Origin: an uncultured Gemmatimonadaceae bacterium
GTDB lineage: Bacteria > Gemmatimonadota > Gemmatimonadetes > Gemmatimonadales > Gemmatimonadaceae
DNA length: 64,000 nt
Direction: 5' to 3'
Assembly (NCBI GenBank): GCA_963817955.1
Contig: CAWFQK010000004.1
Location: forward strand, 1,536,001-1,600,000
Shown: positions 1-64,000 of the stretch, in pieces
Layout of the letters: the number at the start of each line of letters is the position of its first letter
How positions within the stretch are numbered: position 1 is the stretch's first letter
The notes under the pieces: generated by a model
Told to the model about the DNA's origin: nothing
The model's database searches: none
The model's input: the letters and a program-made list of their open reading frames with translations, nothing else
Position numbers and translations under genes: made by a program

Positions 1-148
1 CGAACGGAAGATCGAGCGTTGCGGTCGAGCAAGCGGGCCTTGAGCCCTGAGCGCGGCGACGCGGCCTTCTGGACCGGCTCGACCATATGGCATCCCATGA
101 CGCATGGACGAACGTTGTCCTGATCCGCTGTCAATCACAGATTCCGTC

Positions 149-1210
149 ATGTCCCGCTATCTTATTTTCTCAGAATCCCAACTTGGAACGCCCGCGGGCA
201 AGACGGGGCATTCCGTTATTCGATATTCCGCCGGCCAGGTCGCAGCGGTGCTCGACAGCACCCGCGCGGGCCAACGGGTCCAGGACGTCCTCGGTTACGG
301 CGGCGACATTCCCGTCGTGGCAACGATCGACGAGGGCGTCGCACTCGGTGTCGACGCACTGCTGGTAGGCGTCGCCATGCACGGTGGCGGGTTCACTCAG
401 GAGGTGCGCACCGCCATCCATGCCGCGATCGACGGTGGTCTCGACATCTGGAACGGCCTGCACGGCTTCGTGAGCGACGATCCCTCGCTGTCTGCACTCG
501 CCCGGATGCGTGGCGTAGAACTGCACGACGTCCGTCGTCCTCCCGACGCGCTGCCGATCGCCACTGGCCGGGTGCGCGAAGTCGATGCGACGGTCCTGCT
601 CGCAGTGGGAAGCGACGCCAACATCGGGAAGATGACCGTGATGCTGCAACTGCACGCGGCGCTCACGGCGCGCGGCAGTCGGTCAGCCTTTGCACCCACA
701 GGACAGACGGGCATCTTCATTCAGGGATGGGGGATCTGTGTCGACGCCGTCGTCGCCGACTTCATTGCCGGCGCGGCGGAATCTGTTACCCTACAGGCGG
801 CACGGAACGCCGACATCGTGCTCGTCGAAGGACAGGGGTCCATCCTACACCCGGGATATTCCGGCGTGTCGCTCGGATTACTGCACGGCAGCCTGCCACA
901 CGGGCTCATCGTCTGTCATCAACCATCGCGGAAGACCTTCCGCCACAATGCCTGGCTCAAGATTCCACCCCTGCGCGACGTGATCGCCCTACACGAAGCC
1001 ATGGCGGGCGCGCTGCGCCCCGCGCCGGCCATCGCTGTTTCCCTGAATACGGTGGATATGTCGGATCGGGATGCGCGGGCGGTGATCGACCGCACAGCCG
1101 ACGAGACTGGATTGCCGACGACCGATCCGGTGCGCTACGACGTGGCGCCGCTCGCGGATGCCGTACTCGCCTTCGACTCCGGTCGCCGTGGGGCGACCGC
1201 CCCTTTATGA
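149..1210 (+). CDS. DUF1611 family protein (DgcN-like D-glutamate N-acetyltransferase)
   Basis: Motifs GSDANIGKMT, TGQTGI, DAVVADF, VEGQGS..HP..SGV; start moved to ATG149 (MSRYLIF). Confidence 0.85.
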   Translation: MSRYLIFSESQLGTPAGKTGHSVIRYSAGQVAAVLDSTRAGQRVQDVLGYGGDIPVVATIDEGVALGVDALLVGVAMHGGGFTQEVRTAIHAAIDGGLDIWNGLHGFVSDDPSLSALARMRGVELHDVRRPPDALPIATGRVREVDATVLLAVGSDANIGKMTVMLQLHAALTARGSRSAFAPTGQTGIFIQGWGICVDAVVADFIAGAAESVTLQAARNADIVLVEGQGSILHPGYSGVSLGLLHGSLPHGLIVCHQPSRKTFRHNAWLKIPPLRDVIALHEAMAGALRPAPAIAVSLNTVDMSDRDARAVIDRTADETGLPTTDPVRYDVAPLADAVLAFDSGRRGATAPL

Positions 1211-1833
1211 GCCATTTCATCCGCATGGCGGCATTCGCCACGGTCCTGCTCGCGCCACTCGCTTGCACGGACGGGCGTGCTCGTGCGCTCCAAGAGATCC
1301 GCGGCGTGCAGCTCTCGCCCGTGCGCGCAAAGCCGGACTTCACACTTCTGGATACGGACGGGAAGCCCTTTCACTTCGTGGCCGACACGCGCGGCACGGC
1401 CACGCTGCTGTACTTCGGCTACACCAACTGCCCTGACGTCTGCCCCACGCACCTCACGAACATCGCGGCCGCCATGAAACGGCTCTCGCCGCAGGACCAG
1501 GCAAAGGTCCGAGTCGTGTTCGTAACGACCGATCCGGCGCGCGACACGCCGACGGTGTTGCGTGGCTGGCTCAACAACTTCGATCCGCGGTTCATTGGCC
1601 TACGCGGCGATATTGCCGACGTGAACCGGATTCAGGCGGCGCTCGGCTTGCCGCCCGCCACCATCGAAGCCCTTCCGGGCACAGCCACCGGCGCCCACGC
1701 CGCCTACGGCGTGGGCCACAGCGCGCAGGTGCTGGGCTTTACTCCAGACGACAGCTTGCGGGTGGAGTACCCAAGCGGGTTCACGCCTGCCGATTGGCAG
1801 AATGACTTGCCGAGATTGCTGCGGGTGAAGTGA
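1207..1833 (+). CDS. SCO1/SenC family copper chaperone lipoprotein
   Basis: FGYTNCPDVCP, VTTDPARDT, conserved His (VGHS); lipobox LAPLAC; ATGA overlap with upstream gene. Confidence 0.9.
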   Translation: MSHFIRMAAFATVLLAPLACTDGRARALQEIRGVQLSPVRAKPDFTLLDTDGKPFHFVADTRGTATLLYFGYTNCPDVCPTHLTNIAAAMKRLSPQDQAKVRVVFVTTDPARDTPTVLRGWLNNFDPRFIGLRGDIADVNRIQAALGLPPATIEALPGTATGAHAAYGVGHSAQVLGFTPDDSLRVEYPSGFTPADWQNDLPRLLRVK

Positions 1834-1839
1834 GGTTGA

Positions 1840-2234
1840 TTAGTACTGCTTTGTCAGTTTTACCGCGAACTGCCGCGCAGTCGGCGGATGATCGAGCGGG
1901 GGCTGGCGCAAGCGATCGGGACGACGGGTGACTGTGATCAGTCATCAGTGCGTGGGTTGTCAGTCATCAGTGACTGAGGACCCCGACAGCCGTCGATCGG
2001 GCGAACAGACCCGCGAACATCCACCACCAAAAAAGACGCGCGGCCGCGAAAGCCGGCCCGAGAGAGAACCCGTCGCGTTGCCGCGCGACTGATGACTGAC
2101 AACCGTTTTACTGATGACTGAAGACAGTCACCCGCTGTCCCGATCGCTTGACCTGGCGTAACGCGCCGGACCCAGCCGCGGTCGTTCGCGCCGTTACCGC
2201 CGCCAGCGCTGAACCTCGGACAGAGCAGTATTAG
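1840..2234. mobile_element. MITE-like non-coding element with terminal and internal inverted repeats
   Basis: TAGTACTGCTTTGTC (1841-1855) vs revcomp of 2219-2233 TAATACTGCTCTGTC (13/15); internal arms 1909-1971 and 2088-2150 match 54/63. Confidence 0.55.
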
Positions 2235-2313
2235 GCCGCGTGCTCGTCCCGGAATACGTCAAGGACTACGTGTCCTTGAACCAGTTTGCGGCGTAGGCGG
2301 CACAGGAGGATTC

Positions 2314-2729
2314 ATGAGCAAGAGCAACAAGACCATGATTGAAGTCCAGGGCACCTCCGTCGCTGTGCTTTCGCAGAATCAGCAAGACATCATATGCCTG
2401 ACGGACATTGCCAAGTTCAAGAACCCGGATCACCCGGACGATGTGATCCGCAACTGGCTGCGCGGCCGCAACACGGTGGAGTTTCTCGGGGTCTGGGAAC
2501 GGCTCAACAACCCGAGTTTTAATCCCGTCGAATTCGACGGGATTAAAATGCAGACGGGTCTGAACAGCTTTGTCCTCACGCCGAAGCAGTGGATCGAGAG
2601 GACCGGAGCGGTGGGCATCACATCAAAGGCCGGTCGCTACGGCGGCACGTACGCCCATAAGGACATCGCCTTCGAGTTCGCCGCCTGGGTCTCGGTAGAG
2701 TTCAAACTCTACCTCATCAAGGAATTCCA
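2314..2729 (+). pseudogene. KilA-N domain DNA-binding protein, 5' half (interrupted)
   Basis: ICLTDIAK, NWLR.RNTVEFLG.WE, GRYGGTYAHKDIAFEF, breaks at LYLIKEF; GGAGG RBS upstream. Confidence 0.9.
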
Positions 2730-4323
2730 TCTCGGGTGACATCTGGGCCGGATCGCGGAGTTCGCGAAACACTTCGGTGCTGATTCACACACGTCACTCG
2801 GCGGGGCGGTGTGCCGAGAGATTCGGATCACTTCGGAGCGACCGGAGCCGGCCTGCGAGTCGTGTGCACCGGCACACCAGCTGGCGGCCCTGATTCCACC
2901 TGGTGCGTGTCCACGGGGGGCATCCTGGAACGGAGGCTCCACGGGAGGATATAGGACGCCAGCAAAATGCTGTCTCGGTGTTGACTGAGTACGTAGAGCC
3001 GTTCCCGGTTGCCTGCTACCCGAAGCGCAGATCGCGGGAGCACCATCGTCTGGAGATACGCTCCACTATCAGAATAGAGATCGACCATACGACCCGCGCC
3101 CGCTGAGCGACCGGAGAACAGGAGAGCAACCCCTCCAGGAAAGCTCGTTGCGTCGAGCGTGTAGACCGACGCTGACCGCGTCAGGCGGTCCCAGAGCCGC
3201 TGATACCAAGAATCAGTTGACACTGGCTCGATGTACGGTCCGAGCGGACGCACCGCGGTATCAGCAACGACCACAACGCTTCGCATGCGCGAGGCCCATA
3301 GGACACACGCGCCGCCCAGCGAGCCGCCGAATCGTAAGTCCTGCCACTTGACGGAGCGGCCGTCCACGTACCCCGCGGGGAACGACAACGAGCGAGTTGC
3401 GAACGGCCGTTTCAGATCATGGATGAAGACAGTGCCCGCCTACGTGTCATCGAGGAATGCGATGCTACCGCTGTCGACTACGCAAGCCGTGCGTACGGTT
3501 CCCCGGTCGCTGAGAGTCGCGATGACCTTGATGTAACCTGAGACGTCTCTACTGACGATGCTGCCCGTTTCAGGCACGAGATACCAAGTGACCCCGCCAC
3601 GGGTAACGCCGGCAATGTCAGAGGGAATGCCGAGCGCTGGATTGACACCGGCGGCCACGATCGGGACACGTCCACCGAGCGCTGACATGTTACTGCCCGA
3701 GAGGGGCTTCTCAAGAATGACCTGAAATGCGGCGGGCGGCGACGCTTGTAGAAGAGCCGTCACACCGCCCCCAGACCGAAACGCGACGACGCTCATGCGT
3801 TGCAGATGTGGGACGAAGCGCTCCACGTAGGGCAGACGGTATTCCCACTCCATGTCCCCGAGTCCGCCGACCCGCAGCGGGCCGGAACCCCCGGTATTTG
3901 CCGTGGAGCGCGAATCATGCGTCGCTGAGCATGCGCCGAGCGCCGCCGCGACCGCGAGGACCCCTAGGATCCTGGTGACCGTGGTTGCTATCGATCTGTC
4001 CTCCGTTCTCGCCGAAGGGCCACATTGGAGGAGGCGTGAACGCCGTTTTGCCGCCTGCGACTCAGAAACGATCAATCTCGCTGTCACGGAACCGTCACCA
4101 TTGAGAAGGCGTCTAAACATGCACGGCTGATTCCAACCCTTGGGGCCGGTCTACAGGCGGCGGCCAAACAGCTCAGTGATTGGGCTACACGCCGTGCGCC
4201 AGGCTTCTGTACGCACGGCATGCACACTGGCCGCAGAGAGCTTGTTAGCCCTGAGGGCTACATATCAGTGCCACGGGGTGAAGCAAATAGTTCCTCCGAT
4301 AGAACAGTTAAACTCGAATTCCA
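2722..4323. mobile_element. 1.6-kb insertion in kilA-N flanked by 8-bp direct repeat GAATTCCA
   Basis: GAATTCCA at 2722-2729 and 4316-4323; removing the insert plus one copy restores the frame; no transposase or TIR seen. Confidence 0.85.
2828..4120 (-). pseudogene. Putative lipoprotein (possibly beta-propeller-like) with one in-frame TAG
   Basis: ORFs 3440-4120 and 2828-3388 are in the same frame, joined by TAG (3440-3442) plus 17 sense codons; lipobox-like LAVAAALGAC. Confidence 0.55.
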
Positions 4324-4741
4324 GCGCCTCAAGGAAGAGGAAAACCGCCACCTGTCGCTCGCCTGGAACCTTAACCGCACCCTTTCCAAGCTCAACTACC
4401 GAATCCACACCGACGCCATTCAGGCGCACCTGATTCCGGCGGCAGTAACGCCGGCACAGGCTGCCCTCACCTACGCCAGCGAGGCCGACCTGCTCAATGT
4501 CGCCCCGTTTGGCCAGACGGCAAAACAGTGGCGCGAGGAGAACCCAAAGCTGGAAGGCAACATGCGCGATTATGCCACGATCGAGCAGCTGTTGGTACTG
4601 GCCAATATCGAGGGCATGAACGCCGAGTTCATCCACATGACACGGCCACAAAGGGAACGTCTCAAGCGCCTCAATGAAATCGCCATCCGCCAGATGCAGG
4701 TGTTGACATCAACGTCTGCGATCAAACAACTCAAAGGATAA
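4316..4741 (+). pseudogene. KilA-N protein, 3' half
   Basis: EFQRLKEEE..WNLNRTLSKLNYRIHTDAI..YASEADLLNVA.FG.TAKQWRE..GNMRDYAT, the typical C-terminal part of this family. Confidence 0.9.
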
Positions 4742-4914
4742 TAGTCTGCTCGCCACCGACACCAAACGCCGCATCGACACCGCCCGCGACATCCATACTT
4801 CGCGATTGCTTCTCTTGTCTCGCTGACTGGGCGCTCGCCATGGCCAGACGGCTCGTATCGGCGGCGCAGACGAGAGTCAAAAGCGAGTGCATCAAACAGC
4901 ATATGAGGGTAGGA

Positions 4915-4948
4915 ACGCGAACGGCCGCCCGAGGGCGGCCGTTCGCGT
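4915..4948. terminator. Strong hairpin between convergent genes
   Basis: ACGCGAACGGCCGCCC-GA-GGGCGGCCGTTCGCGT perfect inverted repeat. Confidence 0.65.
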
Positions 4949-4981
4949 GTACTGCGGGGTGTGACCTACGGGTGCGGCGTG

Positions 4982-5740
4982 TTACACCGCCGGCAACTGC
5001 GATGCCGGAGGTGTGGATGCTGCCGGCGGCGTTGCTGGCGCCGCCATACTGCCCTGCGTGGTGGCGTCCGCTTGTGCCGCGCTCGCGCGAGCGCCGATCT
5101 TGACGCCCGGCTTGTGAGCGACGCGCTTCGCTGTGGTCCATGCCGCCTGCAGGCCGGCATCGGCGCCGATCAACGGCAGCAGCAAGCCGTTGAGCACCGT
5201 GATGATGGTGCGACCACGCCGCTCCTCAGCCGCCAGGGATGCCGTCGCCCCGCTTCGGACCACGGCTTGCCCCGATCGACCATCAATGGCGTCCTGGAGC
5301 CCCTGCGCGGACGCCTGCAACCGCGCGATGAAATCCGCCGGGAGCCCGTTAGCCGTGAACACCGCCGCGTGGCGCGCCGCGGCCTCGCCCATCGCCGCCG
5401 CCGCCGCGAGCAGTCGCTCCGTCGAGACGGTCGAGCGCGGCGTGGTGAGCGAGCTAAAATCGGGAACAGCCGGTAGCCGAAGCTTCGCGATCGCCGCGAT
5501 GGGATCCATCTGGTGGATCCGCAACGCAAGGCGCAGCGCGCCCAGCTTCGACGTCTCCCCTCGGCTCGCGCGGCCACCGACCTCCTGAGCGGTGGCGGAT
5601 GCGCTGAGTTGGGTGATAGTGTCGGTCAGCTCCTGCCGAGCGGCAGAACCCAGGAGCGAGGCGAACGCCGTGGGTTGGGCATCGAGAAAGGTGTCGATGC
5701 GGCGGAGCGCTTCGAGCATACTGCCTTCGTGGTATTTCAT
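4982..5740 (-). CDS. Hypothetical alpha-helical protein (252 aa)
   Basis: ATG5740 (MKYHEGSMLEALRRI) preceded by GGAGG; amphipathic helical composition; Pro/Ala-rich tail. Confidence 0.75.
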   Translation of the reverse strand: MKYHEGSMLEALRRIDTFLDAQPTAFASLLGSAARQELTDTITQLSASATAQEVGGRASRGETSKLGALRLALRIHQMDPIAAIAKLRLPAVPDFSSLTTPRSTVSTERLLAAAAAMGEAAARHAAVFTANGLPADFIARLQASAQGLQDAIDGRSGQAVVRSGATASLAAEERRGRTIITVLNGLLLPLIGADAGLQAAWTTAKRVAHKPGVKIGARASAAQADATTQGSMAAPATPPAASTPPASQLPAV

Positions 5741-5828
5741 GTGGCCTCCCGGCCGATGGGGCGCCGAAATGGACCTGCACCCCGACGGGCGCCCGATGCG
5801 CCGGGGTCGAAAAATGAGAGCAACCGCC

Positions 5829-6835
5829 TCGAGCGGTTGCGGTGTGGTCTTGGGGAGTTGCGCTGTGGTCTTGAGGAGTTGCGATATCGTCTCGGAGAGC
5901 TGGGGTGTCGCCTCAGCAAGTTGCGCTGTCATCTCGGAGAGTCGGGGTGTCGCCTCAGCGAGTTGGGGTGTCGCCTCAGCGAGTTGGAGTGGCGTCTCGG
6001 AGCGTTGGAGTGCCGTCTCGCCGAGTTGGAGTCCCATGTCGACGCGTCAGGGTTCCATCTCAACGCGTTGGGATCCCGTCTCAACGCGTTGGAGTGCCAT
6101 CGCAAGGCGTTCCGATTGCGTCTCGATGAGTTAGGATTCCAGCTCGACGCGCTGGGGTGCCGCCTCTGCGAGTTGGAGTGCCGTCTCGCCGCGCTCAGCT
6201 TGTGCCTTGGCGCGTTGGAGTGCTCTCTCGCCGCACTCCGATTGTGTCTTGGGGAGTTGGAGTGCCGTCTCGATGCGTTGCGATCTCAGCTCGAGGCGCT
6301 CCGATTGCATCTCGGCAGCGGGCACTGCCGTCTCTGCACGGGCGGGTGTCGTCTCGCGGCGATGCGATGCCTGCTCTGCGCGCGAGGATCCTGGCTCAAC
6401 CCGCAGGGATCCTCGCTCGCCACGTTGCGATTCCGTCTACATCCGCAACGATCCTTGCTCGGTCCGTTGGGATTCCGTCTCGGCTCGCAACGATCCTTGC
6501 TCGGCCCGTTGGGATTCCGTCTCGGCTCGCAACGATCCTTGCTCGATCCGTTGCGATCCTATCTGGGCACGCGACGATCCCTGCTTGGCGCGTTGCAATA
6601 CCATCTCGCGGCATTGCGATGCTCGCTCGGCCCGATCGAATTCCATCTCGGCACGATCGAATTCCATCTCGGCACGATCGAATCCCGTCTCGGCCCGATC
6701 GAATTCCATCTCGACACGATCGATCCCGTCTCGGCCCCTTCGCATTCGATCATGCCACGATCGATCCCGTCTCGATCCATTCGCATTCGATGCGTGGCAC
6801 GATCGATCCCGTCTCGCCGCCCGATCGTCCCGCGA
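5829..6835. repeat. Degenerate 21-bp tandem array (~43 in-register units, then decay)
   Basis: Units such as TCAGCGAGTTGGGGTGTCGCC and TCGGCACGATCGAATTCCATC; register unbroken from 5829 to 6711 (42x21). Confidence 0.9.
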
Positions 6836-6957
6836 TGATCGTAGTCCTATATATTAGTTCCGAAATTGGGGGGTCAGCGCAAGGGCCAATATGACCGATT
6901 GACCAATACCGCCATGTTTTGAGCGTTTCAGCGTTAGTACTATTAGAGCGGTACGTC

Positions 6958-7000
6958 GGTCCCGTGTCCGGTGTCCCGTGTCCCGTGTCCCGTGTCCCGT
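6958..7000. repeat. Heptamer array (GTGTCCC)n
   Basis: About 5-6 units, same unit as the arrays attached to the dispersed repeat. Confidence 0.9.
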
Positions 7001-7281
7001 GGTACCGGACGAGTCACGAGCTGGCCTGCGCGTGCGTGGAGCGGCCGGCCACGAGATCGCGGCGACCGGCAACACCGATCCGCGGAAGAGCGTCACCGAT
7101 CTGACGCTCCTGTTGAGTGGCATCGATCCGCCGCCGTCGCGCGTGCGCCGCTGGTGGCGGCCCGTCGAGGGACCCGGCGCCAAGACACTCTAGAACTTGC
7201 TCATAATCGCCCAGCGTCGTAGGTTGCGGCGCGATGGCGCTTGCGGAAGGACCGCCCTGGAACGACAACCGGGTTGACGAG

Positions 7282-8099
7282 ATGACTCAGTCACAGTTGA
7301 CAACTCGACGGACGCCTGCCGGCCGATACTCGCTCATCACGCTGATCTTGCTGGCGGGCATACTGACCCGTCCCGAGGTGGCACGGGCTCAAGGTACGTC
7401 AGGCGCCCCCGCACCGCCGACGAAGGCGAGCGTGTTGGCAGGTCGCGTGCGGGATCAGTTAGGTCACCCGATAGGACTCGCTGCAGTGAGTGCAGAACAG
7501 GGCGCGAGTGCCGTGTCCGGCGATTCGGGCATTTTCAGGTTGGTGGGCCTATTGCCCGGGCAGGCGGAAATCACCGTAGCGCGGATCGGCTACGCGCCTG
7601 TCAGGTTTGCCGTGACCATGCCAGCCGACTCGACGGTATTCGTTGAGGTACATATGGAATCGGTCACCTCCTTGGCTGCTGTCGAAATTAGCGGCCGCCC
7701 CGCCAACTCCATGCTTACAGGCCAAGGGTTTTACGAACGCAAGCGGTTGGACTCGGCATGTTCCTAGATCCCGACCAAATCGCGGCACGGCCGTTTTCCT
7801 ACGTTTCGCAGCAGCTTATGGATGTGCCGAGCGCTTCGATCAAAAAAAAGAACATGGGCATAGGCTACTCGGTATTGTTTTTCTCGCACGCTACCGGAGG
7901 CTTTTGCGCACCTACCGTATTCGTCGACGGCGTATACCTAACAATCCCCATTGACGAGTTCCTAAGCGGATCCGAGGTCTACGCAATTGAAGTCTACCCC
8001 CACGCAACACAGGTTCCCCTCAAGTTTCAGCCGCCGATGCAGGACGTCCCCTGTGGGGCAATCGCCATCTGGACAAAGTCAGGGATGCATACGAAATAA
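7282..8099 (+). pseudogene. Carboxypeptidase-regulatory-like domain / plug-like secreted protein, frameshifted
   Basis: Signal peptide, GRVRDQLGHPI..G.FRL.GL.PG..RIGYAP, GFYERKRL then frame change; one extra G near 7750 gives KRLGLGMFLDP..C.PTVFVDG..AIEVY..CGAIAIWTK. Confidence 0.75.
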
Positions 8100-8152
8100 C
8101 CGACGCTGTCGCGGGTGTAATGCCTCAGCTGGAACTGGAGTGTTCGTCCACC

Positions 8153-8638
8153 ATGAAAGTTATCGCGTTCGTTTCAGCAACCGTCTGCACACTTGCCCTT
8201 TCGCTTCATGCGCAGCAACCGAGCGAGCTGCAGGCTGTTGAGCGTGCCATGGTATCGTACGCTGGAGCTCATCTAGCCACCACCGAGGTCATCGTCTTCG
8301 ACGGAGTTCCTACGAGTGCGAAGCAAGCCACCCGGCCGCCAGCGCACGTAGCTTCACTCGCCAGCGCGTTGCACGCGCAACGGATCGGCCGTACGGACGA
8401 CTTCTATAAATGCGCGTCGAGCAAGCCGTCGACCTGCTCCATTAGTGGCGCCGATGCAATCATTTCGCTCAGCGAACCTACGATACAAGGCGATACGGCC
8501 TTGATCACCGTTCGAGTCTTGCGTGCAACACGCAGCCAGCGCGCGCCCGTCGCGCGAAGCGAGGATCGCTATCGTCTCGTGCGGCATGGCGATGGTTCGT
8601 GGACTGTTGACGGGTGGGTTGCTGGGAGTATCACCTAG
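8153..8638 (+). CDS. Hypothetical secreted protein
   Basis: MKVIAFVSATVCTLALSLHA signal peptide; GGAG upstream. Confidence 0.7.
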   Translation: MKVIAFVSATVCTLALSLHAQQPSELQAVERAMVSYAGAHLATTEVIVFDGVPTSAKQATRPPAHVASLASALHAQRIGRTDDFYKCASSKPSTCSISGADAIISLSEPTIQGDTALITVRVLRATRSQRAPVARSEDRYRLVRHGDGSWTVDGWVAGSIT

Positions 8639-8704
8639 GGTGACGCCCTGCCCAGCTTCGTGCTGGCCATGCGGCGATTGGCGCGCTTCCTGGGCGCGTT
8701 GATA

Positions 8705-9712
8705 TCACCCCAACAACGCAAGCAACGCGAACGTTGCAAGCCAATGCTCCCCGGCATACTCGCCCGCCACGTGCGGCAGGCTCGCCGCGAGGTGCGCGTC
8801 GGCCGTAGACAGCGCACGAATGCGTCGCGGGTCTGCCTCCTCCCAACTCGAGGCAATTGATCGCCAACACCACGCGCGGCTGAGATTCAGGCCGTCGAGG
8901 TGCGCGATCTTGCCATCGCTGCGATCGCTGACCGTTACTGGAGTGAACAGCGTAGCCGGCTCCTGCTTCCCGAGTCGCGGCAGAAACCGATCCATCCACG
9001 CTCGCCATTCTGCCGCCCCCAAGACTCGCCTCATGCACTCCGCTTCGATCAAGGCTGACGACAGAAAATCGTCACCACCTGGCTCCCAGGCCTGACAGTC
9101 GGCGTCGGTGCCGTACCAGGCACGTGCCTTGTCGCGCAGCATTCCCCAGAGTGCATCGTCCCTGGCCACCTCGGCATACTCCAGCGCCAGTGTCAGGGCG
9201 AACGCCGTGTTGAAGTGTGTTCCGACGCGGATGGGATAGGTGGCTTTGGGAAGCCAGGCGCGGAAGCGATTCGCGAAGACCACCGCCAGGGGCCGCAGTG
9301 TCTCTGACCATCGGCGGCCCTCGTCGTTGTCCCACCGCGCCAGTTCGGCGCTCAGCATCAGGAGCCATGCCCAGCCATACGGTCGCTCGAATCCGCCACG
9401 CGATGGCTGCTCGAGATAGGCGATTTCGCCGGCGATGTTGCGTGCCGTGAGTTGCGTGTCGAACAGCTCGCGGATTTGCGTGCGCTGAACCTGGGGCAGG
9501 TCACGCACACCGCGATGGATCGTCGCCAGCATCCAGTATGCGTGGACGTTCGAGTGCCAGTCGAAGCTCCCATAGAACACCGGGTGCAACTCGTGCGGCG
9601 CGCGGAGATCGTCCGGCCCATTGAGCACGTGATCGAGCTTGTTCGGGTACTCCCGCCGAGCGTGGTCGAGCGCCAATGCGGCGAACCGGCTCGCGGTCGT
9701 CTGGTCAATCAC
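8705..9712 (-). CDS. DUF2891 family protein
   Basis: REYPNK, HPVFYGSFDWHS, FERPYGWAW, DGKIAHLDGLNLSRAW, YAGEHWLATFA. Confidence 0.9.
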   Translation of the reverse strand: MIDQTTASRFAALALDHARREYPNKLDHVLNGPDDLRAPHELHPVFYGSFDWHSNVHAYWMLATIHRGVRDLPQVQRTQIRELFDTQLTARNIAGEIAYLEQPSRGGFERPYGWAWLLMLSAELARWDNDEGRRWSETLRPLAVVFANRFRAWLPKATYPIRVGTHFNTAFALTLALEYAEVARDDALWGMLRDKARAWYGTDADCQAWEPGGDDFLSSALIEAECMRRVLGAAEWRAWMDRFLPRLGKQEPATLFTPVTVSDRSDGKIAHLDGLNLSRAWCWRSIASSWEEADPRRIRALSTADAHLAASLPHVAGEYAGEHWLATFALLALLG

Positions 9713-10668
9713 GTGTGCACCCGGAAGACAAAGAAATACATGATCGCCGTGTTGGCGGCGAGCAGCAGCAGCGCGGTGGGAAGCTGAACCTTGATCACGG
9801 CGTTCTCATTCGGAAGCTCGAGCAGCGCGGCCGGAACGATGTTGAAGTTCGCGGCCATGGGCGTCATGAGTGTGCCGCAGAAGCCGGAGACCATCCCCAC
9901 CGCCGCCATGACGACCACGTCCCCGCCAAAGCGATGGACGATGAGCGGTAGCCCGATCGCGGCAGTCATGACCGGGAACGCGGCAAATGCATTCCCCATG
10001 ATGGCGGTGAACAGCGCCATGCCAATCGTGTACGTGGCGACGACCACGAATGGCGTGTCCAGCGGAATCCAGCGCTGGAGAATGTTCGCCACGATCGGTC
10101 CGACACCAGCCAGTGCGAACATCGCGCCGAGTGCAGCAAGCATCTGTGGCAACACGGCGGCCCAGCCGACCGCGTCCATGAGGCGGCGCGCCTCGACGAT
10201 TGGAGCGGTGAGGGGCGGCCGAAGCATCACGACCCCGACGATCAGCGCCGCGATGATTGCCAGCCCGAGCGCGATGAGCGTCACCTGCTTCGGATCGATC
10301 AGCGCCACGCCGCCGAGGTGTGCGCTCTTGAGCGTGAGCGTGCCAATCACCGTCACCACGGGAATCGTCAGCGCCGGCACGAACAACCAGTTTCCCCATC
10401 GCTTCGCGCTCGTCTCACGCTCGCCGCGCGTCGACGATTCGGCCGGCGCACCGCCAAGCTTGCCCGCCGCGATCACCACCATGGCAATGACGAGGATGCC
10501 ATTCACCACGTCCGGCAGCCGCGAGCCGGCAATGAAGGTGACGGCGTAGATCCCCCAGAACGCCGCATTCACGTAGCGCTTGGCACTCGTGCGGTCGCGG
10601 AGATTCACGATCGCGACGCCAGCGAACATCAGGCCCATCAAGACGTAGACGAATTCGAGCTTGATCAT
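9709..10668 (-). CDS. DUF979 membrane protein (putative 5-oxoproline transporter subunit)
   Basis: LPQMLAALG, MGNAFAAFPV, GFCGTLMTPMAANFNIVP. Confidence 0.9.
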   Translation of the reverse strand: MIKLEFVYVLMGLMFAGVAIVNLRDRTSAKRYVNAAFWGIYAVTFIAGSRLPDVVNGILVIAMVVIAAGKLGGAPAESSTRGERETSAKRWGNWLFVPALTIPVVTVIGTLTLKSAHLGGVALIDPKQVTLIALGLAIIAALIVGVVMLRPPLTAPIVEARRLMDAVGWAAVLPQMLAALGAMFALAGVGPIVANILQRWIPLDTPFVVVATYTIGMALFTAIMGNAFAAFPVMTAAIGLPLIVHRFGGDVVVMAAVGMVSGFCGTLMTPMAANFNIVPAALLELPNENAVIKVQLPTALLLLAANTAIMYFFVFRVHT

Positions 10669-11417
10669 GGCTGTCCCTCGCCCTGAGGGACGGGAGCAGC
10701 CGAGCGATCACCTCGCGTGGACAGCGGCGCTTCGGTTTGCTCGGCGTGATCATTCGCGATTTCGGCGCGAAGTGACCGGTCGAGCAGGAGCAGCCGAATC
10801 CCATGGATGACGAAGGCGCAGATCGCCGTGGGAATGGCCCAGAAGGCGAGCTTGGTCGGTTCGGTGTGCACCCCGCTCTGCTCGAGGAAGCCGCGAATCA
10901 AGAGAATGGAGCCGATCGCAATGAAGATGTCTTCACCGAAAAACAGACCGATGTTGTCGGTGGCAGCTGCATGGGCACGAATGCGGTGCCGCGTCTTTTC
11001 ACTCAGGGCACCCCACTTGTTCTCGGCGGCCGCTTCTGCCATTGGCGCAATGAGCGGCCGCACCATCTGCGGATGGCCACCGAGCGATGTGAGCCCCAAC
11101 GCCGACGTGATCTGGCGAACGGCGAGATACGCGAGGAGGAGTCGTCCCGTGGTGGCAGCCTGAATGCGCGAGATCACGGTGCGCGCCCGCTCGCGCAGAC
11201 CGGTGCGCTCGAGCAGGCCGATCACCGGGAGCGCGAGCCAGACCACGGCCACGGAGCGGCTATCGATGAATGCCTTTCCGAAAGCGGCAACGACGCTCCC
11301 GAGCGCGTGCCCTGCCGCCAACCCCGTTGCCACGGCGGCTGCCGCGACAACGAGCAACGGGTTGATGCGGAGCGCGAATCCAACGACGACGATGAGAATG
11401 CCGATGAGCGGGAGCAT
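10665..11417 (-). CDS. DUF969 membrane protein (putative 5-oxoproline transporter subunit)
   Basis: LPVIGLLER.GL, LGGHPQMVRPLIAPMA, DNIGLFFGEDIF. Confidence 0.9.
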   Translation of the reverse strand: MLPLIGILIVVVGFALRINPLLVVAAAAVATGLAAGHALGSVVAAFGKAFIDSRSVAVVWLALPVIGLLERTGLRERARTVISRIQAATTGRLLLAYLAVRQITSALGLTSLGGHPQMVRPLIAPMAEAAAENKWGALSEKTRHRIRAHAAATDNIGLFFGEDIFIAIGSILLIRGFLEQSGVHTEPTKLAFWAIPTAICAFVIHGIRLLLLDRSLRAEIANDHAEQTEAPLSTRGDRSAAPVPQGEGQP

Positions 11418-11475
11418 GCTCGGACTAGGCTCCGTTGCTGGTGACGTCGCGGGCGGCTCGCGGCGACGACGCGGG

Positions 11476-13179
11476 CTATTTGTCTTTCATTTTCGCCCAG
11501 GAATCGCGCAATGTCACGATCCTGTTGAACACGAGCGCTCCGGCCTTTGATTCCACGGGGTCGCTGATGAAGTATCCGGTCCGCTCGAATTGATACCGGG
11601 TTCCGAGCGCGTCGCCGGCGACGCTCGGCTCGGCCTTGGCGCCGCGGATCACGACGAGCGAATCCGGGTTGATCACGCTCAGGAAGTCCTTGCCATCCTC
11701 GACGGCATCTGGATCCGGGATGGTGAAGAGCTTGTCGTACAACCGAAGCTCGCAATCGAGCGCCTGCGCGGCCGACACCCAGTGAATGGTCCCCTGCACC
11801 TTGCGGCCATCGGGCGAGTCGCCGCCGCGCGTCGCCGGATCGTACGTGCACCGCAATTCTACGATTTGTCCCGCCGCGTCCTTCACGACGTCGGTACACG
11901 TGATGAAGTAGCCGTAGCGCAGACGCACTTCACGCCCCGGCGCCAGCCGATAGAACTTCTTTGGCGGGGCTTCCATGAAGTCATCACGCTCGATGTACAG
12001 CTCGCGTGAGAAGGGCACTTTGCGCGATCCGGTCAGCGGCACGTCGTGCGGATAGTACGACGCATCGAGCTCCTCGGCTTGCCCGTCCGGATAATTCGTG
12101 ATCACTACCTTGAGTGGGTTGATCACGCACATGACGCGCGGCACCCGCATGTTGAGATCATTACGCACTGCATGGTCGAACGTGGCCAACTCGGCACGGG
12201 CTGGTTTCCGAGCGACGCCCACGGCTTCGGCGAACGCACGCAGGCCCTCCGGCGTCACACCGCGGCGGCGCATGCCGGAAATCGTCGGCATGCGCGGATC
12301 GTCCCACCCGCTCACCCGTCCCTCGTTCACGAGCCGCAGCAGTTTGCGTTTGCTCAACACCGTGTAATCCAGCTCGAGACGCGCAAACTCTGTCTGCTCC
12401 GGCGGGTTCACGAAGCCGGCCTCCCGCACGAGCCACTTGTAGATGTCGTTGTTGTCCTTGAACTCGAGCGTGCACAGCGAGTGCGTGATCCCCTCAATGG
12501 CATCGGACAAGGGGTGGGCGAAATCATACAGCGGGTAGAGACACCACGCGTCGCCCTGCCGGTAGTGATGCGCATGCCGGATCCGCAGCAGGAGCGGATC
12601 GCGCATGATCATGTTCGGGTGCGCCATGTCGATCTTGGCGCGGAGCACATGCGCCCCGTCGGGAAACTCGCCTGCTTTCATGCGGCGCAGCAGATCGAGA
12701 TTCTCGTCGGTGCTGCGGTCGCGGAACGGACTGTTCGTTCCAGCCACGGTCACCGTGCCGCGGTGCTCCCGGATCTCCTCGTCGCTCTCGGAATCGATGT
12801 ACGCCTTTCCCTTGGTCACGAGCAGCTCGGCCAGGTCGTACAGCTTGCCGAAGTAGTCGCTCGCGTACAGCTCGGCATCCCACTTGAAACCGAGCCATTC
12901 GATGTCCTTCTTGATCGCCTCGACGTACCGGATGTCTTCCGTGAACGGGTTGGTGTCGTCGAAGCGCAGGTTGCAGCGACCGTTGAACTCGGCGGCAATG
13001 CCGAAATTCAGGCAGATCGACTTGACGTGCCCAATGTGCGGAAAGCCATTCGGCTCGGGCGGGAAGCGCGTCGTGATCTGGCGGCCGAAACGGTTGGTCG
13101 CCACGTCATCGGCGACCATGTCGCGAATGAAGTCACGGTGGACTGCCGACGGCGCGGCATCGTTCGAAGGTTGGGACAC
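11476..13179 (-). CDS. glnS: Glutamine--tRNA ligase
   Basis: TRFPPEPNG.PHIGH, LRFDDTNP, THSLCTLEF, VLSKRKL, GWDDPRMPTI, QFERTGYF. Confidence 0.95.
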   Translation of the reverse strand: MSQPSNDAAPSAVHRDFIRDMVADDVATNRFGRQITTRFPPEPNGFPHIGHVKSICLNFGIAAEFNGRCNLRFDDTNPFTEDIRYVEAIKKDIEWLGFKWDAELYASDYFGKLYDLAELLVTKGKAYIDSESDEEIREHRGTVTVAGTNSPFRDRSTDENLDLLRRMKAGEFPDGAHVLRAKIDMAHPNMIMRDPLLLRIRHAHHYRQGDAWCLYPLYDFAHPLSDAIEGITHSLCTLEFKDNNDIYKWLVREAGFVNPPEQTEFARLELDYTVLSKRKLLRLVNEGRVSGWDDPRMPTISGMRRRGVTPEGLRAFAEAVGVARKPARAELATFDHAVRNDLNMRVPRVMCVINPLKVVITNYPDGQAEELDASYYPHDVPLTGSRKVPFSRELYIERDDFMEAPPKKFYRLAPGREVRLRYGYFITCTDVVKDAAGQIVELRCTYDPATRGGDSPDGRKVQGTIHWVSAAQALDCELRLYDKLFTIPDPDAVEDGKDFLSVINPDSLVVIRGAKAEPSVAGDALGTRYQFERTGYFISDPVESKAGALVFNRIVTLRDSWAKMKDK

Positions 13180-13245
13180 GGGCAGAGTGACCTGGGCGGG
13201 TGGCGGTATAGATTAAAGATATACGACCCTTCACCCCCGGTGCGC

Positions 13246-13746
13246 ATGTCCTTCGCCGATACGTTGCTCCCCGAATTCGATCAGGAAATGAAGACCACCC
13301 GGGCGTTGCTCGAGCGCGTGCCGCTCGACCGGGCCGACTGGAAGCCGCATCCGAGATCCACCGCGCTCGGCGCACTCGCCTCCCATCTGGCGACGCTCGC
13401 GGGCTTTGGCGTGATGATCTCCAACAAGACCGAAGTGAATGTGGCCCCGGCCGGCGCACCGCCCCGCACGCCGGCCGTGTACAAGAATACGCAGGAACTG
13501 CTCGACGCCTTCGACGCGAACGTCACGGCGAGCCGCGAGGCTATCCGGCAACTACCCGAGAGCGACCTCACGACTATGTGGACGCTTCGCGCCGGCGAAC
13601 GCGTGGTCTTCAGCCTGCCGCGAGCCGTGGTCTTTCGCACCATGCTGATGAATCACACGGTGCACCATCGCGGCCAACTCAGCGTCTACCTACGCCTGAA
13701 CGACGTACCGCTGCCGTCGATCTACGGCCCGACCGCCGACACCTGA
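13246..13746 (+). CDS. DinB family protein
   Basis: WKPHPRS..LG.LA.HL, NHTVHHRGQLSVYLRL..P.IYGPTAD; start ATG13246. Confidence 0.9.
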   Translation: MSFADTLLPEFDQEMKTTRALLERVPLDRADWKPHPRSTALGALASHLATLAGFGVMISNKTEVNVAPAGAPPRTPAVYKNTQELLDAFDANVTASREAIRQLPESDLTTMWTLRAGERVVFSLPRAVVFRTMLMNHTVHHRGQLSVYLRLNDVPLPSIYGPTADT

Positions 13747-13755
13747 GCGGCGGAG

Positions 13756-15546
13756 CTATTCGTCCGTTGGTGCTTCGGGTCCAAGGTCGCCGGTCTCCAG
13801 CGACAGTTCGGCGATTGCCTTGAGGCGTGCGTCCTGGTTGCGGCGCAGTCCGCGAATGTTGCGACGTGCGCGGCGGTAGGCCATGGGGATGAAGACGCGG
13901 GCGCAGTCCAGGTGAGGCTTCGCTGCCTCGAGGCTGGGTGCCCGCTCGATCTCCCATGTTGTGCGCGACAGCACCGCGGTCGCCATGAAGATGTCGATGG
14001 CGGCGTTGGCCATGCGCTCCTGCAGGAATTGCTTTTCAATGATCGTCTTGCCGTGCGTCATCACGGCTGCTTCCACCGCGAGCGCGAGATCGTGGACGAG
14101 CGTGGCGACGAGATCCGCCTCGCGTTCGAGCGCTGGGTGCACCTTGGTGAAGCTTGGCTTGGTGATCGTTCGCTTGGCGCGTCCCGCCAGGTAGTGCCCA
14201 ATGGCGCCGAAGGAGCGGATGGGGTCCTTGAATGCCTTGCCGATTGCCTTGAGGCGCTCGCCAGGCTGCTGCATGCCCATCAACGCGATGAGTGCGCGCA
14301 GGATCTCGTTGGTGCCCTCGAAGATCAGGTTGATCCGGGAATCGCGTACGGCCTGTTCGTAGGGATATTCCTTGGAGTAGCCGATGCCTCCGGCTATCTG
14401 CATGGCGTCGTTCGACGCGCGGAATGCGAGCTCCGACCCGAACACCTTGCACGCAGCCGTCTCCAGCGAGAAATCGATCCCGCCGCGATCCACCATGCCC
14501 GCGGCGACCATCACGGCTGCATCAGCGGCATAACACTCCACAGCCGTGAGGGCGAACTTGCGCTGGATCATCTCGAACGAGCCGATCGGCCGACCAAATT
14601 GCTCGCGCTGCTTGGCGTACGCGAGCGCCTCACGCATGATGCGTCGCGTGCCACGCGCCGACCCGGCCGCGAGGCCAAGACGTCCCGAGTTCAACACCTC
14701 GAGCGCGATGTGGAACCCCTGGCCAACGTCGCCGAGCTGGTCCTCCACGGGCACCTTCACGCGATCGAAGGCCACGGCGCGCGTGTCGGAGGCCTTGATC
14801 CCCATCTTCTCTTCGAGCTTGCCAAGTGACACGCCAGCGGCGTGGGCGTCGACGATGAAGGCGGTCACCCGTTCTTTTTGAACGCCATCGACCGTTACGG
14901 GCACCTTGGCGAACACCGTGAACAGGTCGGCGTAACCGGCGTTGGAAATCCAGATCTTCGTGCCGCTGAGCAGGTAGTGCGTGCCATCATCGCTCTTGAC
15001 CGCGCGCGTCTTCATGGCTTGCGCGTCGGAGCCAGAGCCCGGCTCGGTGAGACAGAAGGCGGCAACGAGATCTCCGCTCGCGCACCGCGGCAGATACTTC
15101 TGCTTCTGCTCCTCCGTGCCGAACAGCACGATGCCCTTGCAGCCGATCGACTGATGTGCGCCAAAGTAGACCGTGAGCGCCGGATCGGTGGCGCCGATCT
15201 CGCCGAAGACACGGTTGTAGACCTTGGCCGACGCGCCGAATCCACCGTACGCCTCGGGGATGCTAAGCCCCATCACACCAAGCTCGTGCAGTCCCTGGCG
15301 CACGCCGTCCGGGAACCGGCCATCGTGATCGAACTTGGCGCTGTCGACCCGTTCCGCCGCGAAGGCGCGAACCGACCCCAGGATCAGTTCGAGCGATTCC
15401 TTTTCCTCCGGCGAGAGCGTCGGAAAAGGAAAGACGAGCTCTTCACGAATCTCACCGAGAAACACACTCTTCGTGAACGACGGATTGACGTCGGGCGAGG
15501 CGAGGTGCGGCGGCGAAGCGTGCGGGGCGGCAGTGGAAGCGGTCAT
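13756..15546 (-). CDS. Acyl-CoA dehydrogenase (ACAD9/VLCAD-like)
   Basis: AHQSIG, AFCLTEPGSGSDA, KMGIKASDT, R.QFG, RINLIFEGTNEILR. Confidence 0.93.
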   Translation of the reverse strand: MTASTAAPHASPPHLASPDVNPSFTKSVFLGEIREELVFPFPTLSPEEKESLELILGSVRAFAAERVDSAKFDHDGRFPDGVRQGLHELGVMGLSIPEAYGGFGASAKVYNRVFGEIGATDPALTVYFGAHQSIGCKGIVLFGTEEQKQKYLPRCASGDLVAAFCLTEPGSGSDAQAMKTRAVKSDDGTHYLLSGTKIWISNAGYADLFTVFAKVPVTVDGVQKERVTAFIVDAHAAGVSLGKLEEKMGIKASDTRAVAFDRVKVPVEDQLGDVGQGFHIALEVLNSGRLGLAAGSARGTRRIMREALAYAKQREQFGRPIGSFEMIQRKFALTAVECYAADAAVMVAAGMVDRGGIDFSLETAACKVFGSELAFRASNDAMQIAGGIGYSKEYPYEQAVRDSRINLIFEGTNEILRALIALMGMQQPGERLKAIGKAFKDPIRSFGAIGHYLAGRAKRTITKPSFTKVHPALEREADLVATLVHDLALAVEAAVMTHGKTIIEKQFLQERMANAAIDIFMATAVLSRTTWEIERAPSLEAAKPHLDCARVFIPMAYRRARRNIRGLRRNQDARLKAIAELSLETGDLGPEAPTDE

Positions 15547-15685
15547 GGCAGTCCGGGTTGGTCGCACACAGGCGACGACGGAAAACACATCACTGAATTC
15601 TATTGTATGACCGCCCATCGGGAATCAGGTCTTCTCCGCATAGGGCCAACTCCATGGGCCAACTCCGCCGCGCCAGCGTGACGGC

Positions 15686-16978
15686 CTATGCCACGCCGTT
15701 CTTTATCGCCCCCATGACCCGGTCCGCGAACAGATCGATCTCATCCACGGTCGTGTAAACGTTCGGCGTGATGCGCATACCCTTGAACTCGTCGTTGACC
15801 ATGGGCGTGGTGACGATGTTGTGCTTGGACAGTAGCCAACCGCCGAGCTTTCCCATGTCCATGCCGTCGATCCCGAACACGCCGATGGCGCCGCTTGCGT
15901 TTGGCCCGATTGGCGTGATCATGTGCACACGGCTGCTCGCGGCGAGCAGGCGGTTTGCCCACCGGTCGCGCAGGTACCGCAATCGCGCGATCTTCCGCGC
16001 GGGGCCGATCCCGCGATTGAACGCGACGGCAACGGACACGGCGTTGTGATTCGCCGCTGGATGCGTGCCGATCTCCTCGTACTTGCGGATGTTGTCTTCC
16101 TCCTCCACCGACCCGGCCATCATCGGCCACAGCGTCTTGATCCGGTCACGGCGCACGTAGAGGAACCCGGTCCCGATGGGCGCGTGCATCCATTTGTGAA
16201 GACTCGTGCCGTAGTAATCGGCGCCCAAGTCGTCGCGCGTGAACGGGAAGTGTGCGAAGGCGTGCGCGCCGTCGACGAACACCCGAATGCCCTTCGGCTT
16301 GGCGAGCTCCACGATCTCGCGGACGGGGGCGATGTAGCCCGTCATGAAGCTGATGTGCATGACCTCGATGACGCGCGTGCGCGGCGTGATGGCGTCGGCG
16401 ATGTGCTGGAGGTACGACGCCGTGCTCTCCACCGGTGTCTCGATCTTGATGGGTTTGAGCACGATGCCGTCGCGGCGTTCGCGCTGGCGCCAGGCGTTCT
16501 GCATGCGCGGGTAGTTCTGCGTCGTGAAGATCACCTCGTCGCCGCGGGCGAGGTCGGTGCCGAAGATCATCGTCTCGTTCGCTTCCGACGCATTGCGCGT
16601 GATGGCCAGCTCCTCGGGATCACACCCGAAGTCGTGCGCCAGGTCGCGCCGCACCGATTCGATGCGCGGCTCGAGCACGCGCCACATATGCTCGGTCGGC
16701 AGCTCGTTCGAGAATCTGAGATCTCGAATCATCTGCTCCAGCACGTGCGACGGCGCGGGACTGCACCCGCCGTTATTCAGGTTGATCATCGTCCGGTCGA
16801 GATCGAACGCGCGCTGGATCTCCCCCCAGTACGTCTCGTCGTCGGCGACGGATGCGGCGGTCCGCGCGCCGGCGATCGGCTCGGCCGCGAGCAGGTGACG
16901 GAAGGCGGTGTGGCGCATCACGGGGAGGGAGACCCCGGCGCCGAGCACGGATGAGACGAAGGAGCGGCGAGTAGGCAT
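15686..16978 (-). CDS. Class V PLP aminotransferase family protein with Tat-like signal
   Basis: TRRSF N-terminus; INLNNGG, VDGAH, SLHKW..AP.GTG. Confidence 0.88.
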   Translation of the reverse strand: MPTRRSFVSSVLGAGVSLPVMRHTAFRHLLAAEPIAGARTAASVADDETYWGEIQRAFDLDRTMINLNNGGCSPAPSHVLEQMIRDLRFSNELPTEHMWRVLEPRIESVRRDLAHDFGCDPEELAITRNASEANETMIFGTDLARGDEVIFTTQNYPRMQNAWRQRERRDGIVLKPIKIETPVESTASYLQHIADAITPRTRVIEVMHISFMTGYIAPVREIVELAKPKGIRVFVDGAHAFAHFPFTRDDLGADYYGTSLHKWMHAPIGTGFLYVRRDRIKTLWPMMAGSVEEEDNIRKYEEIGTHPAANHNAVSVAVAFNRGIGPARKIARLRYLRDRWANRLLAASSRVHMITPIGPNASGAIGVFGIDGMDMGKLGGWLLSKHNIVTTPMVNDEFKGMRITPNVYTTVDEIDLFADRVMGAIKNGVA

Positions 16979-17036
16979 ACCGCGAACATACGACGAGGGG
17001 GAGGGAGAGCGGTAGAGCGCGACCCGACGTTAACGC

Positions 17037-17154
17037 GGATTGGGCTCCGGGCTCTATTCTGGCTGGATGTCGCTGGCTGCTCCGTCGCGGTCGGCCCACC
17101 GGTCGGCGAGTTTCGAGTTTCCAGTTGTGCGTTGTGCGTTGTGAGTGTTAACGG
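17037..17154 (-). repeat. Dispersed repeat copy 1; left arm of 118-bp inverted repeat around the four-helix-bundle gene
   Basis: Reverse complement of 17624-17741 with few mismatches; core 17061-17146. Confidence 0.95.
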
Positions 17155-17525
17155 GCTGGGGTCTCACCGGTGGTGCTCAGCACCTTGTTCCGCAGACCGC
17201 AGAGCATTCGGCGCGTCTCGACTGTCATTGCGCCAAGGGCGCGCCAGTCACGTTCCTGCAGCACGTCGTACCGGTAGGCCAGCTCCAGTTCGCCCTCGAG
17301 CTCCATCGCGGACTTCACGGACATTTCCAGAAAGCGCGCGAGTTCTTTCTGCGTGCTCGCGCCGCAACCCTCGACGATGTTATTCCCCACCGATTCGGCC
17401 GCCGAGACCAGCTGCGCTTTCAGTTCCGAATAGCCCTGCTTTGGAAACCGCGTCGTAGCCCTTCGGACTTCGAGGGCCAGAGCGACAGCCTTGTTCCAAA
17501 CTCTGAGCCGGCGAAAGTCCTGCAT
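17148..17525 (-). CDS. Four helix bundle protein (23S rRNA IVP / Avd-like family)
   Basis: MQDFRRLRVW.KA..LA..FP....L..QL..AA.SV..NI.EG.G......ARFL..S..SA.EL; stop lies inside the left repeat arm. Confidence 0.92.
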   Translation of the reverse strand: MQDFRRLRVWNKAVALALEVRRATTRFPKQGYSELKAQLVSAAESVGNNIVEGCGASTQKELARFLEMSVKSAMELEGELELAYRYDVLQERDWRALGAMTVETRRMLCGLRNKVLSTTGETPAR

Positions 17526-17623
17526 GCGCGAAAGCTGCGCGGCCGCAGCCAAGGGCGCAGCATCGTACCGTTTCCAGCCGGTCCACGCTGTCTCGCCAAG
17601 CTCACCCATCAGACCGGTTTGTA

Positions 17624-17741
17624 CCGTTAACACTCACAACGCACAACTCACAACTGGAAACTCGAACCTCGCCGACCGGTGGGCCGACCGCTACGGAGCA
17701 GCCAGCGACATCCAGCCAGAATAGAGCCCGGAGTCCAATCC
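17624..17741 (+). repeat. Dispersed repeat copy 2; right arm
   Basis: Core 17632-17717 ACTCACAACGCACAACTCACAACTGGAAACTCGAACCTCGCCGACCGGTGGGCCGACCGCTACGGAGCAGCCAGCGACATCCAGCC plus tail AGAATAGAGCCCGGAGTCCAATCC. Confidence 0.95.
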
Positions 17742-17818
17742 ACGCCCTCGCTCTCGCCGCTTCAGTCGGCGCACCTCGAGTGGCCAGTTGCGCGTTGTGC
17801 GCTGTGTGTTGACGTCGA

Positions 17819-18643
17819 TTACCGCTCGCCCGTCCGCCCATCCCGCGTCAGTAACGCCGCGTACTTCGCGAATACCGAGAACGCGCTGGTCACCGATACG
17901 ATGAATCCAGCCACCCCGTCACGCCAACCGCTCATGATCAGGTAATCGCGCATGAAACGCCACGCGGGACGGACCAGCAGGTCGCTCATGCGTGCCCGCC
18001 GGCCGCGGGCGTGCATGTCTTCCGCTGCCCAACGCGCGTACGTGCCGATCTTGATGACCTGGTGCGCCATATCACGATAGGGGCGGTGCAGTAGCGCACC
18101 TTCGAGGCTACCGACGTCGTCGAGCGCCTCCAGGTGTTCGTGGACCCGAACATTGGCGAATCGGCGCTCGCGCGTGAATACGCGTACCTTCCAGTCCGAG
18201 CCCCAAGGGCCGTGGAGCAATTCCCGGCCGAGATGCCAGTTCCGTGAACGAACGCGGAATGCCGTCTGCAACGGCGACGCGGCGCAGAGCCGCGTCAACG
18301 ACCATCGCAACTCCGGCGTCACTTGCTCGTCGGCGTCGAGCGCCAGCACCCAGCGATTGCGGGCCGCCGCGCTCCCCGCGTTGCGCTGCGCCGCAATGGT
18401 CTTTCCGGCCACGATCAATACGCGAGCGCCGGCGGCTCGTGCGAGCGCGGGCGTGTCGTCCGTCGAACCGCCGTCAACGACGATCACCTCGTCCGCCCAA
18501 TCGAGCGCACCGATCGCACGAGATACCTGCGGCGCTTCGTTGAGCGTCGGCATGACCACGGTGATCGGAATGCATTCGCGAGGACGAGCGATCGGGACTG
18601 CAGGGTATGGCGTCCAATCCAGAACGCGCGCGGGTTGTGTCAC
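17819..18643 (-). CDS. Glycosyltransferase family 2 (KdtX/WaaE-like)
   Basis: VVMPTLNEA, VVDGGSTD, QRN, WVLALDADE, VHE; start uncertain. Confidence 0.88.
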   Translation of the reverse strand: MTQPARVLDWTPYPAVPIARPRECIPITVVMPTLNEAPQVSRAIGALDWADEVIVVDGGSTDDTPALARAAGARVLIVAGKTIAAQRNAGSAAARNRWVLALDADEQVTPELRWSLTRLCAASPLQTAFRVRSRNWHLGRELLHGPWGSDWKVRVFTRERRFANVRVHEHLEALDDVGSLEGALLHRPYRDMAHQVIKIGTYARWAAEDMHARGRRARMSDLLVRPAWRFMRDYLIMSGWRDGVAGFIVSVTSAFSVFAKYAALLTRDGRTGER

Positions 18644-18756
18644 GGGGTATCGAACCTCTCGTTCGGGAAACCGTTCTAGAGGGAGACACCCCACACTGAG
18701 CATCCCCTACGCGCGTTGGACGCTCGAACCGCTTCAATGTGAAGAAGGAAAAGAAA

Positions 18757-21018
18757 TCAGGAACGGAAACGCATTCCGTTCGGGGCGATGGTGCCGGGCT
18801 TGGGGATGGCCGGCGTGGTCGGAGCGGCCGGCACGACGGATGGCCGCGTCCCGCGCCGCGGTGGCGTACGCGGACGTTCGCCGGTCTGCGTGCGCATGCT
18901 GAGCGCGATGCGGTTGCGCTCGAGATCCACCGACAACACGCGGACCGTCACCTTTTGTCCGACACTGAGCACCGCGTTCGGATCGCTGACAAATCGATCC
19001 GCGACCTGTGACACGTGCACCAGTCCGTCCTGATGTACGCCGATGTCGACGAATGCGCCAAATGCGACGATGTTCGTCACTATGCCCTCGAGTTCCATGC
19101 CTTCGCTCAGATGCTTCGGCTCCGTAATATCGGCGCGGAATGCCGGCGGCTCGAACGCCTCGCGCGGGTCGCGCCCCGGCTTCTTCAACTCCGACAGAAT
19201 GTCCCGCAGCGTCGGCAACCCTACGTCGTCCGTCACGTAGCGATCGAGCGTCACGCGATCGAGGTGGCGCTGATTACCGACGAGATCGGCGATCTGCACG
19301 CCAAGATCGGTCGCCATGCGCTCGACCAGCGGGTATCGCTCCGGATGCACCGCCGAGGCATCGAGCGGATGGGCGCCGCCTCGGACGCGGAGAAAGCCAG
19401 CGGCCTGTTGGAATGCCTTAGCGCCAAGTCGTGGCACGTCGCCGAGGTCGGCACGACCCCGGAAGCCGCCGCGGCTGTCGCGCGCCTTCACGATGTTCGC
19501 GGCGAGCGTCGGCCCAATACCGGCGACGTACGAGAGCAGCGGCACCGATGCCGTATTCACCTCCACGCCGACGCGGTTCACACAGCTCTCAACGACATCG
19601 TCGAGACGCTCCTTGAGGCGAGTCTGCGAAACATCGTGCTGGTACTGCCCGACACCGATCGACTTGGGATCGATCTTCACCAGCTCCGCCAGCGGATCCT
19701 GGAGGCGTCGCGCAATCGAGACCGCGCCGCGCAACGAAACGTCGAGATCGGGCAACTCCTCCCGCGCGACATCAGATGCCGAATAGACGGATGCACCAGA
19801 CTCGTTCACGACCACCACTTGTGGCCGCACCAGTTTGTGCTCGGCGAGCGTATCGCGCACCAGCGTTTCCGTCTCGCGCGATGCGGTGCCGTTCCCAATT
19901 GAAATGAGGTCGGGATCGAGCCGAGTGATGTACGCGAGCAGTGACTGCGCGAACCGATCCGGCTGATGCAGGAACAACGCATCCGTCGCGACGACGGCGC
20001 CGGTACGCGAGACCGCGGCCACTTTCACGCCGGTGCGGAAGCCGGGATCGAGTCCGATCACCACGCGCTCCCCTGCTGGGGGTGCAAGCAGCAGTTGCTC
20101 GAGGTTGCGGCCGAAGATGGTGATCGCCTCTTCGTCGGCGCGTGTCTTCAGTTCCATGCGGAGGTCCACTTCCACAGCCGGTGCCATGAGCCGCTTGTAC
20201 CCGTCCTGCACGACGAGCCGCATCTGGTCCGCCGCGGCATGGTGATGCGTGAATGCACCTTCCAGCTCGGCAACGATCCGCTCCGCCGGCGGCACGATCT
20301 GCCAGAGGAGAAATCCTTCCGCTTCGCCCCGCCGGATGGCGAGCATCCGGTGCGACGGCAACTGCGCGAGCGGCTGCGAGAAGTCGTTATAGTCCCGGAA
20401 CTTCGAGACTTCCTTCTCCTTGGCCAGCGTGACGCGCGACCGTACGATGCCTTCGGCGCGCGTGATATCGCGCACGCGGCCGCGCAGCGTCGCATCCTCG
20501 GCGATGCGCTCGGCGAGAATGTCGCGCGCGCCCGCGAGCGCGTGCTCGATGTCCGGCACTTCCTTGGCGGCATCGACGAATTGCGCCGCCTCGCGCTCCA
20601 ATGCACTCACGGAATGTGCGCCGGCCCACAACAACTCCGCGAGCGGCTCGAGGCCGCGCTCGCGCGCGATCATGGCGCGTGTGCGCCGCTTCGGCTTGAA
20701 CGGAAGATACAGATCCTCGAGCGCCTGCTTCGTCTCGGCGACGTCGATGCGCGCCTTCAGCGCGTCGTCGAGCTTGCCCTGCTCCTCGATGCTCACGAGG
20801 ATGGCGGCGCGGCGTTCGGCGAGCTCGCGCAGGTACGCGGCGCGATCGCGCACGTCACGAAGCTGGACTTCGTCGAGGCCGCCCGTGGCCTCCTTGCGAT
20901 ATCGGGCGATGAACGGGAGCGTGTTTCCTTCGTCGAAGAGCGCGAGCGCTCCGGACACCTGCAGAGGGGTGAGCGACAGTTCACGAGCGATCGTGGAAAC
21001 GACAGTGTGCAGCGACAT
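18757..21018 (-). CDS. tex: Tex family transcription accessory protein
   Basis: PFIARYRKEATGGLDE, DPGFRTG, VNESGASVYSAS, GVGQYQHD, C-terminal S1 domain. Confidence 0.95.
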   Translation of the reverse strand: MSLHTVVSTIARELSLTPLQVSGALALFDEGNTLPFIARYRKEATGGLDEVQLRDVRDRAAYLRELAERRAAILVSIEEQGKLDDALKARIDVAETKQALEDLYLPFKPKRRTRAMIARERGLEPLAELLWAGAHSVSALEREAAQFVDAAKEVPDIEHALAGARDILAERIAEDATLRGRVRDITRAEGIVRSRVTLAKEKEVSKFRDYNDFSQPLAQLPSHRMLAIRRGEAEGFLLWQIVPPAERIVAELEGAFTHHHAAADQMRLVVQDGYKRLMAPAVEVDLRMELKTRADEEAITIFGRNLEQLLLAPPAGERVVIGLDPGFRTGVKVAAVSRTGAVVATDALFLHQPDRFAQSLLAYITRLDPDLISIGNGTASRETETLVRDTLAEHKLVRPQVVVVNESGASVYSASDVAREELPDLDVSLRGAVSIARRLQDPLAELVKIDPKSIGVGQYQHDVSQTRLKERLDDVVESCVNRVGVEVNTASVPLLSYVAGIGPTLAANIVKARDSRGGFRGRADLGDVPRLGAKAFQQAAGFLRVRGGAHPLDASAVHPERYPLVERMATDLGVQIADLVGNQRHLDRVTLDRYVTDDVGLPTLRDILSELKKPGRDPREAFEPPAFRADITEPKHLSEGMELEGIVTNIVAFGAFVDIGVHQDGLVHVSQVADRFVSDPNAVLSVGQKVTVRVLSVDLERNRIALSMRTQTGERPRTPPRRGTRPSVVPAAPTTPAIPKPGTIAPNGMRFRS

Positions 21019-21075
21019 CCGTCCGGCAGCAAGAGAGAGGCGAGAGACGACGATCAGTCTTGAGGAGGATCGAAG

Positions 21076-22473
21076 TTAGCGAGTCGCGGCGTACCGTGTC
21101 TGTACCGCCATCGATCCGCGCACCGTCGCGCCACGATCGACCAACGCCTGCAAGTCGCCCAGTGTCGCCGGGACCGTAAACACCACCCCGCGATCGTAAC
21201 TGGCCTTGACAAGCGATTGCAGGAACCACTCGCTGATGCGGACGTGGATGCCTCCGTCCACGCGGCGCCAGACCCGCCCCCAGATACGCGGCACGTGGAT
21301 GAGGAGCAACCGGAGCAGGCGGTGCCCGGGAAGCGGGGCGAGCCCGACCCGCGCACAGCCCTCCTCGCCGATGAGTGTTTCGATATAGATCTGCGCCACG
21401 TGCTCGAGCGCGAGGAATCGGCTCTCCCCTTGCGGCAGCACCGTAGCGAGCATCTGGAGATGTCGCTGCGCGATCGCCACGCCGTCGGGGTTCTGCGTTT
21501 CCGATTGCGTGAGCCAATCGCCCGCCCAATGCGTTGCCCCAACGAAGTGGCGCCGCCGGAAGGCCTCATAGAACGCCGCCGCCTCCGCCAGGTCCTTTGG
21601 GAGATGGCAGTCGTTGTCGGGTTCATCCGGCGGGTGAATTCCCATGAGGTGCGCGAACACCCGCCACACATAGTAGTAGTCCTCTGCCTCCTGGCGCGTG
21701 ACAGGAATGCCCAACCGGCGCCAACCGCGCACGACGAGCAGCGAGAAGGCCATGATCGTCGCGAGCATGTCCTCCTGGTTGATCGGCACCCCATACCGCG
21801 CGAGATAGGCGGCATAGCCGCCCCGCCGCTCGAGCACGCGGGGAGCGACTTTGGAGCGCACCCCCGCGTGCAGCAACCGCATCTGCTGGCCATTGAGCAG
21901 CGCCGTGCCGGCTCGCTCGAAGCTCTGCGGGCTGGAAACGTCGATGAGGAGTTGCAGCGTTCCCATCAAACGATGGTACGTGTGCGTCAACAGTTCGCCG
22001 GAAATATTGAGAACCTTCGTCGCACCGGCCGTCGCGTACGATTCGGGCAGGCTCTTGCAGAGGAGCACGAGCACGGACGGCATCATGCGCTCCATGAACA
22101 CCTTCTGACCGCGGACGATGCGATCCCGGTCCACCCACGCAGGGAGCGACGGCTGCCGGCAATGGTCGCACCACGCATACGTCTGGGCGAAGAACTCCCG
22201 CAACTGCGCCGGCGTGTCGGACGGCAGCGGCGAATCATTGCGCGGCATCTTGGCAAAGACCGCCCGGGCACGCATCGCACTGTCCGGCAGCTTGGCGAGC
22301 TCGACGACACACCGGTCGCCGGCAGCATCGCCGAACTGTCGCAGCCCGTCCAGAAAGCTGTCGTCCGACCAGCGGGCCGCACCGAGGCTCGCGGCCAGCA
22401 TGCTCGATGCTGATCGTCGCGGCTGCGAGAGATCAGGTGACGCCGCGACGCCGGCGCTCGTGGAACGATCCAT
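21076..22473 (-). CDS. Oxygenase MpaB / DUF2236 (Lcp-like) family protein
   Basis: LPAWVD..I.RGQ.VF, SLPESYA, RLLHAGVR, GVPINQEDML.T...FS, WRVFAHLMG. Confidence 0.82.
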   Translation of the reverse strand: MDRSTSAGVAASPDLSQPRRSASSMLAASLGAARWSDDSFLDGLRQFGDAAGDRCVVELAKLPDSAMRARAVFAKMPRNDSPLPSDTPAQLREFFAQTYAWCDHCRQPSLPAWVDRDRIVRGQKVFMERMMPSVLVLLCKSLPESYATAGATKVLNISGELLTHTYHRLMGTLQLLIDVSSPQSFERAGTALLNGQQMRLLHAGVRSKVAPRVLERRGGYAAYLARYGVPINQEDMLATIMAFSLLVVRGWRRLGIPVTRQEAEDYYYVWRVFAHLMGIHPPDEPDNDCHLPKDLAEAAAFYEAFRRRHFVGATHWAGDWLTQSETQNPDGVAIAQRHLQMLATVLPQGESRFLALEHVAQIYIETLIGEEGCARVGLAPLPGHRLLRLLLIHVPRIWGRVWRRVDGGIHVRISEWFLQSLVKASYDRGVVFTVPATLGDLQALVDRGATVRGSMAVQTRYAATR

Positions 22474-22542
22474 GATCCCCGCGGGAGAAGGGTGCAAAAT
22501 CCAACCTAGCATTGGGGCCGCGATGCCGCCATTCTCCGCCAC

Positions 22543-23607
22543 ATGAGCCTCCGCATCATTGGAGGTGGACCCTCGGGCCTCGCCGCGGCGATCACCCTCG
22601 CACGCGCAGGCCGCGACGTCGAAGTCTTCGAACGCCGCGCTCGCTGTGGTGCCCGCTTTGGCGGCGACATCCAGGGTATTGAAAGCTGGAGCGATGACCG
22701 CGACGCAATCGACGAGCTCGCGTCTGCCGGCATCCCGATCGATTTCCATTGTGCACCCGTTTCGAGCGGTATCGAGACGAACGGCAGGCGTGACAAGCGC
22801 CTCGCATTCGGGCGGCGCCCGGGCGTGTACCTCGTGAAACGCGGCGCTGGCCACGACACGCTCGACCAGGGTCTGGCGCGCACCGCGCTCGCCGTGGGCG
22901 TTCGCATTCATTTTCGGCAGACTATTCCTGTGGAACACGCGGACATCGTCGCCACCGGACCTCGAGGACGCGCCCCGTTTGCGGTCAACGCGGGCATCGC
23001 CTTCGACACCGATGCCCCTGACACTGCCGTGGTGATGTTCGACGATAGCGCGGCACCCAAAGGCTACAGCTACTTGCTGGTGACCAAGGGTTATGGGTGC
23101 ATCTGCACGATGGGTTTCGAGGATTTCCCGAGCATTCACACGCGCCTCGCCCGCGCTCGCGACGTGCTCGCGTCACGATACGGCATTCGCATAGAGAACG
23201 AGCGGCGCGTCGGCGGACTGGGCCATTTCGCGCTGGCACCCTCCTACAGCACCGCCGGCGTGATTCAGGTTGGCGAGGCCGCGGGACTACAGGACTTTTT
23301 GTGGGGCTTCGGTATTCGTACCGCGATTCAGTCGGGGATCCTCGCCGCGAACTGCCTGCTCGACGGCACCGATTGGGAGCAGGCGGCGCATGCGCGCTTC
23401 GACAACCGGCAGCACGCCGGCGTGGTGAACCGCTTCTTGTGGGAATCGCTGCGCATTGGCCGCTATCGCGCGGTCATGCTCGCGCTGTCGCTCGGTGGGC
23501 CGGCAGCGCTGCTCCGTTGGCTGAGCCGGTACAATCCCGTCCAGCGCGCGCTGTTTCCGATCGCGAAGATGCACGCGCGAAAGTGGTACGGGCAGTTGGA
23601 GTTTTAG
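22543..23607 (+). CDS. NAD(P)/FAD-dependent oxidoreductase (geranylgeranyl-reductase-like)
   Basis: IIGGGPSGLAAA Rossmann motif; VGEAAGLQD..GFGIR.A. Confidence 0.85.
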   Translation: MSLRIIGGGPSGLAAAITLARAGRDVEVFERRARCGARFGGDIQGIESWSDDRDAIDELASAGIPIDFHCAPVSSGIETNGRRDKRLAFGRRPGVYLVKRGAGHDTLDQGLARTALAVGVRIHFRQTIPVEHADIVATGPRGRAPFAVNAGIAFDTDAPDTAVVMFDDSAAPKGYSYLLVTKGYGCICTMGFEDFPSIHTRLARARDVLASRYGIRIENERRVGGLGHFALAPSYSTAGVIQVGEAAGLQDFLWGFGIRTAIQSGILAANCLLDGTDWEQAAHARFDNRQHAGVVNRFLWESLRIGRYRAVMLALSLGGPAALLRWLSRYNPVQRALFPIAKMHARKWYGQLEF

Positions 23608-23840
23608 GGGGGACACGGGACACGCGATGCCTGTCATCCTGAGCGGAGCGAAGGATCTCTGTAGGCCAGCTGGATGTCGCTGGCTGCTCCGTAGCGGTCG
23701 GCCCACCGGTCGGCGAGTTTCGAGTTTCCAGTTGTGAGTTGTGCGTTGTGAGTGTCCCGTGTCTCGTGTCTCGTGTCCCGTGTCTCGTGTCTCGTGTCTC
23801 GTGTCCCGTGTCCCGTGTCCCGTGTCCCACCCCCGTGTCT
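23608..23840 (-). repeat. Dispersed repeat copy 3 with REP-like module and heptamer arrays on both ends
   Basis: GGGACAC x2 right after the stop; TGTCATCCTGAGCGGAGCGAAGGATCT 23632-23658; core 23668-23753; 11 GTGTC(C/T)C units 23752-23828. Confidence 0.95.
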
Positions 23841-23932
23841 CTTCCCTGACCAGCATCATCGGCTTGCCCGATAGGGCATTGGGGTGGTCACCAATAGCGT
23901 CGGTGGCACGCGCCGATCTGGCGCGGCGCTAG

Positions 23933-25402
<1,470 letters not shown>

Positions 25403-25432
25403 GACATTCGCATGGTCAGGTGAGACTCCGCC

Positions 25433-25632
25433 GGATTGGACTCCGGGTCGTCGACCGGCCGCTCCTGGACCACCTTCCAGGTGCACCGCCGGCTGGATGT
25501 CGCTGGCTGCTCCGTCGCGGTCGGCCCACCGGTCGGCGAGTTTCGAGTTTCCAGTTGTGAGTTGTGCGTTGTGAGTGTCCCGTGTCTCGTGTCCCCGTGT
25601 CTCGTGTCTCATGTCTCATGTCTCATGTCTCA
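25433..25632 (-). repeat. Dispersed repeat copy 4
   Basis: Tail GGATTGGACTCCGGG at 25433; core 25491-25576; heptamers drifting GTGTCCC>GTGTCTC>ATGTCTC to 25632. Confidence 0.95.
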
Positions 25633-25734
25633 TAACGCACGGGATTAGTCCTCACACACGCAAGGCTCTTTGCGGACGTCATCGCGTGATGGCCCGTCGC
25701 AATGTAGGGTACTTCCCTTCGGGCGACGGGTCAC

Positions 25735-26706
25735 ATGTCACGTTCACTCCCGCGGCAACCTAGTACGGCGCGCCTCGCTGCGCTCCTCGGCGTCTATGCC
25801 GCGTTGCTGGTGGTATTCCTCACCGTTGCCCGGCCCTGGTACCGAAGTTGGAATATCACAGAAGACGAACGCGGCATGGCGTTGCCGGGCGACTCGATGT
25901 TGACGGCCGCCGCAGTGCAGGAAACGCGAGCCATTACGATCTACTCACCGATCGACCGAGTCTGGCCGTGGGTCGCGCAAATCGGTCAGGATCGCGGCGG
26001 GTTCTACAGCTTCGATCTGCTCGAGAATATCGTCGGCAGCCAAATGCCGACCCGCGACTATCTGCGCCCGGACAAACAAGACTGGCAAGTCGGGGACAGA
26101 CTGTGGATGCATCCGCCGTTGGGCGGACGCGGCGTGGGATCCGCCACTTTGCGCAGCTACGTCCCGGGACGCGCGCTTGCGTTCGTAACGCAAAACCCGG
26201 GTTCGCCAGAGGCTCTGCCCGAAAGCGGCAGTTGGACAGTTGCCGTGCAACCGATCGATGAGGCAGCAACGCGCCTGATCGTCCGCGGTCGCGCCGTGGA
26301 GCCGCCCTCGACCGGCTGGCTCACGCTCAATGTTCTGGTCTTCGAGCCGATGCACTTCGTCATGGAGCGACGGATGATGCTCGGCATCAAGGAGCTTGCC
26401 GAGCGTGGCGTTCGGACACGCACGTGGAACCACATTCAGGTGGTAATCTGGACAGTCGCCTTCGGCCTGTTGGTCGCCGCGGTCGTGATGGCGATGCGCT
26501 GCGAGGAGTGGGAGCGGCCCATGCTCGGCGTCTTCATCGCCGGCGTGATGTTCATGGTCCTGACGTTCGTTCAGCCGGCGATCATCGTCGCCGTCACGGG
26601 ACTTCTCCTCGTGGAAATGACTTTATGGGGAAAGCCTCACATTCGGCTTCCGCGGCTGGCTCGGGTGAACTCCTTCAGGCCGTGGGCGGCCACCTCACAA
26701 CGATGA
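25735..26706 (+). CDS. Hypothetical membrane protein with SRPBCC-like domain
   Basis: LPGD, TRAITI..P...VWPW..QIGQDRGGFYS.D.LEN, EPMHFVMERRM..GIK. Confidence 0.75.
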   Translation: MSRSLPRQPSTARLAALLGVYAALLVVFLTVARPWYRSWNITEDERGMALPGDSMLTAAAVQETRAITIYSPIDRVWPWVAQIGQDRGGFYSFDLLENIVGSQMPTRDYLRPDKQDWQVGDRLWMHPPLGGRGVGSATLRSYVPGRALAFVTQNPGSPEALPESGSWTVAVQPIDEAATRLIVRGRAVEPPSTGWLTLNVLVFEPMHFVMERRMMLGIKELAERGVRTRTWNHIQVVIWTVAFGLLVAAVVMAMRCEEWERPMLGVFIAGVMFMVLTFVQPAIIVAVTGLLLVEMTLWGKPHIRLPRLARVNSFRPWAATSQR

Positions 26707-26827
26707 GGCTGGTTTCCTGACTGCATTCAGTATTGCGACAGACTGGCGGTAAAGCTCGCCATATACTCGGAGTCTCTTCTCCGAAATTCAAGCCTGCAAC
26801 AGAGGTTGTAAGTGCGTAACTTTATGA

Positions 26828-27646
26828 ATGTCAAAAAGTTACGCACTGGCAGCTCCCAAGCTTTACCAAGCAGTGAAGCGGGGGGTTGCGCGATACGGCA
26901 TCAAGGGAGGGCTCATGATCGCTGGCGGCATAGTCGCTGCCGGAACGATGGGCCATCCCGCCAGCAATTTGCCTCAGCCCCCGCTTATACAACGCGTCGT
27001 GGCCGTCGCTCCGGCAGTCTCGCGCCCGCTCAGCCCTCCGGCTGAGCCGGCCGGACCCGCGCTGAATATCGCCATGCAGCACGCGAGCATCGATCACTGG
27101 GTCACGCGGCTCTCGTCGTCCAGCTCCGGCTTCGGCCAGGCCCTGGGCCGCATGGCGCAGTATGCCGACATGATCAAGGCCAAGCTCGACGCCAAGAATA
27201 TGCCCGCCGACCTCATCTATCTCGCGGCGATCGAATCGGAATTCAATCCGAACGCCCGGTCGCACGCGGCTGCCGTAGGCCTCTGGCAGTTCATGAGGGG
27301 AACGGCGCGCTCCTTTGGACTGAAGGTTGGGCACGGTCTGGACGAGCGAAAGGACCCTGCGCGGGAGACAGACGCAGCCCTATCGTACCTGTCCAGCCTG
27401 CATGGACGCCTCGGATCGTGGTACTTGGCTGCCGCCGCCTTCAATTCAGGGGCGGGCACTGTGCTGCGCGCACTCAGGCGGACGACCGGCAAGACCAGTG
27501 GGACGGACGAGGACTTCTTCAGGATTCTTCCTGCCTTGCCTCGAGAGACGCAGAGCTATGTGCCGAAACTGATCGCGGCCGCCCGCGTGGGCAACGCGCC
27601 CGAGCAGTACGGTGTCACGGTACCGGCTGTGTCACCGCGGCGATAA
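26828..27646 (+). CDS. Lytic transglycosylase (SLT, MltD-like)
   Basis: YLAAIESEF.P.A.S...A.GLWQFM..TA, LAAAAFNSG.G, ETQSYVPK. Confidence 0.9.
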   Translation: MSKSYALAAPKLYQAVKRGVARYGIKGGLMIAGGIVAAGTMGHPASNLPQPPLIQRVVAVAPAVSRPLSPPAEPAGPALNIAMQHASIDHWVTRLSSSSSGFGQALGRMAQYADMIKAKLDAKNMPADLIYLAAIESEFNPNARSHAAAVGLWQFMRGTARSFGLKVGHGLDERKDPARETDAALSYLSSLHGRLGSWYLAAAAFNSGAGTVLRALRRTTGKTSGTDEDFFRILPALPRETQSYVPKLIAAARVGNAPEQYGVTVPAVSPRR

Positions 27647-27759
27647 TCGATTGCAGAATCGGCATGACGATGCGATAGGGAAGTATAGACCTGGCGCACA
27701 CGCGCGGAGGAGAGAGAGAGAGAGGAGAGATCGTCGAACTTCCACGGGCCGCGAATCAG

Positions 27760-28224
27760 CTATTCCAACTCACAGAGCTGCAGGTAGTGCTCGCAGTACC
27801 AGTTCTGAAGCTCGGTGATCACGTCTCCGAGACTGGGCCAAATGGCTTCGGTTGTCGTCCCATCCTGGTCCCCCGCGAACACATCGTACCGGTGGACGTG
27901 GTGGTATTCGTTGTGGTCGTTGTGGGGCGAGTCGTACCGGAGCACATTCCCGAGACTGATCGACGCGTTGTAATTGTACGTCGTCGTTTGGACCATGGCA
28001 TTCGCTCCGTCGCCTTCAACAACTTTGAGCACCTTTTCTACATCCAAGCGGATGCCACCCAAGCAACGAATACTTCCTTTTATCAGGATGAGGCCCGCGC
28101 CAATCGACGACACAACAAGCGTGTCCTCTAGAATAAAGCCGCTATCGACAAAGCGACCCATGATTGTCTCATGGGTCGCGATGTAGTTCGAAAACCGATT
28201 GGGGCCGTGCGGATCATCCGCCAC
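27760..28224 (-). CDS. Putative DUF6516/TumE-like toxin
   Basis: C-terminal VLRYDSPH..H...HHVH motif; overlaps a small upstream gene. Confidence 0.6.
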   Translation of the reverse strand: MADDPHGPNRFSNYIATHETIMGRFVDSGFILEDTLVVSSIGAGLILIKGSIRCLGGIRLDVEKVLKVVEGDGANAMVQTTTYNYNASISLGNVLRYDSPHNDHNEYHHVHRYDVFAGDQDGTTTEAIWPSLGDVITELQNWYCEHYLQLCELE

Positions 28225-28480
28225 TAAGTTCCCTCACGCGGATCCAAAACAGCCAATTGCTCACCTCGGCTGTCTCGCAAAACGTCTTATTCTTCAGGCG
28301 CACGGGTAGCTGGTCCGAGGTCATTTTGTACCGCAACTCGTAGCTCTGAATCTTTTCTTTGATGATCACAGCTTGGCCATTAACCGGCCTGAGGGCTTCG
28401 TTCACCAACCCCCCAATGGCCTTTTCGCGCTCGCTTTTCCCGAGGGCGCGAAGATCTCCCATTCGAATGGCGGTCGCCAT
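28214..28480 (-). CDS. Putative TumA-like antitoxin
   Basis: 88 aa; I.SYE.RY.MTS......L.......E...W pattern; AGAGGGG RBS; 11-nt overlap with downstream gene. Confidence 0.55.
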   Translation of the reverse strand: MATAIRMGDLRALGKSEREKAIGGLVNEALRPVNGQAVIIKEKIQSYELRYKMTSDQLPVRLKNKTFCETAEVSNWLFWIRVRELSGG

Positions 28481-28705
28481 AAACCCCTCTCCTGTGGCTA
28501 TGCGCCTGCGATGGATAATACCCGTAGATTGCGAAAGAGTATGCTTTTTCGCGTAACGCAACTATCGGGACTTACCAGCGGCAGCGCAACCAGAATAGGC
28601 GAAATAGCTGGATAAATAGTTACTTGACCAGTAGGGGCCCGGTAGAAGTCGAAGAACAGCAACTGGTGGTGTGCACAGAACTGTGTGAACACCCGCCAAC
28701 CGTCC

Positions 28706-30121
28706 TCAGCGACCAGTACCCTGATACGTGACGCGCCAGACACGGCCGCCCTTGTCATCGCTGATGTAGAGTGCTCCGTCGGGACCCTGGGCGAGACCCG
28801 ACGGACGATGGGCCGCTTGGTCCGGCTGCATGCGCCCTTGGGCGAACCCATCCGCAAAGATCTCGAACCCGCCGGGTTTGGCCGACGGCTTCCGGCCGGC
28901 AAAGGGCAGGAATACGACATTGTACCCTTGCTGCGGACCCGGCGCGCGGTTCCATGAGCCATGAAACGCGATGAACGCGCCGCCACGGTATTTCTCGGGA
29001 AACTGCGTACCCGTGTAGAACTGCAGCGCGAGGGGCGCCCAGTGCGCCGGAAAAAATGCGATCGGACCTGTCTTCTGCGCACACTGGCCGACCGTCTTGC
29101 CGTCGCCGCCGTACTCCGGCGCGAGCACGAGCTTCTGCTGCTCATTGTCGAAGTAGCAATAGGGCCAGCCATAGTCCGCCCCATGTTTGACGAGCAGCAA
29201 CTCCTCGGCAGGGAGATTCTGTCCCTGGATCGAGGTGTAGAGATTTGGCCAATTCTCGGCGAGCTGGTCGCGGCCATGTTGCATGGCGTACAGGCTGCCA
29301 TCCGGGCCAATGGCAATGCCGTCCGCGTTACGGATTCCGGTCGCATACCGGTTCGCCAGCGACGGCACCTGTTTGGTCTGGTTCGCATCGAAGCGCCAGA
29401 TCCCGCCGCGTGTCTCGAGCTCCGTGCACGGTTTGCGGCCGGGCGACTCGCGCGTGCGATTCCTGACCTGACAGGAATTCGTCGCGCTTCCCATGTTCAC
29501 GTACATCGCCCCCGCCGAGTCGATGGCAAAAGGGTGCATTGGGTGATCGCCGGTCAGCGGCAAGCCGCTCACGACGACCTCGGCTTTCGACGTTGGAGTG
29601 AGCTGGTCGCGCGCCAGGGTGTAGCGCACGATGGTCGCGGCTTCTTCGGCGTACAACGCGCCGTTGTACAGCCCGATGCCAGTGCCACCGTGGCCGCCAC
29701 CCACGCCAGTGGCGCCGAACCGCGCCATGACATTCGCCTTGCCGTCGTGGCTGGTGTCGCGCAGAGCGACGATGAAGCCGCCGGGCAACGGCGATTGGTC
29801 CGGGTAGAAGCTGCCGCTCCACGTATTGACGTACACGTCGCCATTCGGCGCCACGACGAGGTGGCGTGCATGGCCAATGCTGTCGGCGAACACCGTGGCG
29901 CAGAAGCCAGGCGGAAGCGTGATGCCGCCGTTGTCGCCCGGGCACGCGGCAACCGGCCGGTCACGGCGCGTGGCATCGCCGGCATCGCCGGTATCACCGG
30001 TATCGCCGCTTGTCCGTTGCGACTGCCCCTTGCCGCCGCATCCAACCACCAGCGTCGCCGTCACCATGGCGGCGAGCGCGAAAGCGCGCACAGGCTGCGT
30101 CTTGCGGATGGGTTCGACCAT
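28706..30121 (-). CDS. PQQ-dependent sugar (sorbosone) dehydrogenase family lipoprotein
   Basis: LPPGFCA.VFAD, ATGIRNA, HGRDQL, YGWPYCY, AFHGSWNRAP, GPDGALY. Confidence 0.88.
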   Translation of the reverse strand: MVEPIRKTQPVRAFALAAMVTATLVVGCGGKGQSQRTSGDTGDTGDAGDATRRDRPVAACPGDNGGITLPPGFCATVFADSIGHARHLVVAPNGDVYVNTWSGSFYPDQSPLPGGFIVALRDTSHDGKANVMARFGATGVGGGHGGTGIGLYNGALYAEEAATIVRYTLARDQLTPTSKAEVVVSGLPLTGDHPMHPFAIDSAGAMYVNMGSATNSCQVRNRTRESPGRKPCTELETRGGIWRFDANQTKQVPSLANRYATGIRNADGIAIGPDGSLYAMQHGRDQLAENWPNLYTSIQGQNLPAEELLLVKHGADYGWPYCYFDNEQQKLVLAPEYGGDGKTVGQCAQKTGPIAFFPAHWAPLALQFYTGTQFPEKYRGGAFIAFHGSWNRAPGPQQGYNVVFLPFAGRKPSAKPGGFEIFADGFAQGRMQPDQAAHRPSGLAQGPDGALYISDDKGGRVWRVTYQGTGR

Positions 30122-30149
30122 GGTGGCTCCTGCGTCCGGTGGATGTGGA

Positions 30150-30719
30150 CTAGGGGTTCCGCAGTGCGACGAGTGCGTTGGACCACTTGAGCAACTCGTC
30201 GAGCATCGCGACTGCGGCCTTGGCCTGGACGTCGCCGGGATCGAACACGCCCGACTCGCCACTCACGTACTGCGCGAAGAACGGAATCGAGACGGCTTCA
30301 AACATCGGCATCATCTTGAGCGCGGTGACGACCTGCTTCGTCATCTGGACGCCGCGCGTACCACCGGACACCCCGCCATAGCTCACGAACGCACACGCTT
30401 TGTACGCCCACTCTTTGACGAGGTATTGCAGCGCGTTGATGAGTGACGCTGGGGCGCTAAAGTCGTACTCCGGCGTCACGAAGACGTAGGCATCGGCGCG
30501 GCTTGCGATCGCGCTCCAACGCTTGGTGTGCTCATGCTCGTACTGGCCGAAGCGCGGATGCTTCGGCTCGTCGAACAGCGGCAGATTCACCTCGGCGAGG
30601 TCGATGAGCTCGACGGTGAACTTGCCATGCCGGCGGGCTTGATCCGCCGCCCACGCACCGACCGCCGTTCCCTGGCGGCCGGTGCGGGTACTGGCGATGA
30701 CAACTTGCAGATTGAGCAT
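30150..30719 (-). CDS. NADPH-dependent FMN reductase
   Basis: STR.GR.G, FVTPEY, FVSYGGVSGG.R. Confidence 0.92.
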   Translation of the reverse strand: MLNLQVVIASTRTGRQGTAVGAWAADQARRHGKFTVELIDLAEVNLPLFDEPKHPRFGQYEHEHTKRWSAIASRADAYVFVTPEYDFSAPASLINALQYLVKEWAYKACAFVSYGGVSGGTRGVQMTKQVVTALKMMPMFEAVSIPFFAQYVSGESGVFDPGDVQAKAAVAMLDELLKWSNALVALRNP

Positions 30720-30773
30720 TTTGCGGAAATTGGAGACAATCGCAAACGTGCTCTCGACTGCAAGGTCCCTGCC

Positions 30774-32753
30774 CTACTTATCGGTCGCCGTCGGCCGCTT
30801 GACCACTGTGATCTTGAGTGACGACGGGTACAGCGACGAGTGGTGGACACTGTTGTGGGCCACGAGGCCGGTGGTCTCGTCGTAGTTATTGCCACCGGTG
30901 TTCATGTTGCGGTCGAAACGCGGGAAGTTCGAACTCGAGACCTCGATGCGAACGCGATGGCCGGCGTCGAACAAATTGCTCGTCGTCATTGGCGACAGCG
31001 CCACTTTGTACACCTTGCCTGGCTCCATCCATGTCGGCGGCTTGTCGTAGCCCTCGCGGTAGCGCACCCGCTGAATTGTTTCATCCAGGTTGTAAGCACG
31101 GCCGTCAGGGTAGACGTCAATGAGTTTCACGGTGACGTCCGTATCCTTGCGATCGGACGATATGTACGCCGTGAACTCGACCGGCCCGCTCACCTCCATC
31201 GGCTCCTTGAGCGGATCGCTGGTATAGACGAGGACGTCAGGCCGTGTCTCCATCTTCTGCTGATCCATGCTGCCACCAGTCAGGGCATTCGCCTGGCAGC
31301 ATACGTTGCCGCCATATGACGCCAGCGGGTGCATTGGATCGTAGACGAGGCTGTCCGGGGCATCTTTCGCCGGCGCTTTGGTTCTGAGCACACCATCACC
31401 AGCCGCGGTGTTCGCTTTGCCGGCGCTGCCGAGGAAGAACGTCATCGACTCGGCTCCGCGCGGGGGCCAGCTGTCGGACGTCTGCCATTTGTTCAGGCCC
31501 ATGGTGTAGTAGCGGACCTTCGGCATGGTGTCGAGCAGGTGGTTGTTATCGCCTTTCAGGAAGAGGTCGAACCATCCGTACGTGAGCGCGTCGTAGTCAT
31601 AGCGCGCGTCGCCGACGCTCCGTTCGCCCACGACGGTGTTCGCAGAGGCCCGTTTGTATGAGCAATGCAGCGTCGGTGCGATCACCGCGTACTGTTGGTT
31701 AGCAATGGCCGGATCAGCGGTTTTCCGCACGTGGTTGTACGTCGCGAGGTTCGGCCCAATGGACACGTCGTACCACGACATGAACCAGAGCCCCGGCACG
31801 TTGATCTTCATGCCGTCGTCGAACAGCCCGCCGCGATACCAGGCGGGATCGTTCGGCGTGCGTTGGATCATCGCGCCGCCGGTAGCAATGCCGGGCATGG
31901 AGTCGGCGTAGATGCCGTGCGGACCATCGAGGTGCTTGATCAGGTCCTTCTCGGGCAAATAGGAGAAGTTCTTGGCCCAGTCGGCCGGCGGCTGATGCTG
32001 CACGAGATCGAAGGATTTGGCGGCACGAATGAGATCTTCCTGCGACGTGTTCGGCGCGAACATGGGCCGTACCTGATTCTGCTCGCCCATGATCCAGTCG
32101 ATGAACAGCATCTGTACCGCGCCGCCGCGATACCAGTTGCCCTGCTCGTAGAACGGCTTCACGCGTCCGACGCCGGCGCCAAAGCCCTGTGGAATGATCG
32201 TCGCCAGTCCCTTGGGCGCCTGTGCCGCAACGCCCATCTGCCATTCGGCGGTGGACGAGCAACCGATCAGGCCCACCTTGCCGTTCGACCACGGCTGCGA
32301 GCTGATCCAGCCAATCTCATCGACGCCGTCGGTGAGCGGCGGGCCCAGGATGTCGTAGTTGCCTTCGGAAAAGAAGTGCCCGCGTTCATTGGCGCCGACG
32401 TAGGCGTAGCCGCGTTTCACGGCGTCGAGCTGCGCGCTCATGTCGGCGGGTGCACCGAGCGTGACGTCCCAGAAGTTCATGTTGTACGGCGTGCGCACGA
32501 AGATCGCCGGCACAGGCGCGGCAGCGTTTTTCGGGCGATACACGTCGAACTGCATGCGCGTGCCGTCGCGCATGGGGATCATCAGCTTTCGATCGATGAT
32601 CGCGATCGATTCGAGCTGACTTTCAATTGACTCGCGGCGTGCGACGAGCGCGGTGTCGCGCCCGCCGCGTTGGGCGTGCGAGGAGGTGGGCGACAGCGCA
32701 TTCGCGACCAGTGCGGCCGCGGCGATGAGCGAGAGACGGAAGGGGCGTTGCAT
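30774..32753 (-). CDS. CocE/NonD family hydrolase, secreted
   Basis: [33 protein letters not shown]; start MQRPF (32753). Confidence 0.9.
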
Positions 32754-32861
32754 ACAGGCTCCGGTGGGATGCGACGTTGACGGGTTGAACATGCCACGAA
32801 ATGCCTGGGCAGGCCAGCACACATGTGTTTCGCTCGCATCCAAAGGATCTAGTTTTATGGC

Positions 32862-34310
32862 ATGCCCAACACACCCGCACCATCCGAGCTCGAGATCGAT
32901 CGCGAAACCATGCGCCACCTGGGACATCGCGTTGCTGACGTTGTCGTCGAACACCTGGCAACGATCCGTGAGCAGCCTGCGCAGGTGACCCTTGGTCGCC
33001 TGGATGCGGAACGTCTGATCGCGGGATCCCCGCCGGAGCACGGCGCCGAGTTCGAGCAACTTCTGGGCTTTCTGGAGGATCGCGTCTTTCCGTACCACGC
33101 CCGCGAACCGCACCCCCACTTCATGGGGTACATCCCGAGCTCCCCGACCTTTCCAGCCATCCTTGGCGACTGGCTGGCATCCGGTTTCAACTTTTTCAGC
33201 GGCGTCTGGTCTGTGGCATCCGGACCGAACGAGATCGAACTCCTGGTGCTCGACTGGTTCCGGCAGTGGCTCGGGATGCCGGCGGGTACCAGCGGCGTCC
33301 TCACCTCGGGGGGCTCGTCGGCAACCCTGACAGCGGTCGTCGCGGCGCGCCATCGCGCCGACTCCAATGGCGATCTCCTTCCGCGCCTCACGATGTACAC
33401 GTCGGAGCAGGCACATTCCTCGGTGCAACGAGCGGCGTGGATCGCCGGAGTGCCCCGCGTCAACGTGCGCGCGGTGGCGACAGACGATGACTATAGAATG
33501 CGGACTGACGCCTTGCGCGAGGCGATCGCCACCGATCGCGCCGCCGGACTCGTGCCGTTCATGGTAGTGGGAAGCGCAGGCACGACGAACACGGGCGCCG
33601 TCGATCCGCTGCCCGCGATCGCTGATCTCTGCGAGCGCGAATCCCTCTGGATGCACGTCGATGCAGCATACGGCGGGTTCGCCGTGCTGACGAGCGACGG
33701 CGCCACGTTGCTCCGGGGCATTGAGCGGGCGGATTCCGTGACGCTCGATCCGCACAAGTGGTTGTTCGTACCCTTCGAATGCGGGTGTCTGCTCGCCAGG
33801 AACCCAAGGCAGCTCGAGGAGACGTTCACGGTACATCCCGAGTACCTCACCGACGTGCGCGCTCGCGAGCAGGAAGTCAACTTCGCCGACCGCGGTGAAC
33901 AGCTGACGCGATCATCTCACGCGCTCAAGGTGTGGCTGTCGGTCAGCTACTACGGCGTCGCGAAGATGCGCGGCGCCATCGCGGCAGGCGTGCGGCGCGC
34001 CGAGTATGCAGAGGAATTGCTCGCGGCGCGCGGATTCGAGATTCTCTCGCCAGCACAACTGGGCATCGTGTGCTTCCGCGCCCGTCCGTCCGGCCTCGAT
34101 GACGCAGACGCGCTCGATGCGCTGAACGATCGCATCAACGCGCGTCTGAATTCCACCGGCCGGTTTCTGATGTCCTCCACGAAGCTCCGCGGCCGCTTTT
34201 CACTTCGCCTGTGCACGCAAGTGCACCGCATGACCAACGCCGACATCGACGACGTAGTCGCCGAGCTCTGCGAGGCACGAACGGCAGAACACGCGCTCAC
34301 GCCCGTCTGA
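32862..34310 (+). CDS. Group II PLP-dependent (aromatic) amino acid decarboxylase
   Basis: [35 protein letters not shown]. Confidence 0.9.
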
Positions 34311-34335
34311 GCGAGCGCGGTCCACTGCCGGCGGA

Positions 34336-34899
34336 TCAGCGGCTGTAGAGTGCCGTGAGCTCCGCCATACCCAATGTGTGTGCGTGCAGGTTGAAGCCGA
34401 CGTACGCGGCGGTTGCGCCGGCGGGAATGTCGAGTTTGTCGGTGTCGAGGGCGAAGACCGTGAATCGATAGTGGTGCGGCTTGTCGCCCTTCGGCGGACA
34501 CGGACCGCCGTAGCCGGGTGTGCCGAAATCGGTATTTGACTGGACCGCGCCGGCAGGGAGCAGGTTCTTCTTGGCATCGCCCGCGCCGGCGGCAAGCTTC
34601 GTCACACCAGCAGGAATGTTGTACACCACCCAATGCCACCAGCCGCTGCCGGTTGGCGCGTCCGGGTCATAGACGGTGAGCGCGAAGCTCTTCGTGCCCT
34701 TGGGCGCGCCGCTCCACTCGAGGACCGGCGACGTGTTGCTCCCGGTGCACCCCATACCGTTGAAGACCTGTGCGCTGGCGATCTTCTGTCCCTGATGCAC
34801 GTCAGGACTGGTCAGCGAAAACGTGCCGGGTTTCTGGGCGCAGGCAACGGAGGTGGTCACCGCGAGCGCGAACAGCGCGGAAGCGAGTTGTCGTACCAT
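34336..34899 (-). CDS. YbhB/YbcL family (PEBP) protein, secreted
   Basis: DPDAPTGSGWWHWVV, YGGPCPP..HHYRF. Confidence 0.93.
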   Translation of the reverse strand: MVRQLASALFALAVTTSVACAQKPGTFSLTSPDVHQGQKIASAQVFNGMGCTGSNTSPVLEWSGAPKGTKSFALTVYDPDAPTGSGWWHWVVYNIPAGVTKLAAGAGDAKKNLLPAGAVQSNTDFGTPGYGGPCPPKGDKPHHYRFTVFALDTDKLDIPAGATAAYVGFNLHAHTLGMAELTALYSR

Positions 34900-35194
34900 G
34901 GATCTCCTCTCTCCTCGGCTATCATGAAACTTTGAATGAGGGGCTGAGCTTCGCCTGCCTTCAACATAGCGGAGTCGGGTCTCCGCCAAGCTCGTCAGTG
35001 CAGGCCCGATGACGACGGCCGAACTGTGGCCGAGGGTTGCTCTGCAAGGCGCACTTCCCCAACAACGCCAGTCGCGTATCCGGACCCTGGGTCATCTCCT
35101 GCCCGGCAGCCAGACCGCGCAGGCGTGCGATAGTAAGCGGGTCGCGCGACCTCGCTGCATGTGCACCCACCTGGCCGGACCACAGGAGACATTG

Positions 35195-36475
35195 ATGCCG
35201 AGATACACCCGCTTGCTTGCGCTCTTGAGCGTCTCGCTCACCGCCTCGGTGGCGTTTGCGCAATTCCCCATTCCCTCGAAGATCAACGAGAAGGTGAAGC
35301 AACGCATCGAACAGAAGCAGGACAGCCTGATCGACAAAGGAATCAACAAAGTCGACTGCGCCGTTACCGATCAGAAGTGCATCGATGACGCCAAGGCCGC
35401 CAAGAAGGACGTCGTGCTCACGGATGCAAAGGGCAAGCGTCTCCCCGACAACCAGCAACCCAAGGCGCAGCAGCAAGCGGCCGGCGGCGAGGCCGCACAG
35501 GCGGGAGATGCCGCCTGGGCGAACTTCGACTTCGTGCCCGGCGAGAAGGTGCTGTTCAAGGATGATTACATGAGCGATCGCGTCGGCAACTTTCCGCACC
35601 GTCTGGAATTCATCAGCGGCAACGCGGAGATGGTGACCTGGAAGGGATCTCGGTGGCTGAGAATCAACTCGACATCGGTGTTCGCGGTGCCGCTCCCCAG
35701 CGTCTTGCCGGATCGGTTCACGATGGAATTTCCGATCACACTCCCGTGGTGGGGAATGCAGGTCTACGGCGGTCCGGACGGTAACCCAAGCTCACCGAGC
35801 GACCGAAAGTTCTCGTGGATCGTGATCAGTTGCTGTGAGGTGGGCGTCAAGCTTGCCAGCCGAGATGGCGGGTCGGTCAGCGATCCCAGAAAGGCAACCG
35901 GCGTCAGCGACATTGACGGCCACCTGTTCACCGTGCGGGTGCAAGGCGATGGTAAGTATCTCAAGGTCTATCTCGATCAAACGCGCGTGGCGAACATCCC
36001 GACCGCCGACTTCAAGCGCACGAACAAGATCTATTTCCAGATCAGACCGAGCAACGACACATCGATCTTCGTTGGTCCCATCTCGATCAATGCAGGCGGC
36101 CAGACGATGTACGATGCGCTGTCGGCCGCCGGCCGGTTCGCGACGCAGGGCATCTACTTCGATACAGGCAGCGACGTGGTGCGTGGCGAATCGACGCCCA
36201 CGCTGCAGGACATCGCGGACATGCTGAAGGAGCACCCCGATCTGAAGTTGCGCATTGAAGGCCACACCGACAACGTCGGCGACGCGGCAGCCAATCAGAC
36301 GCTCTCCGAAAAACGCGCGGCGGCGGTCAAGCTGTATCTGGTCAGCAAACTCGGCATCGATGCCGCTCGGCTGGAGGCACAGGGCTTTGGCGCCACCAAG
36401 CCAATCGGGCCGAACGACACGCCGGAAGGACGGCAGAACAATCGGCGGGTGGAGTTGGTGAAGCTCAATAAATGA
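35195..36475 (+). CDS. OmpA-like domain protein
   Basis: Signal peptide; NFDFVPGE; C-terminal IEGHTD..N..LS.KRA..NRRVE; AGGAG RBS. Confidence 0.9.
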   Translation: MPRYTRLLALLSVSLTASVAFAQFPIPSKINEKVKQRIEQKQDSLIDKGINKVDCAVTDQKCIDDAKAAKKDVVLTDAKGKRLPDNQQPKAQQQAAGGEAAQAGDAAWANFDFVPGEKVLFKDDYMSDRVGNFPHRLEFISGNAEMVTWKGSRWLRINSTSVFAVPLPSVLPDRFTMEFPITLPWWGMQVYGGPDGNPSSPSDRKFSWIVISCCEVGVKLASRDGGSVSDPRKATGVSDIDGHLFTVRVQGDGKYLKVYLDQTRVANIPTADFKRTNKIYFQIRPSNDTSIFVGPISINAGGQTMYDALSAAGRFATQGIYFDTGSDVVRGESTPTLQDIADMLKEHPDLKLRIEGHTDNVGDAAANQTLSEKRAAAVKLYLVSKLGIDAARLEAQGFGATKPIGPNDTPEGRQNNRRVELVKLNK

Positions 36476-36509
36476 TTGGGTCGTCCGAGATTTGTGTGGG
36501 TGATTTCGG

Positions 36510-36990
36510 GGGACACGGGACACGGGACACGGGACACGAGACAGGGGACACGAGACAGGGGACACTCACAACGCACAACTCACAACTGGAAACTCGAAAC
36601 TCGCCGACCGGTGGGCCGACGGCTACGGAGCAGCCAGCGACATCCAGCCGGTCACCACCCGGAGTCCAATCCGATCTCCCATGTCCTTCGTTCAGGATGA
36701 CAGGCCTTCGCGCAGGACGACAGGCATCGCGGGTGATCAGAGGTGAGTTGTCAGTTGTCAGTTGTCAGTTGTCAGTTGTCAGTATACGGGTCCTGTGCAC
36801 CAGGGCGCCTGGCTCGCAGGCCACAATCGCCGGTCGGCGAGGTTCGGGTATCCAGTTGTGAGTCATGAGTTGTGAGTTGTAAAAACGCACCACGCATCAC
36901 TCACAACTCACAACTCGAACCTGGCCGCCCGCTACGGAGCAGCCAGCGACATCCCGCCAGAATAGAGCCCGGAGCCCAATCCCCGCTGCA
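36510..36990. repeat. Dispersed repeat cluster: full copy 5 plus REP-like fragments, (AGTTGTC)n and two partial cores
   Basis: Heptamers 36510-36564, core 36564-36649(+), tail to 36672, CAGGATGACAGGC near 36693, AGTTGTC x5 36746-36783, partial (-) 36830-36880, internally deleted (+) 36899-36985. Confidence 0.92.
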
Positions 36991-37244
36991 CCGGCCGGCG
37001 CGAGTGGCTTGCGAGCCAGGGCCACCCGCGCGACTACCCTGCACGATTGATGCGACTCCCTCCTCATTCCTCATAGTTCTTCCGCTGCGCGGAGTGACGG
37101 GCCTCTGTCCGGACTGCCGCTGCATCATCGGCAACGCTATCAATGACCTGCTCGGCCTGATGGTCCGGGATGACAGCGTGCACACCCCTTCAGAGATGCG
37201 TGGTCACCTCGCGCCCTACTTGTCCTCGCGTGCGGCCAATTCGT

Positions 37245-37562
37245 TCACGCACGCCTGACGCAGCGGCCCAGTTCGTTCTCGACGATACGCTCGATCGTCG
37301 AATCGTCCACCGCATCGTACTCGTGGCGGAGCACGTTGCCCAAACCGCGAATGCCGCGCCACGAGACATGGGGCTGACGCTCCTCGATCATTGGGCCGAG
37401 CTTCTTCGCGGCTTCGCTGATCCGTTCGAGGCACCGCTCGACCGCATCGCGCGTCTTGTCGTCGAACTCTGCGCCAGGCTTCATGCACTTCAGGTGGGCG
37501 CGCACCCGATCGATGTTGGTGACGACGTCCTGTAGCCGTTGGCGAGGCACGTCAGAAGGCAT
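37245..37562 (-). CDS. HepT/DUF86 HEPN toxin
   Basis: RLQDVV.NI, DAVERCLERISEA, W..I.G.GN.LRHEY. Confidence 0.85.
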   Translation of the reverse strand: MPSDVPRQRLQDVVTNIDRVRAHLKCMKPGAEFDDKTRDAVERCLERISEAAKKLGPMIEERQPHVSWRGIRGLGNVLRHEYDAVDDSTIERIVENELGRCVRRA

Positions 37563-37851
37563 ACACCGCTTGCGCCTCTGCGCTCGGACGCACATGAGGA
37601 CGGAGGCGGTCGCGTCGGGCGACGTCGACGTCCTGCCCCACGATCTGTTCGAGGTCAGCCGCTATTCCCGCGTACGCGAAGAAGTCGTCGGCTACACCCG
37701 GCGTGAGATCGACGAACAGGTCCACATCGCTGTCGGCTCGGTGCTCCGAACGCACGACCGAACCGAACACCGCGACGTGGACAACGCCGCGCTCACGAAG
37801 TTCGACTTCGTGCGCGCGGAGCTTCGCGAGGATGTTCGTGAGGAGCGACAT
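37552..37851 (-). CDS. MntA-like minimal nucleotidyltransferase antitoxin
   Basis: FGSVVR.E...DSDVDL; overlaps the DUF86 gene. Confidence 0.88.
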   Translation of the reverse strand: MSLLTNILAKLRAHEVELRERGVVHVAVFGSVVRSEHRADSDVDLFVDLTPGVADDFFAYAGIAADLEQIVGQDVDVARRDRLRPHVRPSAEAQAVYAF

Positions 37852-37885
37852 ACGAAAAACCTACTCCCGAGGTGGCTGGCCTACA

Positions 37886-38101
37886 ACACGTCCGCGGCGA
37901 CGCACGTCAAGAAAGTCGACAATACCACGGCATTGATCTGGAAACCCTGTCTCGTCGTCGAACAACATTTCCGCAAACTGAACGCCTCGCACTTCTGTAT
38001 CGACGGGTACAATGGCGTCTTGTTTCACGACGGTCTGTGCACGGTGAACCCGACCCGAGAACGGATCGCCCTCTGACGCCGGGTACTCTGGACAAGATCT
38101 C
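37886..38101 (+). mobile_element. IS256-family remnant (transposase C-terminus plus right-end-like sequence)
   Basis: TSAA...KKVDN.TALIWK..LVVEQHFRKLNA..Y.G..F.DG stop 38076, then GACAAGATCTC. Confidence 0.65.
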
Positions 38102-38129
38102 TAAGCTCGACCTTGGCCATTTCGGCGGC

Positions 38130-38516
38130 TCAGAATTCGTAGCCTTGATCGAGCCAGTAGTGCCAATCATCGATCGCTCGGCGCGTCTTCGTACCCACAT
38201 CGTGTGCGCCACGGACTTCCAGTTGAGCCAGCGGGACGGCGAGCGGACGGTCGAGCCAGCAAATCTGGACGAACATCTCGTGCTCGCACTCCTGTTCCGG
38301 CGCCATGCTGCTGACGAGGACGCGATCGCCGGGGTTGAGTGGCGAAATGGCACGGGCGGCGCGGCACCGGGCCGTAAACGGAAACCGCAGGGTGTTTTCA
38401 AGGTAGCAGTACCACCCCATAGCCTGTTCTTGCGGGCCGTAGGCATCGACGATGATTTCGTCAAGAATGCGGCGCTCCGACGCAGCGTTCCGTTTTCGAG
38501 GAGGTGGCTTGGCCAT
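38130..38516 (-). CDS. CcbP-like calcium-binding family protein
   Basis: RI..EIIVDAYG..EQAMGWY.YLE..L.FPF.A.C, LAVPL.QL, AI.DW.YW. Confidence 0.8.
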   Translation of the reverse strand: MAKPPPRKRNAASERRILDEIIVDAYGPQEQAMGWYCYLENTLRFPFTARCRAARAISPLNPGDRVLVSSMAPEQECEHEMFVQICWLDRPLAVPLAQLEVRGAHDVGTKTRRAIDDWHYWLDQGYEF

Positions 38517-38650
38517 GGACACCTGTGTCGGGGCGCGCGTCCGGTGCCGAAGTCCCAGCGAGCTCCGGGCAGGCTGCTGCCAGACTCATGAAGTAACGAA
38601 GCGGGCGATTTCGTAGACTTGCGACATCTCTCGGCCAAGAGCGATGCCTC

Positions 38651-38828
38651 ATGCCTCCGCTACCGACCCGCTTCGTCGCTATCATCGTAGCATTTTCCGG
38701 GCTATTTCGCCAACGGACCTGGCGGTACGCCGAGCCCCTGTTGATCGGGGCGATGCTCGCGCCGGGCATTCGCGCCGTCGCCGGGGTGCTGCGCGTCCTC
38801 GGGCTCGCCGATGAGCGCCACTTCGTCT
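38651..38828 (+). pseudogene. IS701-like transposase N-terminal remnant
   Basis: LP......F..LF..RTW..A..LL.GA.LAPG.R.VA..LRVLGL..ERHF, similarity then ends. Confidence 0.7.
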
Positions 38829-38923
38829 CGAACACCGCAGCTTTCCCCTCACCGCGCCGGATGCAACACGAGCCAGATGCCGGCGGCATCTGGCTCGTGT
38901 TGCGTTCACTGCGCGAGGCAGCG

Positions 38924-39580
38924 TCACGACCGTGCAGTCACCATGGCATACGCCAGCACCGCCCAGAAATGCGCCGCGCTTCCACCAAGCACGCAGAGAT
39001 GCCACATCGCATGCCCGAACCGAATCCGGTGGTCGTACACATAGAACGCGACGCCACCGGTGTACAGCAATCCACCGGCGAGGACTAGCTCGAGGCCAGG
39101 ACGCGGAACGTGCTGCACCATCGGCACCACCGCGATGACGACCAACCATCCCATCGCGACGTACAGCACCGTTGACAGATGTGGCATTCGCACGCCGTAG
39201 ACGGCCTTGAACAACACGCCGGTGGCAGCGAGCACCCAGATCACGCCGAACATGCTCCACCCCCACCTGCCGCGCATCGGGCCGAGGAGAAACGGCGTGT
39301 ATGTGCCGGCGATCAGTAGGTAAATGGCCGCGTGGTCGCATCGCCGCATCACCGCCTTCACCCGTTCGCCGGGGAGCGCGTGATACAGCGTGGATGTCGA
39401 GTAGAGCAGGATCAGAGAGATCCCATAAATAACGGCGGCCACGACGAGCCTTGCATCGTGTCGCGCCGACGCGGTGAGAATGAGCACCGGGAGCGCGGCA
39501 ACGCTCAACAGCAACCCCATTCCGTGCGTCGCTGCGTTAGCTATCTCCTCAGCTATCGTTTGTCGACGGTCGTGGCTCAT
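38924..39580 (-). CDS. Hemolysin III / PAQR family membrane protein
   Basis: EEIANA.THG, STLYH, DHAAIYLLIAGTYTPF, HAMWHL.V. Confidence 0.93.
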   Translation of the reverse strand: MSHDRRQTIAEEIANAATHGMGLLLSVAALPVLILTASARHDARLVVAAVIYGISLILLYSTSTLYHALPGERVKAVMRRCDHAAIYLLIAGTYTPFLLGPMRGRWGWSMFGVIWVLAATGVLFKAVYGVRMPHLSTVLYVAMGWLVVIAVVPMVQHVPRPGLELVLAGGLLYTGGVAFYVYDHRIRFGHAMWHLCVLGGSAAHFWAVLAYAMVTARS

Positions 39581-39611
39581 GCCGCAAGATAGCGTGGTGC
39601 ACGGCCGCGCG

Positions 39612-39643
39612 CGGGACACGAGACACGAGACACGAGACAGGGG
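39612..39643. repeat. Heptamer array (GAGACAC)n
   Basis: GGGACAC GAGACAC GAGACAC GAGACAG between divergent genes. Confidence 0.85.
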
Positions 39644-39686
39644 ATGCCCGAAATCACCGACACCAATCCCACGAAGGGCCCCAGTT

Positions 39687-40901
39687 ATGAATAGCAGCAT
39701 TCGACGAGCTGTTGCATTTGGCGCCGTGCTTTCGCTCGCCGCGTGTGCGCATCAGCCCGCCGTTACGCTGGCGGCAACGGTGCCCGCGATGGCGTCCGCG
39801 CCAGGGCCTGCACCTGAGCGCTGGCTCGGGCTCATCGGCGAGTACGATACACCGGCCGGAATGCGGATCGTGCTCGAGGACGGTGGACATCTGCTGTTTG
39901 CCGACACGACGCGGCACAGCATGCCGCTGACCGAGCGCTCCCGCAATGTGTTCGACATCAGCCGCGACGCTTCAGCGGCGCTGCTCGGCGCACCGTCTGA
40001 CGAACTCCAGTTCGTACGCGATGCGTCGGACCGCGCGACAGAGGCCGTTGCAGACGGCGTGCGATTGCTCCGGCGCACCATCGAACCACTACCGGGGACG
40101 AACCAGCTCCGCATCGCACCGCTGCGCCCGGTGGAGGAATTGCGTGCCGAAGCGATCGCCGCATCACCGCCGCAGGAGCCGGGGACATTCCGGCCGTCGG
40201 ATCTCGTCGAGCTCACGCAACTCGACTCGACGATCAAGCTCGAGATCCGCTACGCAACCACCAACAACTTCCTCGGCACCCGCTTCTACGATCAGGCGCG
40301 CGCCTTCATGCAGCGTCCGGCGGCTGACGCCGTGGTGCGCGCCAATCAGTGGCTCCGGCCGCTCGGCTACGGCTTACTCGTGCACGATGCGTATCGCCCC
40401 TGGTACGTGACGAAGATGTTCTGGGACGCGACGCCGCCGGAGAAACGCTGGCTCGTCGCCAATCCCGCGCAGGGATCGCGGCACAATCGCGGTGCGGCCG
40501 TCGACCTCACGCTCTACGCGCTCGCGACGGGTCAGCCCGCCGAGATGCCAAGCACATACGACGAGAGCACTGACCGCGCCTACGCGGACTATCCGGGCGG
40601 CACATCGCTACAGCGCTGGCATCGCGCGCTGCTGCGGCGCGCGATGGAAGCGCAGGGGTTCACCGTGAACCCCACCGAATGGTGGCACTTCGATTACCGT
40701 GACTGGCGGAACTATCGTATTGGCAACGTGCCGTTCGAGGGGGTGCGAGACATGGGCGGGGGACACGGGACGCGAGAAACTCACAACGTACAACTCACAA
40801 CTGGCAACTCGAACCTCGCCGACCGGTGGGTCGACCGGTACGGAGCAGCCAGCGACACCCAGCCGGCTCACAGAGATCCTTCGCTTGGCTCAGGAGGATA
40901 G
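39687..40901 (+). CDS. M15 D-Ala-D-Ala dipeptidase (VanX/DdpX-like) lipoprotein with repeat-derived C-terminal extension
   Basis: Lipobox LAAC; IRYAT.NNF, DAYRP, SRHNRG.AVD, EWWHFD; last ~50 aa translate the repeat. Confidence 0.88.
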   Translation: MNSSIRRAVAFGAVLSLAACAHQPAVTLAATVPAMASAPGPAPERWLGLIGEYDTPAGMRIVLEDGGHLLFADTTRHSMPLTERSRNVFDISRDASAALLGAPSDELQFVRDASDRATEAVADGVRLLRRTIEPLPGTNQLRIAPLRPVEELRAEAIAASPPQEPGTFRPSDLVELTQLDSTIKLEIRYATTNNFLGTRFYDQARAFMQRPAADAVVRANQWLRPLGYGLLVHDAYRPWYVTKMFWDATPPEKRWLVANPAQGSRHNRGAAVDLTLYALATGQPAEMPSTYDESTDRAYADYPGGTSLQRWHRALLRRAMEAQGFTVNPTEWWHFDYRDWRNYRIGNVPFEGVRDMGGGHGTRETHNVQLTTGNSNLADRWVDRYGAASDTQPAHRDPSLGSGG

Positions 40902-40958
40902 GCATCGCGGGTACTGTGATCAGTTGTGAGTTGTGAGTTGTGAGTTGTGAGTTGTAAA
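40749..40958 (+). repeat. Dispersed repeat copy 6 with REP-like tail and complementary (GTTGTGA)n
   Basis: Core 40779-40864; AGATCCTTCGCTTGGCTCAGGA near 40874; GTTGTGA x4-5 40923-40955. Confidence 0.93.
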
Positions 40959-41610
40959 AACGGACCCCGGGTGACTGCCCGGCACAATTCTATTTCGCTG
41001 TGAACGTGACGCGACGCAATGTCACCGAACCTTCGCGAGGGTCATTTGGGGCGCCGGATCAATTCCTCCCCTTTCGCTCGGAATTGTCGCATCACGATGC
41101 AGTCTGGCGAGGTGGACGTCTCGGAATGTGGGTGGTTGGTAAGCGGAATGAAGCCACCGCGCCCCGATCCTGGCCCGCCATGGGTGGCCGTTATTCGGCC
41201 GCGGCCAAAGTAACGCTGCCGCGCGCGGTTCTCGAACGTGCCGCGGCCATGATCCGCCATGCCGCGCTATCGATCGGCGTGCCGCGCTATCGATCCGCAT
41301 GCCGCGCGCAGGCCGCAGAACTCCGCAAGATGAAGTCGGCGTACCGCGCGAGCGGCGGCCGTGCCAGTCCAAGTCGGTCGGGTAGGCGCATGGACAACCG
41401 GTGTTGCCGCGCGCGCTGGTCGGATGCCGCCGATTTTTGAGCCGTGCCGCGCTTGGACCCGCACGCACAAACGTCTTCCGCCGGCGCCCCGCGCCGGATG
41501 CGACTACGGCGCGAGTTGCATCCGTCGCGCCGCGATCGGAGGCCAGAAGCCGCGGCGAGAGCACGTTGCGCCGCGCCCGGGAGCCTGACGCCACTGCCGG
41601 GCGGCGCAGC

Positions 41611-41810
41611 GGGGATTGGACTCCGGGCTGGATGTCGCTGGCTACCGATCGCGAGGCGGGGATTGGACTCCGGGCGCTATTCTGGCTGGCTGTCGCTGGC
41701 TGCTCCGTACCGGTCGACCCACCGGTCGGCGAGGTTCGAGTTTCCAGTTGTGCGTTGTGAGTTTCTCGCGTGTCTCGTGTCTAATGTCCCATGTCTCGTG
41801 TCCCGTCCCC
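41611..41810 (-). repeat. Dispersed repeat copy 7 with duplicated tail
   Basis: Core 41684-41762 (one heptamer shorter); GGGGATTGGACTCCGGG at 41611 and 41658; heptamers up to the stop at 41811. Confidence 0.93.
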
Positions 41811-44210
41811 CTAATCCGCCGCCAGAGTGATCGCCGGATCCACGCTCGCGGCGCGGCGCGCCGGACCGAGGCAGGCGAGGATTGCCACGGCCACGAGCAG
41901 TGCAGCGCTCACGCCAAGTGTCACGGGGTCGAAGGCCGACACACCTACGATCATCCCGTGCATGGCACGCGTCGCGAGGATGGCTCCGGCAATACCGATC
42001 ACGGTGCCCGCCGCGGCGAGCGACAAGCCTTCGCGCACCACCGCCGACACGATCTGGTGCCGCGCCGCACCGAGTGCGATGCGGATACCGATCTCACGCG
42101 TGCGGCGTGACACGCGGTACGCAAAGAGCCCGTACGTGCCGATCGCGGCGAGCAGCAGCGCCGCCATGCCGAACGAGACGAGCAATAACATCTGAAATCT
42201 CGGGGTCTTGAGCTTGCGGCCCATCAGCTCCGGCATCGTATTCACGTTCGATGCTTGGAGATCGGGATCGATCGCGCGTAAACGTGCCCGCACGTCGGAC
42301 ATGACTGTTGCCGGGGGCACCGCGGTCCGAAGCACGAAATAGGTGAAGCCTCGCGGTGCCTGTCGGTTGGACCAATAGATCTGGGGCTGCACACGCTGCC
42401 CGGGAGTGACCGCGGCGATGTCGCGTACCACGCCGACCACTTGCACGCGATACCGGTCCTGGAACAGCGACAATTCCTTGCCAATCGGTGTATCGCCGGG
42501 CCAGAACTGCTTCGCCAACGACTCGTTGACCAGCGCCACGCGTGGTGCACTCAGACGATCCGTCGCCTGCAGCGGCCGGCCCTGCACCAACGGTACGCCA
42601 AGCGTCGCGAAGAAAGACGGACTGACGTCATACCACCACGCGGCTGCACGTACACCCCCGCCGCGCGATTCGAAATGCACTTCGTCTGTCTCGACGCCTC
42701 CGAACAGGGGGCCGCCGGAAGCAGAACCCACGGCACGGACGCCAGGCAGCGCCGCGAGCTCCATCTCAACGCGGTCCCACAGCGCGGCAATCTTCTCTTC
42801 TCCAGCATACTGCTCGGCGGGTGCGAACAGCGAAAAGGTCTGCACATGCTCGCGTTCGAAGCCGGGATTCCACGCCGTGATCGCTGCAAAGGATCGCGTC
42901 AACAGACCCGCGCCGGCCACGAGAACGAGCGCCAACGCGAGCTCACCGATCACGAGCAAGCGACCGAGTACGCTCGATCCCATCGCCATGCCCCGTCCAC
43001 CTTCGCGCAGCGATTCCGCCAAATCCGTGCGTGCCGCACGAAGCGCGGGAGCGAGACCGAAGAGCACGGTCGTCACGACCGCCAATGCCAGCGCGAAGAA
43101 CAGCACCCGTGCATCGATCGTCACGTCCGAAATGCGCGGAATGCTCGGTGGTGCGAGTGCCTTGAACGCGGCAGTTCCCCACACCGCGATCAGCACGCCA
43201 AACGACGTCCCGGCCAGTGATAGCACGAAGCTTTCGACGAGCAGCGCACGCACGATGCGCCAACGACTTGCGCCGAGCGCCGAGCGCAGCGCCATTTCTC
43301 GCGCCCGCACGCCTGCGCGGGCGAGCAACAGATTGGCGACATTGGCACACCCGATGAGCAGGATGAGTGAGACCGCGCCGAGGAAGAACAGCAAGATTGG
43401 CTTGGCGCTCCCCACCACCAGGTCCTGCAACGATTCCATCTGGAGATCCCATCCCGCGGTCTTCGTAAAGTGCTCACGCCGCAGCTGTCCGGCGATGCCG
43501 GTGAGCTCCGCCTGAGCCGTGGCGAGCGACACGCCAGGACGTAGCCTTGCGTAGGCAACGAAACCGCGCCATTCGCGGTGCTCCTCGTCCCGCGGATTGA
43601 TGTGCAGTGGCCGCCAGAGCTGGATGTCGTCATACTTCGGAAGCTGGAATCCGGCGGGGAGAACGCCGATGATCGTGACGGGCTTGCCGTCGAGAACGAT
43701 CACGCGACCGACGACGTCGCGCGCGCTGCCGAAGCGGGCTTGCCACATCTCGTACGACAGTAGTACGACGTCGCTCTCTCGCCCTAGCATGTCCGACTCG
43801 CCGATCAGGCGGCCGAGCTCGGGGCGGACACCAAGCGCGCGAAACAGCCCAGGAGTGGCGATGCCGCCATTCACAGCTTGTGCCCCCTCGACCGTCGCGA
43901 GATGATACGGCCATGACCGGCCTATCCCGATGGCCTCGATGGTGTGGGAGCGCGCGGCGAGATCTTCGACATTCGGCGGCGAGATGCTGCACCAATCTTT
44001 CGTTGCTGCCGGATGCTCCTCACAGATCGTGATCAGCCGCTCGGCGTTCGGAAAGGCCAGCGGCCGGAGCACGATGCCGTTGACGACGCCATAGATGGCC
44101 GTCGTGACCCCGATGCCGAGGGCCAGCGTGAGAACGGCAGTGATGCTGAACGCGGGCTGCGCCAGCAAACTGCGCAGAGCGTATCGAACATCCGCGAGAA
44201 GATTGTGCAT
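41811..44210 (-). CDS. ABC transporter permease, duplicated MacB/FtsX (ADOP-like)
   Basis: D.RYA.R.L...P.F....LTLALGIG, LLIGCANVANLLLAR, RTREIGIR.ALGA. Confidence 0.92.
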   Translation of the reverse strand: MHNLLADVRYALRSLLAQPAFSITAVLTLALGIGVTTAIYGVVNGIVLRPLAFPNAERLITICEEHPAATKDWCSISPPNVEDLAARSHTIEAIGIGRSWPYHLATVEGAQAVNGGIATPGLFRALGVRPELGRLIGESDMLGRESDVVLLSYEMWQARFGSARDVVGRVIVLDGKPVTIIGVLPAGFQLPKYDDIQLWRPLHINPRDEEHREWRGFVAYARLRPGVSLATAQAELTGIAGQLRREHFTKTAGWDLQMESLQDLVVGSAKPILLFFLGAVSLILLIGCANVANLLLARAGVRAREMALRSALGASRWRIVRALLVESFVLSLAGTSFGVLIAVWGTAAFKALAPPSIPRISDVTIDARVLFFALALAVVTTVLFGLAPALRAARTDLAESLREGGRGMAMGSSVLGRLLVIGELALALVLVAGAGLLTRSFAAITAWNPGFEREHVQTFSLFAPAEQYAGEEKIAALWDRVEMELAALPGVRAVGSASGGPLFGGVETDEVHFESRGGGVRAAAWWYDVSPSFFATLGVPLVQGRPLQATDRLSAPRVALVNESLAKQFWPGDTPIGKELSLFQDRYRVQVVGVVRDIAAVTPGQRVQPQIYWSNRQAPRGFTYFVLRTAVPPATVMSDVRARLRAIDPDLQASNVNTMPELMGRKLKTPRFQMLLLVSFGMAALLLAAIGTYGLFAYRVSRRTREIGIRIALGAARHQIVSAVVREGLSLAAAGTVIGIAGAILATRAMHGMIVGVSAFDPVTLGVSAALLVAVAILACLGPARRAASVDPAITLAAD

Positions 44211-44447
44211 GACCCAATGTGCTCCAGCGCGCGGAGGGAAGTCAGCGCGCAATCAGGGGAACGACCACTAGCTTTCATTGTTGGATATGGCAAATTCCAG
44301 ACGCGTTCATTCCGCGGACACCGCGCGCATCGCGTTGCTATGTCGACACTTGCGCCTTCCAAGGTTCCGGTTGCTGAATGGCGGGTGTTCGATACTGGGA
44401 CTTCGTGTCCGATATCGGTCTCTTTCAAATCACTGGAAGGCCGCGTC

Positions 44448-44837
44448 ATGACCAACACTCCTGCCATTATTTTCCGCCGCTTCGCCGTCGCCCTGCTCGT
44501 GACCGGCGCGTTCGCCTGCGGCCATTTCCATCCGGGGGCCGACACTCCGGCGCGGGCTCGCATTTTTTTCTCGAACGAATCGCTCGATGAGGCTGCCGTC
44601 TACGCTGTGCGCTCGGGCGGGGATGGGATCCGGATCGGCACGGTGTTCCCTGGCCATACCGATACGCTCGTCGTGCCGGCGGACATCGCGAACGCAGGCG
44701 CGACGGTGAACCTCGTGGCGCGGATCCTGGCACATTCCTTCGCCCCTCAGAGTGGCCCGATCGTGATCCACGCGGGCGACGAGTTCGTCGTCCGGCTGCC
44801 TGCAGACCAACGGGTGCTCGTCGTACTGCCGCCCTGA
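44448..44837 (+). CDS. Hypothetical lipoprotein
   Basis: Lipobox GAFAC; beta-rich mature domain. Confidence 0.7.
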   Translation: MTNTPAIIFRRFAVALLVTGAFACGHFHPGADTPARARIFFSNESLDEAAVYAVRSGGDGIRIGTVFPGHTDTLVVPADIANAGATVNLVARILAHSFAPQSGPIVIHAGDEFVVRLPADQRVLVVLPP

Positions 44838-44918
44838 TCGGTCCTCATCACTGTCCACGCGCCGCCGATCGGCACGCACGGTGCAGGTTGTAGGATGGGA
44901 GATTACGGGAGGAACACG

Positions 44919-45119
44919 ATGAGCGCGGATCGCGACGATAAACTCAACCGCAAGCGCCGCAGTACGGATAAGGCCGCAGGCACAGGCAAGCGCGCGAAGA
45001 AGAAGGCCAAAGCACCGAACCCGCCACGCACGACGACCGGCCGATGGCTCACGACGCCAAAGTTCGGTTCGGCCGGGAGTGGCGGCCTGGAGTTAGAGCC
45101 CGGTCCCGAGCGCGACTGA
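44919..45119 (+). CDS. Small basic hypothetical protein
   Basis: GGAGG RBS; 66 aa; ends PKFGSAGSGGLELEPGPERD. Confidence 0.55.
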   Translation: MSADRDDKLNRKRRSTDKAAGTGKRAKKKAKAPNPPRTTTGRWLTTPKFGSAGSGGLELEPGPERD

Positions 45120-46094
45120 GGCAGCCTCGAAGGCCGCAACGGCAACGTCGTGAATCGGCACGGCGATGCCGTGCTCGCACGCCATGCGGACGACGGTGCC
45201 GGCGAGCAGGTCGAGTTCCGTCTGGCCTCCGCGCTCGAGATCGAGGAGGAAGCTCGGTTTCACGTGCGGCTGCACGGCCAGCAGATTGCGCCACACGCCC
45301 TCGCGATCGTCGTCGGTGAGCGGCTTACCGACCGCGCGACTCACGGCGATGATCTCGTCGAGCGCGCCGCCGAGCAGCGCGCGTCCGCGCGCGCTCTGCT
45401 GGAGGGGACCGATCGGCGCACGCGCGAGTCCGCAGCCGATCGTGATCGGCACGATGAACGCAAATTTGCGCCACAAGTCCCGCGCGATGTCGTCGCTCAG
45501 CGTTGCGTTCGTTCCGCATACTCGCAACGCGTTCACGAACGGGCGAAGGACTTCGTTCGTGCGGCCGGCAAAATCACCGACGATGACGACGTCGGCGGGA
45601 CTCTTGCGCTCGACGACGCCGGGTGCAGTCCGCACGACACTGATCGCCGCCAATCCACCGGCAATGCGTGCCGGTAACACGCCGAGTGCTTCCAATCGCT
45701 CTGCGACGTCAGCGCCATTGAGCAATGGAACGATCGTCGCACCGTGCTGCGCAGCACCGGCCAATGCGTCGCCGACGTCGGGCAGCGAATAGCCCTTCAC
45801 GGCGACGATCACGAGGTCGCGGTCATTGAGGCGCGCCGGGTCGTCCGTCGCCGTCGGATGCGTGATGACAGAGCGGTCGGAGGTTCGCAACTCGAGGCCG
45901 CGCGTACGTACGACATCGAGATGCGCTCCGCGCGTAAGCAGCACCACGTCGTGTCCTCCGGCGGCAAGGAGCGCCGCGTAGTAGCTGCCAATGGCGCCGC
46001 CGCCGACGACGCCGAGCGGCAAACGCCGCTGGCCCTGCAACTGCTGAAGCAGTTCCTCCGGCCTAGGGCCGGTCGCAAAAACAGAGATAGACAT
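45093..46094 (-). CDS. 2-dehydropantoate 2-reductase family protein
   Basis: VVGGGAIG, VAVK.Y, LLNG, W.KF, SF..DL..G..TE.D; start uncertain. Confidence 0.88.
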   Translation of the reverse strand: MSISVFATGPRPEELLQQLQGQRRLPLGVVGGGAIGSYYAALLAAGGHDVVLLTRGAHLDVVRTRGLELRTSDRSVITHPTATDDPARLNDRDLVIVAVKGYSLPDVGDALAGAAQHGATIVPLLNGADVAERLEALGVLPARIAGGLAAISVVRTAPGVVERKSPADVVIVGDFAGRTNEVLRPFVNALRVCGTNATLSDDIARDLWRKFAFIVPITIGCGLARAPIGPLQQSARGRALLGGALDEIIAVSRAVGKPLTDDDREGVWRNLLAVQPHVKPSFLLDLERGGQTELDLLAGTVVRMACEHGIAVPIHDVAVAAFEAASVALGTGL

Positions 46095-46129
46095 GGGGAG
46101 GGTGAGGCCGGAGGGCAAAGACGAGCAAC

Positions 46130-46180
46130 GAGTACCGAGTACCTACTACCGACTACTGAGCACTGAGCACTGAGCACTGA
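46130..46180. repeat. Drifting heptamer array immediately after the mmsA stop
   Basis: GAGTACC GAGTACC TACTACC GACTACT GAGCACT GAGCACT GAGCACT GA. Confidence 0.85.
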
Positions 46181-47635
46181 TTACGACATCCAGTTCACTC
46201 CGGCCTCGCGATTCCACTTCGTGGTCATCTTCTTGGCTTGTGTCCAGAACTCGATGGAGCCGTGCCCTGTAATATCGCCGACACCGAACTTGGACTCGTT
46301 CCAGCCGCCGAACGAGAACGGCTCGCGCGGCACCGGCACGCCAACGTTGACGCCAACCATGCCCGCGCCCGCATGCTCCATCACGTATCGCGCGACCGCT
46401 CCACTCTCGGTGAATACCGACGCGGCGTTGCCGTACGGCGATGCATTCTCAATCTCGAGGGCCCCGGATACGTCTGGCGCGCGAACGATGACGAGCACCG
46501 GCCCGAAAACTTCCTCCTGGGCGATGCGCATGGCGGGCGTGACATGGTCGATGATCGTCGGTCCGAGATAGTACCCGTTTTCCAGGCCCGGGACACGCGC
46601 GCCACGGCCATCGACGAGCACCTTGGCACCGGCCGCCTCTGCTTCCGCGATGTACCGCACGATGCGCTCCTTCGCCGCGGCCGAGATGACGGGCCCGATG
46701 TCCGTTCCCGGCACCATCGCCCGCGCGACCTCGCACATTCGCTCGATGATGTGATCGGTGTTCGACACGGCGACCATGACGGCCGCCGCCATGCACCGCT
46801 GGCCAGCGCAGCCAGACATGGACGCCACGATGTTCGTCGCCGCCATCTCGCGGTCGGCATCGGGCATGACGATGAGATGATTCTTGGCGCCACCGAGCGC
46901 GAGACATCGCTTGAGGTTCGACGTCGCGCGTCTGTACACGACTTTCGCGATCTTCGTCGAGCCGACGAAGCTGACGGCGGCAATGCCCGGGTGATCGCAG
47001 ATCGCTTCCACGGCCTCACGTCCGCCGTGGACCACCTGAAATACGCCGGGGGGCAATCCCGCTTCCCGCAGCAGGTCGGCAATGCGGCCGGCGCTGATCG
47101 GCACGATCTCCGACGGCTTCAGAATCATGCAGTTGCCCAACGCGATCGCGTTTGGAATCGTCCAGTTGGGCACCATGTTCGGGAAATTGAACGGTGCGAT
47201 CGACGCAACGACGCCGAGGGGAAAACGCTCCACGCGACACTCGACGCCGCGACTTACCTCGAGCACCTCGCCGGACGCGATCTGCGGCAGCGAACAGGCG
47301 AACTCCGTCAACTCGGCGGACTTCAGGACCTCGGCGCGTGCCTCGTTGGCGATCTTTCCGTTTTCCTCGGTGACCAGCGCGGCCAGTTCGTCGATGTGCT
47401 GCTCGAGGAGCGCTTTGTACCGATAGAACACCTGAACGCGTTCCTTGATCGGCGTCGTTGCCCAGCCGGGGAACGCGGCGCGCGCGGCCTGAACGGCAGC
47501 GTCCACCTCTCCCGCCTGTGACATGGGTACGCGGGAAATGACTTCACCGCTACTCGGATTGTAAACGTCCAGCGACGGCCGATCCGTCGCGGCGAAGTTG
47601 CCCGCGACGTAATTCTGAAGTTCCGCGTATTTCAT
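46181..47635 (-). CDS. mmsA: CoA-acylating methylmalonate-semialdehyde dehydrogenase
   Basis: PFNFP, SFVGST, GGAKNH, AGQRCMA, GMVGVNVGVPVP..FSFGGW. Confidence 0.92.
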   Translation of the reverse strand: MKYAELQNYVAGNFAATDRPSLDVYNPSSGEVISRVPMSQAGEVDAAVQAARAAFPGWATTPIKERVQVFYRYKALLEQHIDELAALVTEENGKIANEARAEVLKSAELTEFACSLPQIASGEVLEVSRGVECRVERFPLGVVASIAPFNFPNMVPNWTIPNAIALGNCMILKPSEIVPISAGRIADLLREAGLPPGVFQVVHGGREAVEAICDHPGIAAVSFVGSTKIAKVVYRRATSNLKRCLALGGAKNHLIVMPDADREMAATNIVASMSGCAGQRCMAAAVMVAVSNTDHIIERMCEVARAMVPGTDIGPVISAAAKERIVRYIAEAEAAGAKVLVDGRGARVPGLENGYYLGPTIIDHVTPAMRIAQEEVFGPVLVIVRAPDVSGALEIENASPYGNAASVFTESGAVARYVMEHAGAGMVGVNVGVPVPREPFSFGGWNESKFGVGDITGHGSIEFWTQAKKMTTKWNREAGVNWMS

Positions 47636-47691
47636 GCGCAATCATGCGGAAGCCTCAGGTGTTCTGCAAGTATCCGATCGCGCTCAGTGGT

Positions 47692-48093
47692 TCACGGCTT
47701 CTCGCCACGATGCCCAATGGCCCATATGTATGCCGCGACGCGTTGCGCATCGGCGTCGCTGATGCCACCCGGGTGCGAGACCATGACCGTGCCTGTCACA
47801 CCATGTGTAACCACATAATAGATGGCGTCGTATTCGCCACCCTTGGCGTCCTTCCATTGATGCGGCTTGAGCGTCGGCGCTACCGGGCCGCCCTCGAGAT
47901 TCTGGCCGTGGCAGGCAAAGCAGGTGCCACGACCATGGAAGATGGCCCGGCCGGCGTTGATCATCTCTGGGGTGATGGCCCCGGTATCGGGCAGCGCGCG
48001 AGGCTGCGCCGCTTGCCCACCGGACGCGGACGGCCGCATCGTCGCCGCGGCAATCACCAACGCGGCAACGGCCGCAAACTTGAACGCGATCAT
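47692..48093 (-). CDS. Small periplasmic c-type cytochrome
   Basis: Signal peptide; CFACH; distal Met. Confidence 0.85.
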   Translation of the reverse strand: MIAFKFAAVAALVIAAATMRPSASGGQAAQPRALPDTGAITPEMINAGRAIFHGRGTCFACHGQNLEGGPVAPTLKPHQWKDAKGGEYDAIYYVVTHGVTGTVMVSHPGGISDADAQRVAAYIWAIGHRGEKP

Positions 48094-48256
48094 TTGATCC
48101 CAGGGTTCAGGAATTCTTCGGCGTCACGCGCTCCTGCAGCACCATCCAAACCGTAGTCTGGCGCCGTTTGGGCGCGAAGTGTGCCGTTGCATCGGGTCAT
48201 GTCGACTATTGATACCCCGCAGACCAGCGACTTCCCTTCTTTATGGTGAGGGCAAC

Positions 48257-48718
48257 ATGAATGCCAAGCGCGCTGCCGCAGCAGGAGCGATCGGAACGGG
48301 CGTCTCCACGGCACTCTGGCTCATCGAGCCATCGGTGGGCCTTCCGCAGATCGCTGTCGGCCAACTGCTCAGCACGGCCATGTCAGTGAGCGTCGCCCAG
48401 TTCAATCCCGGCCCAGCCGGCGGCTGGGTCATCCACTTCGTCGTCGGTATTCTGCTGGCACTGCTCTACGCTGGAGTCTTCGCCAACCGCCTGCCGGGAA
48501 ATTCGGTGATCCGCGGAGCCGAGTACGGTGTTCTGGTGTTCATCGTCGCGCAGATTCTGTTCATGCCATTCGTGGGTGCCGGAATCTTTTCGCACGGCGA
48601 TGTCAGCTTGCTCGTTGGAAGCCTGCTGGGACACCTGGTGTACGGCGCGGTGGTCGGATGGATCTACGGGGAGATCGACTCACCCATGCAGTCGAGCCGT
48701 GTGCTTGGAGCGGTGTGA
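48257..48718 (+). CDS. Hypothetical 4-TM membrane protein
   Basis: GWVIHF..G...A..Y, FMP.VG.G.F, L.GHLVYG. Confidence 0.8.
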   Translation: MNAKRAAAAGAIGTGVSTALWLIEPSVGLPQIAVGQLLSTAMSVSVAQFNPGPAGGWVIHFVVGILLALLYAGVFANRLPGNSVIRGAEYGVLVFIVAQILFMPFVGAGIFSHGDVSLLVGSLLGHLVYGAVVGWIYGEIDSPMQSSRVLGAV

Positions 48719-48725
48719 GTTGTAT

Positions 48726-48933
48726 GACACGGGCGGGGGACACGGGACACGGGACACGGGACACGGGACACGGGACACGGGACACGGGACACGGGACACT
48801 CACAACGCATAACTCACAACTGGACACTCGAACCTCGCCGACCGGTGGGCCGATCGCTACGGAGCAGCCAGCGACATCCAGCCGGTCGATACCCGGAGTC
48901 CAGACCGCGCTGCGCCGGCCCGCGAGAGTGGCT
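48726..48933 (+). repeat. Dispersed repeat copy 8
   Basis: 9 perfect GGGACAC units 48737-48799; core 48798-48883; tail CCCGGAGTCCAGA. Confidence 0.95.
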
Positions 48934-48943
48934 CCTTACCGCG

Positions 48944-49327
48944 TCAGCAGGGTCCGCCCGTGCAGGCGAAATAGGCCTCAACGCAGCGCATGAACACCAA
49001 CGGGTACCATGCGGCGCACAACGGCGGCGTTTCCGCGGCAGCTTCCGCAGACACGGCCTCGGCAAGCGAGGGAGCCCGGCCGTCCAGGCCCGCGAAGACC
49101 GCCTTCAATGCGATCACGCAACGTTCCGGCATCTCCTCTCGCTGGCGGAACTCGCACGCAAACGTTGTCGCAGATGCCATCAACTCCGCCTCTGCCTCCA
49201 CTGACCGGTGCTCGCGCGCCGAACGGAGTGCTCGCACCAAACGCCCGGTTCCGCTGCGTTCCAGGGCGGTGGGGGGCACCAGGTGCGAACTGGCCAAAGC
49301 GAATTGGCAGGAGGGAGCGAGCATCAT
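48944..49327 (-). CDS. Small helical hypothetical protein
   Basis: PER..IALK and C-terminal CVEAYF pattern; start uncertain. Confidence 0.55.
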   Translation of the reverse strand: MMLAPSCQFALASSHLVPPTALERSGTGRLVRALRSAREHRSVEAEAELMASATTFACEFRQREEMPERCVIALKAVFAGLDGRAPSLAEAVSAEAAAETPPLCAAWYPLVFMRCVEAYFACTGGPC

Positions 49328-49453
49328 GCCAAACACCATAGGCTATAGCGTAAATCCGCGAAGCGGGTCGTCCCCCCCGGCCATGTCAGAGAAAAAGCGA
49401 CAGGCAATGCTCACATTTCCGTGAACCGTTGACCGTTACATGGTGCGGCGTAT

Positions 49454-49630
49454 TCTGGACTCCGGGTTTTGACCGGCTGGGTGTCGCTGGCTGCTCCGTA
49501 GCGGTCGGCCCACCGGTCGGCGAGGTTCGAGTGTCCAGTTGTGAGTTGTGCGTTGTGAGTTTCTCGTGTCTCTGTCCTGTCTTTTCGTGTCTCGTGTCCC
49601 GTGTCCCGTGTCCCGTGTCCCGTGTCCCAC
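49454..49630 (-). repeat. Dispersed repeat copy 9
   Basis: Tail TCTGGACTCCGGG; core 49475-49560; heptamers to 49628, 3 nt from the stop at 49632. Confidence 0.95.
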
Positions 49631-49631
49631 C

Positions 49632-51014
49632 TCAGAACGTGCACCGCGCTCCGCGCTCGGGAACGTTCACGTCGTAGCCGTCGCCGCGAAGGATCTCGGA
49701 AAATGCGTCCTGGGCGCGTGCTTCGCCGTGCACCAGATGCACCGGAAGCTTCCGATTGCTCGATCCGCGGACGAGGCTCAGCCATCGGTGTAGTTCACCG
49801 CGGTCGGCGTGCGCGCTGTAGCCGTTGAGCACCTCCACCCGAGCGCGAAGTGCCACTTCCTCTCCGTACACCTTGATGGTGGGGCGCCGCTCGACGATGC
49901 GCCGCCCGAGGGTGTGCTCGGCTTGAAAACCCACGATGAGGATGGTGTTCTTTGGATTGGAAGCGCCGTTCGCGAGGTGGTGCAGAATGCGGCCGGCCTC
50001 GGCCATGCCGGATGCCGCGATGATGATCATCGGCCCATGACGGTCGTTGAGCGCTTTCGACGCCGACGCGTCGCGCGCGAACTCAAGCCCCTCGAAATCG
50101 AACAAGTCGTCGACCGTGGTCACGAGCTCTTCGCGGCGATCGTACGCGTCGGGATTCATCGCGAATACCGCCGTTGCAGCGATCGCCAGCGGGCTATCGA
50201 CGACGATGGGAATGGCCGGGATAGCCTTCGCGCGGGTGAGCCGGTGCAAGTCGTACAGCAGCTCCTGCGTCCGGCCAACGGCGAACGCGGGGATCAGCAC
50301 ACGACCGCCAGCCGCCGCGGTCTCGCGAATGATGCGGCCGAGTTGGTCAGGAAGGTCGGCCACAGACGCATGATCGCGGTCGCCATACGTCGACTCCATG
50401 ATGACGACGTCGGCATCCTGCGGCGGGCGCGGATCGCGGATGATCGGCAGCCCCCATCGTCCGATGTCACCAGAATACACGAGTCTGCGGCTGACGCCAT
50501 TCTCGGTGCAATCGAGCACAATCGACGCAGACCCAAGAATGTGTCCCGCCTCGACGAAGGTGGCGCGGATGCCCGGCGCGACATCGAAGGGCTGGTCATA
50601 CGGAATGCCGGTCATGCGTTTCATCAAACGCGTCACGTCATCCTGATCATATAACGGACCGACGAACGAGCGTTTGCGGCGCGCCAGGTACTCCGCGTCC
50701 TTCTCCTGGATGTGCGCGGAGTCAGCGAGCATGATGGCACACAGGTCGCGCGTGGGCGGCGTTGCGTACACGGGACGTTCGAATCCGTATCGTGCGAGCA
50801 ACGGCAACCGGCCGGAGTGATCGATGTGCGCGTGCGACAGCAACACCGCGTTCACCTCGTTCGCCCGGAAGGGGATCTCCAGGTTGCGCGCATTGGACTC
50901 GGCGCGCCGCCCCTGATACATCCCGAAATCGAGTGCGACCGTCGAACTGCCGACGTGGATGAGATGGCACGAGCCGGTGACTTCGCGCGCCGCGCCTAGA
51001 AAGGTGATGTCCAT
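49632..51014 (-). CDS. MBL-fold beta-CASP metallo-hydrolase (putative RNase)
   Basis: GAAREVTGS, SHAHIDH, AGHILGS, ESTYG, FAVGRTQE, SAHAD, LVHGE. Confidence 0.93.
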   Translation of the reverse strand: MDITFLGAAREVTGSCHLIHVGSSTVALDFGMYQGRRAESNARNLEIPFRANEVNAVLLSHAHIDHSGRLPLLARYGFERPVYATPPTRDLCAIMLADSAHIQEKDAEYLARRKRSFVGPLYDQDDVTRLMKRMTGIPYDQPFDVAPGIRATFVEAGHILGSASIVLDCTENGVSRRLVYSGDIGRWGLPIIRDPRPPQDADVVIMESTYGDRDHASVADLPDQLGRIIRETAAAGGRVLIPAFAVGRTQELLYDLHRLTRAKAIPAIPIVVDSPLAIAATAVFAMNPDAYDRREELVTTVDDLFDFEGLEFARDASASKALNDRHGPMIIIAASGMAEAGRILHHLANGASNPKNTILIVGFQAEHTLGRRIVERRPTIKVYGEEVALRARVEVLNGYSAHADRGELHRWLSLVRGSSNRKLPVHLVHGEARAQDAFSEILRGDGYDVNVPERGARCTF

Positions 51015-51030
51015 GGCTCAGAATGATAAA

Positions 51031-51094
51031 CGTGTCCCGTGTCCCGTGTCCCGTGTCTCGTGTCTCGTGTCTCATGTCCCGTGTCTCATGTCCC
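51031..51094. repeat. Heptamer array overlapping the AI-2E stop codon
   Basis: About 9 (G/A)TGTC(C/T)C units; the TGA at 51086-51088 lies within the array. Confidence 0.9.
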
Positions 51095-51784
51095 ACCATA
51101 CTCTTCTCGAAACGCGCGCAGCAGCTCGAACAGGTACGCGATGGCCAGCGGTCCGAGGAGGAGGCCCACCAGTCCGAAGTAGCGAAGGCCGGCAAAGGCA
51201 CCGACGAGCGTGATCATCGGGTGGATGTTCGAGACGCGCTTGTACACGAGTGGCAACAGGATCACGTTGTCGATGTTGCTCGCGATGACACCTCCGATCA
51301 CCGCCAGTACCGCCGCCGCGCCGTAGCGCCCCTGTCCGAGCAGCACCATCACGGCCGGCAGCCACACCAGGGCGCTTCCGAGGAACGAGAACAACTGCGC
51401 CGACAACCATGAGATGAGCATCCCGCTCGCTTTCGCGAGCTCCGCGCCCACCTGGACATCGCCGATGTGCAACTCGCCGACGCGCGCAAACACGGCGCTG
51501 TCCTGCACGCTACGCAGTGCATCCGGGGCTTGGCCGACGACCAGCACGATCAGCCAGGCGAGCGGCAGCGCGACGATGATGAGCGCCGCCACGAGCGTGA
51601 TTGAAGCCGCAATCCCCGGCCTGAGGATGCGCCCGAGCCACCGATATGGCTTCACGAGGATCACGTAGAGCACCCCCACGCCAAGCAATCCGCTCACGAA
51701 CGGCGTCAGGGTCAGTAGGATCGCCCCACCAAGAACCAGAATGAGCAAGCCGGCACGGTCGCGCGGTGTCTGCAGGAGTGTCAT
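51086..51784 (-). pseudogene. AI-2E family transporter with probable in-frame internal deletion
   Basis: 232 aa; N-terminal AI-2E part joins directly to GSALVWLP..DN..P..IHP..G..FG..G..LGP. Confidence 0.7.
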
Positions 51785-54612
51785 GGAAATTCGTGTCGGG
51801 GAACGTTCCCCCTTCGACTGCGCGCAACGGCACGGCGCGCGAGCTTCAGGCCCTCGGCAACCCACAGCACCGCACTTCCCGCAAGCGCGCAGCCTGCCCA
51901 ATCGCCTACGCTCAACCGGGTCGTTCCGAACGCCTGTTGCAAGGGCGGCACATAGAGCACCACGCCCTGGAGAACGACCGATAATGCGATCGCGCCCCAG
52001 AGCCATCGGTTGCTGCACACGCCCATGAACGCGCTCCGCGCATCCGACCGCGCATTGAAAACATTGAAAAGCTGGGCGAGCACGAGCGTGTTGAATGCCA
52101 TGGTCTGTGCGTAGGCGAGGTCGCCGGTGCCGGGCACGATTCCGCCTGGAAGAGCGGCATCGAGGGCGTACAGGGTGGACGCCGCCATCACGGCGCCGAT
52201 CAAGAATATGTCACGCCACATACGGTTCGTGATCACACGCTCGGCGCGCGGTCGCGGCAGTTGGCGCATCGCATCCGGATCGGCCGGATCAACGCCAAGG
52301 GCAAGGGCGGGTGCCCCATCCGTGACGAGATTGATCCAGAGGATCTGCGTGGCGAGCAACGGCAACACCACCGCGCCGCGTTGGACGGGGAGACCAATGC
52401 GGTGTGCCAACACGACGCCGAAGAACATGGTCAGTACCTCGCCCATGTTCGACGAGAGCAGATAGCGCAGAAACGTGCGGATGTTCGCGAAGATCGCGCG
52501 CCCCTCCTCGACCGCCGCGACGATCGACGCGAAATTGTCGTCGGCGAGCACGATGTCGGCTGCCTGCTTTGCGACATCAGTTCCCATGATTCCCATCGCT
52601 ACGCCAATGTCGGCGGTCTTGAGCGCGGGCGCGTCGTTGACGCCGTCACCGGTCATCGCGACGATCGCGCCCCCACGCTGCAGCGCTTTCACGATCCGCA
52701 GCTTGTGGCGTGGGTCGACCCGCGCGTAGACGGACACCTCGCCGACCGCACGCAGCAGCTCATCGTCGGTCATGCGCTCGAGTTCCGCGCCGGTCATGAC
52801 CCGTGCGTCGTTGGACACGCCCAGCTCGCGCGCGATCACGGAGGCGGTTCGCGGGTGATCGCCGGTAATCATCATTGGCCGAACGCCTGCGCCTCTGGCG
52901 CGCGCGACAGCGTCCAACGCTTCGTCACGCGGCGGATCGATCATGCCGATCAATCCGGCAAACACGAGATCCCGTTCGACAGACGCATCGATCGTGTCCT
53001 CGCCAGCAAATCGCGAATCGTCCGACAGACGGCGAAACGCGACGCCGAGGGTGCGTAGCGCCTGATCGGCCAATGACTCGATCGTCTGTTCGATCGCTCG
53101 GCGGCGCTCCGGGGAGAGCACCCTCGCGTTCTCGCCCACGAGTTCCCGCGTACAGCGCGAGAGCACGACGTCGGGCGCGCCTTTGGTGAACGCCACCACG
53201 CGCCGCTCGCGCTCCAGATCGTGGTGCACCGTCGTCATCAATTTGCGCTCGGACGAGAACGGAATTTCACCGACGCGCGGCAGCCTCGACTCGAGGTCGT
53301 CGGCACGAAGCCCCGCCTTGCGGGCCGCGACCAGCAGCGCGCCCTCGGTCGGATCACCCTGGACGACCCAGCGCCCGTTCTCCTCGCGTACCGCGGCATT
53401 GTTCGCGCGATCGGCTACGGCCAGTGCCCGATCCAGTTCGGCACGCAGCGGTCCGTCGATCGCGCCCGCGCCCTCACGAAGCACCTCGCCCTCCGGCGCA
53501 TACCCCGATCCGGTCAACGACACGCGTCCGCTCGCCGTCACGACGATACGCACGGTCATCTCGTTCTTCGTCAGTGTCCCTGTCTTGTCCGACGCAATCA
53601 CGCTCGCCGAGCCGAGGGTCTCGACGGCGGCGAGATGGCGCACGATTGCGTTGCGTTTCGCCATGCGCTGCACGCCCAGAGAGAGGACCGCCGTGACGAC
53701 CGCCGGGAGTCCCTCGGGCACAGCCGCGACAGCGAGTGCAACGCCGAGAATGAGCACGTCCACCAGTGCGGCGAATCCGCGTACCTGTTCGGCGAGAATG
53801 ATCGTCGTGATCATCACGACGGCAATGACGATGACGATCATCCCAAGCATCTTGCCCGTACGATCGAGCTCATGCTGCAACGGCGTTGGCTCGGTGTGCG
53901 CGTCGCGCAGCATGCCCGCGATGCGTCCCATCTCAGAGCCCATCCCCGTCGCCGTCACCAGGACGACGCCGCGTCCATAGGTGGCGGCCGTCCCACTGAA
54001 CACCATGTTCTGTCGGTCGCCGAGCGATGCGGTACCGGCAATGGGTTCGGCATCCTTGGAGACGGGCAGACTCTCGCCGGTGAGCGCCGCTTCGGCGGTC
54101 TGGAGCGCGGTCGACTGGACGACGCGCGCGTCGGCAGCAATCGTGTCCCCTTCCTCGACGAGGACGATGTCGCCAGGGACGAGCTCCGCCGCGGGCACGC
54201 TCTGGCGCTCGCCCCCGCGAATCACGGCCGCGGCGTCCGCCGACAGGGCACGGAGCGCCAACACAGCCGCTTCGGCGCGCGCCTCCTGCACGAATCCCAT
54301 CGTCGCATTGAGCAGCACGATGGCGAAGATCGCGATCGCCTCGTAGGGGAGCGCAGCGACTCGTTCGGAGAACCACACGGCGGCGGACACCGAGGTGGCA
54401 ACGAGCAGGAGAATGACCAGCACGTTCTGGAACTGCGCGGCGAACCGTTTCCAGGCGGGCACGGCCGGCTCCGCAGCGAGCTCGTTGCGCCCATATCGAG
54501 TGAGTCGCGCACGTGCTTCCTCTTCGCTGAGCCCGCGGTGCAGATCGGTCCCGAGTGCGGCAACGACCTCCTCGGTCGTGCGCCGGTAGGCGTCGCCGAT
54601 ATCGGGGTTCAC
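51781..54612 (-). CDS. Cation-translocating P-type ATPase (P2A-like)
   Basis: TGES, VPEGLP, DKTGT, KGAP, TGDGVNDAPAL, WINLVTDG. Confidence 0.95.
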   Translation of the reverse strand: MNPDIGDAYRRTTEEVVAALGTDLHRGLSEEEARARLTRYGRNELAAEPAVPAWKRFAAQFQNVLVILLLVATSVSAAVWFSERVAALPYEAIAIFAIVLLNATMGFVQEARAEAAVLALRALSADAAAVIRGGERQSVPAAELVPGDIVLVEEGDTIAADARVVQSTALQTAEAALTGESLPVSKDAEPIAGTASLGDRQNMVFSGTAATYGRGVVLVTATGMGSEMGRIAGMLRDAHTEPTPLQHELDRTGKMLGMIVIVIAVVMITTIILAEQVRGFAALVDVLILGVALAVAAVPEGLPAVVTAVLSLGVQRMAKRNAIVRHLAAVETLGSASVIASDKTGTLTKNEMTVRIVVTASGRVSLTGSGYAPEGEVLREGAGAIDGPLRAELDRALAVADRANNAAVREENGRWVVQGDPTEGALLVAARKAGLRADDLESRLPRVGEIPFSSERKLMTTVHHDLERERRVVAFTKGAPDVVLSRCTRELVGENARVLSPERRRAIEQTIESLADQALRTLGVAFRRLSDDSRFAGEDTIDASVERDLVFAGLIGMIDPPRDEALDAVARARGAGVRPMMITGDHPRTASVIARELGVSNDARVMTGAELERMTDDELLRAVGEVSVYARVDPRHKLRIVKALQRGGAIVAMTGDGVNDAPALKTADIGVAMGIMGTDVAKQAADIVLADDNFASIVAAVEEGRAIFANIRTFLRYLLSSNMGEVLTMFFGVVLAHRIGLPVQRGAVVLPLLATQILWINLVTDGAPALALGVDPADPDAMRQLPRPRAERVITNRMWRDIFLIGAVMAASTLYALDAALPGGIVPGTGDLAYAQTMAFNTLVLAQLFNVFNARSDARSAFMGVCSNRWLWGAIALSVVLQGVVLYVPPLQQAFGTTRLSVGDWAGCALAGSAVLWVAEGLKLARRAVARSRRGNVPRHEFP

Positions 54613-55337
54613 ACCGTGGCGCCGAAGATCCGGCCGATTACCGCCGTCAACGCCATGGCGAAGGCGCCCCAGAACGTCACGCGAACGGCGCCGCGGAACG
54701 TGCTCGCGCCGCCAGCCTGTGCGGCCAGGCCCCCGAGTGCGGCGAGAAAGACCAGCGACGTCGCAGACACGATGAGAATGGCGCGACCGATGGGCACGAC
54801 CGCGGTGATCAGGAGTGGCAGCACCGCGCCGACGGCGAATGTCGCGGCGGACGCCATCGCCGCTTGGACGGGACGAGCGGTTTGCACATCGGAGATGCCT
54901 AACTCGTCTCGGGCGTGTGCCGCGAGCGCGTCGTGCGCGGTGAGTTGCTCGGCCACCTGCCGGGCGAGCACGGGGTCGAGCCCACGGCTTACATAGATAG
55001 CCTGCAGCTCGTCGAGCTCGAGGTCGGCGCGCCCGGCGAGCTCGCCACGTTCGCGGCGCAAATCCGCGTTCTCGGTATCAGCCTGCGAGCTCACCGACAC
55101 ATACTCCCCAGCCGCCATCGACATGGCGCCCGCCACGAGGCCTGCGACGCCCGCGACCAGCACATTGCTACGGCTGGTCTCTGCGGCGACGACCCCAACG
55201 ATGAGACTCGCGGTGGATACGATGCCGTCGTTGGCACCAAGCACCGCAGCTCGAAGCCAGCCGATGCGGTGCGTTCTATGCTGCTCTGGATGCATTGGCG
55301 GCATCGGTTCGTCGCTGAATGGATGGGGAGACGTCAT
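54609..55337 (-). CDS. VIT1/CCC1 family Fe/Mn transporter
   Basis: WLRAAVLGANDGIVS, AGAMSMAAGEYVSVSSQ. Confidence 0.95.
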   Translation of the reverse strand: MTSPHPFSDEPMPPMHPEQHRTHRIGWLRAAVLGANDGIVSTASLIVGVVAAETSRSNVLVAGVAGLVAGAMSMAAGEYVSVSSQADTENADLRRERGELAGRADLELDELQAIYVSRGLDPVLARQVAEQLTAHDALAAHARDELGISDVQTARPVQAAMASAATFAVGAVLPLLITAVVPIGRAILIVSATSLVFLAALGGLAAQAGGASTFRGAVRVTFWGAFAMALTAVIGRIFGATV

Positions 55338-55439
55338 GAAGGAATGAATAGCGACCCGAGGTGTTCGGCGGCGGAGTCAATCGCCTGACATCCTGTGGCG
55401 CAAAATCTTGTTTACTCCATGGGGCGGGCGCCACACGCC

Positions 55440-57188
55440 ATGCAACCCCAACCGGATAATTCTGCCGTTCGCGCCGCCAGCGCGGTCGCCGATGCGTACG
55501 CGTTGATGCGGCAGCGATTCGACGCGCTGACCGCACGCGCCGCCATGCATTTCACCACACGCAACTGGCATCGCGGCCATCGGGACGCGACGGCGCGGCT
55601 CCTGGTCTATAACCGGCAGACGGACGCGGCCGTGGCGACCCTCCGGAAGGTGCTGAGCGACCGAGTGCGGGATCGCGAGTTGTGGGGCGCGGTGCGCAGT
55701 GCGTACGCGACACTCATTGCGGCCCGTACCGATCACGAGATCGCGGCCACCTTCTTCAACTCGGTCACGCGGCGCGTATTCGGGACGGTTGGCGTCGATC
55801 GAGGAATCGAGTTTCTCGGCACCGACATCGACGGCCAGAACTGCGGCCAAGCACCGGTAGCGCGGATCAGGCTTGGCGACGGGGCAGCAGGCATCGAGCA
55901 CATATTCCGCGCGCTGCCAATCGACGCACCGTGGCGCGATCTGCACGCAGATGCCGCGACGGTGCACGACGAGATCGCTCGGGTCGTGGGCGCGGGTGAC
56001 TCGTGCGACCTCGAGCTGCTGACGACGCCATTCTACCGCAACAAGGGTGCGTACATCGTTGGTCGCGTGACCAGGCGTGCGGGCATCACACCGGTGGTGC
56101 TGCCGCTGCTCCATGCTGAGAACGGCGTGTCGGTGGACGCCGTGCTGCTGACGTCCGATGAAGCCTCCGTCGTCTTCGGATTCTCATGGTCGTACTTCCA
56201 GGTGCAGGCCGACCACCCCGGCGCCGTCGTGTCCTTTCTCGCTTCGATCATGCCGCTCAAACGCATCGACGAGCTCTACACCGCCATCGGGTTTCACAAG
56301 CACGGCAAGACGGAGCTCTATCGCGGTCTGCTGGCGCATCTCAACGACCACAGGGCGTGCTTCGAGCGCGCGGTGGGCCAGCCAGGCCTGGTCATGGCGG
56401 TGATCGCGTTGCCGTCGTACAACCTCGCCGTGAAGATCATCCGCGACGCGATCGGGTATCCCAAGCGCGTGACCCGCCGTGAAGTGATGGCACAATATCG
56501 CTTCGTGTTTCTCCGCGATCGCGTCGGCCGCCTGGCCGATGCGCAGGAGTTCGAGCGCATCGAGCTGCCTCGGACCGCGTTTCCCGACGCCCTGCTGGCC
56601 GAGCTGGTGGCTGCGGCTCCGAGCAGCGTCCTGCCCGATGGCGACCACGTCGTCATTGCACACTGCTACGCACAACGCCGGTTGGATCCGCTCGACGTGT
56701 ACCTCGACACGGCGTCGTCCACAGACGCCTGCGCGGCCATCCGGGACTACGGTCAGGCGATTGAGGATCTCGCACACGCAGGCATCTTCCCCGGCGACAT
56801 GCTCCTCAAGAACTTCGGTTTGAGCCGTCACGGCCGCGTCATCTTCTATGACTACGACGAGATCGAGGACCTGGACGACGTCGTCTTCCGCGACATGCCA
56901 GAAGGGAGCTACGAGGATGAGTTGTCAGAGGAACCATGGTTCTCCGTGGGTGAGCACGACACGTTTCCCGAAGAGTTCATTCCCTTCCTGGTGCCGGCCG
57001 GTCCGTTGCGCGACGAGTTCCTGTCCATGCACGCGCATTTGCTGACGGCACGATGGTGGCGGGAGGTCCAACAGCGCATTCGTGACGGCGAGCTGTTCGA
57101 CGTGTATCCCTATGCACCGTCGCGTCGGCTACCGACGAACCCATCATGTTCTCGCCCCGAAACTGTCCTGCCTTTCCCGGCTGCATGA
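55440..57188 (+). CDS. aceK: Isocitrate dehydrogenase kinase/phosphatase
   Basis: TFFNSV, FYRNKGAY.VG, KHGKTE.YR, DRVGR.AD.QEF, IFPGDMLLKNFG..RHGRV.FYDYDE; start uncertain. Confidence 0.92.
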   Translation: MQPQPDNSAVRAASAVADAYALMRQRFDALTARAAMHFTTRNWHRGHRDATARLLVYNRQTDAAVATLRKVLSDRVRDRELWGAVRSAYATLIAARTDHEIAATFFNSVTRRVFGTVGVDRGIEFLGTDIDGQNCGQAPVARIRLGDGAAGIEHIFRALPIDAPWRDLHADAATVHDEIARVVGAGDSCDLELLTTPFYRNKGAYIVGRVTRRAGITPVVLPLLHAENGVSVDAVLLTSDEASVVFGFSWSYFQVQADHPGAVVSFLASIMPLKRIDELYTAIGFHKHGKTELYRGLLAHLNDHRACFERAVGQPGLVMAVIALPSYNLAVKIIRDAIGYPKRVTRREVMAQYRFVFLRDRVGRLADAQEFERIELPRTAFPDALLAELVAAAPSSVLPDGDHVVIAHCYAQRRLDPLDVYLDTASSTDACAAIRDYGQAIEDLAHAGIFPGDMLLKNFGLSRHGRVIFYDYDEIEDLDDVVFRDMPEGSYEDELSEEPWFSVGEHDTFPEEFIPFLVPAGPLRDEFLSMHAHLLTARWWREVQQRIRDGELFDVYPYAPSRRLPTNPSCSRPETVLPFPAA

Positions 57189-57363
57189 GATTACGAGAAT
57201 GATAACTGTTGTGCGGCGGTTCTTCTTCGTTTGCCCGCGCCCGTTCCGCCGGCGCGCGCAGGCGCTGCGCCGCCCAGCGTGGCGTCCGTCTCTCGAGACG
57301 CCATGCCTGTCGCTGCTCGAGAGAGCGCTCTCGTACGGCGTGCGCACGCACGCAGGAGACCCC

Positions 57364-57810
57364 ATGTTCAAAGACGACAAGAAGGACATCAGCCGCCGGC
57401 TGTTCGAGAAAGTGTGGAACGAGGGGAAGACTGAGATGATTCCCGAGCTTCACACTCCGGATTTCTTCATCAAGGATCCCTATAACCCCGTCAGCATCAA
57501 GGGCGTCGAGGCCGTGAGGCAGTATCTGATGAACTACAAGAAAGCGTTTCCGGATCTGTTCATCCGCGTCGACCGCCAGATCGCCGAAGATGATTTCGTC
57601 GTGAATTTCCTGACCGCGACCGGAACGCACCAGGGCACGTTGCTCGACGTGCCGCCGACGAATAAGACGGTGACGTTGACCGCGATCGTGACACTCCGTT
57701 TCGTGGACGACAAGATCGCTGAATGCGACACGATGTGGGACGCGCTCGGCTTCCTCCGCACCGTCGGATCGGTGCAGCGCGTGATGGAACCACTCGCCGC
57801 GCGCCGGTAG
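57364..57810 (+). CDS. Ester cyclase / SnoaL-like protein
   Basis: AFPDL, IAE.D.V, GTHQG....PPT.K; AGGAG RBS. Confidence 0.88.
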   Translation: MFKDDKKDISRRLFEKVWNEGKTEMIPELHTPDFFIKDPYNPVSIKGVEAVRQYLMNYKKAFPDLFIRVDRQIAEDDFVVNFLTATGTHQGTLLDVPPTNKTVTLTAIVTLRFVDDKIAECDTMWDALGFLRTVGSVQRVMEPLAARR

Positions 57811-57837
57811 CGCTGGTAGGCAGCATCGCGACTCATC

Positions 57838-57869
57838 GCACGAATTCCGTCCGGCGGCGGAATTCGTGC
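57838..57869. terminator. Hairpin downstream of the ester cyclase gene
   Basis: GCACGAATTCCG-8nt-CGGAATTCGTGC; no U-tract. Confidence 0.45.
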
Positions 57870-58027
57870 GAGCGGCTTCAGCCGCAATCACGGTGCTGCC
57901 GAATCCGCAGGCACGCCGCCGCACGACCCGCCCACTCGCACGACCCGCCCACTCGCGAGAGCACGATACATGCGGCATGATTAGATCGGCTGCGGAAGCG
58001 GTGGTGCTTATTGCTGCATATCGTCGG

Positions 58028-59605
58028 ATGAAGTCACACGGTCACGCCGACCTCGACTGGTTCGGTGATCTCGTCGGCAACGCGAACGCCATTCTCTGGG
58101 AGATGGCGCTCCCGAGCCGGCGCTTCGTGTTCGTGAGCCCGCACGCGGAGCGCGTGCTCGGCTATCCGGTGTCGCAGTGGTTCGATGAAGATGATTTTTG
58201 GACGAAGCACATCCATCCTGACGATCGCGCTCGAGCAACGCAGCTCCTCGCCGACGCAACGGCCAAGGGGCACGAACACGAGTTCGAGTATCGGGCCGTT
58301 GCGGCAGACGGACGGGCCGTATGGCTGAGTGACGTCGTTCGGGTGGTAAAGAGCCGCCCGGGTGGGGACACCGTCCTTCGCGGGGTGATGACCGATGTCA
58401 GCGCCCGTCACGCGGCGCAGGAGCGGACGCAGCAACTCGCGCACGAGCGTGAGGAGCATGCCCGCGCGGACATGGAGAGCAATCGGTTCCTCCAACTGAT
58501 TGGCAGTCTCGACGCAATCGTTTGGGAGGCGAACGCCGATACATGGCAGTTCACGTTCGTGAGCGGCGCCGCAGCCGAGGTGTTGGGGATTCCCCCGGAG
58601 CAATGGCTCGCGGGCGCAGACAGTTGGCCCAAGGCAATCCACCCTGAGGATCGAGAGAGCTGGGTGGAATTCAAGCGCCAGTTGGCCGAAGACAGTGGCG
58701 AAACGCGCGAGTTTCAGTGTCGTGCGGTGAAAACGGATGGAAGTACGGTCTGGCTACGGACGACGGTCCGCGGCAGACGAGACGATCACGGGCATGTCAC
58801 GCAGTACTGTGGCGTGATGCTCGACGTAACGAAACGTGCAGAGGCGGAACGGGCGCGCGAGGCACTCCTCGCCGAACGCGCGCGCCTGCTGGATCGCGAA
58901 CGAGAGGCACGCACTGCAGCCGAACGTGCGCTGCGGATACGCGACGAAGTGCTGGGAGTGGTCGCGCACGACCTGCGCAATCCCGTGCATACCATCGACA
59001 TCACCGCCGAGACCATGCTGGCCTTGACCGATTTCGACGCGGACCGGCAGCGATACGTGCACATCATCCGGCGCGCGGCGCACAGCATGGATCGGCTCAT
59101 TCGCGATCTGCTCGACGTGAGACGCGTGGAGGCCGGGACATTCGCGATTCGTAAAGAACGCGTCGACATCGGCGCGTTGGTCGAAGAGACGTTGGAGCTC
59201 TTCGCGCCCGAGGCCCGCCAGCGTCACATTGGGATCACGCTCGACTCACTTCGAGACGTACCATCAGTCGTGGGCGATCGGGATCGCCTCCGCCAGGTAC
59301 TGTCGAATCTGCTCGGAAATGCTTTGAAGTTCACGCGGGCGAACGGTCAGATTGGGGTCGAAGTGGCCTCTGCGGCGAAAGCAGTGGAAGTCGCGGTCAG
59401 CGATACTGGTCTGGGAATTTCGCCGGTCAGTCTTCCGCACGTTTTCGATCGCTTCTGGCAAGCCGACAACACGTCGCCTGCCGGCTCCGGACTAGGGCTT
59501 GCGATCGCCAAGGCGATCGTCGAAGCACATGGCGGTCAAATCTCAGTGGAGAGCGTCGAGGGCCAGGGTTCGATCTTCCGCTTCACAATTCCCGAAGCGA
59601 GTTGA
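58028..59605 (+). CDS. PAS-PAS sensor histidine kinase
   Basis: Two PAS domains (IHP.DR, DG..VWL); AHDLRNP, NLLGNALKF, DTG.GI, GSGLGL; start uncertain. Confidence 0.9.
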   Translation: MKSHGHADLDWFGDLVGNANAILWEMALPSRRFVFVSPHAERVLGYPVSQWFDEDDFWTKHIHPDDRARATQLLADATAKGHEHEFEYRAVAADGRAVWLSDVVRVVKSRPGGDTVLRGVMTDVSARHAAQERTQQLAHEREEHARADMESNRFLQLIGSLDAIVWEANADTWQFTFVSGAAAEVLGIPPEQWLAGADSWPKAIHPEDRESWVEFKRQLAEDSGETREFQCRAVKTDGSTVWLRTTVRGRRDDHGHVTQYCGVMLDVTKRAEAERAREALLAERARLLDREREARTAAERALRIRDEVLGVVAHDLRNPVHTIDITAETMLALTDFDADRQRYVHIIRRAAHSMDRLIRDLLDVRRVEAGTFAIRKERVDIGALVEETLELFAPEARQRHIGITLDSLRDVPSVVGDRDRLRQVLSNLLGNALKFTRANGQIGVEVASAAKAVEVAVSDTGLGISPVSLPHVFDRFWQADNTSPAGSGLGLAIAKAIVEAHGGQISVESVEGQGSIFRFTIPEAS

Positions 59606-59638
59606 GCGAAAGATTCTTACTCGCCGAATGTGGCCTGG

Positions 59639-61978
59639 CTACGTGTCCGCCGTAATGGCCGGGTTCATGGACACAGGACTCGCGACACCGCGTCCATCAC
59701 TCGGCACGGAGAACGAGAACGTGCTCCCCTTCCCAACCTCGCTTTCCGCCCAGATCCGGCCGCCATGGCCGGTCACGATTCCTTGCGCGATGGCCAAGCC
59801 AAGTCCGGTGCCTCTCGTCGCACTGCCGCGGTTCGAGTGCCAGAATCGTTGAAACACCTGTGGCAGGTCATCGGCGGTTATGCCGGCACCGGTGTCTTGT
59901 ACCGCAAACACGACCTCGCCGCCAACCTCTCGGGCGCTGAGACAAATGCTGCCGCCGGCGCCCGTGTACTTGAGTGCATTGCCGACGAGATTCGAGAGCA
60001 CTTGCATGATGCGCTGCCCGTCCACTCGGATAAACGGTAATCCTGCAGGAATCTCGACACGGAGTTCGACGCCTTGCGCGTGCGCGCGTGCCGCGAACAC
60101 CTCGCGGATGGCTTCGACGATTGGCGAGACTGCGTGCTCGTCGAGTTCGATGGACAGACGTCCAGCCTCGATGCTCGCGACATCGAGCAAGTCCTGCATG
60201 AGTCGGTGCATCCAGCCAGCCGAGTCGACGATGTTCTGCACCAACTCCGTCCGGCCGTCGGCGAGGAACTCCTGCGGACCCGACCGCAGCGAATCGGCGG
60301 ACATGGTAATCGCGCTCAGGAAATTCCGCAGATCGTGGGAAACGACGCCGAGTACGCGATCACGAGCCGCAGTCGCCCGCTCCGCGCGGCGCAGATGCAA
60401 CGCGCTGTCAATTGCCGGGGCCGCCCTTGCGGCGAGCAGCACGGCCAGCGCGAGGTCATCCGCATTGAACGTCTGCCCGGGGGCGCTCCCGATCGTCATG
60501 GCGCCCAGCACGCGCCCCTGTACCTGCAGCGGCACGAGCAGGAGCGTGCTGCTGCCGAGCTCTCGCCACATCGCGAGGTGCTCCGCATCCACAGTGTGAG
60601 CCTCCAGCCATTCGACGGACAGCGGCGCCACGATTTCCGGTGCGCCTGATCGGAGGACATCGATCACGCGCTCTGGCGAATCGACCAGTAGCCCGTTCAC
60701 CTCGACGGCGCGCAAACGTGCGTTGACCACGGGATCCCGATGCACGCTCGCTACGCGCCGGATCTGTGCGCCGCCCTCGCCGTCTTCGAGCACGTCGACG
60801 ATGCACCAATCCCCAACTGTTCCCACCGGCATGCGTGCGACGGCGCCGAGCTGCGCATCGAAGTCAAGCGGAATCGCCAACCATTGTCCCGCCTCCGCCA
60901 GGGCGTGCTCGCGGCGCTCGGTACGCCTCCGTTCCGTGATGTCGCGCAACACGACGGTGAAGACCATGCCTTCGGGCATCAACAGCTTGGAGACAGACGC
61001 CTCTGCCGTGAACTCCTTGCCGTCGCGCCGCCGCCCAATGACTTGCGGCCGTGCGCCAACGACGTGCGCCGACTCAGCCGACTCCGCGAAACGCTTGACT
61101 CGGGACTGGTGCCCACTGGCGAAGCGCTCCGGCAGGAGCATCTCGAGCTTCTGACCGATCACCTCGCTTGCCGAATAGCCAAAGATCGTTTCCGCGCCAC
61201 GATTGAAATGCACGATCTCTTGTTGCTCATTCGCCGAGATGATGGCATCGGCGGCCATCTCCAAAATGCCCGCGAACTTCGCCTCCGACGCACGGAGCGC
61301 GCGTTCTGCCTGTTCCCGGCGCAGGAGATCACCACGAACCGTGCGCCGCGCGCTCAAGGCCACGGCAATAGACCCCGCACCGAGCAAGAGCAAGGTGAAC
61401 CACGCCAGCTGCTCTCGTGTGCGCTGTGTCGACGCCCGCTCGGCGAGCAGGCCGTTCGTGTGCACATCGAGCGTGCGTACGGCGTGTTGGATGCGCATCA
61501 TCAGCGAGTCTACGTTGGCAATCTGCGCAGCTCGTAGCTGGCCCGGGCCGCGGACCAAGCCGACACGCGCGTCCTTTGCACGCTCGTCGGCCTCATCGGC
61601 GAGGGTTCCCTCCAATTGCGTGTGGACCTTGGTGACAACGGTGTCGAGTGCGTCCAACGTGGCGCCAACCGACGGGTCGATGGTGGCCAGCTCACGCAAC
61701 TTCCTCAGCGCCTGTACGGTGGAATCACTGCTCGCGCGATAGCGTCGCACATACACGGTGTCCCCCGTGAGCAAATACATGTGGACCCCATGAGAGGCAT
61801 GGTCCACGTTGTTGTCCAGCTTTAGCAGCGTCGCGCGCGTGTCACGCACGCGCGCTACCCACTGGGCATCATCCAGGAACTCATGTGTCACTCGCGTCGC
61901 GATGGCGGCGGCTACAATGATGCCTGCGGTGGCTATGCCGATCGCGAGCGAGAGCTTCCGGACGGTCGGTAGAGGCAT
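59639..61978 (-). CDS. Membrane sensor histidine kinase (CHASE3-like, PAS, GAF)
   Basis: Two TMs around a helical domain (YLLTGD); PAS (FN.GAE.IFGY); GAF; SHDLRN, GNALK, GTGLGL. Confidence 0.9.
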   Translation of the reverse strand: MPLPTVRKLSLAIGIATAGIIVAAAIATRVTHEFLDDAQWVARVRDTRATLLKLDNNVDHASHGVHMYLLTGDTVYVRRYRASSDSTVQALRKLRELATIDPSVGATLDALDTVVTKVHTQLEGTLADEADERAKDARVGLVRGPGQLRAAQIANVDSLMMRIQHAVRTLDVHTNGLLAERASTQRTREQLAWFTLLLLGAGSIAVALSARRTVRGDLLRREQAERALRASEAKFAGILEMAADAIISANEQQEIVHFNRGAETIFGYSASEVIGQKLEMLLPERFASGHQSRVKRFAESAESAHVVGARPQVIGRRRDGKEFTAEASVSKLLMPEGMVFTVVLRDITERRRTERREHALAEAGQWLAIPLDFDAQLGAVARMPVGTVGDWCIVDVLEDGEGGAQIRRVASVHRDPVVNARLRAVEVNGLLVDSPERVIDVLRSGAPEIVAPLSVEWLEAHTVDAEHLAMWRELGSSTLLLVPLQVQGRVLGAMTIGSAPGQTFNADDLALAVLLAARAAPAIDSALHLRRAERATAARDRVLGVVSHDLRNFLSAITMSADSLRSGPQEFLADGRTELVQNIVDSAGWMHRLMQDLLDVASIEAGRLSIELDEHAVSPIVEAIREVFAARAHAQGVELRVEIPAGLPFIRVDGQRIMQVLSNLVGNALKYTGAGGSICLSAREVGGEVVFAVQDTGAGITADDLPQVFQRFWHSNRGSATRGTGLGLAIAQGIVTGHGGRIWAESEVGKGSTFSFSVPSDGRGVASPVSMNPAITADT

Positions 61979-62101
61979 GATGCGGCTTGAGTGAGAGCAC
62001 GCCAGGGGAGGGACAAGCGACGTCGCGAGCGCGCACTGACTTACTGCCTACGCACAGCGCCGCCGTCCTGTTGACACAAGACGGCGCGCCATGCGGTCGA
62101 G

Positions 62102-62815
62102 CTATTTCGCCAAGCTCCTGACGTACGCGGCCACAGCGACCATCTGCTCGTGTGTCAACTTGTCCTTGAAGGACGTCATGTCTGCGTTCTTTCCTTTCGT
62201 CAGTATGGTGACCACAGAATCCGCCGAGTGCGTGGCATCGAACGCCGCGTCGAAGGTGGCGATCTTCGGATACTTCGCTTGCATCGTCTTGGGCGGAACG
62301 CCGCGAACGCCATGGCATTTGCGGCAGTTCTCTTCGTAGGCGGCCTTGCCCAGCGAATCTGTCAGGTTGCTGGCGACGGCGCTCTTGGCGACCTCGGGCT
62401 TGGCGACCTCGGGCTTGGCGACCTCGGGCTTGGCGACCTCGGGCTTGGCCGGTGGAGCAACCGCGACAGGAGCGGCTGCGGGAGCAGGAACGGCCGGCGG
62501 GGGCGCCGGCGCGGCGACTGGCTTGGCGCCCGGTTGCGGCGGCGCAGGACGAGCAGGCGTAGCGCTGGCTGGAGCTATCGCAGCCGGCGCCTTGGTCGAA
62601 GGCGTCGCGACTGGTGTCGGGGTCGATGTCTTTGTTGTCGCAGACGTGGCAGGTGTCGCCGACGTCGTCGACGCCGGGGTTGCGTTGACGGCCGAATCGA
62701 CGATTGCCGGAGCATTCGCGGCCACCGCCGCGGTATCTGCTGACGAACGGTCAGCCTTCGTGCAGGCAACGACACCGAAGAGTGCCGTCACGACTAACAG
62801 ATTCGTAGTTCTCAT
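62102..62815 (-). CDS. Lipoprotein c-type cytochrome with long Pro/Ala/Thr linker
   Basis: Lipobox VVAC; low-complexity linker; C-terminal CRKCH and distal Met. Confidence 0.82.
   Translation of the reverse strand: MRTTNLLVVTALFGVVACTKADRSSADTAAVAANAPAIVDSAVNATPASTTSATPATSATTKTSTPTPVATPSTKAPAAIAPASATPARPAPPQPGAKPVAAPAPPPAVPAPAAAPVAVAPPAKPEVAKPEVAKPEVAKPEVAKSAVASNLTDSLGKAAYEENCRKCHGVRGVPPKTMQAKYPKIATFDAAFDATHSADSVVTILTKGKNADMTSFKDKLTHEQMVAVAAYVRSLAK
62384..62449. repeat. 15-bp coding tandem repeat x4 (AKPEV)
   Basis: CTTGGCGACCTCGGG perfect x4. Confidence 0.95.
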
Positions 62816-63000
62816 AAGGGAGCCAAGGGATGGAATCGCCATGCGGGAACCTTGAATTCCGAATGTGTATTCTCCGCAAAGAAAACGCAACACCTCAGGG
62901 CGCGACTCATGCATGGGGGTCTTCTCTGAAAGAGTACGCAGCGGCATGCCGGTCGGCATGCTCTCTCGTACTACGTACATCCTCGACTCTCGAAGAACGT

Positions 63001-64000
63001 ATGTCTCTATCGATTCGGCACCGCACCGTCGTTGGGGTCGCCTTCAGCGTGATCGCGATCGCTGTAAACGGTTGCGCAAATGGGAGTGAGCCGACCACCG
63101 GGCCCACGACATCCACAGGCCCCTCGTTCTCGTCTACTCCATGCTCTGTAGCGGGAACTTTGCAGTTGTCGTCCGCCCAGGCCGCGCGGGTGGACTGCAC
63201 GAATGGCGGCAACGCGTTGACGCTGGCCGGTGGCGGAGCCAGCTATATCGTGGTGCCGCAGTTCGCCGTGAGCCAGGTTCCGATGACATTCGTTCCGTTC
63301 CGCCTCAACGTCGGGGTGGGGGCCGCCGCGTCGCTCGTGCCGGTCTCGACGTCGCCGGTTGCATATTCCCTGAACCCATCGATGGCGTTCGCGGCCGTAT
63401 CGCGACGATTCGTGCCGTCGCAGCAACCCGGAACCAACCAGCGCTCGTTCGATCGCATGCTTCGCGCACGCGCGAGTACCAAAGTCCGCGCCGGTATATG
63501 GCGGAGCCCGATTGCAGCTCCAGGAATGGCCGCCTCGCGAATGGTTATCCGGGCAGACATCGCGCCGCCGCCAGTCGGCAGCGTTCGACGGTTCCGCGTG
63601 CTTGCCGATGTGTCGGGATCGAACTTCACCAACGTTGACGCTCGACTCGCGTTCGCCGGCAACAGTGTTCTTATCTATATGGATACGCTGGCCCCGGCAA
63701 ATGGCTTCAACGCGTCGCAACTGCAGGCGTTCGGCGTCCTGTTCGATCAGACCTTGTATCCCATCGATACCGTGGCATTCGGACCTCCCTCTGACATTGA
63801 TCAGAACGGGCGCGTGATCATGTTGATGACGCCGCGCGTGAACGCGCTGACGCCAGCGGCACAATGCCAGACGAACGGATTCGTGGCGGGCTTCTTCAAC
63901 GAGGAAGACCTGGGGGGTGGGGCCAATGATCCCAATTCCAACAACGGGGAAGTCTTCTACTCCATGGTTCCCGACCCGAGCGGCGTCGCGAGTTGCGCGC
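63001..64000 (+). CDS. Lipoprotein, possibly peptidase M30-like (partial, runs off the window)
   Basis: ATG63001 MSLSIRHR..VNGC lipobox; open to window end; FG.PSDID.NGRVI.L.T..VN, GFF...DL, SN.GEVFY; catalytic motif not in window. Confidence 0.7.
   Translation, partial: MSLSIRHRTVVGVAFSVIAIAVNGCANGSEPTTGPTTSTGPSFSSTPCSVAGTLQLSSAQAARVDCTNGGNALTLAGGGASYIVVPQFAVSQVPMTFVPFRLNVGVGAAASLVPVSTSPVAYSLNPSMAFAAVSRRFVPSQQPGTNQRSFDRMLRARASTKVRAGIWRSPIAAPGMAASRMVIRADIAPPPVGSVRRFRVLADVSGSNFTNVDARLAFAGNSVLIYMDTLAPANGFNASQLQAFGVLFDQTLYPIDTVAFGPPSDIDQNGRVIMLMTPRVNALTPAAQCQTNGFVAGFFNEEDLGGGANDPNSNNGEVFYSMVPDPSGVASCA

Follow-up and report, generated by a model that had tools for sequence, protein, structure and literature searches.

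A KilA-N/PDC-S22 gene split by a single-copy insert between 8-bp direct repeats in the relic of a type I restriction-modification operon

In the genome of an uncultured Gemmatimonadaceae bacterium, a gene encoding a KilA-N protein of the PDC-S22 family is split by 1.6 kb of DNA lying between two identical 8-bp repeats, and precise removal of one repeat together with this DNA regains an open reading frame. Is such an arrangement a reversible switch, the trace of a mobile or integrative element, or an accident in a decaying locus? The gene lies in a window of 64,000 nucleotides (assembly GCA_963817955.1, contig CAWFQK010000004.1, positions 1,536,001 to 1,600,000), the whole of the stretch analysed, in which all positions below are counted unless another contig is named. 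A previous sequence-only reading of the window had offered three interpretations: a minimal element mobilised in trans, an eroded integrative element using kilA-N as its attB site, and an excision switch.

The copies of the repeat, GAATTCCA, are spaced by 1594 bp, start to start (Table 1). Removal of this length joins a 5′ part (2314-2721, 136 codons) to a 3′ part (4316-4738, 141 codons), and the resulting 277 codons are colinear and gap-free with intact 277-aa homologues, at 85-91% identity. At the junction, six intact homologues (276-278 aa) read ...LYLIK-EFQRLKEDE... without a gap. The N-terminal part matches positions 3-137 of the PADLOC PDC-S22 profile (281 positions) and the C-terminal part positions 135-274; as the former ends at 137 and the latter starts at 135, their overlap is just the duplicated EF. 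The repeats and the restored frame, first noticed in the sequence alone, are upheld by both the homologues and the profile. As it stands, the 5′ part (open reading frame 2314..2739) runs past the break at codons 137-138 (E-F) to a stop at 2737-2739, and it contains the KilA-N domain PF04383 (Pfam, residues 12-139, E 4.5e-19). A pattern search of 80 related loci gave 77 matches at this codon site, with 5 loci giving none, and GAATTCCA was the commonest spelling (37/77). It follows that one copy is ancestral and that the second arose by true duplication; an 8-base match is expected by chance at ~1.5e-5. The palindrome said to lie in the target, GGAATTCC, is indeed found at 2721-2728.

Table 1. 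Positions of the features discussed, numbered from the first nucleotide of the window
Feature	Position	Strand	Details
MITE-like dispersed repeat 'A'	1841..2233	.	15-bp terminal inverted repeats
hsdR-like gene end (VLVPEYVKDYVSLNQFAA*)	2240..2296	+	last ~18 codons and stop; remainder deleted
5′ part of KilA-N/PDC-S22 gene	2314..2729	+	136 codons and first copy of the duplicated EF-Q site
Perfect 32-bp palindrome	2517..2548	.	centre GAATTC; codes FNPVEFDGIK (codons 69-78); 16-nt arms, 100%, no spacer
Direct repeat copy 1 (GAATTCCA)	2722..2729	.	
Insert	2730..4315	.	1586 bp, single-copy, without inverted ends
Lipoprotein-type cargo gene	2828..4120	-	430 codons, one in-frame TAG at 3440-3442
Direct repeat copy 2 (GAATTCCA)	4316..4323	.	
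3′ part of KilA-N/PDC-S22 gene	4316..4741	+	141 codons and stop; 85-91% identity to 260-278-aa proteins
Fused hsdM-hsdS gene start (LLATDTKRRIDTARDI)	4746..4794	+	first ~16 codons; homology stops at 4794
'B' gene family member (context only)	4902..6975	-	~20-copy family

The split gene is part of an orphan relic, ~1 kb long, of a type I restriction-modification (R-M) operon, of which ~970 bp are left. Upstream of it, VLVPEYVKDYVSLNQFAA* matches the C-termini of 846-aa proteins encoded upstream of the gene in two related loci, L024 and L033 (…LIPEYIKDYVSLNQFAA*), which carry ResIII and HSDR_N domains. Downstream, LLATDTKRRIDTARDI matches the start of the fused hsdM-hsdS gene of the same two loci (MLDTDTKRRIDTARDILVGK…), the product of which has 835 aa with N6_Mtase and Methylase_S domains; the start codon here reads CTG. 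No close hsdR or hsdM-S was found elsewhere in the genome, the best matches being 24-31% identical. The contigs of relatives diverge before 2236/2237 and run on unlike the window after 4794. The GC content of the relic is 0.574, equally low in 0.7% of same-length genome windows, and its nearest proteins are 85-91% identical, the named ones belonging to Betaproteobacteria, Acidithiobacillus and Acidiferrobacter. Given this low GC content and the nearest proteins from other taxa, the relic appears to be horizontally acquired, foreign DNA.

The left break of the relic is marked by the MITE-like repeat 'A', which ends 3 bp before the homology to hsdR starts. Its arms (1841-1855 and 2219-2233) are 87% complementary and it has an internal 63-nt inverted repeat; more than 10 full or partial copies are present in the genome, 3 of them with both ends. 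On the other side of the relic, the 'B' family member contains tandem repeats of 21 bp as well as a terminator hairpin (4915-4948) that is conserved. Rfam gave no match at E <= 0.1 across 1-9000, and a promoter and terminator scan of 2200-5000 gave nothing exceeding shuffle expectation.

PDC-S22, a PADLOC family of candidate phage-defence proteins, comprises 277-aa KilA-N proteins found within R-M and other defence loci. The gene described here has the N-terminal domain and a full-length colinear match, both halves following the profile end to end, and it lies between stubs of hsdR and hsdM-S, the genes that flank it where the locus is intact. The genes that follow it in 71 relatives include 18 for R-M subunits and 10 from other defence-island families. 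Unlike intact members of PDC-S22, it is a pseudogene: its conserved frame is interrupted by 1586 bp, invariant residues are changed and the operon has been stripped away. It deviates at 4 of the 159 columns conserved at >=95%, against a mean of 1.03 among 120 homologues, six of which (6/120) reach 4 or more. Both R>H and L>P fall at positions invariant among the 120 homologues. NVAPFG, which had been read as a hint of decay, proves to be a true deviation, with L there in all 120 homologues among the matches listed. The genome has no second KilA-N copy. Genes nested inside defence systems have been described (bioRxiv 10.1101/2024.01.29.577857), in a study whose main text leaves KilA unmentioned. 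Literature searches pairing KilA-N with type I restriction returned unrelated papers only, and what was found on PDC-S22 consists of passages reporting co-occurrence only.

What, then, was inserted? The insert has a GC content of 0.620, compared with 0.640 for the genome (17.7% of same-length windows are equally low). It holds one gene, antisense to KilA-N, with 195 bp upstream and 98 bp downstream of that gene inside the insert. The antisense lipoprotein-like frame originally reported needs amending in one respect: it is a single 430-codon gene (4120..2828) with one TAG, colinear with six homologues of 358-418 aa (P0121, P0122, P0124, P0125, P0127 and P0129) and with a paralogue at C2:713344-714165 (58.5% protein identity). 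Its product is predicted, by modelling of the relative P0125, to fold as a six-bladed NHL-like beta-propeller. The family is small and lineage-specific: of 401 genomes from the phylum, 26 have a match, this one included, and among 30 other genomes of the genus there is none. The protein database holds 9 relatives of >=327 aa, at 56-63% identity, and no close copy was found there; two metagenome loci match at 55% and 40% identity. NCBIfam has a family for neither the cargo nor the 'B' proteins. Composition and family distribution suggest that the insert may be native to this bacterial lineage, although GC3 is higher in KilA-N (0.773) than in the cargo gene (0.68), which weakens the argument from composition.

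The C2 paralogue of the cargo gene also lies ~2 kb from a B-family gene. A conserved lipoprotein-'B' pair was considered and rejected, no B-like gene being found close to the homologue, whether in L110 or in 4 other genomes.

The likely answer is that a type I R-M system died here and left a remnant in which KilA-N was hit once by a non-programmed insertion accompanied by an 8-bp duplication. An operon of hsdR, KilA-N/PDC-S22 and fused hsdM-S would have been acquired horizontally, after which deletions would have erased hsdR and hsdM-S almost entirely, with a left break that adjoins the MITE-like repeat. Subsequently, 1586 bp of lineage-native DNA, one complete beta-propeller lipoprotein gene unit, would have broken KilA-N and duplicated GAATTCCA. 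Two kinds of mechanics are most likely here: a staggered 8-bp cut may have been filled in around a captured segment, as by a transposase acting in trans, or a small circle may have integrated Campbell-style via 8-bp microhomology. Later drift in both genes would have produced the TAG in the cargo gene and the R>H and L>P changes in KilA-N. That the event was single and not programmed is suggested by the lack of element ends, of an enzyme of its own, of a second copy and of recurrence at the site. KilA-N and the cargo gene are probably both dead, and amount to genomic debris, not to a functional switch or a novel mobile element.

Several points sit uneasily with this account. An 8-bp duplication this exact is characteristic of a staggered cut by an enzyme or of a core used in recombination, so that a dedicated mechanism retains some probability. 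The tidy single-gene unit resembles a cassette, and no donor locus for the capture of native DNA was found. Moreover, repeats that still agree at 8/8 positions and a cargo gene that is almost intact suggest that little time has elapsed, so that eroded ends fail to explain the missing inverted repeats. We know of no catalogued bacterial route of transposition or integration that explains a clean 8-bp duplication round a gene-sized segment without element ends.

Alternatively, the insert could be a non-autonomous single-gene cassette moved in trans by a transposase of this genome, the candidate being of the IS256 family, which seems unlikely. Mobile insertion cassettes and MITEs are passenger DNA carried between IS-type inverted repeats and moved in trans. 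The insert resembles them in carrying a single passenger gene but no transposase and in having an 8-bp target duplication, the length of which bears comparison because an IS family in this genome produces 8 bp: its two copies, which belong to the IS256 family and share 96.5% identity over 1381 bp, have the duplications CCGCTTCC and CGAAGGAG. It differs from them in being single-copy and in lacking inverted repeats. The observation that the insert has no recombinase, transposase or terminal inverted repeats withstood scrutiny: Pfam gave no match on its two frames, and the best end-to-end local alignment is the GAATTC site itself (12 vs a shuffle mean of 13.1). Integron gene cassettes have an attC-type imperfect palindrome at their 3′ end; among the 25 longest pairs of inverted repeats listed, none lies near either end of the insert. 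The 10 nt with which the insert begins (TCTCGGGTGA) do recur 47-56 nt inside the left end of the IS, but 120 of 200 shuffles equal this match, which is thus at chance level, and there is no likeness to the ends of the IS. The insert ends, proposed earlier as a query, gave nothing in the genome longer than chance 14-15-mers; a left-junction 14-mer, GAATTCCATCTCGG, that is found again at 6638 and 6659, inside tandem repeats of the 'B' family, was discarded as a chance match (E 1.4, no extension). A 34-nt left-junction pattern had 0 matches in metagenome contigs, and neither the genome nor the 80 related loci hold a second case. With insert and ends single-copy and no close protein copy, mobilisation in trans as a minimal element is not borne out. 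An IS200/IS605-type element was set aside, the 8-bp duplication being present and no end-proximal hairpins being seen. More doubtful still is a recombinase-less single-gene cassette served in trans by an enzyme that needs no inverted repeats and uses an 8-bp cut or a core containing GGAATTCC. If this last reading were true, a so far undescribed kind of mobile unit, the size of one gene, would have been caught in a defence gene that is conserved and travels widely. Just as doubtful is the remnant of an integrase-less integrative element, with GAATTCCA in kilA-N as the 8-bp core of its recombination. CIMEs and Xer-dependent modules are integrase-less units flanked by recombination sites, and the insert is like them in having identical short flanking repeats, which could be attL and attR, and no recombinase; the palindrome GGAATTCC lies in the site, and GAATTCCA is a widely available target. 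Unlike those units, it has a repeat of only 8 bp, with no inverted binding arms for a recombinase around either copy or the inferred circle junction, and it consists of one ordinary gene only. No recombinase gene lies in or beside it, the 7 tyrosine-recombinase genes of the genome (PF00589) all being far from the window (nearest C4:1373927 and C4:1709316-1711788). Nor is the attachment site recurrent: KilA-N is interrupted at this codon in 0/80 related loci, a sample to be set against at least 7999 PDC-S22 homologues among the matches listed, so the search for other genomes cut at the same codon came back empty. The genome has 37 same-strand pairs of GAATTCCA 300-8000 bp apart, including this one, and a gene is split by 0/36 of the others; four other pairs with long joined frames were dismissed, since each joins unrelated Pfam families. 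The proposal that kilA-N serves as attB for an eroded element finds no support in these counts.

A reversible on/off switch, in which exact loss of the DNA between the 8-bp repeats would give back a functional KilA-N defence gene, is scarcely credible. Insertion of IS256 and its repeat-mediated precise excision switch the ica genes in staphylococci, a form of phase variation, and the locus shares with this system the 8-bp duplication and the return of the full 277-codon frame upon precise loss. Here, by contrast, no IS is involved, and excision would restore only a mutated orphan gene: its operon partners are gone, two invariant residues are changed, neither an enzyme nor recognisable sites are present, and 8-bp repeats separated by 1.6 kb would very rarely undergo slippage. 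The orphan relic, the 4/159 deviations and the TAG in the cargo together tell against the excision switch that had been suggested, and caution that an in-frame, 'restorable' split need not mean a switch. In-vivo restriction and ligation is very improbable. A GAATTC-bounded fragment would have entered a GAATTC site in kilA-N, the extra 'CA' being matched by chance (1/16); GAATTC does lie inside both repeats and EcoRI-promoted recombination in vivo has been described, but no donor fragment is known, and the genome shows no avoidance of GAATTC, looked for as a sign of EcoRI-type restriction (observed/expected 0.99; rank 42 among the 64 six-base palindromes). Equally remote is an assembly artefact in which the insert was misjoined into kilA-N. 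No independent read or contig crosses either junction, one 151-nt contig begins exactly at 2722, and genome completeness is 94%, with contamination at 4.3%. Against this, assemblers do not join at 8-bp repeats, the halves of the gene stand in frame and in order around the insert with an exact duplication, and the assembly has only 9 contigs. Of six read runs found, with shares <=0.14 and no RNA run among those listed, four were compared; the runs X1-X3 gave a few near-identical contigs of 151-206 nt within the insert, none of which bridges 2729/2730 or 4315/4316, and the joints listed include none from 2729 to 4316. The junctions and the TAG rest on the assembly, a point that also bears on a single non-programmed insertion. 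Under that preferred reading, the locus documents the decay of a defence island, in which a candidate defence gene and the R-M operon that enclosed it were reduced to a 1-kb stub, which then, it would seem, received an insertion.

The 5′ part of the KilA-N gene contains a further feature, the coding palindrome at FNPVEFDGIK, which is conserved in the family and kept in this copy. Its GAATTC centre is present in 80/80 loci, and over 30 nt the symmetry is 30/30 in 25 loci, 28 in 27, 26 in 17, 24 in 9 and 22 in 2. Covariation between the arms is 0.306 vs 0.108 in shuffles, a value reached by 0/500. The palindrome is a putative nucleic-acid signal, kept across the family by compensatory changes in 80/80 relatives. 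Literature searches on KilA-N plus palindrome found nothing. The nearest likeness is to the BstA abortive-infection proteins with their aba DNA element, where, in the passages of PMC8585504 that describe them, a KilA-N-type defence protein likewise has a short DNA-level signal overlapping its own coding sequence. The same passages describe aba as an element of 63 bp at the start of the gene, with direct CCCGCC repeats at its termini and specificity for each BstA variant (PMC8585504). The signal proposed here is unlike aba in being a palindrome of 30-32 bp over codons 69-78 with an invariant GAATTC centre. A palindrome maintained through compensatory codons in 80/80 relatives across phyla is biologically more interesting than the split.

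The KilA-N gene is split between two direct copies of GAATTCCA, and its two pieces join in frame to give 277 codons. Searched with the 3' part, the protein databases returned 7999 matches (E <= 0.001), the best 120 of which show 85-91% identity and are 260-278 aa long. Six of these, aligned with both pieces, read LYLIK-EFQRLKEDE across the junction with no gap, bearing out the sequence-only reading, which had noticed the repeat pair and the 277-aa frame restored by removing 1594 bp. PDC-S22, a PADLOC model of 281 positions, is matched at 3-137 by the N piece, which carries the Pfam KilA-N domain, and at 135-274 by the C piece; the overlap is thus solely the duplicated E-F. GAATTCCA is also the most frequent spelling of the junction codon site in 80 related loci (37 of 77 pattern hits; five loci gave no hit). 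Because it is the commonest spelling in relatives, one copy is taken as ancestral, and the other, judged from sequence, is most probably a true 8-bp duplication that arose at the insertion of 1586 bp.

The gene lies within a ~1-kb relic of a type I restriction-modification operon. Intact relatives in loci L024 and L033 are flanked by genes for an 846-aa ResIII/HSDR_N protein and for an 835-aa fusion of N6_Mtase and Methylase_S. The stretch upstream of the split gene matches the C-terminal end of the former, and the stretch downstream matches the N-terminal end (MLDTDTKRRIDTARDILVGK...) of the latter; thus only the hsdR tail, the KilA-N gene and the hsdM-S head, whose start codon reads CTG, are retained. 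The two breakpoints are fixed by contigs of relatives from sequencing run X6, which part from the window before 2236/2237 and after 4794. The genome contains no close hsdR or hsdM-S elsewhere (best matches 24-31% identical), and no second KilA-N gene was found in it. The relic has a GC content of 0.574 (genome 0.640), a value as low being found in only 0.7% of windows of the same length. In soil organisms represented by X6 contigs on 2286-4747, only 8-21 other letters, and no KilA-N gene, separate the end of hsdR from the beginning of hsdM-S, so the KilA-N gene is an optional insert between the two genes.

In the wider family, downstream genes were examined for 71 of the 80 relatives, and restriction-modification subunits were found in 18 (10 Methylase_S, 3 N6_Mtase, 1 N6_N4_Mtase, 1 Eco57I and 3 HSDR_N/ResIII), with other defence-island families (GmrSD, YhcG, RhuM, Bro-N, a Cas protein, PIN, HNH) in a further 10. 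On these neighbours, the KilA-N/PDC-S22 family is a passenger of defence loci. Genes nested within defence systems have been described (bioRxiv 10.1101/2024.01.29.577857), in a report whose main text does not name KilA-N.

Among 159 columns conserved to at least 95%, the split gene departs from its homologues at 4. Two of the changes affect invariant residues: R>H in NRRLSL and L>P in NVALFG, the latter having been suspected from NVAPFG and found invariant among the 120 homologues. These average 1.03 such deviations, with four or more in 6 of 120, although their selection by likeness to the C part may flatter them in this count. Six sequencing runs contain small shares of the stretch. Contigs from three runs of a single study confirm pieces of the insert, with a depth of about 2-4x; none of them spans a junction or reaches the TAG, and one 151-nt contig starts exactly at 2722; the left-junction 34-mer has no match in metagenome contigs.

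The cargo gene of the insert begins with a lipoprotein-type signal (…LAVAAALGAC). Nine protein relatives were found (343-418 aa), and it is colinear end to end with six of them (hypothetical proteins, 358-418 aa) and also with a paralogue at C2:713344-714165. Structure prediction for the relative P0125 (pTM 0.68, mean pLDDT 66.5, alignment of 9 rows) gave a fold that matches six-bladed NHL-type propellers, Pizza6, Brat-NHL and TRIM2-NHL among them, at target-normalised TM 0.60-0.65, in agreement with a language-model lead; P0125 is thus a predicted six-bladed beta-propeller. A search of 30 other genomes of the genus did not recover the family; among 401 genomes of the phylum, 26 gave a match, mostly a weak one, the source genome included. 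Since the family occurs in the phylum and the insert GC (0.620) is ordinary for the source genome, we read the insert as lineage-native DNA within a foreign relic, with the caveat that GC3 is higher in KilA-N (0.773) than in the cargo gene (0.68).

Taken together, we consider it likely that a decaying defence-operon remnant received one insertion, in a non-programmed event that duplicated 8 bp of the target. The insert is single-copy, and elsewhere in the genome it matches only the paralogue, over the coding part (72% identity). The absence of a recombinase or transposase domain and of a terminal inverted repeat, noted from sequence, was confirmed. Further copies were sought with the insert ends in vain, the terminal 100-200 nt matching only chance 14-15-mers, and interruption of kilA-N at the same codon was seen in 0 of 80 related loci; of the eight irregular loci, one is truncated by a contig end, one has a frameshift and six carry an additional partial KilA-N beside the intact gene. 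Same-strand GAATTCCA pairs 300-8000 bp apart number 37 in the genome, and only the present pair splits a gene. Four other pairs with long joined frames were rejected as splits, the joined Pfam families being unrelated.

The 8-bp stagger could have been made in trans, by a transposase working on a segment that lacks proper ends. An IS256-family element in the genome makes 8-bp duplications, two copies carrying CCGCTTCC and CGAAGGAG, but its ends do not resemble those of the insert, and the 10-mer that they share is no more than expected by chance (120 of 200 shuffles score equally high). Alternatively, a circle could have integrated through microhomology, with the repeat as its crossover point. 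A restriction-ligation origin gains no support, as GAATTC is not avoided in the genome (observed/expected 0.99). Because the duplication is exact and the insert a tidy single-gene unit, a dedicated, so far undescribed cassette mechanism retains a small probability.

Features of the split KilA-N region, with related elements
Feature	Position	Strand	Remarks
MITE-like repeat	1841-2233		393 bp; ends 3 bp from left breakpoint of relic
hsdR remnant	2240-2296		last ~18 codons; just upstream of KilA-N; encodes VLVPEYVKDYVSLNQFAA*; matches L024/L033 neighbour
KilA-N, N piece	2314-2721	+	136 codons
Palindrome	2517-2548		perfect, 32 bp; GAATTC at centre; codes FNPVEFDGIK
GAATTCCA repeats	2722-2729; 4316-4323		direct
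Insert	2730-4315		1586 bp
Cargo gene	4120..2828	-	sole gene of insert; 430 codons, one in-frame TAG (3440-3442)
KilA-N, C piece	4316-4738	+	141 codons
hsdM-S remnant	4746-4794		first ~16 codons; just downstream of KilA-N; encodes LLATDTKRRIDTARDI; matches L024/L033 neighbour
B-family gene	4902-6975	-	about 20 paralogues in source genome, e.g. C4:244188-246318, C2:997247-999377
IS256-family fragment	37887-38080		194 bp
Partial KilA-N fragments, related loci	L036 4001-4129; L038 3930-4142; L058 4001-4228; L090 4001-4213; L039 6239-6364; L092 5018-5143		35-55% identity

The N piece contains a coding palindrome, whose codons were located in all 80 loci through the protein alignment with no selection on sequence. 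GAATTC is central in 80 of 80, and symmetry over 30 nt is complete in 25 loci, with 28 positions in 27, 26 in 17, 24 in 9 and 22 in 2. Changes are compensatory and include paired amino-acid swaps (N..I with K..F; V..D with L..E; P..G with Q..L or G..T), so that symmetry is kept by codon and amino-acid compensation in all 80 relatives, across many phyla. In the 14-pair stem, 94.9% of cells pair (83.6% in shuffles), double-sided changes number 116 (37), and the covariation score of 0.306 (0.108) was equalled by 0 of 500 shuffles, a control that overstates these differences because the sequences are related; slid registers, which do not, give <=0.10. Rfam has no match to the palindrome, no paper in the literature collection searched combines 'KilA-N' with 'palindrome', and no link was seen with the insertion 175 bp downstream. 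Among published systems the closest is aba, a DNA-based element belonging to the KilA-N-type BstA proteins, although place, form and specificity differ (PMC8585504).

The extra KilA-N fragments in six of the 80 related loci are diverged, and in four they are N-terminal pieces directly upstream of the intact gene.

The MITE-like repeat is bounded by 15-bp terminal inverted repeats (TAGTACTGCTTTGTC), contains a further, internal inverted repeat of 63 nt and is present in more than 10 full or partial genome copies (e.g. C4:689668-690075, C4:658343-658646); on contigs C2 and C5, a copy directly adjoins a B-family gene at its terminator. The B family, to which neither Pfam nor NCBIfam has a match, combines a globular part of ~250 aa with a long array of 21-bp tandem repeats, open in several frames on both strands, and its terminator hairpin, with a 16-bp stem, is conserved. 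At C2:713344-717033 (compared with window 2828-5824), the sole cargo paralogue likewise has a B-family gene ~2 kb away, diverged (68% nucleotide identity) and in the same relative orientation. The pairing could stem from an old segmental duplication or have arisen by chance; it was not seen in the 5 other genomes or contigs examined.

The IS256-family element (1381 bp) has copies at C4:729759-731139 and C2:901242-902620; a third (C4:1379306-1383270) is interrupted by a 2582-bp IS21-like element with IstA/IstB-type frames, whose 99.96%-identical twin at C1:550646-553227 suggests that it has been active recently.

Follow-up and report, generated by a model that had tools for sequence, protein, structure and literature searches.

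The locus described here raises the question of why a gene for a small four-helix-bundle (4HB) protein should lie outside rRNA, enclosed by two inverted copies of a repeat that recurs throughout the genome. It is located in a 64,000-nucleotide stretch of DNA from an uncultured Gemmatimonadaceae bacterium (the window). The protein family concerned, PF05635/TIGR02436, is very large and has solved structures; we know of no function for it outside DGRs. The 23S rRNA intervening sequences (IVSs) in which some of its members occur, and the tandem-heptamer or REP-like hairpin repeats, have to our knowledge gone unexplained for decades. The window gene looks like the gene-carrying member of an undescribed family of spreading DNA hairpins.

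The ORF listing of the window places the gene in a minus-strand frame at 17148-17633, within which the family-typical start codon delimits the intact gene given in Table 1. The encoded protein scores 86.9 bits against PF05635 (cut-off 33.8) and 84.3 bits against TIGR02436 (cut-off 24), and its AlphaFold2 model consists of four helices with a pLDDT of 95.4. Using Foldseek, the model was aligned with XCC0516 (2GSC; TM 0.83/0.88, rmsd 1.0), BT_0352 (2RLD; TM 0.76-0.86) and Avd (4DWL and 8UB7; TM 0.74-0.85, at only 7% identity), and the protein also matches 2GSC in sequence (E 6e-8). The first-pass annotation had assigned the gene to this family and proposed an Avd-like fold, and both assignments held. 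The 2GSC structure contains five chains, and XCC0516 is a homopentamer according to the available text of the Coxiella IVS paper (PMC4990558). By homology to XCC0516 and Avd, the window protein is predicted to be a ring-forming, nucleic-acid-associated small protein. It has no known catalytic domain, and the cassette contains no transposase domain.

Table 1. Positions in the window of the 4HB cassette and of the family-A repeat copies discussed in the text.
Feature	Position	Strand	Description
4HB gene (PF05635/TIGR02436)	17148..17525	-	125 aa from family-typical ATG at 17525; intact
Left arm	17034..17154	+	full family-A unit, positions 1-121; outer non-repetitive core, then period-7 units and GTTAAC facing the gene; holds the stop codon
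Right arm	17624..17744	-	inverted full family-A unit, 96% complementary to left arm
Leader	17526..17623	-	98 nt between right arm and start codon
Third family-A copy, partial	17765..17814	+	short, more diverged; heptamer-bearing unit positions 69-120, 79%; adjoins the stop of the glycosyltransferase gene upstream
Gene-less family-A unit	23669..23755	+	GTGTCCC-type heptamer array after the unit
Gene-less family-A unit	25491..25578	+	heptamer array after the unit
Gene-less family-A composite	36510..36986	.	unit, spacer, GTTGTCA heptamers, 'GTATAC...' module, short arm, apex, long arm; long copies at 36562 and 36884, short copy at 36830-36877
Outward-facing family-A pair	40779..41763	.	40779-40864 minus, 41657-41763 plus; flanks non-coding element X of ~790 nt
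Outward-facing family-A pair	48796..49560	.	48796-48909 minus, 49456-49560 plus; 546-nt segment between them, unrelated to X

The two arms are separated by 469 nt. The first-pass annotation had described near-perfect inverted arms of 118 nt at 17037-17741; their inversion and near-perfect pairing stood, but each arm measures 121 nt. Period-7 tracts were located by TRF at the gene-facing ends of both arms (~17107-17143 and ~17632-17655), and the TAA stop codon of the gene (17148-17150) forms part of GTTAAC, a hexamer present at the inner end of each arm. Heptamer ends facing the gene and a stop codon inside one arm had both been noted in the annotation, which had also proposed an IVS-like long stem carrying the ORF in its loop. 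The gene-sense RNA is indeed predicted to fold as one stem of ~125 bp; its minimum free energy is -468.5 kcal/mol, whereas 20 shuffled sequences gave -314.6 +/- 5.2 (z -29.65).

Each arm corresponds to one unit (113-121 nt) of a dispersed repeat family, family A. A blastn search with the arm returned 165 HSPs (97 long, 52 short and 16 other) at 102 loci across the genome, bearing out the annotation's view of the gene as the gene-bearing member of a dispersed repeat family. That the core recurs without the gene was also correct; where the annotation counted seven recurrences, blastn with the arm gives eight further long copies in the window, as well as two short ones (Table 1). A 36-nt core pattern matched four times in the window and not once in 100 shuffles. 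Most family-A loci are gene-less single units or stereotyped hairpins. The dispersed members include single units besides inverted pairs, and the copies occur in both orientations and in many architectures. The gene-less composite in Table 1 has the same architecture as the context of a second gene-bearing copy, on contig C1, but its apex is empty. Element X (~750-790 nt), flanked by one of the outward-facing pairs, has three further copies in the genome; substitutions among the four are spread evenly over the three column phases (30/31/31), and X is therefore taken as non-coding. The most abundant heptamer arrays of the genome (GGGACAC type, 175 arrays) flank none of its five 4HB genes.

Enclosure by repeats is not peculiar to this locus: long inverted repeats surround four of the five PF05635 genes of this genome, with arms of 136 nt (93%), 121 nt (96%), 48 nt (92%) and 167 nt (85%), and the fifth has no arms. 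As controls from the same genome, 300 random windows included no enclosed case and 300 small ORFs included two, one of them the C1 paralogue itself. The control ORFs were picked with a crude GC3-based gene caller that covers 50-72% of contigs and was used for that alone. The repeats are thus strongly enriched around the paralogues, as the reading in the first-pass annotation implies, and chance flanking by two independent repeat insertions is negligible at ~100 loci in 4.5 Mb. The arms of the enclosed paralogues belong to three different dispersed families (blastn HSPs: A, ~160; B, 25-28; C, 59-62), and proteins and arms are paired: the 94%-identical proteins share family A, and proteins with at most 51% identity have other arm families. 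Between the two family-A gene copies (window and C1) there are 8 synonymous and 6 non-synonymous differences (pN/pS 0.26), and the window gene is, judged against this 94%-identical C1 paralogue, under purifying selection. A gene-less family-C hairpin (C1:252089-252258) retains a frameshifted remnant of the family-C 4HB gene, 167 nt at 86%.

The family-A arm was not found in 24 of 25 congeners searched, the remaining one having a marginal 24-nt match. In three congeners the same two flanking genes lie 73-157 nt apart with neither gene nor arms between them, an empty site of the kind that the first-pass annotation had proposed to look for in relatives; their intergenic DNA is too diverged to align, so the insertion junctions stay imprecise. 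The cassette is, on these sequence comparisons, a lineage-specific gain. No clear target-site duplication was established for it, and the GTTAAC hexamers flanking it are part of the arm complementarity and are absent on one side of the C1 copy. Only 6-10% of the sampled words were present in four runs of DNA metagenome sequencing, all of them from a single study, and the contigs were mostly of read length. One contig, from run X3, contained the lone 'opposite strands' joint, 17019/17744; no excision was seen at this joint, for which the left arm, read on the opposite strand and with the variants of the right arm, accounts.

The genes on either side of the cassette are aminotransferase-like and glycosyltransferase-like, and both are co-directional with the 4HB gene. 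No sigma-70-like promoter was found between 16800 and 18000 in a consensus scan, although the consensus may not suit the host phylum. This arrangement, together with the extreme stability of the predicted stem, would fit an RNA-level element that is now immobile: a stem-loop in a read-through transcript that either undergoes processing as rRNA IVSs do or serves as an insulator or stabiliser for the two genes flanking it, with copies conserved for their RNA roles. A precedent exists in the Coxiella IVS, which is excised by RNase III according to the available text of PMC4990558. However, none of the RNase III models PF14622, PF00636 and TIGR02191 had a match in this genome (94% complete), and PF00636 had none in any of the 31 genomes of the order (this one and 30 relatives), so that the RNase III processing raised in the first-pass annotation found no enzyme here. 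That family A was not found in 24 of 25 congeners points to a recent gain rather than a conserved regulator, the copies lie in both orientations and in many architectures, and no part of the window matched Rfam at the gathering thresholds, rRNA included, which speaks against a known RNA family. We consider a purely RNA-level role improbable.

Enclosed PF05635 genes are also found beyond this genome. In the order, 22 of 30 PF05635 loci are enclosed, and 21 of 29 outside this genome, counts that include syntenic, non-independent sets; the relatives' arms are dispersed in their own genomes in all four cases tested (51, 24, 46 and 22 matches). Enclosure was seen at 42 of the 74 loci testable across phyla, compared to 2 of 140 shifted controls, so the enclosed layout is frequent but not universal with the method used. 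The best period of the arms is 7, 14 or 21 in 45 of 47 cases, and most of them are short arrays (16-50 nt) directly next to the gene. Gene and arms have been kept together at orthologous loci across species (L022/L023 and L004/L012/L016), and one orthologue group, syntenic in at least five congeners, has no arms. The GTTGTG-type arm motif was also compared with protein similarity: the combination of at least two GTTGTG upstream and at least two CACAAC downstream occurs at 4 of 101 loci, namely the closest homologue, L133 (genome G070, 62% identity), and others with 31-39% identity.

These data bear on whether the arms belong to the cassette or are its target. Palindromic repeats might have been spread by another enzyme and the 4HB cassette might insert at the apex of the hairpin, a preference that the IVSs in rRNA helices would share. 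The position of the C1 copy, after '...AAAACGC', coincides exactly with the apex of a stereotyped composite, the modules and apex of which are shared by 22 of 25 gene-less hairpins, and the window and C1 copies have identical cassette boundaries but different left arms (a full unit in one, a short arm and other modules in the other). The same apex, or the middle of an arm pair, also accommodates unrelated sequences: two family-A composites have a ~750-nt non-coding element at the position of the C1 cassette, and gene-less family-B units have a conserved centre of ~100 nt unrelated to the 4HB gene. This suggests that arms can spread with other contents. An IS481-family element likewise occurs at one fixed position of the family-A composite in four of four copies. 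On the other hand, the arms across phyla, scored at the locus, are mostly the short gene-abutting arrays described above, and among 299 other small ORFs a single one is enclosed, so a preference for the apex would have to be special to the 4HB gene. The family-C remnant is a gene-less form that arose from a gene-bearing one, and the orthologous loci named above retain gene and arms across species. Landing at a pre-existing hairpin is, in our judgement, a somewhat unlikely explanation, although one to be taken seriously.

The IS481-family element raises another alternative. Its four copies are ~96% identical, and its frame of 416 aa, scanned over the 391 aa from the first Met, contains HTH_32, rve, rve_3 and LZ_Tnp_IS481. 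The first 36 nt of the leader of the window cassette (17587-17622) match the subterminal repeat at the left end of this element and recur at other family-A loci; in the C1 copy the match comprises 64 nt and a seven-fold 24-mer array. At the other end of the cassette, the last 10-11 nt match the right end of the element, and GTTAAC occurs on either side of the window cassette. The window and C1 cassettes could accordingly be non-autonomous derivatives moved by the IS481-family transposase, with the 4HB gene as mere cargo. Yet the shared boundary begins 6 nt inside the apparent tip of the element (TGTCAG... at the left, TGTGAAG... at the reverse-complemented right), the right-end match is very short, and the element occupies a different position in the composite. 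Moreover, the paralogues p1 and p5, checked in this genome, lack such ends. There is little probability, in our view, that the gene is a passenger of this kind.

Other partner enzymes were also sought. The genome has no match to the Y1 (HUH) transposase profile PF01797, which, the gene itself being PF05635, rules out a RAYT identity. Its sole RVT_1 match (C4:732178-732693) lies ~820 kb from the cassette, next to an IS256-type (Mutator-family) transposase and an SNF2/ResIII helicase. The first-pass annotation had proposed a search for a co-occurring reverse transcriptase; the only one found is distant and in another context, and a DGR or reverse transcriptase partner was rejected.

The closest known counterpart of the cassette is the ORF-bearing 23S rRNA IVS of Coxiella burnetii (helix 45) and Leptospira. 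In the available text of PMC4990558, the Coxiella IVS has inverted repeats, tandem heptamers upstream of an S23p ORF and the ORF in the loop. The same layout of a long inverted-repeat stem, a PF05635/S23p ORF in the loop and heptamers adjoining the ORF is found here. The same text describes ORF-bearing IVSs as sporadic in distribution, with a selfish or mobile origin suggested, and quotes the idea of Ralph and McClelland (1993) that the IVS is mobile and that its ORF serves mobility. It also argues that the Coxiella ORF is decaying and not expressed, unlike the window ORF, which is intact and apparently under selection. The window cassette further differs in lying between protein-coding genes rather than in 23S rRNA (helix 9, 25 or 45), in having 121-nt arms that are units of a ~100-locus family with many gene-less members, and in belonging to a lineage where RNase III was not found. 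Full-text searches of openly available papers turned up no account of PF05635 genes with inverted arrays or dispersed repeats around them outside rRNA. The rRNA case was the only one found, in keeping with the first-pass annotation's description of the system as undescribed.

Three further systems offer partial parallels. In REPIN-RAYT systems, the gene for a REP-associated tyrosine transposase has its own REP sequences on either side. As in those systems, a single-copy or low-copy gene is flanked here by inverted copies of a dispersed hairpin-forming repeat, the repeat families are specific to paralogues and some loci keep their arms across species; unlike in those systems, the protein is a 125-aa four-helix bundle without known catalytic residues, not a Y1/HUH transposase, and the repeats consist of tandem short units. 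The cassette also resembles MITEs and their autonomous transposons, in that many short gene-less copies share termini with few gene-bearing ones, an internal-deletion derivative exists and the expansion is confined to one lineage. It differs from them in that the gene-bearing copy has no recognisable transposase, there is no clear target-site duplication and single units are dispersed as well. With DGR Avd the window protein has its fold in common, but no reverse transcriptase adjoins the window gene.

We give an even chance to the reading that the locus is a hairpin cassette of the IVS type located outside rRNA, and that the gene-less members of its family depend on the protein. In this lineage alone, the cassette would have inserted whole, as DNA, between two host genes that run in the same direction. 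Gene-bearing copies would supply the protein and gene-less copies would be non-autonomous members, comparable to REPINs with their RAYT or MITEs with their full transposon. The ring-forming protein, as predicted from XCC0516 and Avd, may bind the tracts of tandem units where the arms face the gene, with a hairpin or single-stranded nucleic acid as the bound form, and would be needed for the upkeep or copying of the hairpins. Cutting and joining would be performed by enzymes of the host or of other mobile elements. The first-pass annotation had likewise proposed that the protein binds the repeat or helps it to spread; binding by the protein, its action in trans and the mechanism of copying are steps that we infer.

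A broader proposal, which we put forward tentatively as possible rather than probable, is that PF05635 proteins are the dedicated partners of an unrecognised class of hairpin repeats built of tandem short units, usually heptamers, as RAYTs are for REPINs. Each paralogue would recognise the array in the arms around it, with one subunit of the ring for every unit, and would thereby direct the copying of its own cassette and gene-less hairpins or guard them against loss. The 23S rRNA IVS would then be a special case that landed in an rRNA helix.

If this is true, a genome with three gene/repeat pairs and ~100 gene-less family-A loci would lend itself naturally to a demonstration of the partnership between PF05635 proteins and repeats. 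The ~100 family-A loci appear to have been gained since the split from 24 of the 25 sampled congeners. For the view that IVS-like elements are processed as RNA, the apparent absence of RNase III from the order is an added complication. Whether the protein binds its own arms, and whether the gene-less hairpins need it, become directly testable questions, and the genome itself provides the material: arms both cognate and non-cognate, a derivative with an internal deletion and a candidate for the helper transposase. Three paralogues, each in its own dispersed repeat family, would tie together the function of PF05635, the rRNA IVSs and the heptamer or REP-like hairpins.

The locus had been described in the first-pass annotation as a four-helix-bundle gene enclosed by inverted arms that are themselves a dispersed repeat. 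Our analysis bears this out with small corrections: two arms of 121 nt, separated by 469 nt, enclose p2, the window copy among the five PF05635 four-helix-bundle (4HB) genes (p1 to p5) of the source genome. The p2 protein matches PF05635 with 86.9 bits (cut-off 33.8) and TIGR02436 with 84.3 bits (cut-off 24). Counted from the ATG at 17525, the start typical of the family (MQDFRRL...), the protein has 125 aa; its stop codon (17148-17150) lies within the left arm, inside a GTTAAC that recurs at the inner end of each arm. A 7-nt periodicity marks the third of each arm nearest the gene. An AlphaFold2 model of the protein has four helices (pLDDT 95.4) and superposes on XCC0516 (2GSC; TM 0.83/0.88) and on BT_0352 (2RLD); the DGR protein Avd (4DWL, 8UB7) is more distant (TM 0.74-0.85, 7% identity). 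The gene-sense RNA is predicted to fold into a single stem of ~125 bp (-468.5 kcal/mol versus -314.6 +/- 5.2 for shuffles, z -29.65), in agreement with the proposal of a long stem with the ORF in its loop, as in intervening sequences (IVSs) of 23S rRNA. No sigma-70-like promoter was found at the locus. Upstream of the gene lies a glycosyltransferase-like gene and downstream of it an aminotransferase-like gene; all three are encoded on the minus strand.

The suggested association of 4HB paralogues with repeats holds genome-wide. Long inverted repeats surround four of the five PF05635 genes, compared with 0/300 random windows and 2/300 small ORFs under the same method (one of these two being p3). 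The repeat-enclosed layout is thus the rule for PF05635 genes in this genome. The arms of p2 and p3 belong to one dispersed repeat, family A, while those of p1 and p5 belong to two others, family B (25-28 HSPs) and family C (59-62 HSPs, with tandem units of 17, 11 and 10 nt), respectively. The p2 and p3 proteins share 94% identity, and a 590-nt alignment of their elements has 93.7% identity; the two genes differ by 8 synonymous and 6 non-synonymous changes (pN/pS 0.26); p1 and p5 share 51% and 37% protein identity with p2.

Features of the p2 locus, its paralogues and associated elements (C1, C2, C4, C5 and C9 are contigs of the source genome; the window is C4:1536001-1600000, and positions without a contig refer to it)
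Feature	Position	Strand	Description
p2 left arm	17034-17154		121 nt, 96% complementary to right arm
p2 right arm	17624-17744		121 nt, 96% complementary to left arm
p2 ORF	17148-17633	minus	between the arms
p1	C4:1054669		enclosing inverted repeat 136 nt, 93%
p2			enclosing inverted repeat 121 nt, 96%
p3	C1:472315		enclosing inverted repeat 48 nt, 92%, family-A arms
p4	C2:824631		no enclosing inverted repeat
p5	C4:1616850		enclosing inverted repeat 167 nt, 85%
IS481-family element, four copies	C4:905150-907100; C5:39300-41100; C9:169520-171350; C4:242550-244250		outside the window
~750 nt element, four copies	40865-41656; C1:329706-330536; C2:333664-334569; C2:811289-812171		in window and elsewhere

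A blastn search of the 4.53-Mb genome with the p2 arm returned 165 HSPs at 102 loci, comprising 97 long copies (arm positions ~1-113), 52 short copies (~66-113, the heptamer-bearing part) and 16 others. The recurrence of the core in the window without the gene was confirmed, with the count rising from seven to eight further long copies. Family A occurs as single units, often followed by GTGTCCC-type heptamers, as hairpins in which a short and a long arm meet at their heptamer ends (loops of 0-14 nt), and as larger composites. Of the 25 hairpins inspected, 22 share their modules and their apex, or inner hairpin tip ('...TTTTTAAAAACGC...'), and so propagate as units of ~260 nt. Of the 25 other species of the genus, 24 gave no match to the arm and one a marginal 24-nt match; family A therefore expanded in this lineage only.

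Arrays of the GGGACAC/GTGTCCC type are the commonest period-7 repeat of the genome (175 of 613 period-7 TRF arrays; in the window, for example, at 23755-23850, 25593-25655, 36510-36560, 49562-49640 and 51028-51104). They are often joined to family-A units, yet flank none of the five 4HB genes. Separately, the window has at 5814-6760 a long run of tandem 21-nt repeats (17-22 copies per repeat family, 60-90% identity) that may encode a 7-residue protein repeat.

One family-C hairpin (C1:251949-252403) retains between its arms a frameshifted 167-nt relic of a p5-like gene (86% identity), direct evidence that gene-bearing hairpins can give rise to gene-less ones. Two other observations point the opposite way. 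The eight family-B gene-less units inspected have a conserved centre of ~100 nt unrelated to the gene, and two family-A composites carry a ~750 nt non-coding element at the apex position held elsewhere by the p3 cassette. Copies of this element are 84-94% identical, with substitutions that have no codon-phase bias, internal 21-22-nt tandem repeats and family-A units as bounds; the window copy had no Rfam match. The arms therefore travel with several kinds of content. Gene-bearing and gene-less members may belong to a single system in which the protein putatively acts on the tracts of the arms, a proposition that we regard as evenly balanced. Its main rival, insertion of the cassette at the apex of hairpins that spread by other means, we consider unlikely. 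The window itself contains a gene-less family-B unit (1901-2155), one of at least eight stereotyped genome copies, with inverted arms ~98 nt apart around the conserved centre.

An IS481-family element is present in four ~96% identical copies, all at one fixed spot of the family-A composite, with GTTGTCA heptamers on one side and a 'GTATAC...' module on the other. Its open frame of 416 aa matches HTH_32, rve, rve_3 and LZ_Tnp_IS481 (in the scanned 391 aa from the first Met). Near its left end is a subterminal repeat of 24-26 nt that also forms the first 36 nt of the p2 cassette leader and is amplified to seven copies at p3; at the other end of the cassette, the final 10-11 nt are similar to the right end of the IS. 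Mobilisation of the cassette by this transposase would account for the shared leader, but the shared boundary starts 6 nt inside the apparent IS tip, so that such movement is possible, not favoured, and in our judgement improbable.

Comparison with congeners recovered an empty site. The aminotransferase orthologue was found in 18 of 25 congeners and adjoins the glycosyltransferase gene in five of the fetched loci; a 4HB match was seen at no relative's locus. In three (G009, G003 and G002) the two genes are ~98, 73 and 157 nt apart, with neither 4HB gene nor arm between them; in G011 and G001 they are separated by a different gene. Divergence of the intergenic DNA prevents exact placement of the insertion junctions. 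The closest homologues of the p2 protein come from other genera (52-62% identity, against 44% at most in congeners), and all seven of their fetched loci have enclosing repeats (E <= 1e-2). The arms of the 62% homologue contain GTTGTGAG (single genome, G070, marked as unpublished).

PF05635 genes occur in 28 of 30 relatives of the order, mostly with 3-13 matches each. Of the 30 top-scoring loci retrieved, 29 of them from relatives, 22 are enclosed by inverted repeats of 22-136 nt (E <= 1e-3). These loci are not independent: some positives are syntenic (L004/L012/L016 and L022/L023) and five of the eight negatives form one syntenic arm-less orthologue group; two of the negatives are located at a contig end. 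Four arms from relatives were searched against their own genomes and each proved to be dispersed (51, 24, 46 and 22 matches); in G005, many of the 51 matches have 100% identity over 65 nt. Across phyla, with one genome per species and the best 80 of 594 confirmed relatives kept, 42 of 74 loci were enclosed versus 2 of 140 control windows (the same loci shifted by 850 nt); the six loci with <250 nt of flank were excluded from this count, and arms were seen in five of them. The best period was 7, 14 or 21 in 45 of 47 cross-phyla arms. One 4HB gene is in synteny across at least six congeners (L001, L006, L008, L014, L018, the arm-less group, and L030), with no enclosing repeat or just one of 22 nt, and may be a settled, arm-less family member.

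In Coxiella, the IVS is excised by RNase III (PMC4990558). The RNase III processing envisaged for the present repeat found no enzyme: PF14622, PF00636 and TIGR02191 had no match in the source genome (94% complete) and PF00636 none in 31 genomes of the order, while the models were positive in 8-9 of 14 control genomes (PF00636 in 8). The order either is without a canonical RNase III or has a very divergent one, and an RNase III-based life cycle in this lineage is not supported as it stands. A purely RNA-level role, for which the predicted stem could speak, is a lesser rival that we find as doubtful as IS481 mobilisation. The sole reverse transcriptase of the genome (RVT_1, within the locus C4:729866-735611) lies between a Mutator/IS256-family transposase and a SNF2/ResIII helicase gene, surroundings that resemble a defence or mobile island more than a DGR.

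On the best-supported reading, p2 is a hairpin cassette of the IVS type, located outside rRNA and acquired as DNA in this lineage, its arms being units of a repeat family that expanded recently and its protein being maintained by selection. ORF-bearing 23S rRNA IVSs have the same parts in a different place, and we know of no gene-less family described for them. REPIN-RAYT systems share the logic of a gene within its own repeats but use a different protein, MITEs are also among the closest known things, and Avd is alike in fold but differs in context. Full-text literature searches turned up no description of the PF05635 layout outside rRNA. To this layout the present genome adds the missing RNase III, the IS481 link, alternative apex cargo, arms each made of a full unit of a 100-locus family, and three gene/family pairs in one genome.
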